Below, in pieces: positions 1-64,000 of a stretch of DNA of 64,000 nucleotides. The notes beneath the pieces are model-generated. The model was not told where the DNA came from. It was given only the letters and a program-made list of their open reading frames with translations, and did no database searches. A program made the translations under genes and the position numbers. Source of the DNA: Sphagnum compactum (Eukaryota); assembly GCA_965153455.1 (NCBI GenBank), contig OZ234493.1, positions 12,018,213-12,082,212 on the forward strand, given 5' to 3'. The number at the start of each line of letters is the position of its first letter. Position 1 is the stretch's first letter.

Positions 1-95
1 CTCTGTTTTACATTGCAAAGATGGCGCGAACTGAGTCTCATTTTTCACTAACAACAGAAATTAAACAAGCGATGGAAATCAAATGTAATGTCCAA

Positions 96-298
96 GTGCA
101 TTGCAACATCACATTTGCAAAAACATCCACTGGTTGGAATTTGGAACCTAAGTGCCTTGCATCGTCACATTTGCAACATCCACTGGTTGGAACCAAGTGC
201 CTTGCAATATCATATTTGCAACAACATCCAACCACCAGGCACCTTGCAACATCACATTTGCAACAATATCCAGTGACTGGAATGCAACAAACCTTGTG
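96..298. repeat. Degenerate minisatellite, ~42-50-bp unit, 4-5 copies
   Basis: The core ccttgcaacatcacatttgcaaca(a)catcca and variants recur near 100, 155, 200 and 243. This repeat explains the repetitive ORFs 21..341 and 38..331. Confidence 0.8.
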
Positions 299-1439
299 TA
301 TGATACTTATACATAGAAAACATGCACACATCTACATATAACTGTCATGGTTCTACTCACAAATCTACTTCCTTTGTCAAGAGCTCTGACTCAATTGACT
401 TTGGTACTCAAAATCCCAATAACCTGAGTTTCTTCTTCATTGGTGGCTGGATGGTAGCATGTCAACAACCACTGATTGCCCCACACACTCTTATCCTGCA
501 ATACAATCATGCAATCTGGAAGTATCCTGCAAACTAGTATCCAAGCAAAATGCATCTACAGACTCCAGATAGGTTGCCAGAGGAAACACCTTTGTACACA
601 GACGGGTGAGGGAATGAATTACCATTCGCAGGAGAGGACTCCAAAATCCAGAGGAGAGTTGTAAAACATGGACAAGGTGCCAAGGTTGAAACTATTTCAT
701 TTGAGGACTGGTAAATGGTCCAACAATTCTGAGGCCCACTTTACAGGCAAGGGGATTATCTCCCCATTCCGTTCAACCTGGAGTGCTAAGCACCACAATA
801 TGTAAACTATACTAAGCACATCTTGCATACTCTCTTCCTATCATGGAGAGAGATGCACATCCAGTAGGCTACATCCTGAATTTAAATCCCATGTATAGAA
901 TTGGATGGCTTTCTTTGATTTGCAAACATTCATGGAACTTTCATCAATGAAGCTATCCCAAGCTTTTGGAAGCTAATTTGAAGAGCAGCTGTTGAGGAAG
1001 CCGTGGGGGAGGTGGGGTGGAGAGGGGGGGGGCTATCATGTGCTTTAACTCTACTCCAAAGGCTCTGCACATCTTGTGAACTATGGGAAAACTACTTGCA
1101 ATGGGATCTATATAACATTACTAGAAATGTAAATGGGCAAACAAGAAAATTTATCAAAGGTTAACATAAAAGCTACAGACCAGCAGCCGGTCCCTATTTC
1201 TGACAACAAAAAAACGATGAAAAAAGAAGAGTGATTATACACAGATGAAGGCACTAACAGCAACTTATTATGTAGTTGCAATGGAATGAGGAAATGAAGT
1301 GTGGTCCCACAACAACTTTGGCTCACAACTGAACTTGGCATTTAGCACTGGTTCACATTGGGCAGGTGATTGTCTCAGAACTTGATTGCCATCAGAACAA
1401 GCAGCGGGCCACAAACCTTTGATTACTGGTACCATGACA

Positions 1440-4400
1440 CTATCGGAGCTGAAATTGGTTGCCAGTTTCAAATATAGCGGTTGTGAGGTTGTTGTGAAGT
1501 TCTTCATATGTGTCATAATCAGGGAGAATAAGTTCATTGAAACATGTGTGAGCCTGTCAGAAACAAAACCAATTTAATAAATACAGAGTTCATTGATAGG
1601 ACAAAAAAGTTGCTGTGCTGACATGATCTCTGGCTAATCTGTGTTTGTGACATGCTTGTGCCATATCTGTGAGATTGCAGATATATATCCAAAACAACAC
1701 TTTGGTAGCAGCACAAGGAATGCAGTCATAACCTTATGAGAGTCACTCACAAAGTGTCAGACCATCATGTTAATCCCAAATAGCAGTGATGAGCTGCCAT
1801 GACTACCCACTGACTGCATTGGATACCAATGGTGGGTGTGGGAGGGGAGAAGTATACGACAATCCACCCAAATTGCAACCAATTTTATATTATATAAAAT
1901 CTGAATCCTGAGTTTCTATTGCATTTCCAGAAGCAAGAGAGGACTCGATCATGATGTTGCCCAGCACTTAAGAGAAATAGCTAAATAGAAAATAGTGACT
2001 TCGTACAAGCTGCAATGAGCTTGTGAGGTAAAGCTTCATTTCATTTGAGCTTGTCCCTATGCAAGCAAGCACTTTAGCCTAAGGCATAGAGAAGCCTACA
2101 TAGAGAGAGGATACACTCAAATGGAAGGAGGAGTGCATGAGAATACTCAGTGAGGGATCCCCTTTGAGCATGCAACAGGAGTTAAGAAAGTACCTGTGGA
2201 AGCCTAGTAGAGTCTGAGACACGCACAATGTGGAAAGACCTTAAGCCTTCACTACCTCGCAACCCCTGTAAGCAAACACCACACCATTCAAGCCATTGCA
2301 AGGCAGAAGCTGACTGATATTACCAGCTAAACCTATCACATTTATGTTCCACACAGAGAGGCCCTTGTCTTGGTACTGGCATCCTCTGACATCAAATTCA
2401 GTAGAGGTCAAAAACCAGAATCCCAACATTGCAAAGTTTTTGAAAACATTATTTGGTGCAAGCTGAACATACTTTTCACGACAACCAACCATGTAAGGGT
2501 CAAGCTCATGGGTTCTCAGTCCCACTGGGTTAAGCTGCATCAGTTGGGAAGGAATCTTGGATTCATGCAGAAAAAGGACTAATGAGGAATACTCAGGATA
2601 ACATCATTTCAGTTTAGATAAATGCCCAAAATCTCAAGCACAGGAATTGTACAGAATGTGAGGGTACCTTAAAACCTTCAGGGAAAGGGACCTGTGTTCC
2701 AGGACACAAGCCAAACAGAATCATATGAGGAACTTGACATGATGCAATGCAGAAATTCACAATTGTGAAGTAAAATCATCTACAATGCATCTAGTGAACC
2801 CTGCAATTTTTTTAAGAGATTAGGTGTGCACAGCAAAGACAAAACATATTGTGTTAGCAGGTATGAAAGTGGAGGTTGAATGATTCTGGCTGCTGCATAA
2901 AGAAGCCAAACTACGTGGTTCTTGTAACCAGCCCATCATACCTTTGATGTGCCAGTCACAAACTGTAGCAGACGGGCTCTCATTTCTTGGTCCCAAGACT
3001 CTATCAACTGCAGCACAACTAAAAGCAGCTTGTCATTCAAGGCAAGTTTCTACCAGTTTTCTGAGTTGCTGCAGACTAAAACGAGAAGTCTCTGTATGCA
3101 GTACTGATGAGCTTGATGAGACCAATAAAAAAGTTTGATTTACTTCAGTACATGGAGTAGATCTTGAAACCACTAATAGATAATCCATTGGAACGATGAA
3201 AATCTTCAAACATAGCAGCTAACAGGAGAGAATAAGAGCACATAAACATGTACCTGCCAGAACCATCTGATCACATGACATTCTGATGTGTCACTATAGC
3301 CTGCTTTGTAAACAGTGTTTTTTCTCCTGCAAATGTCAAAAGTAGGAAGAAACTCTAAGTTTAGACTTTGAAAGAATCCCCAACTATGGGCAGTTCTTTG
3401 TCACTACATGTGCTCACTACATGTGTTGGGAATCCCTGCAGTCTTAATGAGCAAATTGTTGACCTTGGACACCAGAACACAAAGAACTAAACAACTACAA
3501 GCCTCCTCTACTGTACATCTGAGACAAAATGTAATCAGTTGGAAAATTCATATCACATCTAGATTGCATGGACCATTGCCACCCTACAATCCTTAATGAA
3601 CCCCAGTAATAGTTGGACAGGTCGCACATTTTAATAAATCAGACAACGCACCAATCAGCAGTGTCAATGGTTGGGAGGCCCCCAATCAGCCATTCAAGCT
3701 CATTCTCATCAAAGTGCTGCAAAGAAATAGCAAACGCATCTAGTATGAGACACAATCACACCCTTTTGTTATATGAACCTTAAGATAGTTCCAAGCTCAA
3801 ATCATGAAAGATTTTCTCACTTACATGGACAAAAGAGCACTGTCTTCTAACAGAACTTCAAGAACTCCTAATCAGACACCAGAAAGACTTATCTTCAAAA
3901 CCTCCTCAGAAAACACAAATTATGGCCTGTAAATGAGCACTATCTTCTAACAGAACTCCAAGAATTGCTCTAGTGACCAGCACCATATGGAGAAATGGTG
4001 TGTTGTGTTTACTTTGCTTAATTCAAGATTGAAGGGCACAAACCTGTAAGAGAATAGGATCAACAACACGGGCTAATCCAGTGCGCAGCGCTTGGAACTG
4101 GGGCTCCACACTCTCTATCCAAAAGAGACACACTTATTTCAGGACACCCCCACAACACTCCTTTCCATTCCAGTGGACATCAAAATAAGCAACATCTCCA
4201 TTTACGAAATGATAATACTCTTAGTTGCATGATATCTAATATCAGCAAATAACCACTCCAACAAAAAAAAACACAAAACTACAGGAAGATCTCCAGTGCT
4301 CAAAACAATGACTTCTACATAATCACAACCAATCTACTGCAACCACTCAAGGATCTTACAATAGAGAATGCAACACAAATGAACAAGTTACACAAAGGAA

Positions 4401-7400
4401 GTTTATATCCTGATGAGAAAGAGATGCACAACATAGATGTTGCACCTTTGAGGCGCCAACTGGCCAAGAGATCTACATATTCCCGTTTGTTCTGTTCAGT
4501 CACCACCATCTCCTTGCCCTTCTCCTTGAGCTGCCCCACCAGAGCAATCATGAATACTTTGTCAATTAGAAGCTCAAAACCTCCTGTTACACCAAGATCC
4601 TAATGACTAAAAAAAAATTTCCACTTTCCTTTTCTTCCATGGAACTGCCTTCTTAATCAATAGCATGTACACTACCCTATGGTCAATTCAAAGAGAAATC
4701 TCCTACATTGAGGAGTGCTAAGAATATGAACCAGTAAAAGGGTCCTGGGTGGTAATCAGACTTGTTGTGACCTTCATTGTGGAGGTTCTCCAGATGGAAA
4801 TACACTAATACAGTATTTCAAGACCAACAGTTTGCTAAGAGGGAGGGAGGAAGATGGTTGTAGTGACTACGAACCTCAACCTCCTCATATGCACCAAAGT
4901 TTTCTTTGTCCACGGAGAAGGTCAAACTCAAGTCCATTCCTTCTAGCTTGTTCTCCAACAGCTGCAAATGAATAGAATTCTTGAGAAAATTTCCCCACCA
5001 AATTAAGTTTCTCTTCCCCCCCCATTAGATACAAAAAGGATAATTATTCATTCAGTCCCAGTGATAGTCCAAAAAACCTCCATTTAACCCAATCCATAGA
5101 ACCTATTGCAGACTTCTAGGTAGGACTGCTACCTATCTAGACCAATCCGCATGGCACCCAAAGAAAGCACATCCTATTAAAATAGAGAGTATCAACTCTG
5201 GCAGGTACAGCACATCAAATAAGCATTAGAACCAGCTAACATAAAACAGCTGAGTTAACAATGCCTAAAGAAAAAGAAGTGATGGTACCCAGCAAAGGCT
5301 CTTGTAGAACTGCACATCGACTGAGGCCATATCATGGTAGGTGACAGGTTTGTCGAGTATGCGTTTATATACAAGTCTAGTAAAATGTGCATCGAGAAGA
5401 CATCCGTCCAAAAGAGCTTTTCCAACAATTGTCCCAATGAACTGGAAAAAGTCCAAGTGATCAGGATTTACACCCGAATTTTGTTTAATTTGGAATGTGT
5501 AGTCATCTGCTGCGCTGAGTGTGAAAAGAGCATATTGAGGGTTGAAAATCTCTTTGCTAAGAACACTGTACCAATCACGTGTGACTCCTCCATCATCCCT
5601 CCCAACCTCACCCACAAAGTGAACAGAGAGAGGGTTGCGCAAATCATCATCACTAATTGAAGCAAACTGCAATGAGCCAGCATCCCCAAGTTTTTAATCA
5701 GTATCAATCATCATCAAACCTTCCATCAGCCCACAGCAACCCCAAACCAGATTCTTCTCTTTTTTCAGATGCTACCTAAACCAATCCCAGGAAGCTGAAA
5801 TTCTGTGAAATTATGCAAATCAGTAGAATTGTTTTGCTCATCCTTCATGAGACTATTAATGGGCAAGTTCCTGAGTGTGTTGAGAATGGTTGAATTCTGC
5901 TGAATTATTTCTCCCTGTCAGGCAATGGTTCCATTCTGAAATGGACCTGCAAATAATGACTTTGAAAACTTTTACCCTCATGGGAAACTCCAGAACTTCA
6001 TCCAGCAATTCAATTGAAGAAGCCCAAAAATCTTAGGCCAACCTGTAGATAAGAGTCCTGGAAGACATGATCCCGCCGCACTACAATTTGTAGTAGCCTC
6101 CGCTCGCTTCTTGGTAGAGAGGGCTCTGCCTTTCCCCCATCACGCCCTTTTGACAGCTCCCTGAAATGGACAATTGTCAACATCAGTACAACAAGTCAGG
6201 CATCAATTCGTATTCTTCCAAACAGTTTCAAGCCAAAGATCATGAAATCAGCACTCTTTTATCTCAATCTTTTGGTGTGATTGAGTTGGCACCATAAAGG
6301 CATCCCCAATACTTCCAAAAACCTATGTGTAATTCAATCGAGGTTTCCTCATACTTGACCTCTGTCAACACAATAAGCATTCTATTCCATGCGGGATTTA
6401 TAGGACATTGTCCATATGGCCATCCCTGATCAAACATTCAACTACTAACCTGAATGATGTGCTAATCAGTGCCTGATTGCTAACAACCAGACCTCCAAAA
6501 ACTACAGCACAAAAATCCACTTTCAGCATAATAAGATTGAACATCTTGTTGCTATATACCTCCGAAGCCAATCACGCTTCATTCTAAAAATGGAGCCAAT
6601 GCTTAAGTGGTCTTTGAGATCCTCAATAGACTTGATGTTAGGAACTTCAATGCCTGCTGGAGAAACACGACCACCCCGGCTGCTATGCAAACTTTCAAGC
6701 CTCACGGGTGGGGCTGGCAGGATTCCAGGTGGAATTGACAAAATGTGGTCATTGATGGACAACTGTATTGCAGCTGCTAAATCTGCAGCTGCACCCAATA
6801 CCATACAAAACATCTTTTAGCTCCTGTAACAGAATTATGAAGAATAAGAATCAACCAAAGAATGTCAGATGCCTTGATACACATAACAGATGGGAGATAC
6901 ACAGGCACACTTACAGGCCTCTCTTTAAATGTCCTTTATATTTTTTAATCTGTGACCAGACTTCAACTTTCTCCAGCCTTCCATGGCAAACCAAATCCAA
7001 GCAATGTCTAAGGAATATCAAAACTCATCACAAGTTTCATGAACTGTGTTCAACTCTGACACCCAATTCACTGAACTGCAAAGTGAATTGTGATGAACAT
7101 ATATTGCACAAAATCATAATGCCAGTTTCTGTTCACATATCCAAGCAGTTTTGTGGTGGTTGGTCAACAATGACCACTATTTGCAGCTCCTTGCACCAGA
7201 TTGATTTTCAGGTTCACTTGACTGCTAGATCTTTCATCCTACAGCTATACACATCATCATTCAAACAAACAAGAGCAGCCAATCAAAGGAACAATTCACA
7301 AAAAACACTAGGAAATCTAATCAGAAGCTATGTCTACTTTCTTGGAGTACAACCATCCATCTGATGCACAACAAGGGGAAGCTTTTTTCACTTACTAGTG

Positions 7401-8313
7401 TGGTGAGCATGTGTGAAAGATACATACAGCAAGAACCCCAAAGTTTGCAGAGCTGTTCACAAGACAGAATCTACAGACCTGACCCCACAAAAGCCTCTCA
7501 AGGATTGTCACTATCTTCCAATCCTGAGATTATTGATATACAGTATGACCACACAAGACAGTGAACTGTTTCCATAGTGGTGCACTGCTCCCCACTTCCC
7601 AACATTGACAAAACTGGGGGCATCAGCAAACAAACACTGGTAACAGAAATCAAATTCCACTTCAATTGGAAGTTTTTCCGTGTCCTTCTATCAAGGTCAT
7701 TTGTGTGAGCAAGCACTTCACAGTGTAACCCACCGAAAGTGTGAAATTTAGCGCCCTAGTAAGGCTTTCCCACGGATGTCAACATCATTAGCGGATGCTG
7801 CTGCATGTGTATAAATGCAGCTGAAACTTGGACTGAGCACCCCTCAGTCCCAACATTCTTGATGGTCTCAGTTCTTCTACATAGAAGAAGAAAAGCGTGG
7901 CAAAATGGTTTGAGATACACTGACCCATCATGGAGTGGAAGAGGAAAACGAGACACAAGGAAGAGATGGGGTGAGAGAGAGAGAGCAGTCCCGGAGAGTT
8001 CAGATGAGTGATCATGCGGCAGGCTCAAAAGGGAAGGGGAAAAAGAAAGAAAACAAACAAAGACTCCCGTAGAGGCACAGGCGAACGAGGAAGGGTAAGG
8101 CAAACCTTCACGGCGCCGTTGCATTCGTCGTCTGTGCCAGGAGCATAGTGCCAACACAGACACCATCATAACTGTTGACATCCACGCCCATGCTAGCAGA
8201 AACACCGGCTGCAGCACATGTGCTAGAGAAGAAGGGGAGGAGGAGGAGGAGCTGCTGCTGCTGCTGCTTCCTGCTGCCAACAGTAGCCGGTGTTCTAACA
8301 AAACCCCCACCAT
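1440..8313 (-). CDS. HECT E3 ubiquitin ligase with N-terminal TM helix and UIM, ~529 aa, 13 coding exons
   Basis: Hand-built GT-AG exons with consistent phases: 8313-8106, 6788(or 6782)-6560, 6160-6043, 5666-5289, 4961-4875, 4530-4446, 4114-4044, 3716-3652, 3326-3254, 3007-2942, 2691-2668, 2265-2194, 1553-1440 (TAG). HECT motifs appear in order: LQIVVRRDHVFQDSY, VHFVGEVGRDDGGVTRDW, VTEQNKREYV, FDENELEWLIGG, VIRWFW, RARLLQFVTGTSKVP, RLPQAHTCFNELILPDY (catalytic Cys codon 1544-1542), and the -4 Phe in C-terminal FQLR*. The exon 1-2 join is less certain than the HECT exons. Confidence 0.9.
1727..1870 (+). repeat. Short interspersed repeat in HECT intron 12 (copy A)
   Basis: aaccttatgagagt..ctcacaaagtgtcagaccatca..caaatagcagtga..agctgccatgact.cccactg is shared with 39137-39285. 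Confidence 0.8.
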
Positions 8314-9924
8314 GGTTCCGTCTTCTCTACCAATAGACCCAACTTCCTAAGCTCTCAGTTGTCTCCACACACTCCTGCTGCTCCACAAAAACACAACCCT
8401 CCTGGAGCCGCAAAATGTCAACACCAGCCAAATTTCAAGTCCTTGAAACCACCACCAATTGCACAAAATCTTTCTTCCATATACTCTGAAGGCTGCTGCA
8501 CTTGCCTCCTCCGCATGATCAAGGAGACGAACTATTTCTCGCTTTCTCCTCCTCCTCCTCCTCTCCACTTTCCCCTCTTCCCTTCCCACAGGCTTTGTTC
8601 CTGCTCTCAGCGAAGGTTGCTCTTTCTCTTTTTTCTAGGTTTTCGGAGGGGCTAACGGTTCTTCCGCTTCTCCTGCACTGGATACTGGATGGAATGAGAC
8701 GATATCGGTATCTATACGAAGCTCTGAAGCCTGCGGAGACGGATACAACACCGGAGAGCGAAGATCCGAAAACCGTCGCTCCACAAATCTCTTGCATCCG
8801 CATGCATCTAGAGGAGCTTTGCCATTTCACTCCTCATCTTCTTCTTCTTCTTCCTCCTCCTCCTTCGACTTCGTGTGTTCTCCGCCCACGGCCGTCGTCC
8901 TTCGCGCACAGCAAGCAAGTTGAGGTGTCCGTAAATTCAGGACCTCAATGACGGCCTGAAATGACGGGCGATAACCCCCCCGTCCGCCCCCAAATGAGGA
9001 CTCCCTCAAATAGAATCTTTTTCGTCACCTGGATTATAGGGATCTTTTTACTTGCTTTTTACCTCTAGGAAAAAACAAAACCCCACCAAAAATAACATAA
9101 AATAAAATTTTAAAAAAAAATCTCAATACTTATTTTGGCCCTATGCATAGGGTACTCTTTCTTTTGGTTTTGTTTGTTGGGGGGGGGGGGGGAAGGGGGG
9201 GGGGGGGGGGTGCTGAATTTGTTTGTTGTGTAGTGCCATACCAAATTCATCATTTCAGGGTTAAATAATAACTTTATTTCAGAAAATCTCCAAAAAAAAA
9301 AATCTTTGTTTTCCTTCACAAAAAGAATTTCTTTTGAAAAAAGAAAATTTTTTTGGGGGGAAATTATTTAACATTTCTGAAAATAATAGAATTAAATTAA
9401 TTTCCAACCTACGAAAGGTTGTTATTGTATTTGCACTTTTAATTAACATGATTGAATTGGGCTATTCAAGGCATGTTTCCAAAATAAAAAATAAAAATCA
9501 ATTATTGATTTTAAAATAAAATCTTTTTGCAATTAAAAATATGATGGGGGACCATACCATTTGGGAAGAGAGAGAGAGACACGAATCAATTTGACCCACT
9601 TGTCAAAATCTTGTGGGGAAAAAGAAGAAAGACGAAGCTTGACATAAGTAAGTAAGCACATGAAAAGAACGAATAAAATGCATTTGTTCAACGTAGATTG
9701 ACGTTACCCTTAAGCTTCAAAAGAGGCGAGAGGCGACCTCCCCCTTCCCACTCGGCTTCCTCTCACACCAAAAAAAAAAAAAAAAAAAAAGTTGAAAATA
9801 TAATTTTGGCATCGAACTATTTGTTGTTGGGAGTTTTCACTTTACTCAAAGTGGCTCCAACTTTAGGGTTTATGGAGGTTGATAATTCTCTAACCGACAT
9901 AAAGAAAGAACAATGCAAGTAATT

Positions 9925-10054
9925 CACTAGTAGAAAAACCCCATTTTTCGACTTGTCTTAAGCGACTAAAAATGTCTTTTATGACTAAAAATAGTCGCAA
10001 AAGACACTTTTAGTCGCCTAAGACAAATAAAAAAATGAGGTTTTTCTACTAGTG
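9925..10054. mobile_element. 130-bp CACTA-type miniature inverted-repeat element
   Basis: Ends are CACTAGTAGAAAAACC ... GGTTTTTCTACTAGTG. The element is near-palindromic with internal gcgactaaaa/tagtcgc subterminal repeats. No clean 3-bp TSD (att vs taa). Confidence 0.75.
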
Positions 10055-10640
10055 TAAGTGCTTGAACCCCCCACCCACCCCCTTGAGGTTTGATGTTATG
10101 CACAATATGTGACATAGTTGAGCCGTGACATAGTTTAGTTTACCGTAGCCTAAGGTCAGCTTCCACATGGACAAGATGAATAAATAAATCTTTCTTTTTT
10201 TTTTTCCTCAAAAAAATTAGTTATTTTTTAAACTTATATTATCGACTATGATTTTTTAAAAATATGAGGAGTGAAATTAATCAAAATTGTTGCTTGCAAT
10301 AACTTTTTTTTAAAATGGTTTTTCACACCTCATCATCATTTTTTTTTTCATGAAAATTTGTTTCACTATTTTAAAGGATTATTTTTATGATGAAAATGAA
10401 TTTAAACTAGGGTAAAAATTAGGTTTGTTCAGTAGCCTTGGTTAGCTTGATTATTTGTTTAAGTGGGTTGTCATTGGGTTAGATCTATACACACCTTGTG
10501 ACATCCAGCATGACCTCATGGTGAGTTGTGAACCCATAACCATGTGATGGGTAACTGTGCCCTGGGTTAAACAGACCTTACACTGGTACCATGGTAAACA
10601 ACCAGTATAGTTAGTTAGTAATCACGTGTTCAGATTTTCG

Positions 10641-10976
10641 GGCTCCTTCCTTCGCGCTTTCACCAGTCGTCGTACTGGTGATTTTGGGGGTTTCTGCATG
10701 TGGATGGATGAAATCTACCTTTCTTTTGCATTTTCTTCAGAGATTATGGATGTAAACCATGGATGTCCAGTGAGAAAGAGGCACATCATTGAGACGACGA
10801 CCTGATGATTACGGACAGGCTCCTTCTTTTGCTTTCACCAGTTGTACTGGGTCATTTGGTTTCTGCATGTGGATGAATGAAACCTACTTTTTCTCAGCAC
10901 GTTGTTCGTTCGTCACGGGTTATGGATGTAAAATCATGGATGTCCATTGAGGAAGAGACCACATCATTGAGACAAC
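10641..10976. repeat. Diverged tandem duplication, ~177-bp period
   Basis: ggctccttc..ctttcaccagt..tttctgcatgtggatg..ttatggatgtaaa..catggatgtcca..cacatcattgagac occurs at 10641-10798 and 10818-10976. Confidence 0.8.
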
Positions 10977-11555
10977 TTGGGGCTCATAGCTTTGGTTATG
11001 AGCCCTAATCATCCATCAGTTGGGCTATTATTGGCTTGATATGCTTTTTACATGCCAAAAATCATCCAATGGATGGATGGTGCGTACGCTTCTCTTGCAT
11101 GCAAATAACTTCCAATGTTGGTATACTATGATTGGCAAATGTAAAAAAATAAAAAAATAAAAAATTGGCCATTTTTCTCTCCAAAAATCAAAACACAAAA
11201 AAAAGGTGCAATTGGGAAATAGATGAAAGTAGTTAGGAATTGATTGAAAGTAGGTATGGATAATTGAATCATAGCAATTGTTTGTTTGGGGTACCAAAAA
11301 CTTTGTCTTCCCCATGCTATATGATGGTTATTTATTTATTTAAATTTCTTTTTATTTTTTTTGGTCCCAAAGATATTGATGAACCTTATGTAATTTTTCA
11401 CGATACTTGGGATTTTACAAATCATACAATTTATTCACAATTTTAAAAAATATTTATTCTTTTTTTCTACCCTTGGTTAACAAGTCCCTCCCCCCCCCCT
11501 AGAAGCACTCGAAAGAAATTACCTAGTATATTTGGAGGCCACTTACACACGTTAA

Positions 11556-11881
11556 TTGTGCATTCACACTTGATGTTAAGTCCATGTTAAATGAAAATCT
11601 AGGTGGCATGCAAAATGTTAAATAGGTGATAGTTAAATTTTAACATAAAATTTTCATAGTAAAGGTGCATTCATACTTGATGTTAGGGACACTAGTGTTG
11701 AATCCCCTAACACCATGCTAGTCATTTAGGACTTACACCTACTTACCATGAACATTTAATGTTTAAGTTAATGGTCACTTAACATTAAGATAGATATCGC
11801 CCATTGACCGTTAGGGGGCCACCTAGGATGCCACCTAGATTTCCATTTAACATTGACTTAACATCAAGTGTGAATGCACCA
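11556..11881. mobile_element. Tourist-like (PIF/Harbinger) MITE
   Basis: ~50-bp TIRs: gtgcattcacacttgatgttaagtc..aatctaggtggc / gccacctagatt..gacttaacatcaagtgtgaatgcacc. TAA flanks both ends (11553-11555, 11882-11884). A third TIR copy starts at ~11664. Confidence 0.75.
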
Positions 11882-12009
11882 TAAGTAGGCATAATCTCTC
11901 TCTCTCTCTCTTTCTCTCTCACTTTTGAGTGCACCTAGACATAAACATCCCTCCTAGAGTTGAATATGGATATAAGATTAAAGTTTACCCTCCAAACCCT
12001 AAACCCAAC

Positions 12010-12197
12010 AAATTACCAAAAACAAATTCTCTAAAAGAACCCAAAATCCTTCAAGATATCTCATAACTCTAGAACTAATCTCAAGTTTCAATACAAGCCA
12101 AAATATTAAATCTTTCAAAAAATCCTCATATAAAAATAGATCTATTACTTAGGGGGCCCATAAAAAATCCCTTAAGCTACTATACTCTATAATGAAT
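12010..12197 (+). repeat. Dispersed AT-rich repeat (second copy at ~19330-19532)
   Basis: ctaaaaga..ccaaaatccttcaagata..tctcaagtttcaa..tctttcaaaaa..taaaaaatcccttaagctactatactctataatgaat is present in both copies. Confidence 0.8.
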
Positions 12198-14436
12198 TGA
12201 AATAATATACCTAATTTCAACCTTTCGAAAAATAATATACCTAATTAGGTATATATTCTTTTTAGAAATGTTGAAATTTTCACAAATTTTTATTTTCTTC
12301 AAATAACAATTTTTTTGAGAAGGAAAATATGGGATCTTTAAGAATATTCTATCTATTCATTCAATACGAAAATTTCAAAATTAATATTAATTAATTAACT
12401 ATTTGACAAACATGTGTGGAAGGTGCCAAGGTATTTTTATGGTACCAATTGATGGAACTAATGATATGATGGATGGATGGATGGATGTCTTCAAATAATG
12501 ACAACCCATTTTGTTTTTGTATTTGTTGGTGGCAAGGGCAAAAATCGGCAACCAAGGTGAAATGTAAATTGTAAAGGAATGAAGGCCCTAATGGAATGAA
12601 TGGCACATTAGTAGTCATCCAAAATATTTGGCAAATGCCTATGGGAAAACCATGCAAAGATAATTATTATTTATAATTATAATTTAAAAATTGAAAATTT
12701 TGAAAAGAAAACCAAGTGGTACAAAATACAAATTGGGTGGAGCTTAATGATTTGCAATAGATTGCCAAAGAGAATTAATTCTCTATTCTTTTTCTTTTTC
12801 GTTTTTCCATCTTCATTTGATTTGTGTGGATCATCCATGCAATTATACCTTACTCCATGCAACCTAATAGAGGTGGTGGGTATCAACCTTGAGGCTTGTA
12901 ATGGATGTATAATTGGATAAACAAGTTAGATAGTAGGCAATTTTTCTGGCTACTATGGAGGTGAGAACGAAAGATTCATCAAAACCCTTGTCAATAAATT
13001 TCACTATGGCTCACTTCACTTGCTTCACTTTGCACATATCATAGTTTCCTTTCCTTCTAAACCATCATTGTGAGGGAGAGTTGGCTTAACCCCATAAGCT
13101 AGAAATGGCTCAATTGAGCTTTGCCATCTCATTACCCCCTTGGTTGGTTTTGACTAAAGTTTCAACCAAAGTGTGTGTAAAGTTTGATTCCAACAATTGA
13201 TTTTCAATAAATCCTCCTTCATTTGATGTTTAAATTGAATCAAATTTCTGTCTAAGGCTTGCAATAAAGGTCGAATGGGTGTAAAGAGGGCTTAGGCTCT
13301 TTAGGGTTATAATAACTTTTGATTGTTATGCATCCTTTCTCACTTCACAAGTTCATTGTTGCAAATTGATCAAATGTGTTGGATGATTGTTTTGGTTGGA
13401 AACTTCACTCCTTATTCTTTTGATGTTTATTAAGCTATGCATTTTCCCTTCCATTCTCAATTGTGTTTCAAAGTTTCCATAAATTGTTTCTCATCATTTT
13501 CCTCCATGAATGCCTAAAATTTGAAAGGTGGATATCCAAGTTTGGATATAATTATATGAAAATTTGACCCTTTGAACACATACCCAGTGGTTTAAAGCCA
13601 TTTTACAGCTTCTTTGCAATGTTTTCCAACAATTGCCTCAAAACTTTTTTAAATGGCATATATTGTTAAAAAATTATGTAAATGAAGGAAAAAAAATGCA
13701 ATAGCAACATTTCAATTTAGATCTAATGCAAGACAATTAAAAATATTCCTTAGAAGTAAACTTTTGATCTTGAATAGGGTGTGCAATTATTTTTACCTTC
13801 ATTGTTGGTGGTAAACCTAGTTCCACCTTGAGTTTATGTGACTCCATTATTATTATCATCATTATTATTATTCTAAAATTGAAGAATCATTTGCAATAAT
13901 AAATGAAAACTATTAATATGTGACACCTAGTTTTAACAAAAATTTCTCCTTTTGCACATAACAACACTGGTGCGACAAGAATGGTTGAAGGTTAGAAAAA
14001 AGGCCCAAATGCAAGGTGATTTAAATAATAATTTTAACATAACATTAAAAGAACCCCATCCCCCCAATAAACTTTAGCCCATACATAATGTTTTATTTCT
14101 TAATCAAGATTGCTAGAAGGGACATCCTTAGAATCCTTCTTGGCATCCCTACCAATAGCAAATTTTAAAATTCTTTTAAAAAAATTTATTTTGTTTGGTT
14201 TGGGTGAAAGTTCGGACTTACTTCTTCCCAATGCCACTGTCACATTTCATTGTGTCCCCAATTGCTTTAAAAAATGACCAAAACAACAATAAAAAATGAT
14301 GGAAAAATCCTAAACCCTTGCGTTTTCTTGTCGTTTTGTCATTATTCCTACCATTTCTCCTTGTCGTTGTTTCGTAGTTGCTCCCATTGTTGCAATGTCA
14401 TTTCCATTTTCCCTTGTTGTCCCCCATGGTCCAAGG

Positions 14437-15156
14437 TGCTCCTACCTGTACAACTACTATAAGTACCTCGAACCTTGTGCATTAAATGCTGAGTTTCAGC
14501 ATTTCATATCCAGATTTAATAAACGAACCTCGCTCAAAATTGGGATATGCCGCTATGTGTGGTCTGCGCACGGTATTCTTTAGTAAAAGGCGAAAGAATA
14601 GTTCGCTTTGAGCGAACCTCGCTCAAAGGGAGGATAGGGGGTGAAAGGAGGCCCAAAGATACGGTGAAGACAGGGCGACTTTAAGGAAAACTCTAGCATG
14701 GATGCGACGCCTCCTAAAACACAAAAAAAGCTATCATGAATCAAGAATGTACCAATGGCACACCTATTCCATACATCATAGGGGTCGATGTCCTACCCAA
14801 AAGGGATGCTAGCAACATCGCTTCTAATACAATATTAGTATTTAAGAGTTTTATGTTGTAATCATGCTTTGATTTTCAAGTTCCCTAATAATATGAAATT
14901 TCATCTTGGATTTTGCATACTTTGCTCTCGTACCCAGTAAGGTTAGAAATTTTCTTACATGCAAAGAGTTTTCCTTAAAGGCGCCCTGTCTTCACCGTAT
15001 CTATCTTTGGGCCTCCTTTCACCCCCTGTACTCTCTTTGAGCGGAGGTTCGCAGAGTAAGGAAGTTTTATTAAATCTGGATACGAAAATGCTGAAACTTA
15101 GCATTTAATGCACAAGGAGGTTCGAGGTAATTATGGTAGTTGCACAGGTAGGAGCA
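14437..15156. repeat. Large inverted repeat / fold-back element
   Basis: Left arm 14437-14700 (tgctcctacctgt..ctctagcatg) is the reverse complement of right arm 14958-15156 (catgcaaagag..acaggtaggagca), with a ~257-bp spacer. No TSD seen. Confidence 0.85.
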
Positions 15157-15364
15157 GTGAAAATATATGCAGCAGCAGTGGAGGCGCTCAGGGAAAAAGG
15201 AAAGAGGGGGTCAAAACAGGATGAAACTCATCAGTTCACCACAAAAAGTTAGTGCATTTCTGAGTTCCCCCTCCCCCTTGAAGGCTAATGTACTTTGTTT
15301 TGCAAGTTTTTTTTATTTTTCGTTCCAAAACCTGATTTTTTGGGAATTTATTTGAATTTTCAGC

Positions 15365-15727
15365 AGCAGAGATCACTCCAAAAAATCAAGATCTCCCACA
15401 TTCTGAATCCAAATCTTACCAAATAAATCCCATTAAATCCTGCTCAAATCAAGATCTTTCCAACAACACCAAAGGCACAACATTCCAATTCCTCCGAAAA
15501 ATTTTCAACTATGATTTAATTTAATTTTCAATGAAAAAATCATTCAATATTCCACAACTTTTGCATCACAAGTCCAAAAACGTCATGGAACCAAGCCCAT
15601 GCACACCCCTCCTCGTCGAGAGCTTTCCAAAGACACCACGAAGAAGAACACGATCTGCAACATTCCAGTTTGGTGGATCTCATAATTACAAAACAAAAAC
15701 AACAACTACCTTCCTTCATAGATAGAT
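15365..15727 (-). mobile_element. Dispersed repeat, possible non-autonomous Helitron fragment (copy A)
   Basis: Collinear with 20330-20655. Both end in atagatagat, which reads as an A|TC start on the minus strand. Confidence 0.4.
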
Positions 15728-17449
15728 ATGGGTAATGTGATATTGTTAATAACTGCAAAATTTTAGAAATTATGAAACATCTTGTCTGGTTCTAGCTTAT
15801 TTTGAAAACACAAAGAACATTGTGGTTTCCATGAAAGAATCAGCAAAGAGCCGTGGCATTTAAGGGTGATCCTTTGAGACTATATATGAAAGTGGTGGTC
15901 ATATATGAGAACCTATTCTTCAATTTTCAGAGAACAATGGGTTGTCAAATTAAAGAACCTCCTTTACATTCATGAATATCTATCCTAGAAAAGAAGAGGG
16001 ATCTTACATCTACTCCTTAAGAGTGTGAGAGAAATTATGCCTACTACAAATGTAAGATCCTTCTCCTCCTTCTTAATGAATAGGTGTAAGAATTGTCACC
16101 CTCTTCCACTTCATTATATTCACGGATGTTTAACGTTCACCTCATGCTTTATGATGTGGAAAATCCACAGGTGGGGACATTCTCAAAATGGGTGGGGGGC
16201 AAGACTTAACCCTTGTTGCCTCATCCTAGGCCCCCCCCCATTTGGGAATGGCCCCCACCTTGGGTCTTTACCTTACACATTCATTTGCATGGCCTCCTAT
16301 GACCATAGTCTCATTGCATCATAATTGTAGGCTAATAGTTCTATGCATTCTATGGACGTAGTAAATGTGGGACTTTCTTGGGAATTGTCATATTTGAGCC
16401 AAAATGCACTAAATCATGATGATATGTTTTCACACTAAGGTGGTTAGGGATTTTGTAAATTTGTATTGGTGTGTTTTTACATTTGTTGTGCATGGTTCCA
16501 AATTTTTGCTCGGTGTGAATCTACATTAGTTATTCTATTGAGTGCAAATTCATGTTCATGATCATCCATCCCCCCATATCCATAAAGGCCAACATCCTAC
16601 AAGTAGGTACTTTTAACCCAAGTGTTCGAATTGTCATACATCCTCCTCATACATATGCAAAACCCTAAAACCCTAAACTAGTTTGGGTCCTACCTAGTCA
16701 TTTCCTTTTGTAAAAATTTCATTCCCAATTATGCATCTGATGCCCTGATATGCCAAAACTGGCCGTTCGTTCTCCTCTAATCGCCTGACTTTACAAATAA
16801 CTTTATTGAGTTTCGAGTTTCAACCTGCAATCGTTTTCCAATGTACAAAAAAACCCTCATCCCACATTTTTTCATTCATCCACTGAACCAAGGAGGGATG
16901 TTAAACAACTTGGTCTATTTTATTTATTTAAAAAATTTCCATGCTTGCCAATCAAAGCATTTCATCTACCCTATTAATTGGGCATGTGCATGTATGTGTG
17001 TGCAACAATTTGGGGCTTTATGCTAACTACACTTTAAACATGTAAAAATAAATGTCATCTTCAGATTCATGAGTGTAAATTTGGCCAAATTTTGCTTCTT
17101 TCTCAAAAATTTGGTCCTCGTGAATTTTCATTATTTTTTGAAAGTATTTAAAAGAAAAAACTTGCAAACATGTGCATTTTATGTGTGCTTTGAGAGTTGC
17201 TAAATGTGTGCTAATAATGTGAAGGGGGAATGAAATGTATTTTTTTTCAAAATGAATTTATAGGAGTTTGTTATATAAACCATAAATTATATAAAATGAT
17301 TTGTAGCTAATTTGCTTATATGTGGTACATTTATGAAGTGAAAAATAGGATTGCAATTGCAAAGTTCTTCTCTTCAAATGCGTTTTGTACCTAGAAAAAA
17401 CATATTTATTTATTTATTTATTTAGTTTTATTTTAATTTTAATTTTCCA

Positions 17450-17590
17450 ATTTTGTGATGTAGCTGAAATGGCAATCAGATCAATTAGTCAATTTACCCA
17501 AAGCTGGCTATGAAAAATATGAAAGCAAAAATATTTAAGCATACTTCTATATTTTTGGCTACTAGGACTAATATTGAATCTGGCCATTTT
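17450..17590 (+). repeat. Dispersed repeat family (other copies ~46550-46740 and ~47705-47870)
   Basis: Shared tttgtgatgtagc..tggc/tgac aatcatcca..gaagatttagccaaat.tggctata..tatatttttggctact motif string. Confidence 0.6.
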
Positions 17591-18122
17591 TAAAAATAAT
17601 AATAATCTCGAAATTTGGTGATTAGAAACCCAGAAAACACTTTTTTGTTTTTTTGGGTCATTTTGGAAAAAAAAAAGAAAAAAGAAAAACATCATTATTT
17701 TGTGCCAAACATCAAGCCACGGGAGGCATGATATTTGATAGCCATATTTCATCCAAAATACAGTGTACAAAGCCCTTTTACTACTTTGGGTGAAGATGCT
17801 CTATGAATTATTAAATAAATAAATAAATAATTGCTTAAAAAAAAACCAAAGAACCCAACACAAAAGGACTGCAGCATTTTTACACATTTTTATTTTTAAA
17901 AAAAAATTAAAATGGAACTTTTCTAGTTTTCCCCCACAAAATATACGTACCTAAAAAAAAAATTAAAAATTAAAAATACCCATTTCTTCCTTAAGTTCTG
18001 CTTTGGGTTTTTCTTCGCAATAAAAGTTTTAGGAGGTTTATATAAATTTTTTTTGGGATCATCTATTTTCTGAGCAATTAAAAAAATGGATTTTTTGCTT
18101 TGGATTTGTAAAATTATGAATT

Positions 18123-18154
<32 letters not shown>

Positions 18155-18371
18155 TTTTGGTTGGGGGGGGGGGACAAACTGTTCACTGGAACAGGGAACT
18201 TGAGATGCCAAGCCTGAGAAATCCACGTGTCCAAATGGGCAACAGGACACGACATCCTTGTCATGTTTGTCGAGAGAGAATATTACATCCATTGTGATGC
18301 CACGTGGAAACAGGCCAACTGATCTAAACTGACTAGATGTGTACTCAACACTCATTGTAGCAAGGCTGCTG

Positions 18372-18424
18372 AGGTGGCTAGTTCCTTGTCCAGGTGGCTA
18401 GTTCCTTGCCCAGGTGGCTAGTTC
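18372..18424. repeat. 20-bp tandem repeat, ~2.7 copies
   Basis: The unit aggtggctagttccttg(t/c)cc is repeated directly. Confidence 0.85.
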
Positions 18425-18663
18425 AACCAATCAAAAAGCATCAAGAATTTTATTATTATTATTATTATTATTAAATATTTTCTATTATTAAAAAAAGCAA
18501 CTTTAACTTTTTCCTTTTTGTTCAGATATGGTGCTTGCATACGCGGGAGGTGTTGAAGCTTTTGGTTTTTTTTGGGTCTCTTACGTGGTTGTTCATGATT
18601 GGCCAATAAGGCAATGGCCCCGGCCACCTGTACACCATCCATTGGAAGCCTGTTATGACTCGG

Positions 18664-18718
18664 CAAGGGTTGGATTGAACCCCGACCAACTTGATGTCGG
18701 GGTTCAATCCAACCCTTG
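18664..18718. repeat. Perfect 23-bp-stem hairpin
   Basis: caagggttggattgaaccccgac + 9-nt loop caacttgat + gtcggggttcaatccaacccttg. Confidence 0.95.
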
Positions 18719-19329
18719 GTTAATATTTGGTTTCACCTTGGTAACCAATTCTGTAGGAAATAGCTCTCATATATAGGTAGATAGGTAGGAAAATTAGGTC
18801 TCATATATAGGTAGATAGGTAGGAAAATAGGTAATTAGTAGGTATGTAGATGGTTCATACATAATAGGTGAAGGCTTTTTTTTTTTTTTTAATTACCTAC
18901 CTATAAACAAAACTGTGCTTTATGGGTTGTTAGTAGGGAGGTAGGTAGGAAAAAAAGAGAAAAAGGGGGCAACTGAGCTAACCCACCATGGTTAGTTAAC
19001 TAGGGAACTGGAACCCAACAGAAAACTGTTTCCTGACCACTTACCATTCATCCTTCATGGTGCACTGGTGGGGTGCTGGTTCACTGTGGACCTCTAAAAG
19101 GATATGTCCAGTAATTAGATTTGGATGAACTTAGATGAATCAGCACCACCTACCTACATTGGTACCATGGTAAAAGAAGAATTACCAAAACTCAAGTATT
19201 TCACCACGCAAAATAATTAATAATATTAAAATAATATTACTATTATGTTAAAAATATTATAATAATAATTTAATAATAATAATAATAATAATTTATAATA
19301 GTTATTCCTAAATTTAATCTTCAAAAAAT

Positions 19330-19532
19330 CGTCTAAAAGAAACCAAAATCCTTCAAGATATTATTATAACTCTATTATAACTAATAATAATCTCAAGTTT
19401 CAACACAAGCGAAAATATCATCTTTCAAAAATACTCATATAATAAAACAATAGACCTATTATTATTTATTAGTATTACCTAGTCTGAAGGGCCTATAAAA
19501 AATCCCTTAAGCTACTATACTCTATAATGAAT
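19330..19532 (+). repeat. Second copy of the 12010-12197 repeat, with tat/aat slippage insertions
   Basis: Same motif order as 12010-12197, with added attattatttatt-type expansions. Confidence 0.75.
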
Positions 19533-20195
19533 CTAAAAACACAATATCCTTTGCGTAACAAGGCAAGGCCAACAAATTGGGTTGATTCTAAAGATTAGAA
19601 ATTATCTTGTCCTGAGCTGAGAGTAAATTAAGGTTCTTTGAGTCCAAATTTAACAATTCTAGGGTTAAATATAACCCTAGAATATAATGTTACTCTATTG
19701 GTACCTTCAAGTTCTCAAATAAGGGCCCTTTAAAATGGTTAGCCACTAGAGAACCTCACACCAAACAAAAAGGTCAAAAGGTAACCAATGTGGGTTTAGT
19801 TAGGGTTTAGACATGTGGCAAAACACAAACCAAAAGTGTACTTATGTAGTTAGTGTGTGGCCATCACATAAGTCGCTTGTCACCAACAATTTCTTTTTTT
19901 TTTAAGTACATAAACTTTTGTGTCACCTACATACTTAGGTTAGTAGAAAAGCCAAAGTGTCATAGCAAAGTGGGAAAGGGAAAAAAAAGTGGATATGAAA
20001 CCTTGAAGTTCAACATTTATGAGCATGAGATGAAGAGATCCCATACATACAACCATGGAAAGTCTCTCTTTTCTTCAATGACAAGTTACAACTCAAACTC
20101 AAGGTGTAAAATACACAACACCCAAATGCCGTAATATTTGCATTCTTTTGAGTTATATTTTCATAATTCAAAATACATTTTTTAATAGTATTATA

Positions 20196-20655
20196 CTAGT
20201 GTGGGTTGTGAGCTTTGGGTCAATTGAATGAATTTGGAAAGGCAATATGGTATATGTTGTTTTTTAAACCTAAGTCTGAAATCTTTTTTTAAATCAATTT
20301 TTAATTTTACCAATTTCCAATGACTAAAAAACCACCCAAATTTCAATGTCTCTTGAATCCAAAAATTTACAAAATCACCACGATAAAATCTTTCTCATTG
20401 AAAACTTTCCAAAAATATCAATTTCATGCGTTAGTTTTCTTAAAATATTTAGTTTTGATCTTATTGGATTTTCAATGACAATATTGTTCAATATTCAATA
20501 ACTCTTATAAGGTATGTTGAAACATTGTGAAATCACCTTATTGCATTGTTGTTCATCAAAGGCTTTCCAATGAAACTAAGAGTGTGGTCAAGGGCCCCTT
20601 GTTTGAAAGATTTTAATGTCACAAACAAACAAATCACCATGCTAAATAGATAGAT
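20196..20655 (-). mobile_element. Possible non-autonomous Helitron (copy B)
   Basis: The minus strand starts A|TCTATCTAT at ~20654 and ends CTAG|T at 20196, after a decayed GC-rich stretch. Homologous to 15365-15727. Confidence 0.4.
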
Positions 20656-22399
20656 ATAACATTTAATATTTTTTTTTTTAAACTCTAAAATTGTAACCAA
20701 ACCAAATATTTGCACAAGAAGAAAATGGAACGGAATACTTGACACACACACACATATATATATTTGAATAGATGAAAAATCAAACTAACTGCGTCTTTTT
20801 TTTTCATATTTTTAAAGTTATGTTTGTCTTTCAAACAAATTTTAAATGACCAAATAGTTTTTATAAGATTGCTTGAAGACCATCTATTTCTCACCATAAG
20901 ATCCAAATGTATAGTCCTTGCTTAAAGGCATGGCCCAATAAAAAGTGCAAAGTAATGCCCAATGAGCAAGGTGTTCTTAAAATGATGGCCCACCATTCGA
21001 AACGTCAACCAACCAAGGGCAAACCACAAGGGGGACACTTAGTGTTAAATATTTAGACTAAGTGCATCAAACAAGCATATATGGTGAGGAATTTTTTTTT
21101 CCCCCACCTCATTATTATCTAATTTTTTAATATGCACATATTTCAACCACCTTATATTTGTTTATTTATTTATTTTGTTTTAATAAGCATGGAGATACAA
21201 AATTTTAGGTAATATTGCAACAATTTCCATTATAGTTGAGACATTTGAGATTTTGGTCCATGGATTTTAATACAAAAGTTCATGTGCATTTGAAAAGAAC
21301 ATTTAACATACACCACATTAATTTAGTTCACACACATGTATACTAGTCTACGTGATTTTCAACACCTTTTTCCCTGGCCCCAAGTCTTCATATTTTCCTT
21401 TTAACCTCTTAACTCGATTTGATGGAAATGCAAGAAGGAAAGTTGCAAAAGGAATATAAATAATTTACAACTTCTTGAATTGTGTTGTTTGCAACAACAA
21501 CTAGGCCAGCCACATCATAAAGCTTGGCATGTTCAATGCATCTTCGTATTCAATAAAGAAAATATTTTTCTTGGGTTTTCAAGCCTAAAGTTACTACCTT
21601 GCAACAATTAATATGGCCAAATACATGCATCAATAATTGAAAATATAAATGTAACCACTTGGAATAATTGAAATCAAAAAGTCATAACATAAATGTGATT
21701 AAAAAAAACATATAATGGGTGAAATTTTCAATAACTAACCTTTTATCATCATCCAATTAATCACATGTAATTTGGCACACCTACACAAATAAAGCCTCAA
21801 ATGCATCCCCTCCACCCCCCCCCCCCCCCCCAAATCATTCCCCCCTTGTAGACCTTTTAAACCAAAATTCAAGAATAATACTTTGGAGACAACCCAATGT
21901 CATAAAGCAAAGTGACAAGATAATTTATAAATTCTTATTACGTACAAACTCGTTTAGAAAAGTTGCATCAAAGCAATCTATCCAATAAATATTTATCTCT
22001 TTCTTACAATTCATAGTGATAGTAAATATAATAAAATCTACATTTACCCAATTAGTATCAATTGTCCCATATTTGAATTTGAAATTACTTCATGATTTAA
22101 ATTAAACCAATTTAAAACCACCATTGTCATAGGGCCTCCACTTGTTGTCCTAACTACAGCATTAGGCTTGTTCATAAAATAAATAGGTTCCTTGAAAAGC
22201 CCCATCTATTTCAAACCTTCGTCTTAATTTTTTGGACTTTCCCTAACCACTATGTACCTCAATTTTTACCACCCTTTTGTTTTGAACCAACTTAATTACT
22301 ATTGGAGTCTTGCACAAAATACAACCCACAATTATTGCCCATGCTCAACTTACATATATTATTTTATGACTCATTTATCAAATAAACGTCTAAATTGTT

Positions 22400-24700
22400 G
22401 AAATACGTCGATTTCCTCATACAGGTTAGTTATCCTTAAAAAGGAAAGGATTTTCATTGAATTAGCTTACCAACGTGGATTTATAAATCTTATTCCCTTC
22501 ATATTCCACAATAATGCAATTTGCATTTTGAAACCTAACATCAATTAGAAGTTGTCCTTCAATTTCATTCAACATGTCTAAAATTGCATCTTGTGTTTCT
22601 AACTCTATGATGGCCACATCATTTAAACCATCATCAACTAAATCACCTTCCATATGTGTTGTACCAAGTGGTGGAAAGGGCTTTTGTCTTTCACCAGCAC
22701 AATTTCAAAACAATTTACAATCACCATCTTCAATTGCAACACTTTTGTTGAGTGGAACATAAGCTAGATGTTGGGTAGATGCTTAAGATTAACCTTTTCC
22801 AACTTCCATGGTTCATTGAACCATGAATCTAACCTCATGCCATAGGCAGGCCCTTCATGTTCATCATTATTAACATACTATGAACAACCTTGAACCCTTT
22901 TATTAATGCCATAATTACATTTTCATCTAATATTATTAGATTGTAATTAGCCAAGTTCACAACAAATACATGTTCTTGCAAAGGATGTAAACCAAACCAA
23001 ACATTCTCCATCTTATTGTGGACTCTTCCAAAGTAAAACCCAATTCTCACCATACTTAATGGTAGCAATTTGGTTGAGAATATTTGCAAAATTCACAACT
23101 TTACAAAAGTCATAAGCATGTTCCATTCTTACCATTCCCCTTATCTTGGAGAAAAGTACTTAAGAAGAATCAAATTTAGTCAAATGTAAAGGAATTATTA
23201 GTTTAGGGTATCAATTTCTAAATGTTTAATCAACAAAAGAACAAAATGACAAGAAATTTGGATATCAAGAAAACATTGTTGGTTCATAAAAGAATCAATG
23301 ACACTTACCTTTTGGGGTTCCCAATGATTACGTTGTCTCCATGCTTGAACCATAATTTCCAAAGGTAAAAGAAAAATGACACGTTGGAAGCCAAAACAGT
23401 TATGCTTCCCAAATCCAAAATCATCAAAAGAAATATGTTAATGTAATCTACACATATTTTCAAGTAAAATCCAATATCCAATGTCCTTTATTGATGAGTA
23501 TGTCCACAACTTTGCAACATTTTCAAACATTTTTGAACCTTTCATTAACAATCCTTTGAACATAAAGCCCAATTTTGTTTAGTAAATCTTTGAATGTCCT
23601 CAAATCATAGACCATGGTGGTCATAAATTTTGTTATACACTTGACCAATATTTGAAGAATGCAAGTCTTACCCCCAATTACAAAGACCTTGCTAGACTAT
23701 ATCCAACGGATTGAGAATTTTATTACCATTGTGGATATAATCTTGGCTATGAAGACCCCAAGCATCCTTTGTCTCATTCAATCCAATAGACATTAACCAT
23801 CATGGTCACCCAATTTTTAAACACAAACATGTTTGTATTAAATAATTTGCCAACATTAACTAACATTAACTATCACCATCACTAACATGCCCAACAATAG
23901 GTCCCACAATGGTTTGACATTCTAACCTCCATAGAACACCTATAACATCACATTGTTATGAAACTCAATTGGCATCAAAACAATTACACGTGCAACATAC
24001 CACAAGGATCAAATTTGACAACTTATCATGTAAAGGATTCACAATTATGACTATAGCAAAACTTGCAATTGTGTAATTTGTGAACACTTTGAGGATTTTG
24101 TTATACTCAACCTTTCTAATTCCAACAACAAGATTGAAATTAATCACACAACGATGATCAACTTTTGCACCACAAAAGTTAGTTAGATGGTCACCTCTAG
24201 AACCCCATGCAATTTTAAACCTAACCTTCGTCTCATCCTCAACCAATATAAAAAGGACAAGTCCACCAATATTGTGAGCTTTTTCACCTTTTGTAAATTT
24301 TTGCTACACATTTAAAAATAGTAACATGTTCACTAAAAACATATTGAACACTTGTTTTGTTAGCTATTTTATCATCTTGTAGCTTGGTTTGACAAAGTTT
24401 AGTCGAAACAAATTACAAATGTGTCACCCACCATAAATTTTCATATTTTGGGTAAATGTTTTGTTGTTAATGCCCCACTTGCAACCTTCTTTTTATGATT
24501 GATATTTCTTGCAACATCAAGTTCAAAAAATCCCAAATGGCAGATTAGCCTCCAAAAGCATTTGTATGATGGGCAAATAATATATTGCTGCAAAATTGAA
24601 ACACATATTTTATCTTCAAACATTCAAATGAACTAGCCTTCAATGAGGGCCTAAACATTTTCAATTTAGCAACTTTAACCTTTTGACACCAATGAGCAAC
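22400..24700 (-). pseudogene. Heavily degenerate DDE transposase relic, P-element/THAP9-like
   Basis: Broken frames read VNPLHDKL..LVVCCTCNCFD, GPIVGHVSDGDS, GLHSQDYIHNGNK (DxxH), QQCFLDIQISCHFVLLI, LHLTKFDSS*VLFSKI and YKSTLVS. Many stops and frameshifts; boundaries approximate. Confidence 0.5.
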
Positions 24701-27519
24701 CTTGGCTTCTCAATATTTTTTGCAAATGGCACAAATATGGGTAGTTAGTTTTAAAATAAACAAATACCCCAACTTTCTACGAAGCCTTATTCCCCCATAA
24801 CCTTTCTTTTCAATGGTTGCATCTTCTTGAACTACTTCCTTTCTAAAATTAAATTCGTACGAAATTCAGGAACAAGTATCACAAATGAGGTTCTAATGAA
24901 AGGTTCACCATAATTAGATATCCTCTTGCAATGTGCATGTTTGAAACAACCATCAAATTTGTATTCCAAACTTTCTAACCACATTTCAATCTTTGTTTAT
25001 GGCTCTACAACCCATGTAAAACCAGGAAGAAGATTTTGCAATAAAATATGAACTTCAAAAAAATTGTTTGTAGAATATTTATAAGTCTTAGACTAATAAC
25101 CCCAACATTACAAACCAAGGATACGATCAACATTACCTTAGATTTTTGGGAGAAAATTCCATATTATTGACCATGATAACAAACATGGGGCAATCATAGG
25201 GCTTTACTGCCAATGAGATTTGTCAGAATGTATTTACAAAAATAAAATAAGTTAACCATGTTGGTTAAAATTTCAAGCTTTCCCCATGGTTTTGAATTGT
25301 TGGAAAGTAACATCCATAGTCAAGATGAACCCCTTAGTGGTGAATTGTCAGTGTTAATGATGGGTGACATGCCACTCATCTAAAAGTCAACATTGAATCC
25401 CATGCCACCATGTGGCAAGTCAAAGTTGCAAGCATCAATTAATTAAGTGTTACATGCATTAGGCTTAGCACACTCTAATGTCACCAAGCCCATAGGTACT
25501 CGTGAATGTTGGTAAATGGTCCACTAGGATTAAACCCATTAGATATCAAGGTTATTCATTGGAATATCCCAAAGATGGGATATGCATATTGGAGCTTTTT
25601 AGAAGTTTTCATTTTAATTTAATCACAATTTTTCAATATAATATTTAAGTATGGCAATATAATATGTGGAGAAAGACGTCCCATAGGCTAGGCAAGCCTT
25701 TGTGTGTGATGTTATGATGTTGTAGCAATGATATTACTTATTGCCAACATCAACAATACAAGGTTACAAATGTTTTTCATTGAACAATGTCACATTACTA
25801 AAAACATAGGATTTGGACAAGATTGGGCCATTTGATATGATCATTTCAAGATGGCCATGTTAAGGTCTTTCACAAGTTAGGACATGTCAAGGTATTTTAG
25901 ACCCCATATCATGACTTTCCTAGGAATTGGTCCATGTGTTATAGTATGCGTATACAACACAAATGCACCCATGTGCATACTTGTTGGGGAATGTTCCACC
26001 ATCAAAAAATTCTCATCTAGTTATGTTAATAGGATGGCATCACATTCATGTTTAGATTAATAATCTAATGTGGGTGCATGTTGCGATAATCAATTCATGT
26101 ACCCATCGGTTTCAGTGCATGTGGATTAACCTTACACTGCCAAAAGAGATTTAACGAACATATCAATTTATTACAAGGTCACCCACATGCTTAGTACATG
26201 ACATACTATATTTAAAACATTAATCATATGTAATATGCCATGAAAAAAAACCACTTTAAGCTATGGTCAATAAGGTTGGATTTCCACAAGTACAACTTTA
26301 CCAACATTTTAACATTTTTATTAGTCCCATGCCTTTTGAAACATGGGATTAGGCATTATTTGGGATGTTAATTCATCTCACATGGTAGAACCCAATGTGG
26401 ATGAAAAAGAATGAGTGGTGGGGGTTTCACACATGCATTAATACAACATTTGCAAAAAATTTCAAAAGGTGGGTGAATGCATGTTATGCTGTAAACAAAA
26501 AAATGTCACAATTTGATAATTTTACATACTTGTGGAGCTTTGATATATCATGGTGGATCTTGGAAGACATTTTGTGACTAAAACCTTCAATTAATGGTGG
26601 TTTACATTCCAGTATATCATTGTATCATGAAATTGGAACAAATATGAACAAATTAATTATTAATTGGAGTACATTTTCAGTTTGCAACAACCCTATCGCA
26701 ATGCTACAATTATAAAAGGACTATGAAGAACTATATTTAATGTCATTTTATTAGTACAATTTTGCACATGTAAAAGACAACCATGAAGAAGAATCTTCTT
26801 CACCAAAAATCTCAATTTCTTTTCAAGTTGTGAAGTTCATATTAGAAGTTTTAAAAACATTTCTAAGTACATTATGTTATAATAATGATGATGATTGTGA
26901 TCTTTTTTAATTGTAGAATGTTCTTCCATTGAAAACATAGGTGGGTTAAAAATGTTGTTTTTACCATTTTACATAAAAATAATGGATTTTCAAAATTAAT
27001 AAAAAATGATAATTTGTTGTCAAATAAGGGTTCTAAAGCAATTTTTATAAATTATTGATACATACGTTTACACAATGATACAACTATTTATCAATTGCAT
27101 ATTGATGGGCTTAATAAATTATTTTATGTTTGAATCTCAAATTAACTACATGTGATCTTTAAATTTTCTTAGTGTGAAATCTTATGTGTTATTATTTTTA
27201 TACTATATATAGTCCCGATTTTCCCTAGAATTGTCTACACCATACCATGCATATACCCATGTGCACAAAGGTGGACTTTGGGGTAGGTTATGGACCTTAA
27301 TTGCCTCACATGGATCTTAAATTTGGGTTTGGTAGAACAAAAATGTTTTGCACTATTACATCCACCCACCCACCCCAATTCTATTGTTGCACTGACATTT
27401 AAAACAACCATGTCATTCCAAGGGGGAGGGATTACATGAGACCAAGTTGTACATATCTGGCAATTGTTAGATCAAGAAAAGGTGTATGCATTTTAAGGTG
27501 GTTCATTTCCGGCGGATGT

Positions 27520-29220
27520 TCCACTCCCTAAAAGTCCATACGGTAGTGTTAAAATGGCAATCTATTTTGATATCATTAATTTAGCGGGGAATTACATGGT
27601 GGTTAATGAACTAAAAAGTCCATATGAAGAATAGCTATTGTAAACAATTCTTTAATGTACACATTAAGAAAATAAAGATTGAAATCAACCCAAAAATGAT
27701 TATAATATGAACTTATGAAAATATGGTTCATTTTAGGCCATTCAAAAGTTCAAATTTTTTTTTGATTAAATTTTTTCTAGCATTTTTTTGCACATATGTT
27801 CTTTTTGTTTTAACATATCATTATCAAGTCCCTATAAGATATCCCAAATAAAATTCATACACAAAAATGTATGTATATAAAGGCACAAACATCAAACTAG
27901 TCCATATTTTTCAACTTAAAAATTCCATTATTATATACGTGGTGTACATATGTTGCAATTATTCTTTATCGATGTTTTTTTTTTCAAGTTGATAATCTAT
28001 ATCTAGCCACAAATTTGGAAAATAATTATTTTCATGCCATGTTAAGAGCATGTAAATGCATGCCATTTTGCAAAAAATTAGATTGTGACGCAAAAAGTGA
28101 GCCACCATGCGTTGCAACCACTCAAAAGCCAAGAGAGATTTTTGGGCATTGAAAATGAAGTTTCAATATCACCCCACATTCTACATGGTAATCACAAGCC
28201 ACACGTTCAACCTTGCATATTCATCGTCCCAACCCAAAGTATATGTGATTAGAAACATTGAAGTTAGAAATCGGTCCAATAGTTACAAGCGGTGAAATGT
28301 GTAAAACATGATGGTTATTATAGAATTATATTGGATGTTTTACATTCAACTTGAAGGATTTAGACCAATTGAAAGGACAACAAGTCTACATCATACTTGA
28401 GGTGATAATTCAATTTTTAGGTGACCTTATAGTTTTAGTGAGGTGGAAAGTGATTTAATTCAAGCTTGAACAACATGAAAGTTGTTGGATGGTAGGTTGG
28501 TAGAATTGTTTAAAGGTGAGTTTGATTCAACAATAGTAATATTAGCTAAGAAAAATATTTTTGGCAATTAAGGTAGATGCAAGCTATGGTGGCTCAAAAG
28601 TAATAAGAATCCCAATCCCAAAAGTCCATATAAATGGAAAAATTAACACTAAAATGGAAAAAAATATTAAAAATCAATGTTGAGTGGGCCCTATGTGGTG
28701 ATTAATCAATTGATAAAGTCCATATGAAAGGCTTCCCATCTAAAAAAACTCTTTATTATACATGTTAAGGGAAAAAAAGTTTCAATCCAACAAAAAATGA
28801 CCAAGATTGGGAGTTTTGGAAATAAGGCTCAAATCTAGTCATTCAAAAGTCCATAATTATTTTTTGGTTAAATTTTTTGTTGTAGTTTTTTCAATCGATA
28901 TATTTTTTTCCATATGTATCATATATTGAAACCCTATAAAAAGTATTGAGATGAATCATAATAAAAAATGCATTTGAATGTTAATGCAGAACCCAGAGTA
29001 TAATCCATATGTACATTTTAAAACTCCATTACTATATGATTCGTGTATGTTTATTGAATTTCGCCCTTTAAAAATTATTATTATTCAAGTTGCAAATTTT
29101 AATCCATAAATGTTTTTTTATCAAATTAATGATTTTACAATGCGTTTGTGGCATTCGAATGAAGTACACTCTATAGAAAGTCCATAAGGACACAAAAAGT
29201 GAGCCAACGTAGCTTGCATC
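27520..29220. repeat. Old ~1.1-kb-period duplication with a repeated aaagtccata motif
   Basis: 27520-28120 is collinear with 28615-29220 (e.g. cattcaaaagt; caaaaagtgagcca at ~28091 and ~29194). aaagtccata occurs at ~27531, 27615, 28621, 28716, 28847 and 29178. Confidence 0.6.
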
Positions 29221-30182
29221 TACCCATTAAATTAAGTGTTATATGTGTGGGGACTATCATCTATTAAATAAATAAACGCATTTGGACCTGTATGTCATGC
29301 CCTTACTAGAAGAAATCTTTGATGCCTTTAAGGAAGCCAAGGTGTTCAACACTCTAAATTTACATTCTAGCAATTATTAAATGACATTGAAGGAGGGTGA
29401 CAAGGTCAAAATGACATTTTGGGGGATTGATAATAATGGGAAGGATTGTTTGTACCAATGGTAATTACCAAGGACATATATGATGATGAACCTATTATTG
29501 CATATTTGTAAGCAAGTGAAGTCCCAATTGGTTTGACAACCTAGGAACATCATTAAATCGTGCATAAGGTCAATTGATTCAAGTGGGAAGGTAATTCTTT
29601 CCAATGAATGTGGATAGATGAACGAATGTGAACAATGACTCACCCAAAAGAATGTGAGGACCTTGTATGACATGCCCATGACAAATTGGGCCATTTTAAG
29701 GTTTGACAAACTTGCCACTTGATTTTAAAATAATATTGGTGGCAAGCCCGATGCAATTATAGGTTCAACAATTTGTTTATCAATGTGCGGTGTGTGATTG
29801 AGTGGGTGCATCATTCAATGCACCTACACTTCATTTATAACCATTGCCCATCATGGGGTTTGGTAATTAGTGGACTTTGGATGTTGCCAACTCATTACAT
29901 TTGATAATACGACATAATTGGTATGTTTTGGTTATGATCACTCACATTTCTCAAAGCAATTAGAGTTACCACTTATCATTGTTGAATTACAACAATGCCT
30001 AGGCATTTTTGGATAGGTTGTTTAGTAAGTTAGGCATTTTAAACAAAGTAATCATCAATCGTTGAAGTATTGAAATTATGTGAAAAGTTCCAAGAATTTT
30101 GTGAGAATACATTGATCCATCATTGTACGACTTCATGAGACCATCATGAACTAGATCGGTTAGTTGAATGGATGGTGCAAAC

Positions 30183-33100
30183 TAATGCTAGGTAGGTATG
30201 TGTTTTCAAAGATACCATATGAACATTGCTTACAAGAAAATTGTAATTTGTAAAGCCCAATAGGCCCAAGCTTGTTAATATTTTTAATAAATTTAAGTCC
30301 TATGTGCATGGACCTATATTAGTTTTTTGTTTACATTTGAACATGCATAACAATCTTGCAAATAGAGGATGCCTTATGAACATGGACTTGACCATATGCA
30401 TGATAAACATAATCAAAATTTACATCATGAATCCATGCAAACACACATTCAAAAATAATTTGCACATGAAATTGTCATTACAAACATTGTGCCAGAGTTT
30501 AAAACAAGAAATAATGTAAAATTGTCTCACCAAATGTAAAAAAAAGTTCTAAATTCTAATCATATGTGCTATTACAAGATGAATGACTAAGTAATGACAA
30601 TGATGATTAGTACAACTTGCCATTGGATGATGAAGTTGTATCAAAGATCAAAAGTAAAAGCTATTCATGTGTTGCATGCATTCACTACCACCTTGAAGTA
30701 AAATGCCAATAGATTCACACAAAAGGTTCGGGAATTTTCATATTGAAGTTAATTCAAATATTTTCTTTAGCCTCCCAAGCATAAACAAACATAGCCAAAA
30801 TAAAAAATAAGCACTTAGAAACCTTAATCCCAAATTCTAATTGTGTAATACTTTGAACTTCAACCTCATAGTATGTAGTTTTTAAAAACTTAAACTTAAA
30901 TAATGCCAGAATAGACCCATAAATTCATAGAACATTCACCCCCATGTTTATGTTATTCTTTAGACATTCATTAAATTTAAGTTCCCAAAGAAGCACATAT
31001 ATAAAACACATTAATCGAATTAGGACAACACAACCTCCAACTCTAGTTTTTTCAACTTAAACCCTTTGATCTATATGTTTTTAGTTTTTACACATTTGAC
31101 AAGCTTAACCACCAAAAACTGAAACACTAATTCACACAACTTTCAACCTTGATTCTATTTTTAAAAGCATTTAAAGTGAAAGACTAAAAAACACAAAATG
31201 ACGCACCACCTAAAAATCAACACATTGGCTTGAGGCCTTTGACTATGTAGGTTTTTCAACTTTCAACCCCTTGATTCTTTTGTTTTTTAAACTTTCAACT
31301 TTCAAAAGTCAAGGCTAGAAAAGAAAAATGACACGTTATAAAAATCAAAAATACAAAATGCAAAAACTAGGATACCAACATAATCATTATATATATCTAT
31401 ATTAAAGATTTAATTATGGCAACAAAATCACACCTCAATGATGAAACTACAACACATGTTCATAACAAAAAGCAAAACATAATCATTCTTGTGAAAATTT
31501 GGAAAATCTAAAATTCTTTCATTTTATGTTTTATCCCATTTCATCATGGAGGCACTTTGCCTTTATGGGTTTCATAAGAGCCCCATGCACATAAAACACA
31601 TTAAATCAACATCACAAATGGTTAGTCCAATTGGCAAAATAGACCAAGGAAGATGCATGAAGGACAACAAATAATAAACAACCACTTTTCAAATAACAAA
31701 TCATAAATAGGGGAAATAATTGTTTACCTCCCTTTTTGAATCTTAAAATTGTTTAAATTATAGTTGATTTGCATTTTGTAGCCTTCAACAACACAATCAA
31801 TCCTCTTCAAACAAACCAAATTTTGTAATCAATTCCTTATTCTCTAGAAAAAATATGTCTTTGACGTCAATGTATTCTTCCATCGATTTGACCCTTGAAC
31901 CAACCATGCATTCTAATTGGGTTCATTTGGCCAAGTTTTCATGATCAAAGCAAGCTTATCCAAAATTTTGATCCCAAGGTGGAAATGCCTCAAACTTGTG
32001 ATAACCTTGACCATATTAAATATCCTTCTAATTTCAATATAGAAACCCACATTGCCCATAAATTGACATGCAAAAAATCCAATATTTGGGAGTTGTTCAT
32101 GTTCAACCCACCAATTCAAAAGGCTAAAAGTTTCACTTGGCATTGTAATTTTTCTATATAATGATGACTCATTTTAAAGTTGCCCCATGGTAGCTTTCTT
32201 CCTTGAAGTTAAAGATCCGAAAACACCAAGTTTAGGCAAAACATGTAGAGGTTCAACAATGAAAGGGTTGATGTCAATTTATTGTAGATAGTTAACAATA
32301 TTGAAATTAGAACTTCACAATCTAACTTTGTTGCAATTTGCATTACCACCTCAAGGCCCATGTAGTTTTGAATTATTTGCAGACTTTTAAAATGAGGGTC
32401 CAACATACGGACCAAATGTTATGTGCATTGTATGGTTGAAATGAAGATGCACTAGCTAGAAATGGCTTTAACACATCCATCAAATTGAAAACTTTTAGAT
32501 TATTAATAACATGTTGACAACACTTGGACATAACATGCCCATAGCAATTGCCAACATACAATGGTGGCAACATCAATGGAACATATGAAACAATGGTTGT
32601 TAAGGCATTTGTAATAGTGTTTAGGTTAGGGATTTCATCCTTCACATAGGCTATGACCTTGTTAAACAAATCAAAGTGATTCGACAAATACTTTATTTGG
32701 AACGCCATGGTAGTTTTTGATCTCTTTCGAACTTCATAAATCGCTATAGTATCGTGACAAGGAACTCACATTTTGTTAATGTAATTGACCACCAAAGCAA
32801 AAGTCTTAAAGCCTTTTGTGACATCCAAAGATTGAATGTGATAATAATTGTGATGGATTTAACAAAGGAAGGAAAAACATGGTCTTCCATGATCTTGTTA
32901 GCCATGTTAAATATTACCTCACTATAAAATTGTTGCATGTTTGGAAATGTAACGTTTCCACATTGATAGAAAAAAGCCTCTTAAACCACATGTTTTATGT
33001 GGAGCTTAGTGGGCGATACCCTTTGATGATATATAAACATAAATCCTCCAAGAATTGTTCTTGAGTAGGGGTTAGTTTTCTTGTAAGGGTCTCTAAATCT

Positions 33101-34405
33101 TTAAAAAATTAACCCAACAACCATTTTTTTGCTTCTTGGGAGGATATTATTGGGCTTTAAGTGAGAGATTGGTAGCAACAAGTCTTTGGGCCTTATACAA
33201 GTTCACACAATATAGTGCTTTCAAAAGACATGCCTACTCATGGCAATAATTTCACGTTTTTTGTTATACATGACAAGGCCCTTGCAATGGTGAGTGCTAC
33301 TTTGTCTAACATTTTTTTGTTGGACACCATGGCAAACAACACATCTCATGCATTAAGATTTTGCAATATCAATAGAGGTAGAAGAATCGTTGAATTAAAA
33401 AACCTCCACATATTTGTTGTTCTGCCCCAAGAAGACCAAAACTTTCAATTCACTAGTAGTTGATGGAGGAGTTGTTGTTGGCATGCCTTTACTTTGACTT
33501 GCAAAACCTTATCTTCATTGAGCCATTTTTTAGTGTTTAGTTCATTGGAGGATTGAGATTAAAATGCAACACCATCGCCACTCCCAACTTAACTTCATTG
33601 ATATGAAAATTGATTGACAAAGGTGAAAATTTGGCAATTAATGTAGTTGAATAAGTTGACTATGTTCCTTTCAAACCACCAACCCCATTGTCCATCATCG
33701 CAATGAAACCAACAAGTCTTGGCACTTGACCTTAACAATAGATAGTTTAAATTAGTAGAGTCTACCGTAACAAAGATTGAAAAAACCCTAACGACATCAA
33801 TATATAAAGAGGAAATTGACAAAATACAAAACACAAAATGAAGAGACAATGACATAACAAAGAGGAAATTGACACGATACAAAGTGTAAAGCAAAGAGGA
33901 TATTGACAAAGTAAAGAAAGACAAAAATAATATTTATTTGAACTTATAAAATTCATTTTCGTTCCACACATCACCTAGACACATCGATGTAAAGTAAGCA
34001 AAGGTGGATACTTATTATGTTCAACTATCAAATTGCACAATGCTGATGTTTCAAGCTTTTGTCGTTGCCGCATTGACTTTTGCCACTTTTTATGATTTTT
34101 CCAAATTCTCATAAGTCTTCCATCTTTTAAAACCTAAAACCTTAAATATTTTATGCACCCTGATCTTCATGCTCTAACCATGTAAGAAAACAAAAATGCC
34201 CCACAGACATGTTCATTCGTGAGGTTTCACATACAAAAGGCTTGTTTATGCAAGGGTTTCATTTGTGTATGAATTAGGCCATGTTCACATGTTTTAGTCA
34301 TTTTGTATTTTTTTTCCTATGATTGTTTGTTAGTTAAGGCTTCACATACCTTGGAACATGCCTTAGTACATACCTACTTTGAACCAACATACTTGCCCAA
34401 CATTG
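30183..34405 (-). mobile_element. Decayed hAT DNA transposon (~4.2 kb)
   Basis: Degenerate TIRs: taatgctaggtaggtatgt..ttcaaa versus reverse complement caatgttgggcaagtatgt..ttcaaa. Degenerate 8-bp TSD gtgcaaac/gtatagat (differences are all transitions). Removing the element restores the host reading MVQT|VK. Confidence 0.7.
31800..33500 (-). pseudogene. hAT transposase pseudogene
   Basis: Fragments read ITFNLWMS, IAYVKDEIPNL, CYGHVMSKCC, MLDPHFKSL and the hATC dimerisation segment WWVEHEQLPNIGFFACQFMGNVGFYIEIRRIF (ORF 31913..32143). Frameshifted. Confidence 0.8.
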
Positions 34406-37400
34406 GTATAGATGGTGAAACAAGGTTTACAAAAATACGAAGTTCAAAAGGGCCATATTAGAAATTTGGATATGTAACTATCATGGTTTGCTTTGGGGTA
34501 TAGGTTCAATTGGTACATTTTTCTTGTGTCATTTTCATCATATTTTTTATTGTTTGGTTATGAGCCTTAACTACTAGTTTCAATATGATAAGATGTAATG
34601 GTAGTAATCAATTTGGATGATCCAAATGTGTGGATTTAGGAACGTGAGTAGCAAACAATTTTATTCTGACATGTAATGCTAATGGCTATAGAGAATTTAA
34701 CAATTGCTTAACATTGAGATATGTTGTGTTATGCTATTATTTGAGGAGGTGGTTGTTGGCCTTGAGTTTGTAGATTTCAGTTAGGAGATTACTTTTGTTT
34801 ACAATGGACAACATTGATTATGTTAGATGTGATTATGAAACATGTTTACCATTTAGAGTGTTGTTGGAAGGTCAAAATGGTCATACATGGAATGACCACA
34901 TGCGTACTTACACACCATGTCATTTTCCCAATGTGAATGGCCAAATTGACCCATCCTTGATTGTTGTCCCTATTGGTCCATGGTATATGTTATGCATGTA
35001 ATTATTAGGGGCAACCACTATGTTGATTTGTGATTGATGTTCTAGAGGATGGCATGCCATTGGAAAAAATATTAGTTAAAAAATGGTTTTGCTTTCAGTG
35101 CACAAAATAAATTGGAAAATCTTCGAAGTTAGATAATAGGGAATATCTTAAGTTTTTCTTTATGATGATTCGCAGTTGGTTAAGGATTTGAAGGATTGCA
35201 ATTAAGTGACTAATGATGGGGGTCACATTTGCATTTAACCTAATGGTCTTTTCACTTTAGCACCAAGGTGTTCATTTTTGGTCCATTCACAAGACAAATT
35301 TCTTCGGTTATTTAGTTCAAGGAGCTTTTGACTCCATAGGGGGACAATTTGGATGTGATGCATCATTTAGAGTGTTTTGTGTGATTTGTTTATGTGTGTG
35401 TGGATAATGATAGTTATAGTTGTGGACATGGTAACATACAACAACCGTTTCAAAGGTGTTATTGTTTGTTACCTCTGTGCAATAAGTTCTTCTACTTATA
35501 ACAAAACAACAAATGCATGCCTTAATTTCTTGTGATAATAAAGTAGACCAAGAAAAATGGGGTTGTGAATGGCATAAAATGTTTTTTTTTTGGTTTGAAA
35601 ATAATGGGTCCTTGCCACCATATTTAGATAATAAGTTCTAGTATGTTGCCAACTTGCCGTAAGATTTCTAAACTCTTCCACTTTTCCCTCTAAAGGATCC
35701 TCTAACATGTTTGCTTGATCCGCTCATTCTTTATGTTTCTTCTCATTTTGAGGTTGAAGTTTTTCTACCGTTCCTTTTTTACTTTTCCTTGTTGGCTCCT
35801 TTAGCTCCTATGTTTTTGTTGTAATTGTTCCACTACTTTTTCCCACTTTCAATATGAAAACATTTATGACGGTTATCTAAACTATAGTGATGACAAGGGC
35901 ATCTTCACAATCTAAAGCTTTCATTATGAAGTCAAAAGCCCCCAAATGCTCCACTTGGATAGCCGTTTTGATGAACTTTTAGCTGAATTTGATCCTAATA
36001 TGTGACTCATCCACAATCTTTCATTTTAGGGTTTCATTCTTTGGCATTGTTCATATCCCAACAAAGCCACCGATGCCAAGAATACACCACCCAATGGCAA
36101 CTTTGCTAACAATCTATGTATCTAATAAGGTTGCCAATCTTCCAAGTTCCAACGATTGCAGGATGACAAGACACTAGGCAGCCTTCTAGTGTTCCCACAC
36201 TAAATTTTTATTCACAAGCAGTATTTATCTTTCTGTTTATTTATTCTCAGATATTTTTAAGAACTCACAATAGCAACTTCATTAACAATCTATGTATGTA
36301 AGTATTGCAGGTCTTCCAAGTTTCAAAAAACAAACAACTCTATATTTATTTATTTATTTATTGTGAGACATTTTTAGGAACTCATAACCCACTCATTCGC
36401 GAACCCTGGATGCATTCTTTCCTCCAGAACTATATTATTTAAGCAGAGTAGAAACCTTTTTCTCTCCATTGATAGATATGCGTCTTAATACAAATGTACA
36501 TCTACATAGTGTGTGGCAAGACCCTTTTTTTGGGTCTACGAATTTCTAATTTGCCTGAATATCTTGCTGAGGTAAAGTTAAGGATTGACAGATGTGATAC
36601 ATACCCATACTGATCAAATATATCTTCATAAGGATTGAGAACTTCTCAAGTCCAAGTACTTGTAATCCAAGTCCACCCGAATAGAAATCTTGAGATGACC
36701 TGATAATAAGGTTGCAAAAAATCAAAGCATTAAGAGATGTCACCACAGCAAATTGTAGCAGGAAAAGAGAAAAAAGGAAATGGGCACCGCAAGCCAAATG
36801 GAAATGACACACCACATTGACATGAATAAGACTACAGCAATTCCACAAAGTGGGGCTTTAAAAGGATCCATACTAAGAATCAGAAGACTTGGAAAGATTC
36901 GTTCTGAAAATTCCAAAGGATGACAGAAGTGCACTTCATAAAAAAAGCTCCATACTTGGAATGAAGAAACCTTTGAAAGAAGTAATTTTGGTAATTCTGA
37001 AGGATAAAATATCATTCACAGATCTGTATTTTTTGTCAAGCTCTGGTTGAAGAGTAACAGCCCTTGTTCTTCAAAAGAAAAGGATTTAAGTTCACCAATT
37101 GAGCTATAAATAACTTGGAACTGCAAAAAATATGGAACTGACTGTTAAAGAACTCCATGCTTATCCTTATGTTTCAAATACCAGATTCAAAACAAGGCAC
37201 ATACAAATAACCTGATACCTGCATATTCTGGTTGAGAATTCTTGTCAAAGATGTTAATGTGTAAACCTTCTGAGTTTAAAAATAGTCAGGGTACAATGAT
37301 ACCTAGGGAATAAGTCATGAATAACAGAGTAGCACACAAGTCAATCTGAACTCAACATGCAATATGCACACATACAGAGGACTGCAAATATGAAACCTAA

Positions 37401-37875
37401 GGTGAGAAAAATTCCTGGAGTCAGCAAAGACCAGAAAAACACACTCACATGCTATTTGAAGTGTATCAGATTTGATCTTTATTCACCCGTGAATTGCTTC
37501 ATTGACAGTATTTTTTGCTACTGACTTGAAGATTTGTCTGTCTATATTGGGCAACACTATTTCAAAATTGGATGTGTCTCCAGCACCCTGCAACATGACA
37601 CATCAATTGAAAACCCGATACAGTGAGCATTGGAATGACAAAACAAAACACCCACCACTGCTCTCTTCACAATGGTATCCTTCCCACATAATTTGCCAAA
37701 CCTGCTGGGTGATCTGGCTTGTGATCTTCCCATAATGAGTTGAAGATAAGACCATTACTATGCAATTGTGAGTGGCATATCAAACTGCTCCAGTATACAT
37801 TGGACAAGTTGCCTACAGTTCTTACCCTTATTTCACAAGTTATAGGTCAAACCCCTCAGTGAAGTGGGTGAATTT

Positions 37876-40800
37876 TCAAGACTTCTCTTTGCCTTTCCTG
37901 CTGGGGGGCTTGTCATCTCTCATGTCCGGTAAGTTTATGCCCATGGCACCAAGCAGATTTGAGACAGGGCCCGGCAATCCTTGTTGGGACATATATGATT
38001 GCAAGAGGTTTGTCACCAGGTTTACATCAACATCAACTGGTGCAATGTCTTCAGAGTCACTGATTTCTCCAGTTTGCATAACAACCTGCATCCAACATAT
38101 CAGCCTTGTCAGATCCAAGTGTATGTGACAAAGGAACCTACAGCACAACATATGTCCTGCCCATGTTGCCCATGTCAATTAAAACATCATAGACAAGGTT
38201 GTCAATGAGTTTGAAACACTACCAAACAATCCCAAACTAAACTGAGTTCACCATGGGCAGAGGGAGTAAATACAGAAAGACAAAGTATAGAAGAGAGAAA
38301 AACCTCAGGTTGCTGCTCAATTGCATCTTCTGCAGTGATGAAACTCTTTGCTATACTTGTCTGATGGAGCTCATGTTCCAAAGCACTGGAATACGCACTG
38401 GAGAATCCATCATGACCATCCGCATAATTTGCCCCTGTTAGTTTTGATGTTGGTTCCTGCTCACTGATAGTGGCTTTTGATGCCACAACTTCACCAGACT
38501 GCATATCTTCATCCTCCTCTTCACTACCACTTTCACCTAGAAACAACAAGGCCAATAACAGACACATAGCAATTACTGGTAGATTTGTCTAGTCTTCTAA
38601 TGCCCAAACATATGATACCACCAGGTGCATCCTTAGAAAATTTCTTCGTTGAGTCAATATTTTAGCCTAGAAGTTGCAGCAAGAGAAGTCAGAAAATACT
38701 GTCTTTTGGAGCTTACCATAATCCATATCTGAGTCAGAGATGTCGAGGTCATAAGCTGAAGGATCAAGTGAAAACTCAGCAAACATGTCACTGGAACCCA
38801 GTGCACTCTCAAGCTCCTTTTTAAATCTTGACATGTTCACAGATACCTCATCATCTCCTACAGAACACATCATATTGCAATTCAAAGCTTTGTAAAGTCT
38901 GTCACCGAGGCTTCACACTAGAAGCCCTGTAACATCCCTGTATCGTCTCTTAATATAGGCCTCCAGATGAACAAACAGATTCAAAACTTCCAGAGATAAG
39001 GTGGGATCAAGGACCTTAGAGTTTTCAATTCAGAAGAGAAGAAGACCTGTGGAGACTGAAATATTTGAATATATCTATGAGATTGCAAAGAAAATCTCCA
39101 CAACAACACTTCGAAGGGAACACAACAATGAGTATGGTCACAACCTTATGAGAGTTGCTCACAAAGTGTCAGACCATCACCTTCATCACAAATAGCAGTG
39201 ACAAGCTGCCATGACTGCCCACTGGCTTCATCAGATCCAGATGGTGTATGTTGATAAGTATATACTAATCTGCCCAGAATTTTGGGCAAACTATCATAAA
39301 GGGTCTCCTTCACAAGTTCCTGTCACATCTCTGGAAGCAACAGGAAGACTCATTCATAATGCTGGCTACTGCAATAGTGAATTTCAGAGTTCAGCGACTG
39401 GCAGAACTATGATTCACAAGCACTAAGGTTAGCTCAAGGACTTTTAGAACCATCATCAAAGCTTTCTATGCACAAAAGGAGGATAAAATACATACCATCA
39501 GGCACCTCAGCACCCTCATAGCTTGAGGATTTTGTAACAAAGGCTTGCATGCTTTGTGCAAGTCCTGCCAAATCAAAAGAGGGCTCTTTCAGTCCACGCT
39601 TTGGACTGTCCTGATTGCTTGTCTCATGATCAGCAGCTGCATTTTTGTTGGATAGCTTGCGAGAAGCTCTTCTCATCTCATACGCTTCCATCTCCTTTTG
39701 TCTTTCAAGCAGTGCACTTGTCAGTTCTGTGTCCCCATCATATAGCCATGAATCGTCATCACTCTCCTGGAGAATTGCTGGGAAATCAGAGGATGTACAG
39801 GGAATGGACATGATGTTGTTCATGCATTTTATTGGGGCATGCATGGCTGAGCTGCAGAAAGAAAAAACACAGCAAGGTTACAAACAAATCCCCAGTGAGT
39901 ATGAAACACATATGAAAGCTAAAGGCAAAACAGAAATCAGACTTTTGGACAAAGACAGCAGCATCTCTCTTCTATCTTCTTGCCAAAAGAAGCAGAGCTG
40001 GTCACAGTTATGAAGTGTAGCAGCAGCAGCAGCAGCAGCGATGGTACAGTAACATACCTTACTCGAGCAAACAACATGGACTCCTGGTATCGCTCAACTG
40101 CAGCTTGTAATAGCTGCCGGTGCTCCTTAGAGCCCTCCATGAGACCCTTGAAGTAACCCCTATTTTGCAAACTCGATCGGAACACTTGCCACCCAGGATC
40201 ACTTTCTGGGACTCCATCCACTTTCACAGGAGTTGTGAGAGAAGCATCATCTGGTGTGTTTTGGTTTTGCATCCCATCTTGAGGCTCATATCCAGCACGC
40301 TCCCAGTACATCATCTCAAAGCCACAGGTGAGCTTCATTCCAAGCTCCGCTGCCTTGAACTGAGGAGAAGAGAGTGGTGGCATTGGGTAGTGTCTTGGTG
40401 CTTGAAACACTTGCTGCACGAGCTGCGCATACATCGCTCTTGAGAAAGATACCATCACCTCCACCATGTCAACAATGCCACAATCATCATCATCACCTCT
40501 ATTGCCATCACCACCTCCCTTGAAGGAGAGAAACTTTTTCATTCTAGCTACTGCTTTCACAGAGTCGATGTCTCGTCGATAGAAAGCTTCAACAGCAATA
40601 GCGATGAGCTGCGGCTCATGCTTCAAAATCTGAGCCACCTGCAATGGAACTATACACCGAGCTTTGTGGATTCCACTGTGAGCTCTCTCAGGATACTCTC
40701 TGATGCGGTGTGTGATGGCTTGCTGCACTCCATCTGAAGCTTTGGTGACAGCATCTCCTCTGGCAAGAACCTCTAGAGCCTTTTGTAAGGAGGAGGAGGA

Positions 40801-41385
40801 GGAATTCACAGGCATGCTGGAAGGGGGAAGAAAGTGAAGACATCCTTGTCTAATGAATACACGATTGCTACTTGTTTCTGGTTTGAGCCACCGAGGAAGA
40901 GAATATGCAGCCTCTATGAGAAGGAACTGGCCATCACCGTCCCTCACAGTGATAGAGATGTTAGGAAGGTTTCGTGAAAGTTCATAGAGAAGGAAGACAA
41001 GAAACCACTCATCATCTATGTTGTCACCATACTTGATCATGCCATGCAGATGCGGGAGAGACGAAGAAGACGAAGACAAAGAAGAAGTTGGGGTTGAGAC
41101 CACATCCAAGTTGAACGGCTGGTGCTGCCAGATGTAGTCCTTGATCAAGGGGCCCACGATGTCGAAACAAGCGGCCTTCAGTTCCTCAAGGAGGAAGAGG
41201 AGACGCTCTTCGTCCTTCACACCAAAACCATAAACCCTAGACTCCTCCTTGACCTTCGACTTCCGAGGAGGTTTGCACAAATCCGGGTCCAACAACGCTG
41301 TACCTGGCCGGGAGGAAGCAGTAGCGACGACGCAAGCATCCGGGAAGATTTCGTACTCGACTGCGTCAGTGCCCTCATCCGCCAT
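37876..41385 (-). CDS. ECD: Ecdysoneless / hSGT1-family protein, ~755 aa, 5 exons
   Basis: Exons 41385-40058, 39851-39496, 38857-38717, 38536-38304 and 38085-37876 have matching phases. Family motifs: YIWQHQPFNL, YGDNIDDEWFLVFLL, DGDGQFLLIEAA, WLKPETSSNRVFIRQG, FSRAMYAQL, ELGMKLTCGFEM, GYFKGLMEGSK, DDDSWL, VDVNLVTNLLQSYMSQQGLPGPVSNLL. Confidence 0.93.
39137..39285 (+). repeat. Short interspersed repeat in ECD intron 2 (copy B)
   Basis: Homologous to 1727-1870. Confidence 0.8.
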
Positions 41386-41602
41386 TCCTCTGCTCCTAGC
41401 TGCTGTCTCTGTCTCTGTCTCTTTTCCGCAATCTGCTTTCTGCTTCGAAACTACTGTTTCCTTCTCTTCACACCTCCGGCTCTTGCAACGGTCTCTGCGG
41501 AGAACATTAGAGTGTTTGGTGGTGATCAAGAGCTGCAAAAGCACTCGCTGCCTGAACGCAACCACAGTAGGGAGCAAGTTCAAAGAGAAACCTCGAAGCT
41601 CG

Positions 41603-41745
41603 AAACCCTAACCCTAGATTGCAGAAACCAAGTGAGGTAAGCTTCTTCTGCATGTAAGCTAGCTTCTGCACATCCTGTGTTTTTTCATATCTTGTTGGTT
41701 AGTGTGCAAGTCGGTTGGTTTAGGGTTGAGGGTTTAGGGTTGAGG
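41603..41745. promoter_or_regulatory. Telo-box cluster upstream of ECD
   Basis: AAACCCTAA at 41603-41611 and tttagggttgagggtttagggttgagg at ~41719-41745, 220-360 bp upstream of the ECD ATG. Confidence 0.5.
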
Positions 41746-43315
41746 CAATTGTTCTGAAGGGAGAGATTCTTGATTGATTGATTGTCTTGCAGATTTGTCT
41801 TTTGAAGATCTCAGTATCCGTCTCTGCATGGGTTGAGCAGCTATATCATCAACATGATGGTGAAGTACCCACCTTGGTTGGGCTCCTCCAGTCATGCTGC
41901 ATGCATGCCTTTTGGAGGCTTTCCTTCAATGCATTTTCATGCACGCAAGCAGGCCTCCGAAAAACAAAACTTTGTCTCTGCCTTCATCTTCCATTGCAAC
42001 TGGCCTAGCAACGCTCTGCTCAAAACCCAGCTGAAAAGCTCACAATTTGCCAAATTTTTCTTATGGTAGAAGCTTGAATCAGTGTACACTGGTACTGTGT
42101 TGAAGAACAAAGAAGCAATTTGGGTACTTAATTTCCAATTAGAGTTGCTTTCTTCTTTTGTTCTAGATACTCGGTTTTTTGGGTTTGTTGTCAATGCAAC
42201 ATAGAATTGAACATGCAGAGTTGATTTTATTCTTTCATCTAGAAACTTGGTTTCTCATGTGCTTGCTTGTTATGCAGCATAAATTTGAGCATGTACAGTT
42301 GTTTTTATTCTTTCATCTAGATATTCAGTTTTTTGGAATTGTTGTATGCAACATACATAAAGCACTGTTGCATTTTTTCCTTTGCATATTGTGATCCCTC
42401 AGTGGACTGAAGAAATCTTGGTCACTGACATCGCAATGATATCACAGGAACAGTGACTTACATAATCCGAAAAGTACTCTCCAACTTGTCAGAGTAACTT
42501 CCACCAAGTGGACATTACCCATTAGCTTGTCCTTCCTCATTGTCCCTATCATTGCAAGGTTGTCCCTTTGCAATGTCATTATTATGACGGCGCAGAAGAG
42601 ACGATCTATTAGCAAACCCTTCCACGTTTGAAATCCCTCCGAGGCCAGTATACATAAAATTGAGTCATGTTTTATTGGCTCTAGTGTTTCAGGGTAGACA
42701 CATTGTGATGCACCCAGAAGCAGGCCAAAAGTTTGGTATCCCTACATTCAAGGGTCATGTGCAGTCCATCCATCATCCACAATAGAAATGTTTCAGGCAT
42801 CGGTGAAGGATCCACTTGGGGCTTCACTGTGCTAACCACCATGTGTTTCCAATTTAGTGTGTTGAATAGTTATCGTCCTTAATGGATGTCATTTAAAGGG
42901 CAGAGCCATTATGCAACAAGCAAAAAGGTTTCATGTACATACTCTTTGTCATGAAGAAAACATATGTGGTACATATATGATCCAGAAAGAGGTAGGAATG
43001 TAGCTCTGAAATTGCAACAACTTACAGTAATTACAGTCAAATGTTGTTCTCTGAATGTCTTAATGAAGTCTTCAACATAGCACAGAAGGAACAAACACAG
43101 CAGCAGCAGGAAGAGGAGGAGGAGAGGAGGAGGAGGAGGAGGAGAAGCAGGAAGAGGTGTGCACTCTTCTACCTTTTCCCTACTTTTAAAACCAAAGTCG
43201 AGTTTGAGTTGTTCCACATTAATGACATGCTTGGAAATGACTGCGCCAGATTTTTGCTTTCAAATTTTCTTTTGCATTGAATCCTAGAGAAACTCTAGAG
43301 AGAAGTGGCACTCAC

Positions 43316-45572
43316 TTATGAGCAGGATTGAAGAGACAAATCAAGTTTGGAGGTGACATTTTCAGTGGCAGATTTGCAGCTGCTCTTGAGGGTCAAGAGT
43401 GCAGCTTCTCGCAGAGCTTCAGCCATTTCCTCCTCAGTCAGATCTTGTTCGTCATCCTCACTGTCAGTATCTTCTGTCCAACTCCCACCTGATTCATGAC
43501 ACAAGCACAAACAGTACATAAGATCTTCTTCCCACTTGCAGGCAGAGCATGATCATCTTCTTTTAAACAAGAAGCTTATCTGATGTTTTGATGCAAGTGT
43601 TTTGTGCAGATAAGCATGAAAAATCTTCCAAATCAATACATGAAATCTTCTTCTTCTCACTTCCAGGCAGAGACCATCATCATCTTCTTTAAACACAAAG
43701 TAATCTGAAATTTGTTGCAAGTGTTTTGTGCAGAAAAGGATTCCAAATGATCCACATAAAATCTTCTTCTGCATCCAGGCAAGAAAGAGAGCAGAATATA
43801 TCTGATGTTTTGTTGCAAGTGAAATGGTGGCAGAAGAAGCAGAAGGAAAACAAGAGGTTCAAAATAGTGTACAATATTTACATACCTGTAGAGCAGACAA
43901 CATCAGCATAGTCGACCTCTCCACTGAAAGGCAGCTCCACCTTTGTTCCTCTTGCAGGCTCCTGGTGTCTGATGATGAAATCTCCATCCAAGCTTCGCTT
44001 CAACAGTCCATCAACAGCCTCCACAAGCACCCCATGCTCCAGAGGCTTGCAGCTGCTGCTGCCATTCTCATGCACTAGCTGCAGTAGCAGCTTCTTAGGA
44101 ACCACTGCTAGCACAGCTGAACTTGTCACATTGGCACCCACTTCCTTCCCATCTCTGAACACCTCGAAGGCACTGTCATCCCCATCTACCGCACAGCTGG
44201 TTCTCAGAACTGCACTTTGCATGCCTCTGTAAGTCAGCACAAGGTCTTGATTTTTGTGATCTTTCATTATCTGCTTCAGTTCTGCTTTTTGCAACGCAAA
44301 GAGCTCAAACCTGGGGGACCCAAACAAAAGAGAACAAAGGTCACTTTACACTGGTCAGAAAGAGTGTGCCTCCCTCGCAGGTTCTGCAAAACCTAACAGG
44401 CAGATTGTCATTCTCATCAACAACAGTGTGGTTGGCAAGTGTCTAGGATAGGGTGATCTGTGGGATACGTACGGATCGAGAATGGCGACATCTCCAGAGA
44501 AGTGGAATTGTTTGGAAGCTATGAGCGGGGTTGCTTGTAGCCTTTCATCCGTTGATGCTGTCGTCGTCGAGAAATTTGTGGACGGTTTCAGGCAACTAGT
44601 ACCACTGTCAGCAGCGGCAGCAGCCTTCCTCATCAGAAGAAGCTCCTTCTCTTCCCCTCTAAATTTCCAGACCTCGTCCCTCCCGCACATCTCTCTATAG
44701 TGCTTGCTCACCTGCCAGAAGCATGCACCCAGTGGGAATCCATTAAGCAACAAAAACACCACGACTAGTTAGCCCTCCTCCTTGTTCCAGAGTCCTCTTC
44801 CGAACAAGAGCAGTTTGTGAAGTCCAGTGTGGATTTCATCGTGTTTCCATCACGGAACTCTCCTCTGCAACAGACTTACAAACTTTTCGTCATTGGGGGG
44901 GGGGGGTGGAAACCGATCCAACTCCGCATAGTCGATGATCTTTCCTCAATGTGGAGTTCGATCCTGGTGTGCATTGCAACAGGAACGTAGCTCGCGGTTG
45001 AATTGGCGACGTTGCTATACCAGGAGATTTCAGGAACGTCGACATTCGTACTCTTTTAGAGATTAAGATTGCTCTCTCAGAGCCAGGCACAGTGAAGCCA
45101 TTCAAGACGACTTCGACGACTACGACACAACTACCTAATGTAGAAGTGAGCTCCAGAAGCAAATACGGACCTGGGAGAGTCTGCAGAGGTCAGCCAGAGA
45201 GAGTGAGCGAGTGATGCGCTCTAGGAGACAAAGCTCCAGAGCCTCCCAGCCTTTATTCATCTTCCATTCTTCATGATTGCCTTCAGCTGCTGCTGCTGCT
45301 ACCGAAGACTGCTGTGGGGATGTAACTGGCCGGCGCTGCAGAGTGATGGCCTGCACTCCATGATCCGCGGCGGCAGCAGATTTTTCATACACAGAAACTA
45401 CTGAGGGAGACTCCAGCTCCCTATCTGCTGCTACACACAGCCTCTTGCTGCTGTTGGGAACTTCATCTGCTGCAAACAATAGATCGTTTGGATCTCTGTT
45501 CCTGAGACAAGCTCTGGAAACAACAACTTGGCCACACGATGCCGCTGCCATACCGGTCACCACAATTGCCAT
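43316..45572 (-). CDS. F-box-like protein, ~412 aa, 4 exons
   Basis: Exons 45572-45171, 44711-44473, 44310-43886 and 43488-43316 are GT-AG and phase-consistent. An F-box-like motif spans the exon 1/2 join: WEALELCLLERITRSLSLADLCRLSQ|VSKHYREMCGRDEVWK. Acidic C-terminus. Confidence 0.8.
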
Positions 45573-48500
45573 GCACAGAGCACTAATCCGGAAACGTTTT
45601 TGTGGTTCTTTTATCGCAACAAGAATCTGATCAAGCTAAACAGAATCAGATCGAGAAGCTGTAGTCGTATCGAATTCCAGAGCAAGGGAAAGGGAAGAGA
45701 AAAGCGGAGAACTCGCAACACTAGGGACAGAAACAAACAACAATAATACTATTGTTTGCTGATCGACAAGCGCTTGAGCACGCACGCAAATGAAAGAAAA
45801 AAACTAGAAAAACCTTGAAACAAAACCTCTCGTAAGCATGATATGTACGCGTGAAGATGAACCAGCTCAAAAGAATGCACTAGATTTTTCTGAGACGAAA
45901 AAAGCTGCTGAAGCTGCAAAACGCCAGACTACAAGAGACGACAACCAACGCGCGCAATATTATTCACGAGTAGAAGAATAATACCAATACAGAAAAACCG
46001 GAGAGGCAAAAAAACAAAACGGACTATTGAAAGAAGAAGAAAAAGAACCAGAAGAAAAAGAAAATCTAGAGCTCCAGATAATAATGCTCTCCGTCTTACT
46101 CTTCTTATGTCTGTCTGTCTGCAAGAAGGCAAAAAAGAAACTAGCTAGAAGCTGCTGAGTGCAACAATCAAATCAGTCACGGAGAAAAGGCGCTGAGCAG
46201 CAGATTGTAAGACGAGTTCAAAAAATAAAGAAAGACACTATCAGATGCTTATTAGTACCCAAAAAAAACACGACAACAACAATAAAATACGAAGAACTCA
46301 GAGCTCTCAAGGGGACGGAGGAGCACCGGCACAGCAACAAGAGAGAGAGAGAGAGAGAAGGAGAACTGAGGAGAACTGCCTGCGACAAAACCCCCTTGCA
46401 AAATCACACACACACCCCCACAAGACAGAGACCCAGAACGAAGAAAGAAGACAGAAGCGCACAGTTTCCATTCATCCAGTCGATGAAGAAAAGAAATCGG
46501 TAACTAGTATACCAGCTCCTATTTATTACCTACCAAATATTTTTTGATATTTTGTGATGTAGCCAAAGTGGTGGTGATCATCCATAAGAAGATTTAGCCA
46601 AATTTGGTTATAGGCTAAAATATTTTAAAATGAAAAATGAAAAAAAAAAATCCTTCAATATAGTTTGGTTACTTGAACCATGTGCAGAAATTTGGAATTT
46701 TTTTTTTCCCCTTAAAAAATTGGTCGAGTTCTGGCCATACATAATAAACCAGCCAAAGAAAGAAGAGAGGCCACTAGTACTACATACATACTAATAAAAC
46801 CAAACAACATCATCCATCCTCATCCATCCTATGGCTCCCTCCCCAAAGGAGGATAATAATAATAATACAAAAAAAACAAAAAAAACAAAAAAACAGTTTC
46901 TCCACAAATCCGGGTGGGTCCTGGAAGTGTAGTGTGGCTGGAGCAAACAAATAAAATTAGTTACTTACTACTAACTAAGCTCTCTAAAAGTTTTGCTAAA
47001 GAAACATCTAATTATGAGAACATATAATAACACACACAGTGTTCTCATAATTAAAAAAGTTATTAAAAATTAGATTAAAGTAAATTAAAAAAAACTAATA
47101 AGGAAAAAAAAAAAACCCTTCCATGCATATATAAACATGTATGTATATAAATAAATAAATAAATAATAAATGAACGAATGTAAAATCCGATGGAAGAATT
47201 TCCTTACCAGTTATCAACCAATAGCAAAGTAGAAAAATTTTAATATTTAAGAATCCTTTATATATATATATATAGTAATACAAAGGGCAGCTTTTAACAC
47301 ATTTTTGTCAAATAATTAATTAAATTTCAAGATTCCATGTCAAAAAAAGAGAATATTTTCATAGATTCTTTTAATTTTCCTTCACAAGTATTTTATTCTT
47401 TCAATTTTATTTTAGTTGAAATTTTCAACATTTCTACAAAATCAATTTTAATTAGTGTGGTTGGGTAGGGTTGTCTGGTTAGTAGGGTTTTTGACCTGGG
47501 GTTCAGTCAGGTTGGTTTGAACTTTGAAATTGCCATAAAAGAATTGTTGTTGGATTTGCCATAAAAAAAAAGGCAAAGCTAGTAGTACCTATAGCCACTT
47601 GTCTTGTATATTGACATTAAAGAAGTTAAGAGTGGATGGGTTTTATTATTATTCCCTCAACAAACTAGTGGAAATTCTTTTAAATAAAAGGAATTTTTTA
47701 AACTTTGTAGCTTAAGTGACAATCATCCATACAAAGATGTGGGGAAAAAAATGGCAATTGTCACTAGGAAGATTTAGCCAAATCTGGCTATAAACTAGAA
47801 CTGAAGTACAAACTTGAATAATCAACCTTTTATATTTATGGCCACACACACACTGAAAACTAAACATAGAAAAAAAAAAATGGCAACAAGTTTTAGTAAA
47901 TTTTCCTCACTTTATGACCATAAATAAAAAACCCTTCAAAATCTTTTCATTTTTTAATTTTAATTTTAATTTTTTTGGAGAAAATTTTGCCAAGTAAAAA
48001 ACAAAAGGACCCCACCCTCTCTACACACAGCACCTAGGGGAGGGCATTGATACCTTGACCTTTGTTTTATTAGTGAGACCACTTAGTGGGCCATTTTAAG
48101 CCCCCAAAAAAACAATTGGTTAAATTTTGACCTTAGAGACCCTGGATATAAAAAGTCCAAGCATGGGATATATATTTGTAATAATTTAGAAATAATTTAA
48201 ATGGGTTTTGGCATTTTTACCATGGTACTCCCCCTCCCCCATAATAATAATACTAATACTAATACTGATATTATTATTATTACTATTATTATTATTTAGC
48301 CATTATTATTACCTACTAGACTGGAAGAAATGGGTCCCTTATTTGGCATAAAAAAACAAACCAGAGCTTAACTGCAGTTTAGTTAGTACGGGAGTAGGCT
48401 ATTATGAGTTTGGAGCCTGAATCTGCTTTCAGTTGCCAACTGATGATGATGACATGGGAAATGCATGAGCCGGGTGAGAGGAGGGGGGGCGGGGGGAGGG

Positions 48501-51500
48501 GGTGGGGAAGAAGCCAACTCTTGCCCCAAAATAGCATCACTTCCGAATGCAAATTGTTGTACGTACCAGTGCTCGGGCTTTACCACTTTACACAACTGGC
48601 TTGAAGACGGGAGGGGCAATTCATTCATTTCTTTTATCGTCTTTACGACAAATGGATGGCTACATCAACCCTAAAATAGACAATGTGAAAATTTCTTCTT
48701 CGGTTGCCACAAGCAATCTACAAAACGTCCGTACCCTCTTTCTATTATTATTATTACTCTTTTACTTATTCCGGACTACAAGGGAACCAGCCGCACCCAC
48801 CAAGGCATCATGTAAGATGGTCGATCTGATGGACACTGTGTGTGGGTGGAAAAGGACAAGAAACACTCACAAGGACAAGAAACACTTTTCGGTTTGTTTT
48901 TCCCATCCCAAAGCAAAGCTAACCACCGTGGTTAGCTTAGCTAGCTACGCACATCAAGCATTTCAAGCTCTTTGTTATTGAACACACCTCGGGTTGCTTG
49001 GAATATTCCCTTGGTCAGTTGAAGGAGCCTTATTATGCTCATGACATGCAAACCTTCCATCAATTTTGAATTTTAAGATCTTTTTGTGCTTTCTACTTGG
49101 AAGGGTAGGGTGAGCTCCCCCACGAGAGCCTCTAACCCTAATTTTCAAACCTACACCTTTGGGTTATCATCTTCACGGTTACAACTCTCGAATTAAGCTT
49201 GGGGAACAAGCCTTCCCTTACACTAACCCTCTATTTACCTGGTAGTCACCAAGTGCTTTCCTTATTTACCCACTTATATAATTACTCTTTATGATCTTTA
49301 CCTTACTTACCTTGATGCTTTTGGTCATTTATAAGGTATCACACCTAATGTTGGGGTTTATTTTAAACAAAAACCTTACACCACTAACCTAACATGTGTT
49401 ATTGGTGCAAGCATTAACATCAACAAGAGTAAAATTGTCGACCATAACACTAATAGATGTTTTCCCTATCAAGGAATTGGTGACATTTGATGGGCGCATA
49501 CCATCATTAAATTTTGCTTTGGCATCCATACCTATTTTCTTCAGTTGTTTGCCTTTTTTTATTATATTTTTCCTATTAATTTTTTGAACTTTCATCTACC
49601 TTACAATGCATGTGTAAATTTATACTTTTGTTTCCCTTATTATTTGGGGAAACTTTCAAGACTAGCCTAATTCCCGATGGTGATCATGGGATGGTTGAAA
49701 TCTACAAAAGATTGAGCAATGATTTGAGCAAAGTGTCCACTTCTTCCAAGTACTTGCATATGTGTGGTGGTACCTCGAAACTGGTGGTCAATGGGATAGA
49801 TAACAAATTTTGAAGGCTTAATGTAGCAACTCCGTGGCTGAGAACAACCATGGTTGAGTTGCACGAGGGATGGAGGAGTTCAACGCAACTTCCTTTTGGT
49901 GGTTCTTTGTAAAAATTTGGGATTTGAACTTTTAAACGACGAAAACTTGTAGTTTGTCAAAGATCAAAGTTGTTGCGCTCTTGCAACAATCGAGCTTGCC
50001 ATTGCTGGTGAGCTTTTGCAATGGCAAGATACTCTGTTTTTTTTTTAAAAATTAAAAATAATTTTTTTTTTCGGGGGGCTACTTTGTCTTTTGCTTTTTA
50101 GGGGTTTTGGGTGTAAGTCTTTGTTTTTGTTTTTTTTTAATGGCTCCTTTTTTGCATCCCCCATCAATTCGAGATACCCCTTGTCTTCATTGTTTCAGCT
50201 TTTGCACTTTAGGTAGCCTCTCGAGGCATGTCACGAATGTTCACCCCCAAGCTAGCTAGGCTATTTTATCTTTGTAGGTGTCCTCCCTTCATGTGTTTTT
50301 CCCTGGTTTTATTCCTATTGCTTTTTGGGGTTGACTTCGGGTTCAGTCTAATTCCATTTTGGGGTTGTTTGAATTTTGTTTTGTGTGCCCTTGTTTGTTT
50401 CATAAGATATGTTGAGCCATCCAGGACGAGGTGAGGTAGGCTTTTTGCTTACCCCTTGACTAAATTATTCGAAACCCAACGGATGAATTAACATGGTTCC
50501 TTTTCCTCCCAATACCCTGTTGGAATTTGCACTATATTTGAAGAGGTCATTCAGGTCATTGAGAGGTTTCTGCTCACCTCAAAAGGTTTATGATAGACGA
50601 CTGATCTTTTTTTCAAAAGGAGTCTTCATGTGCCTCATTTACGTTTCATTCTTACCATTCATGGGAAGATTTTTTCACCACTCGTCTTTGTCGGTGTCTA
50701 ATTTTAGGGAAAGCTAGTGTGTACAATTGCGTTATTAGAGCTTTCTAGCCCATGATGTCAGCTATTCCTTCAGAGGACACCATTGTTGCCTTGCACCAGC
50801 TGCACCCCCTTCCTTTTGACCTTGTCCCTCCACCTATTTTTGACTATTAATTTAAGCACATTTTTTTCCTGGATAGGACCTTATTTGCCCAAGCTTTAGC
50901 CACTACTCCCCATTTGTCTTCGAGTGGGCTTTCTGGGATGGTATACGAACATCTCTCAGGATGTTCCATACCAGAGGAACCATTCTCAGGGTTTTCAAAA
51001 TTATTCTAAATTGATGTTGCTGTTGCTCAGAGGGATATCCTTAGGTCGGTGGCCTTAGTGTTGGGGGCCAGCAGATTATTGCCAATGGTAAAAGACTTTG
51101 GTGGTTTTCGTCTTATTGCCATAAGTGAAGTGTTTTTTCGACTTATTAGTTGCTCCATTGTCCTACAACTTCGAGGGTCGTTTTAGGAGCACCTATCCCC
51201 CATCAGTTTGGAGTATCGACCCCTGGAGGCTATGAGGCCATCCGTTTTGGCATTCGAACCCTCTTCGACCTACACCTTGATTGGGTTGTGATGCAGGTTG
51301 ACGTTGATAATTCTTATAATAGTGTTTTTCAAGTTGCTATTTTTAGAGAATTGTTTGATGCCCATGGGGCTATGGCGAACATTATCCCCTTTACCAGGTT
51401 GTGTTATGGTATTCATTCTTCTCTTTACTTCCAGTATGGGCAACATGTGGAAGGGGTCACCATTATTGAATCATTTTCAGGCACGAGGCAAGGTGACCCC

Positions 51501-51733
51501 CTAGGAAGTCCTTTAATTACTGTGACCCATTGTTGAGTTTTCGTAAAGACCATCATCACATGGGCCCCTAGCCACGTTTTTCCATCCTTAGTGGATGATA
51601 TCCACATCGTGGGGCCTATGAGTGAGATTGCTCGCACCTTTGACCACCATTTGACCAAATTAGCTTTAGTGGGGCTTAAGGTCAAGGTGTCAAAGTGCAA
51701 ACTTTGGAGTCCATCAAGGTTATTTCTACGTAT

Positions 51734-52553
51734 TGACGCGCTCCTTGGTCCCGGGGTGAACCCACTTGAGGGTTCACCAATGTGAAGTTGCGGAAAATGG
51801 GGACCGAAGGACACGCTCCCGACTTCCAACTCTAGAAAGGGGTAGAGGGTCGAGTTGGAAGCCCCGGGATTAGACTAGGAAGATGGACTAGTAGATCAAG
51901 CACGAATCTGCATCCAAAACCAATCACAAATGGGTTAGTTCACATTCGGGAACACCCTTGGGTGTTGGGACAAGCCACGAGCACTTCGGACTACTTGACT
52001 CACCACGGCCCGGCTTTGGGGGAAGCCACCACCTTCCCCCTTATAGTTATCTCTGCAGCTCACCACGAAGGCTACATCCAAATGGCACATTTTGTTGGGA
52101 CTCCCGAAATGGAGTCCCGAAATTGTCCCGGCGGGACTCCCGGGACTTTGAACGGTCATAACTCCCGATTCCGAAGTCCGATCGCGACGAGGTCTGAACC
52201 AAAGTTGTAGCCCTCGTCGAGATCTTTTCAACGCCATGTCGCACTCCCTGAGGCGACGTCGGAAAAGGGTCGATTCCCGACTTTTAGTGGTCGGGAGTCA
52301 AACTGCCAGTTTGACTCCCGGCCCTTCTTTTGCCCATAACTTGGGCTGCAGATGTCCAAATGGTCAATGCGAGGCCATTTTCGATATCTACGTTTCAAGA
52401 CCTTTCCAATGACACCAAGAACACCCCAATGCGAGGTGTTTTGCCCCTTGCTGTTGAGCTCTGAACATTCGGGAGTCCCGGAGGACTCCAAACCTCCAAC
52501 TTTTCCAAGTGTTGGGCTTCACCCCCACACTTGGACAAAGTGGGGTTGCGACA
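51734..52553 (-). repeat. 3' LTR
   Basis: 820-bp direct repeat of 57858-58677; 7 substitutions counted by eye. Confidence 0.97.
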
Positions 52554-52565
52554 CTCTCCCCCACT
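52554..52565 (-). other. Polypurine tract
   Basis: The minus strand reads ..AGTGGGGGAGAG immediately before the 3' LTR. Confidence 0.85.
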
Positions 52566-53332
52566 AGAAGAAAGAGGTCAATGTCCTTATTGACACTTAG
52601 AATTTTCCTTCATGCAATTGCAATTGCTTTCTTTTGGATCCTTGGCCATTTGCCGACTCTTGCGGCTCGGACCTTGCCTCAAGCTAACTTAGGCGTCCCC
52701 AAGTTTCCAACACTTTCTTGACAAGTCCAAGAAGGTCTTGTAGGGAACCCTCTTTCTTTGCTTCGTCAAAAGACTAAACTAGTCTAATTGACGAAGCCCT
52801 CATTTGGGAGGAACCTTTTTTCCATCCTTCCCTTCATGAGGACTTAAGTCAAGTCTACTCTTGACCTAAGCTACTTGACATGACTCCTTTTCCTATCTCG
52901 CGCCTTGGTCACAACAACCAAGCCTTAACTAAAAGGTTTGCTTATCAAGGTACGAGAAGCAACACTTAGGTTTGCCAAACCCAAGTCCCAAACTACACTT
53001 AAAGTATGCGAGCGGGGTCATGACTTCCCGCGTTGGCCACACTACCAACCAACCCTTTGGGATGCACTTAAGGCATGTGCATGTCCCCGCAAGCTCACCT
53101 TGCTTGCCTCCTCTTTTGGGGCCAAGTTTCCTCAACCCCAAAGTAGGAGTCCGATTTTGATTTGGGCCTACGCAAGAGAGTTCTATTTGTCCATGCCACA
53201 ACCCTATTTGCCTTAACAAATTTTTCATGATACAATATCTTGGAAGTTTTAAAGCCCTTTTTATTTCACTTGCAACTTGATGTGGTACATTTTATGAAAC
53301 TCTCCCCCTCTAAAAAAAAAATGATGTCCTCA

Positions 53333-56300
53333 TCACGCTCTACGTCTTTTCTTTGCCGGTCTAGTGTGGAATTCTTCTATGGCTTCTTGGGCATGTTCCA
53401 TGTCGGATTCATTCACCCAAGATGCCTCTATTGCATGGTAACCTTTCCACTTCACTAAGTATTCCCGCTCTCGTCCTCTAAGTTGCCTTGATTTGAGCAC
53501 GGCCTCAACCTCAAACTCTGGTTCATTATGAACCAAGTCCGGTGCAGGCCTTGAATGATGCTCTCTATTAGGCCTTGAGGTGTCGCGGGAGACCGGCTTC
53601 AAAAGGGAAACATGAAATGTGGGATGAACTCTAAGATTTTCCGGAAGTTCTAACTTATAAGTGTCGGAAAGTTTCTTTTCCAATACTTTGAATGGACCCG
53701 CATATGGGCCCATAAACTTATGACTTAACCCTTCGGGCAACCGGAAGTTCTTTATGTTCAACCACACCTCGTCTCCTTCTTGAAACTTCACCTCTCGTCG
53801 GGACTTGTCCGCAAAATCCTTGTACCTTTTGTGCGCCTTTTCCAAGTTGGCTTTTGCCAACTCCCATAAGCGCTTTCTTTCTTCATCAAGTTGTGTGACC
53901 ATTGGCACTTCCTCACTTGCATCAATCGAAGGTTGTCCTTGTGCGGCCCAAGTCATGGGCACAATTGGTGACTTGCCCGTCACCATTTGGAATGGGGTGG
54001 ATCCCGTTGCGGAGTGTACCGAGTTGTTGTAACAAAACTCGGCTAACTCCAAATGATCCACCCAATCTTGTTGATCCGCCGCCACATAATTCCTTAGGAA
54101 TTGTTGGATCACCAAGTTCACCCTCTCGGTTTGTCCATCGGTTTGGGGGCGGAATGAAATGCTCATTTTGAGTTCCGACCCCATTCGCTTCCACAAGGCC
54201 CTCCAAAACTTACTCGTGAACTTTGGATCCCGATCCGACACTATGTCCTTTGGAAGGCCATGATGCTTGAAAATGTGGGAGAAGAACAACCTCCCCGTCT
54301 CTTGAGCCGTGGCTTCATCCTTTGTGGGAATGAAGTGTGCCATTTTGCTAAATCGATCCACCACAACCATGATGGCATCGAACCCTTTTGAAGGGGGCAA
54401 ACTTACCATAAAGTCCATTGACACACTTTCCCACGGCCCTTCGGGAATTGGCAAAGGTTGCAACAAACCCGCTTGCTTTTTGTTGAGGGTCCGATTTTGT
54501 TGACAAGTTAAACAAGTCTTCACGTACTCCTCCGCATCATCCTTCAAGTTGGGCCAATAGTAGGACTTCTTTAGGAATGTTGTGGTGCGCTTTGCACCAC
54601 CATGGCCCGCAAGCGGTCCATCGTGACATTCCTTCAAAAGTGTGTCCCTAATTTTCCCTTCCGGCACATAGAGTCGGTTTTGCTTGTACCACAACAATCC
54701 ATTTTTCAAGCGGAAGTGGGACTTGGCTCCATTTTGGATGCTTTGCCTTGCCTCCTTGGCAAAAGCATCCCGGCGGTTTGCTAATCTAACTTCCTTTTGA
54801 AGTTTCGACTCTCCCACATACACCACTCTAAGTTGGTGTTTCCGGCTCAAAGCATCGGGGACTATGTTCTCCTTTCCCGGCTTGTGCCGGATGTCCACAT
54901 TGAACAAGGCCAATGTGTCTTGCCACCTTTGTTGTTTTGATGACAACTTGGGTTGAGTTGCGAAGTACTTCAAGGTCACATTGTCGGTCCACACCACCAC
55001 ATCTTTGGAGCCTATGTAATGGCCCCAAGTCTTGAGACAATGTATGACCGCCCACATTTCCTTCTCGTGAGTTGGTCACTTTCGCTCCGTCTCACTCAAC
55101 TTCTTGCTTTCAAAGGCCACCGGTCTTCCATCTTGCACTATGACGCCCCCAATTGCAAAGTCGGAGGCGTCGGAATGGATTTCAAACTCCTTGTCAAAGT
55201 CGGGCAACTTCAACACCGGCGCCTTCACCAAAATGCCCTTCAACGTTCCAAAGGCTTCGTCGCATGCTTCATCCCAATCATAAGTGACGGCGAACTTCTT
55301 CAAGAGGTTTGTCAAAGGGGCCGCTATTCTCGCAAAGTTCTTTATGAACTTGCGATAATAGGAGGCCAATCCTAAAAAGGATATCAAGGCGGGAACCGAG
55401 TTAGGCGGCTCCCAATCCAAAATCGCCTTGACCTTGTGATCATCCATCATCAAACCATCTTGAGTTATCCTATGCCCAAGGAAATCCACTTCCGTCACCC
55501 CAAATTCGCACTTCTCAAGCTTGGCATACAACTTGTTTTCCCTTAGCCTTTGGAACACCTTGCGAAGGTGCTCCGCATGCTCCTCCATGGAGCTACTATA
55601 AATCAAAATGTCGTCTATGTAGACGACCACAAAATCATCAAGCCATTCACGGAAAATGTCATTCATGAGGGTGCAAAATGTTGCGGGTGCATTGGTGAGC
55701 CCAAAGGGCATCACCAAGAACTCGTATGACCCATACCTTGTGCGACAAGCGGTCTTTTCTTCGTCCCCTTCCGCGATCCTTATTTGGTAATATCCCGAAC
55801 GTAGATCAATTCTACTAAAAACCTTGGCTCCCGAGAGACGATCAAATAGATCATCGATGCGAGGTAAAGGATAACGGTTTTTCACCGTTGCCTTATTGAG
55901 TGCTCTATAATCCACACACATCCTCAAAGTCCCATCCTTCTTGTGAACAAAAAGGAGGGGTGCCCCATATGGCGACTTGCTTGGTTTGATGTAACCTTTC
56001 GCGAGGAGTTCTTCAAGTTAAACCTTGAGTTCCTTCAACTCCTCGTGGCTCATTCTATATGGGGCCTTGGCGGGCGGTTCCACTCCCGGTATCACTTCGA
56101 TCGCATGATCAACTCGTCTTCTCGGGGGCAAATCTTCGGGCAACTCTTCGGGCATCACATCCGGGAACTCTTCCAAAACCTTCCTTATGCACTTGGCGGA
56201 AGTCACCAACTTGGTGGCTTCCTTAGGCTCATACTCATCCAACACCCGCATGACACACATCATGCCAAAGCCCCCCACTAGTTCTCTTTCCCAAGCTTTT

Positions 56301-57814
56301 CCTAACATAAAGTGGATGGTTGGACCAACCACACAAGGCAACTCATGTGCCTTAACTCGCACAATCCCACTTTTAGATGGGATTCTAACTAACCTATTGT
56401 GCCCTTCAATGAGCACATTATTTTGGGTAATGAATTCCATTCCCAAAACGCACTCCATTCCACCCAAGGTGGAAACTAACAAATCCACTTTTCCTCTCCA
56501 ATTTCCCAATTGGAGAGGCACTCCCTTTGCTTGTAGTGTGGTTGGATGGGGAACCCCATCCGCGAAATGCACCTCAATGGGTGCCTTGAGCTCCTCCAAG
56601 TGGAGCTCCATCCTTTCGGCGCTCTCCCGAGTTATGAAGTTGTGGGAGGCCCCTGTGTCCAAAAGACATAAGATTTCTCGTTTAGCAATCTTCCCTTTCA
56701 AGAATATAAGTCGATTGCATTCCGGTTGGGCTAAAGTGGCATTGAGAGCAAATACCTTAGAGCTCCCAACCCCCGTTTTGGATATGGGACAATCTTTGGA
56801 GTAATGCCCCACCTCGTTGCAATTGAAACATGCACCCTTGGGCTTTGCTCCAAAGTCTCCCTTGGTTTGGCACCCTTTGAAAGGAGCCCCCTTCTTCACG
56901 AAGCTACCCTTTGGTTTGAACCCCGGGCCTTGGAATTGTTTTGGCTTATCCTTGGTTGGGCTACCTTGCCCCCGGTTCCATTCCCCCTCATGCCTTGGCT
57001 TTTTGTGAAGGAACTTGTTGTCCTTCTTGAACCCGGATTTGTCGCTCCGCCCCACATCCGAGAAGTTCTCCACTTTCGTGATGGCCTCGGATAACGAGGC
57101 GGGCCAACTCTCCTCAAGCTTTCGCTTGGCCCAAGTCGGAAGTCCCATCACGAATTGGCACACACGATCCAACTCGTGCATGTGCCGGATCTCCAACATG
57201 AGTTCGGAATAGGCCCTCACATATTGCCTCAAATTTTCATTTGTGGCATTCACAAGGTCGCGGAGTTTGCACCTAGAAATGTAGTCGGAGTTTCTCGGAA
57301 TGAACTCCGCCTCAATGCGATCCTTGAAAAACTCCCACGTATAGCCATGGTTCTTGCCCTCCTCTTGTCTCACCGTCCGCCACCATGTGGCGGCATAGCC
57401 TTTCAAGTAGGATTGGGCAAGCTCCACGGCGGAATTCCGTCCAACCTTGGTGGCATGGATATAATCATCCATTTCCGCAAGCCAAGCATCCACCACCTTA
57501 CGGTCTCGGGCACCATCGAAATTCCCGGGCTTGGCCGGTTGAAACCTTTCACCTTTGGAGGCCCCCGTTTTGAGGGCCGCCACCAACTCACCAAAGTCGG
57601 GCCTATTCATCTTGAGGAGGACTTCAAGTTGCTCCGGGGTGAATAGGACCGAGCTTCGTTGTTCCTCCTCACTCTCGGGTTCAACCTCGGGCTCATCTTG
57701 GTCCTCCCGGAAGTTTAGTTCCTCCCCAATTGATTCCGGCGGGGCTACTAGGTCATCGACGGGCTCCTCGGACCTAGGCTCTGGGGCTAGCTTCTGGTTC
57801 TTCTTGGGTGCCAT
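53333..57814 (-). pseudogene. Single-frame gag-pol (Gag, CCHC, protease, RT, RNase H, integrase, chromodomain) with two in-frame stops
   Basis: ATG at 57814 (MAPKK). Motifs: CFNCNEVGHYSKDC, LLDTGAS, YIDD, SDASDF, integrase H-H-C-C with D,D,E, GPYAGPF, and chromodomain EFEVEAVL..EYLVKWKGY..ASW. ORFs 56018..57904, 55076..55927 and 53333..55057 share one frame, broken by TAA (56020-56018) and TGA (55078-55076). Confidence 0.95.
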
Positions 57815-57840
57815 CCCAAAAATGTCGTTGAGCTTCACCT

Positions 57841-57855
57841 TGAGCTCTGATACCA
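57841..57855 (-). other. Primer-binding site for initiator tRNA-Met
   Basis: The minus strand reads TGGTATCAGAGC, 2 nt inside the 5' LTR boundary. Confidence 0.92.
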
Positions 57856-57857
57856 CG

Positions 57858-58677
57858 TGACGCGCTCCTTGGTCCCGGGGTGAACCCACTTGAGGGTTCA
57901 CCAATGTGAAGTTGCGGAAAATGGGGACCGAAGGACACGCTCCCGACTTCCAACTCTAGAAAGGGGTAGAGGGTCGAGTTGGAAGCCCCGGGATTAGACT
58001 AGGAAGATGGACTAGTAGATCAAGCACGAATCTGCATCCAAAACCAACCACAAATGGGTTAGTTCACATTCGGGAACACCCTTGAGTGTTGGGACAAGCC
58101 ACGGGCACTTCGGACTACTTGACTCACCACGGCCCGGCTTTGGGGGAAGCCACCACCTTCCCCCTTATAGTTATCTCTGCAGCTCACCACGAAGGCTACA
58201 TCCAAATGGCACATTTTGTTGGGACTCCCGAAATGGAGTCCCGAAATTGTCCCGGCGGGACTCCCGGGACTTTGAACGGTCATAACTCCCGATTCTGAAG
58301 TCCGATCGCGACGAGGTCTGAACCAAAGTTGTAGCCCTCGTCGAGATCTTTTCAACGCCATGTCGCATTCCCTGAGGCGACGTCGGGAAAGGGTCGATTC
58401 CCGACTTTTAGTGGTCGGGAGTCAAACTGCCAGTTTGACTCCCGGCCCTTCTTTTGCCCATAACTTGGGCTGCAGATGTCCAAATGGTCAATGCGAGGCC
58501 ATTTTCGATATCTACGTTTCAAGACCTTTCCAATGACACCAAGAACACCCCAATGCGAGGTGTTTTGCCCCTTGCTGTCGAGCTCTGAACATTCGGGAGT
58601 CCCGGAGGACTCCAAACCTCCAACTTTTCCAAGTGTTGGGCTTCACCCCCACACTTGGACAAAGTGGGGTTGCGACA
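57858..58677 (-). repeat. 5' LTR
   Basis: 820-bp direct repeat of 51734-52553, adjacent to the PBS. Confidence 0.97.
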
Positions 58678-61499
58678 CGTATCCTCCAAGATGCACTTTG
58701 GTCACAAATGGTTTATCCATTTTGGGTGTGCCAATGGGTTCTTAAGACTTTGCCACGCATTTATTAGATGAGGCTTTATCTCAAGACATGGTGCATATCG
58801 ATGATTTTTTTTCTCTTGGGAGATACCTTTTTTTTTCCTACCTATTTTTTTTGGCGAGTTTTGACAAAAAAATTATGCAAGTATGTGGGGACATTATGGG
58901 TTTAGGATTGTGAGAAATTTTTCAAGCCCCTTCAATGAGGCATTGGGCTCGATTGTTGATATCCTTTAGTGGTACATGCCTTCTCTCTATGGAGGATTAT
59001 GCTACATATACTTTTCTAGGGAATTGGGCTCTGGTGGCTTCGTATTTGTGCTCTAAGTTTCATATTTTCAATAGACCCATTTTGGAGGAGTATGTTTTTC
59101 AAGTTGAGGGGGCTCACACCTGCTTCAGTCATGCTTATGTGTAGCACAAGATGGTTTTCCTCCTACAATTAAAGAGATGCACCCTTCTTTTAAGAGTTTA
59201 GTAGTTACCGACACCCTAGGTCTACAAGTATCTCTGATGGACATCCTCCACAACACATCCCTTACATCGATCTTGGAGGATGATTCCATTTCCTCAACAT
59301 CCATAGTCCGCATTCATTTTTGTTTGAGCAAAAAGGGTAGGGCTATGGTTGGTTACTAGGTCATCTATTCATTTGTTTTGCATCGCACACTCTGCTTTCA
59401 CCTCAACGTTGTGTTTACGTCTTGGTTTGATTCAGCCTTTGGCATCTAATTTTCTCACCTGTGAATGTGGACATGGGTTGGATGTATCTGGCACGAATTA
59501 GCTCATTGCCCATTTGGAGGTTAGTGGATAGCCACACATGATGCCATTTGAGATGTCATGGATGCCCTTGCCCAAGAAAATGGGCATGCCATATGGAGAT
59601 AATGGTGGTATGCCCTTATGTCACAAGTTTCATTACGAGTCGATCTCTACATGATCCGAAAGGACCAAATTTCATTGTTGATGTGGTGGTTATTGACTTT
59701 ACGTGGGAGACGATGGTTTTGAGTGTCATTAGTCAACTAGTAGGTGCAGTTGCAAAACGTAGCGCCATTGTTACAATCTGTAAATATAAAGGGCTTTGTG
59801 AGGGGCACCACTTTATTCCAATGGCCATGGAGGTGCACAGCGCACCTTAGCGTGATATGGATCATTTCATTAATGAATGTGCCTGTCTTTTCCATGATAG
59901 ATGATAGGAAGGTCATTTATCCTTGTCTTTTTGCATTCAGTTCTTCTAGGTAGTGTGTTAGTATTGCTCTTCAATGTGCTTTAGCCTTTGCTATAAAAAA
60001 TAAACTGTGTTGGTGGGTGATGCTTATTGTAGACCTCCCATCACTATTAAATTTCACAATTTGCATGTAGGTGAAATTAGAGGGGCTATGGGTGAAATAA
60101 TTTCCTATCACGAGAGGGACTAGCTCTCTCCCTTCTTTTGGTTCTTGCGAGTTGTGCATCCTTTGGCCTTTTTTTGGCCTTCCCTTTTGTTGTGATGATT
60201 CCAGCCATCGATTTTTTATTGGATTTTGGGGAAAGTTCTTTAAAACAACTTGCTTGCGATACATGAAAGTTCATGGTAACATTTCTTTTTCAAGTCATTT
60301 GTCATTTTTTGATTGTATGTTTTTTCATCTCTTTACATTTGCTACATCTCTTTTTCGAAATGTCACTCTATTTCTTTGCAAATTTATGTCATAGTAGCAA
60401 ATCATTAAACTCAAATATTTCTTTCCCTACCAAGATTCATCTTTCATTTCATCTTGATTGCCCAGAAAAAATTGTATATTTTCCTTTGTATTACAATTGC
60501 TTTTTGTCTTACAACAATTCCTCAACAACTAGTTGCAATTCTTTTTCTTATGCAACAAGAACAACCTACATTGTTGCATATGTTTTATTTTTGCATCATC
60601 ATACCTTTTTGACATTTGCATTCGTTACTATTATGTAAGTTCTTGCTTGCTGTCATATATAAGATTATGCAAAAATGAATCAATTTGTTGCAAGAAAATG
60701 AAAATGAAGGTGTTTAAAACTAAATTGATGCAAAGTGCACAAAATAATTGATCAAACACGATTGGAGTACATCAAACGAAAGGAGTTGATATTCAAGGTC
60801 ATTAAATGTTTGTTGGTAATCAACAAGGTACAAATATTAACCCAAATTTTAATTTATGATTCACCACCATGCTTTTATGTGATATAAATTTCATCCTTGA
60901 TCCTTGAGATGTTTATTTTTAAATTTATGTTTCATATTCATTTATTTTAATACTGAATAGATGATTGTCATGATATGATTATACTTAGGCGCTCCATGCA
61001 AATTATTTTGTAGACATCCTTGGATTGCTAAACCCATCACTTTCGTGATACTTAATATTGATCAAATCACTTTCCTTTACATTTTATTTATTTATTTGTC
61101 ACAAAGTATGAAAATTTTAATACTTTGTCCACCTTATCCAACTTCTATAATTAGACTTATGAAAATAGGTTGAATTGATGATCTTGGTGGCATTGTTTAG
61201 TTTTTGCTCAATAGTAAAGAAATAAAACTCGTCAACATCAAAAGATTAGGAGTGCACAAATTTCAAAGACTCAACTAAATATAATTGTCCTCTTCAACCT
61301 TGAAACAATGTTGATTTAGAAACAAAGATGCTTCACCTTGAGGAGATTTGATTGGAAATTGGTCTTCATTGAAATTGTCAATGTCATCATTTAGTGTAAT
61401 GATCTCTTGGTTGCAAACTATTAGTTGCACATGTTAAACATCATCATTAGGCTTCATGCAATCCTTTGAGTGCGAAAGATTTACGGAAAACATCCACTT

Positions 61500-61790
61500 C
61501 ATTTCCACGTCAATCATTTTGCAACAACTTTGGTGAAGTGTTATGACAATCCCAAATCAATCTTGTGCTTTAAATTCATGTTCCAATATTCTTCATCAAG
61601 ACCAATGCCATTCATGTGATCATGAATATTTTTGAAATCCCCATAAATGGTTCCCCCATTTGTCTTTGCAAGTTGAACCACTTGCAATGTCCTAGCATCA
61701 ACTTCCATGGCAACATCAAATATTTACTTCCATTTCATTGTTACAGTTTCCATATTACCCTTCAAACTTATAGTCTCCAAGTTTGTTTCA
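61500..61790 (-). pseudogene. Myb/SANT-like (trihelix-type) DNA-binding domain relic
   Basis: Frameshifted fragments read MKWK*IF..STCKDKWG/TIYGDFKNIHDHMNGIGLDEEYWNM. Intronless with stops, so probably transposon-derived. Confidence 0.5.
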
Positions 61791-62431
61791 TGTTATAGTC
61801 ACTTTGTGTTTATGAATGCAAGAACTTTAGAATTCAAGCAATTGGGATGTTGGGCTTTTTTGCTTTGATATTAAAAAATTTGACTTTGTGTTTAAAAGGA
61901 CCTTAAGTTTCCCTTTGTTATGTCATAATGAAGTTGACACTTTGCCATTACCATCGTTGAAGTTCACCACATTTGCATAAACAACTTTCCAATGGATGGT
62001 GCACTAATGGCTGTTGGGCATTTTTAAAAAAAAATTTATGAATCATCTCCAACCAAGAGGTCAATTTTTAGATTTGCGAAAGGCCAAAACTTGAAAAAAT
62101 AAATTAGAACAATTTTTTTTTTCCAAATTTCATATTAAATTTCAATATGTAGCCAATATTATTTATTTATTTATTTATATAAAAAAATTGGTTAAATTGT
62201 CTTATAGATTATTTACCAATTTAACTACATCACAATATTTTTCAATAAAACATTGGTCTCATAATCCATTGTTATTATGTTATGTCACCACAATTCACTC
62301 TTGTGCCATTGGCCTAGGTCAAAAATGGTCACCAACACAATTAGAAATCCACCCCAATGAATGAAGTGAGGCAACATGCACCCAAGGGGCTCAATTATTT
62401 TTTCCTTCTAGAGATAAAAGAAAGGGGGGGG

Positions 62432-62433
<2 letters not shown>

Positions 62434-62473
<40 letters not shown>
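62434..62473. repeat. (GA)n microsatellite
   Basis: About 19-20 GA units following a G run. Confidence 0.95.
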
Positions 62474-62476
<3 letters not shown>

Positions 62477-64000
62477 GGATTGTTTTGGAATTTGGTGTTC
62501 TCAAATGTATTCCATATGGTTCTTTCATGTTCCCACCGAGTGCCCAATGGTAATTTATCATGTTTTGAATTTGTTCCTCAAATTCTCCCAATAGGTTCCT
62601 AACAGGAGCACCCTTTATCCCATATATTTTGCTCAATGTCTTCCTCTTGTAATATACATAGGTAGCCCAAAAGAGAAAAGCTTACATTATGATTATTTAA
62701 GGAGTGGCAAAAATTTGCTCACCACTTGTAGATCACTAGGTCATGTGGACAAGTCTATTTTTGGGGGTGATGGCCCACTCAAAGAGGTCCATCCCTAAAA
62801 GGGGAAAAAAAAAAGAAAAAAAGGAAAAGGTCTTCACTATCCCCCTCCTTGCCTTCTTCCCCCCTCAACTCATTAATACTAATCAACAAACATAATCTCC
62901 AATTCTCTTTAGGAGATGTTAAACACCCCCAATGAGCTCTATTCAAAATGCACTTGTTAGCAAAATAGTATTTAGCTTTGCCTAGAGTTGTGTGGTTCTA
63001 TCACAAGGTTTGATTAATTTGACCCTCCTTTTAAGCGAAAAAAAAAAAAATATGAAATAATTTTTTTAATGCCAAAAACTATGCTAATGGTTGGAATTTG
63101 TCCCTCTCTCTCTCTTGAGAAGGTGTTGGGTTCAAAGTCGTCAATTTGGGACATCATCGAAAAAGGCAAAATAAAAAAATAATTGTCACATGAGTAGCCT
63201 AGTGGAATTATATTAGGAGGTGTAGCCTATGATAATTAGGATGATTTTCAACATGTCAACTAACTTCATATTTTCACAAAAATTCATTTCACTATTTTGA
63301 GGATTATTTAACCGACCTTAAGGTAATAAGGTATGCATAGTGGGTCAACAAGCAATGGCACTTAGACAAAAGCCAACTTGATTGATTAGTAGTAACACAT
63401 GAGTGACTTGACTTGACTTATAATACAAGATCCTTTGTCATCTTTCCATTTTTGGGATGTGGGGGAAGCAAACCTTTTGTTGCTAAAAAGAAAGGAATTT
63501 AAAAACAATTAGCCTCTCAAAATGTCAATCTTGATAGGTAACTCTTTTCTTATACCCTCAAAATATGTTCTCTCGATATGTTGTCAATGTTTTTTTTGTT
63601 TTTTCCAATGTGTTCCTTATTTTTATGGTGTACATTATGCTTTGCTAAATGTTCCTTATGTTGTTCCCACGGTTCCCGTGCGTCCTCATGTTGTGTCCTA
63701 ATATGTAGCTTCACTTTGTATATCATATTACTCACCCAAGTCTCCTACTCTTCTAGCCTACATGATAGGTGAGTGAAATGGACAAGCTATATTGGGAATG
63801 TCCAAACTTTAGAAATTTCTCTCTTGAGAGAGTGTAAAAAAGATTCTAAACCTTTTTTCTTTTCTTAACCGACCGAATCAACAACACTCATCAACCCCAA
63901 AAAAAAAAAAAAAAAAGGAAAAAAAAGAAAAGAGACTTTGGATGCACCCACAACTAATTATAGACTCGGGGGCATTGTATCACTCTACTATTTTCCCCCC

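Follow-up and report, generated by a model that had tools for sequence, protein, structure and literature searches.

HECT ubiquitin ligases are generally portrayed as soluble enzymes or as enzymes that associate with membranes peripherally, and the membrane-anchored E3 ligases that have been studied in plants are, to our knowledge, RING types. A locus in the moss Sphagnum compactum raises the question of whether a HECT domain can be part of an integral membrane protein. It lies in a 64,000-nucleotide stretch of contig OZ234493.1 (assembly GCA_965153455.1, forward-strand positions 12,018,213 to 12,082,212; hereafter the window, with position 1 as its first letter), in which a first-pass annotation had proposed a mini-HECT ligase bearing a transmembrane (TM) anchor and a UIM. 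Our analysis makes it likely that the encoded protein is a signal-anchored, single-pass, cytosol-facing HECT-type ubiquitin ligase, and that it belongs to a distinct, old, uncharacterised clade, here named TM-HECT. The gene itself is already in databases; its anchored-HECT architecture is conserved but unstudied, and our search of the literature found no transmembrane HECT of this kind described.

Gene structure and expression

The minus-strand gene at 8313..1440 is real and expressed. Its elements are the following.

1440..8313, minus strand: coding span, 13 exons, 529 amino acids, with 12/12 junctions in polyA RNA reads
8313-8311, minus strand: start ATG, preceded 11 codons upstream by a stop in the same frame
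8106..8313, minus strand: exon 1, encoding the N-terminal flank with a poly-Ser run, the TM helix and the Arg cluster, and also residue 69, which opens the UIM-like motif
6789..8105, minus strand: intron 1, 1317 nt, GT-AG, with joint 6788/8106 in X24 reads
6788-6560, minus strand: exon 2
6783..6784, minus strand: second AG, in frame, 6 nt beyond the intron-1 acceptor that is in use; splicing to it removes two Ala, as in the annotated orthologue P0211
6160-6043, minus strand: exon 3
5666-5289, minus strand: exon 4
4961-4875, minus strand: exon 5
4530-4446, minus strand: exon 6
4114-4044, minus strand: exon 7
3716-3652, minus strand: exon 8
3326-3254, minus strand: exon 9
3007-2942, minus strand: exon 10
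2691-2668, minus strand: exon 11
2265-2194, minus strand: exon 12
1553-1440, minus strand: exon 13
1440..1442, minus strand: stop codon TAG

The coding sequence of 1590 nt translates into 529 residues with a single terminal stop, and all 12 introns have GT-AG boundaries. The resulting protein is 100% identical to the public automatic annotation P0210; public records label the gene as hypothetical or "pub1-like". An Rfam search of window positions 1-10000 returned no match.

The splicing of exon 8313-8106 to the HECT exons, on which the proposed architecture depends, was borne out by RNA sequencing. Run X24 contains 52 polyA RNA reads across the 6788/8106 junction, with 28 distinct starts, and it recovered 12/12 junctions of the 529-residue model; the same junction is present in contigs from runs X1 and X6. 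Depth in X24 is 0 across the interior of intron 1 (6854-7881), and first mates map almost exclusively to the plus strand, which fits minus-strand RNA in a stranded library. Because reads were accepted at an identity of at least 90%, part of them come from a paralogue whose protein is 92.7% identical; at two exonic sites that distinguish this paralogue, 45/106 and 63/70 reads agree with the window. The second AG at 6783..6784 shows no use in this species among the junctions listed.

An intact HECT domain with a conserved fold

The catalytic region has the following elements.

1443..6160, minus strand: HECT domain, exons 3-13; the Pfam match spans residues 220-528, and alignments to solved structures begin at residues 154-162
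1542..1544, minus strand: codon of the catalytic Cys496, in the conserved C-lobe motif
1452..1454, minus strand: Phe526, position -4 from the C-terminus, invariant in 19 family sequences

The claim of an intact HECT domain with a catalytic Cys and a Phe at -4 was confirmed, these residues being Cys496 and Phe526. Pfam PF00632 is matched by 19/19 family members and by the window protein at 314.4 bits (cut-off 23.9), and the Pfam search found no other domain in the 529-residue protein. All 136 HECT proteins in an alignment share T495, C496 and N498. An AF2 model from this 136-row alignment (pLDDT 82.7, pTM 0.74) has a bilobal HECT fold with pLDDT above 90 over most of residues 165-520; it was used instead of a single-sequence fold (pLDDT 36.9), which was informative for the TM helix only. 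In Foldseek the top match is 6xz1_A, a conjugate of the HUWE1 HECT domain with ubiquitin (target TM-score 0.93, rmsd 2.5, E 2.5e-38), and look-alikes in the ESM Atlas are generic HECT clusters at 0.88. Compared by sequence with solved HECT domains, the protein scores 355 bits against Tom1, 349 against Rsp5, 346 against NEDD4, 345 against HUWE1 and 196 against E6AP.

The N-terminus carries a conserved predicted anchor

Upstream of the HECT domain, four features can be placed.

8137..8205, minus strand: predicted signal-anchor TM helix, approximately residues 37-59, ending with Cys57, which is invariant in the family (KD19, AF2, conservation)
8110..8136, minus strand: basic juxtamembrane cluster, residues 60-68, with Arg at 6 of the 9 positions (sequence, conservation)
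6748..6788, minus strand: UIM-like motif, residues 69-83, reaching back into the final 4 bases of exon 1 (acidic residues, Leu-x-x-Ala-x-x-x-Ser, acidic residue)
6560..6636, minus strand: start of a conserved helical pair, residues 121-146, the pair ending at residue 149 in exon 3 (AF2, conservation)

The poly-Ser tract, hydrophobic stretch and basic cluster attributed to exon 1 are all encoded where the first-pass annotation had put them. The Kyte-Doolittle maximum over 19 residues (KD19) is 2.0, at residues 37-55, and AF2 predicts one helix over residues 34-82, with pLDDT 91 over residues 41-60. A first comparison found a hydrophobic segment with a basic C-flank in 8/9 homologues (KD19 at least 1.66), the exception being the Calypogeia paralogue P0009, which is without the full hydrophobic segment. 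The proposed conservation of the segment in orthologues then held in 18/18 relatives with full N-termini, from Mesostigma and Chlorokybus to mosses, a liverwort and cryptophytes: each has the helix, 5-8 basic residues in the 15 residues that follow it, and a Cys within the last 4 residues of the helix. C57, R61 and R62 are invariant across 19 family sequences. In several mosses KD19 is just 0.96-1.7 when restricted to the 19 residues directly preceding the basic cluster. Of 294 full-HECT proteins, 28 combine a hydrophobic segment near the N-terminus with 4 or more basic residues after it, and all 28 belong to TM-HECT.

Net charge of the N-flank ranges from -3 to +3 in the 14 members for which it was computed, and the 5-8 Arg/Lys behind the helix, on the side expected to be cytosolic under the positive-inside rule, are present in 18/18 members. 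From these sequence features we infer a single-pass signal anchor with the HECT domain facing the cytosol. The invariant Cys, at the end of the helix predicted to face the cytosol, could be a site of S-acylation.

A UIM-like motif and a tether precede the HECT domain

The UIM consensus consists of an acidic run followed by hydrophobic-x-x-Ala-x-x-x-Ser-x-x-acidic, and residues 69-83 match this pattern. The first-pass claim that joining exons 1 and 2 creates a UIM thus stands at the level of the pattern, which the junction does form, but not at that of the profile: the Pfam UIM profiles PF02809 and PF23625 gave no match to the window protein, and across the family they hit 2/19 members at 10.4 and 7.2 bits, below the cut-off of 21. 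A strict UIM core lies at the same position after the Arg cluster in 10/20 members, 3 cryptophytes among them, against a background rate of 202 in 10,679 45-residue windows (1.9%); it is missing in the other 10, including Klebsormidium, Chlorokybus, Mesostigma and Spirogloea. AF2 confidence drops to 52 over residues 71-80.

Between this motif and the HECT domain, AF2 places a disordered linker of about 35 residues and then two conserved helices, at residues 121-126 and 133-149 (pLDDT 91-94), in which F137, K140 and L144 are invariant across 19 family sequences.

A probably separate family in early-diverging plants and cryptophytes

Members of the family were found in mosses, liverworts, streptophyte algae and cryptophyte algae; the orthologues sought in bryophytes and algae are thus present in mosses, a liverwort and streptophyte algae, and none of the best 120 matches comes from a vascular plant. 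Physcomitrium has two short paralogues, automatically named "pub1-like" at NCBI. All-against-all HMMER comparison gives 534 bits within the family and then a fall to 383 bits for everything else. A single branch separates the family from the remaining sequences; its support is 99 in a FastTree analysis of 277 rows and its SH-aLRT value 99 in an IQ-TREE analysis of 66 rows, both trees being unrooted. Branching order among its streptophytes roughly follows the species tree. Two proteins with high scores, P0023 and P0223, were rejected as relatives and excluded from the trees, as their scores were due to duplicated partial HECT segments of NEDD4-like type.

As far as these trees reach, the protein falls in no characterised UPL clade: HECT is its sole Pfam domain, and the family lies outside both the Tom1/HUWE1-like group (support 96-99) and the NEDD4-like group (support 99). 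The Tom1/HUWE1-like group has support of 96-98 in its own right. The trees contain no named plant UPL1/2, UPL5 or UPL8, so the separation applies to fungal, animal and protist relatives of Tom1/HUWE1 only; of 20 long Tom1/HUWE1-like proteins looked up, the named ones were fungal, oomycete, amoebozoan, microsporidian and shark.

Alternative readings of the locus

That exon 1 is a leader or part of another transcript, with the real protein beginning downstream and lacking a TM segment, is extremely improbable. Intron 1 is long at 1317 nt, low-depth contigs from X1, X3 and X6 read through it (these could be pre-mRNA or DNA), the X3 contigs lack the 6788/8106 junction and include one of low depth (5.2) with the joint 6788/6936 instead, and the leader would hold 7 upstream ATGs if it extended to 8900; against this stand the 52 junction reads from 28 starts in polyA RNA with zero intron depth, an identical exon 1-to-exon 2 reading in annotated proteins of other Sphagnum species, including S. 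magellanicum, S. fallax and S. jensenii, and of Physcomitrium, Ceratodon and Calypogeia, and an anchor in algal transcriptome ORFs, which are independent of introns. It is very unlikely that the hydrophobic N-terminus is something other than an anchor, whether a signal or transit peptide that is cleaved off, or a regulatory helix that docks on the HECT domain of a soluble ligase. At 19-23 residues the segment exceeds the length of a signal-peptide core, before it lies an uncharged stretch that reaches 38 residues at most, 5-8 Arg/Lys follow it in every member, and conservation concerns its physical character together with a Cys and a Trp at the boundary and no docking surface; AF2 gives a single straight helix and then a disordered tether, and a lumenal HECT domain would be without E1, E2 and ubiquitin. 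In favour of this reading are the moderate hydrophobicity of the moss segments and the fact that certain HECT ligases are autoinhibited by N-terminal segments. We also consider it unlikely that the protein is a shortened copy from the plant UPL1/2 (HUWE1/Tom1) lineage, equivalent to the duplicate in Marin's subfamily V, with an N-terminus that is an incidental remnant and nothing separate. The text of Marin (2013) describes an early streptophyte duplication in subfamily V, lost later in seed plants, and three subfamily V genes in Physcomitrella, which fit one long UPL plus two short paralogues; the moss copies were probably counted there, and that text carries no mention of a TM segment or UIM. 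Tom1 and HUWE1 are moreover the best solved relatives by sequence, and UPL1/2 and UPL8 bear a UIM according to PMC6562426. Yet the family lies outside the Tom1/HUWE1-like group in both trees, its cryptophyte members imply that it predates the streptophyte duplication, an anchor in 18/18 N-termini would be unexpected of an incidental remnant, and the assignment of individual sequences within Marin's scheme is our own.

A further reading accepts the anchored ligase and differs on its membrane, in that the anchor would direct the protein to the plastid or mitochondrial outer membrane instead of the ER or the secretory pathway, which would make it the HECT counterpart of organelle-surface RING ligases. 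We regard this as possible though somewhat doubtful. The rule used for distinguishing signal-anchor targets reportedly originates with Lee in 2011. According to PMC4010795, more than 89% of chloroplast and mitochondrial proteins of this type combine a Wimley-White value below 0.4 with a C-flank of at least 3 basic residues, and more than 85% of ER signal-anchored proteins lie above 0.4. On the Wimley-White scale, 14/18 family TM segments fall below 0.4, and the flank has 5-8 basic residues in 18/18; moderate hydrophobicity with a strong basic flank would also fit an outer-membrane signal anchor. Among the best 120 matches, to which the taxon range is confined, the family occurs only in plastid-bearing lineages, namely streptophytes and cryptophytes. 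However, the values lie near the threshold (0.14-0.46) and shift with window length, and the scale variant and TM limits may differ from those of the original rule. ER proteins such as P450s likewise carry a basic flank after an N-terminal helix.

Proposed mechanism and significance

For the signal-anchored ligase that we favour, we infer membrane insertion, orientation, catalytic activity and ubiquitin binding by the motif. The short N-terminal flank would lie outside, in the lumen, the intermembrane space or the exterior; the helix of 19-23 residues would cross the membrane; and the Arg-rich flank would fix the orientation, so that everything C-terminal of it would face the cytosol. The predicted cytosolic order is a juxtamembrane helix with the UIM-like motif, the disordered tether of about 35 residues, the two helices and the bilobal HECT domain. 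The HECT domain would accept ubiquitin from an E2 on Cys496 and transfer it to lysine residues of proteins that are embedded in its own membrane or lie at it, and the short tether would keep the ligase from reaching beyond this surface. The UIM-like helix may also engage ubiquitin, for chain extension where a substrate already carries it, or for self-regulation where it is on the ligase itself.

A conserved integral-membrane mini-HECT would work through a thioester intermediate and set the chain type itself, and so would extend the ubiquitination of membrane proteins in early-diverging plants by a different chemistry. Should the absence from vascular plants be confirmed, it would point to a component of the ubiquitin system of ancestral land plants that has since disappeared. 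As a more tentative proposal, and one rather unlikely to hold in full, TM-HECT would be an ancient separate HECT class in the plastid or mitochondrial outer membrane that ubiquitinates surface proteins such as import receptors and division or fusion factors, with the juxtamembrane UIM extending chains on marked substrates; this HECT counterpart of SP1/CHLORAD or MUL1 would have persisted in cryptophytes, streptophyte algae and bryophytes but disappeared as vascular plants arose. The small protein suits assays of localisation, topology, activity and ubiquitin binding, and Physcomitrium offers two paralogues and efficient gene targeting.

Comparison with known systems

Marin also defines a subfamily IV of short HECT proteins without extra domains, absent from angiosperms and likened to E6AP, HECTD2 and small HERCs. 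The moss protein is similarly short, has HECT as its sole Pfam domain and, judging from the best 120 matches for TM-HECT, belongs to a family absent from angiosperms. We nevertheless set this membership aside on the low similarity to E6AP; 196 bits against E6AP, compared with 355 against Tom1, make the subfamily V count the more likely home.

Closest by both sequence and fold among solved HECT domains is the HUWE1/Tom1/UPL1-UPL2-UPL8 type, with about 50% identity over the domain. Members of that type run to 3000-4600 residues and combine armadillo-like solenoids with DUF908/DUF913, UBA and DUF4414/UBM but have no TM segment, whereas the moss protein has 529 residues, an N-terminal anchor, only HECT in Pfam (which found no DUF908/DUF913, UBA or DUF4414) and a clade of its own outside the Tom1/HUWE1-like group. 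NEDD4, Rsp5 and Pub1 come nearly as close (349 bits for Rsp5, 346 for NEDD4) and act at membranes, as is predicted for the moss protein; NEDD4 ligases, however, bind membranes peripherally through C2 and substrates through WW domains, neither of which Pfam found here. In Plasmodium falciparum, PfUT is a predicted integral-membrane HECT ligase localised to the ER/Golgi; according to PMC4022464 it is a protein of 3893 residues that has an armadillo-like fold and for which four TM segments are predicted. Its anchor architecture is not that of the 529-residue, predicted single-pass moss protein. The ATL family, chloroplast SP1 and mitochondrial MUL1 and MARCH5 are membrane-anchored RING ligases. 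They follow the same logic, a TM anchor holding a cytosol-facing E3 domain at one membrane, but they are unrelated in sequence and are RING adaptors without a catalytic Cys intermediate, whereas a HECT domain forms a thioester with ubiquitin.

A spliced minus-strand gene encodes a short HECT protein

Reading window positions 1-9500 on the minus strand fixed 13 exons of the HECT gene by coordinates.

Exons of the HECT gene
8313-8106, minus strand, exon 1
6788-6560, minus strand, exon 2
6160-6043, minus strand, exon 3
5666-5289, minus strand, exon 4
4961-4875, minus strand, exon 5
4530-4446, minus strand, exon 6
4114-4044, minus strand, exon 7
3716-3652, minus strand, exon 8
3326-3254, minus strand, exon 9
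3007-2942, minus strand, exon 10
2691-2668, minus strand, exon 11
2265-2194, minus strand, exon 12
1553-1440, minus strand, exon 13

All 12 introns have GT-AG borders, and the 1590-nt coding sequence, whose only stop is terminal, translates into 529 residues; an in-frame stop lies 11 codons upstream of the start ATG at 8313. Exon 1 contributes poly-Ser, a hydrophobic stretch, and six Arg within nine residues, and its junction with exon 2 creates a string resembling a ubiquitin-interacting motif (UIM). The catalytic Cys is residue 496, with Phe at -4 from the C terminus. The description of this gene in the first-pass annotation proved accurate to the base. A publicly annotated protein, P0210 (unnamed product, Sphagnum compactum), matches our model letter for letter.

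We mapped RNA to positions 1200-8900, using raw reads from a polyA run (X24) and three contig sets (X1, X3, and X6). Reads were accepted at ≥90% identity, so paralogue reads contribute to the counts; at two differing exonic sites, the window base was present in 45 of 106 and 63 of 70 X24 reads. All 12 junctions occur in X24, with 37-131 reads each. The earlier claim that exon 8313-8106 is spliced to the HECT exons was borne out by the 6788/8106 junction, which appears in 52 X24 reads with 28 different starts and in contigs of X1 (depth 255) and X6 (depth 177). X24 depth is zero across 6854-7881, within intron 1, and its first mates lie almost only on the plus strand, which fits minus-strand RNA in a stranded library. 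Among the X3 contigs mapped to this interval, none carries the 6788/8106 junction, and one of low depth (5.2) instead joins 6788 to 6936. Contigs of low depth that traverse intron 1 occur in X1, X3, and X6; these could be pre-mRNA or DNA in the metatranscriptomes.

Several further features of the transcript emerged. Tandem acceptor AGs, 6 nt apart, lie at 6783-6790 at the start of exon 2; use of the downstream one would drop two Ala directly before the UIM-like core, precisely the way in which the annotated orthologue P0211 differs from P0210. An annotated Physcomitrium patens isoform (X1; P0178) has a 33-residue insertion exactly at the intron 1 site. The insertion separates the Arg cluster from the UIM-like motif and indicates an intron position common to Sphagnum and Physcomitrium, where there may be an alternative exon or retained segment. 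RNA depth persists over 8314-8900, to the end of the mapped stretch, giving a 5' leader of at least ~590 nt; its seven upstream ATGs make upstream open reading frames possible. A few hundred bases further upstream, at 9187-9213 on the minus strand, is a long C run broken by TT. At the exon 9/10 junction, a variant (3008/3256) with one extra letter between the sides is carried by 30 X24 reads and by contigs of X1, X3, and X6, and 68 of 156 reads have a 3-letter insertion at position 1438, just past the stop codon; both most likely derive from a 92.7%-identical paralogue or an allele. RNA piles up within the last intron at 1714-1970 (depth 236 in X24, versus 6-120 in exon bins; 4867 in X1). Many of these reads fit for only 40-50 bases (about 1721-1767 and 1779-1819) before turning into unlike sequence, and contigs of X1 and X6 contain a joint at 1767/2025. 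The region, for which Rfam gave no match, resembles a short repeat element or a piece of transcripts originating elsewhere.

Relatives occur in bryophytes, streptophyte algae, and cryptophytes

A word-seeded search with exon 4 retained 21 proteins from 219 candidates, and with the whole orthologue P0001 as query 1521 of the 7999 proteins scored reached E ≤ 1e-60, the best 120 of which were examined by name. In an exhaustive HMMER search, which returned 16,835 HECT proteins, family representatives scored 617 and 534 bits before scores fell to 383 bits. P0023 (473 bits) was rejected as a member; it contains duplicated partial NEDD4-like HECT segments.

Sphagnum has two paralogues of this family, which we term TM-HECT: the window type (P0210 and P0211) and another (P0001 and P0204) with 92.7% protein identity to it. 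Further members were found in the mosses Physcomitrium patens (two paralogues, auto-named "pub1-like") and Ceratodon, in the liverwort Calypogeia (two copies), and in the streptophyte algae Klebsormidium, Chlorokybus, Mesostigma, and Spirogloea, along with two algal transcripts. Cryptophyte relatives are more distant (361-379 bits), and one cluster holds Guillardia and Hanusia proteins. The best 120 of the 1521 word-seeded matches (proteins of 286-912 residues) include none from vascular plants, hornworts, Marchantia, or chlorophytes, which is an absence from the search and not proof of loss.

The N terminus retains the character of a predicted membrane anchor

The Kyte-Doolittle maximum of the window protein over 19 residues is 2.0, at residues 37-55 (next best, 1.49). 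Eight of nine homologues have a maximum of 1.66-2.82 within the first ~60 residues, directly followed by an Arg cluster; in P0009, a Calypogeia paralogue, the hydrophobic segment is reduced to a stub. We screened the 294 proteins with a full-length HECT match (from 333) for an N-terminal segment of hydrophobicity ≥1.6 followed by at least four basic residues. All 28 positives belong to the TM-HECT family, and no NEDD4-like or Tom1-like protein among the 294 has the pattern. Across 19 aligned members, Cys57, Arg61, and Arg62 are the sole invariant positions before residue 137, and each of the 18 full N termini has a Cys within the last four helix residues and 5-8 Arg/Lys in the 15 residues after the helix. 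The hydrophobic segment and basic flank originally proposed as a transmembrane (TM) anchor are thus conserved in relatives, and the N terminus keeps its physical character rather than its sequence, as a membrane anchor would be expected to do. From the charge asymmetry, the N terminus is predicted to face outward and the HECT domain the cytosol, the only site with E1, E2, and ubiquitin. The boundary Cys may be S-acylated.

As for the proposed UIM, residues 69-83 fit the consensus, but Pfam UIM profiles matched only 2 of 19 members, both below threshold. In 10 of 20 members (six bryophyte sequences, one algal transcript, and three cryptophytes), a strict core (an acidic residue within four positions, then Leu/Ile/Val/Met-x-x-Ala-x-x-x-Ser) occurs at the same distance past the Arg cluster; it is unmatched in the other 10, two of which come close, one with Phe at the hydrophobic position and one with Ala for Ser. 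Background frequency was 1.9% (202 of 10,679 45-residue windows), or 0.8-4.3% in shuffles of the local segment. That the core recurs in two clades whose HECT domains share just 40-43% identity speaks for retention of a functional motif; given the sub-threshold matches and the 10 members lacking the core, we call it UIM-like.

In unrooted trees, the HECT domain groups apart from the sampled NEDD4-like and Tom1/HUWE1-like ligases

HECT is the single Pfam domain of the window protein (residues 220-528; 314 bits against a cut-off of 23.9); the remaining matches, at residues 19-81, are weak, sub-threshold, and to families of TM or juxtamembrane segments. Among solved structures, sequence search scored Tom1 at 355 bits, Rsp5 at 349, NEDD4 at 346, HUWE1 at 345, and E6AP at 196. 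Fold prediction (AF2) with a 136-row alignment reached pLDDT 82.7 and pTM 0.74 (single sequence, pLDDT 36.9). The model has a continuous helix at 34-82 (pLDDT 91 over 41-60, falling to 72 and 52), disorder at 83-116, confident helices at 121-126 and 133-149, and a bilobal HECT domain. Foldseek matched it best to the HUWE1 HECT-ubiquitin conjugate 6xz1_A (E 2.5e-38, target TM-score 0.93, rmsd 2.5).

A FastTree of 277 HECT domains, built after removal of 18 rows (16 near-duplicates and two internally duplicated proteins) and excluding Spirogloea P0022, which failed the full-length filter, gave three groups, unrooted: the family (27 rows, support 99), NEDD4-like (100 rows, 100), and Tom1/HUWE1-like (150 rows, 98). 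A quick IQ-TREE search under a site-mixture model, with 66 evenly picked rows (20 family, 20 NEDD4-like, and 26 Tom1-like), gave SH-aLRT values, also unrooted, of 99 for the family, 84 for streptophytes, 100 for cryptophytes, 99 for NEDD4-like, and 96 for Tom1-like. The branching order of streptophyte members roughly follows the species tree. Of 20 long Tom1/HUWE1-like proteins looked up, all those with a named organism came from fungi, oomycetes, amoebozoans, microsporidia, or a shark. In these trees TM-HECT forms a group separate from NEDD4-like proteins and from fungal, animal, and protist Tom1/HUWE1 relatives, the set compared containing no named plant UPL1/2, UPL5, or UPL8.

Neighboring features

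39940-41607, minus strand, large exon of an SGT1/Ecdysoneless-family protein (PF07093, 396 bits)
53333-57955, minus strand, Ty3/gypsy-type LTR retrotransposon of the chromodomain kind

An open frame at 39434-39877 may be the next exon of the SGT1/Ecdysoneless gene. The retrotransposon encodes gag, zinc knuckle, aspartic protease, reverse transcriptase, RNase H, integrase, and chromodomain in three abutting open frames, all in one frame and split by two in-frame stops; GC rises to 0.48-0.52 across it.

Interpretation and relation to known HECT proteins

The finding is real, and the membrane-anchored HECT ligase of the first-pass annotation stands, upheld by splicing, the conserved anchor, and the separate clade, with its UIM and choice of membrane still tentative. 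The window protein is probably a signal-anchored, cytosol-facing, catalytically competent HECT E3. Its short tether would confine the ligase to substrates within or at the membrane that holds it, and the juxtamembrane UIM-like helix may bind ubiquitin.

An annotation artefact is highly improbable. A soluble protein whose hydrophobic N terminus is regulatory or cleaved is improbable; that the gene is a mere shortened UPL1/2 copy is slightly easier to credit and still unlikely. An anchor in the plastid or mitochondrial outer membrane, a special case of the signal-anchored ligase, is a more serious if tentative proposal. According to a review of outer-envelope targeting (PMC4010795), signal anchors with Wimley-White hydrophobicity <0.4 and a basic C-flank go to these membranes and more hydrophobic ones to the ER. 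By our Wimley-White estimate, 14 of the 18 family helices score under 0.4, and the basic flank is present in every one, but the values lie close to the cut-off.

Marin 2013 (PMC3712016) defines six plant HECT subfamilies. Subfamily IV (short, without extra domains, absent from angiosperms, and nearest to E6AP, HECTD2, and small HERCs) is a poor fit here, since E6AP scores only 196 bits. Subfamily V (UPL1/2/8, HUWE1-like) is reported to have undergone a very early streptophyte duplication, after which seed plants lost one copy, and to have three genes in Physcomitrella, which would fit one long UPL plus the two short paralogues of TM-HECT. Databases already list the TM-HECT gene as an uncharacterised protein, and Marin 2013 probably counted its lineage. 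That paper uses neither the word "transmembrane" nor "UIM", none of ~8.4 million full texts contains wording like "transmembrane HECT" or "membrane-anchored HECT", and further literature searching found nothing on TM-HECT genes. Within the literature searched, we found no published account of the architecture, of how it is conserved in cryptophytes and from Mesostigma to mosses, or of the separate position of the HECT domain. Brassica and tomato surveys report predicted TM helices just sporadically, in single angiosperm HECTs. Integral-membrane HECTs are not unheard of in eukaryotes: Plasmodium PfUT is an ER/Golgi HECT with four predicted TM segments, though at 3893 residues it contrasts with the 529-residue, single-pass protein predicted here.
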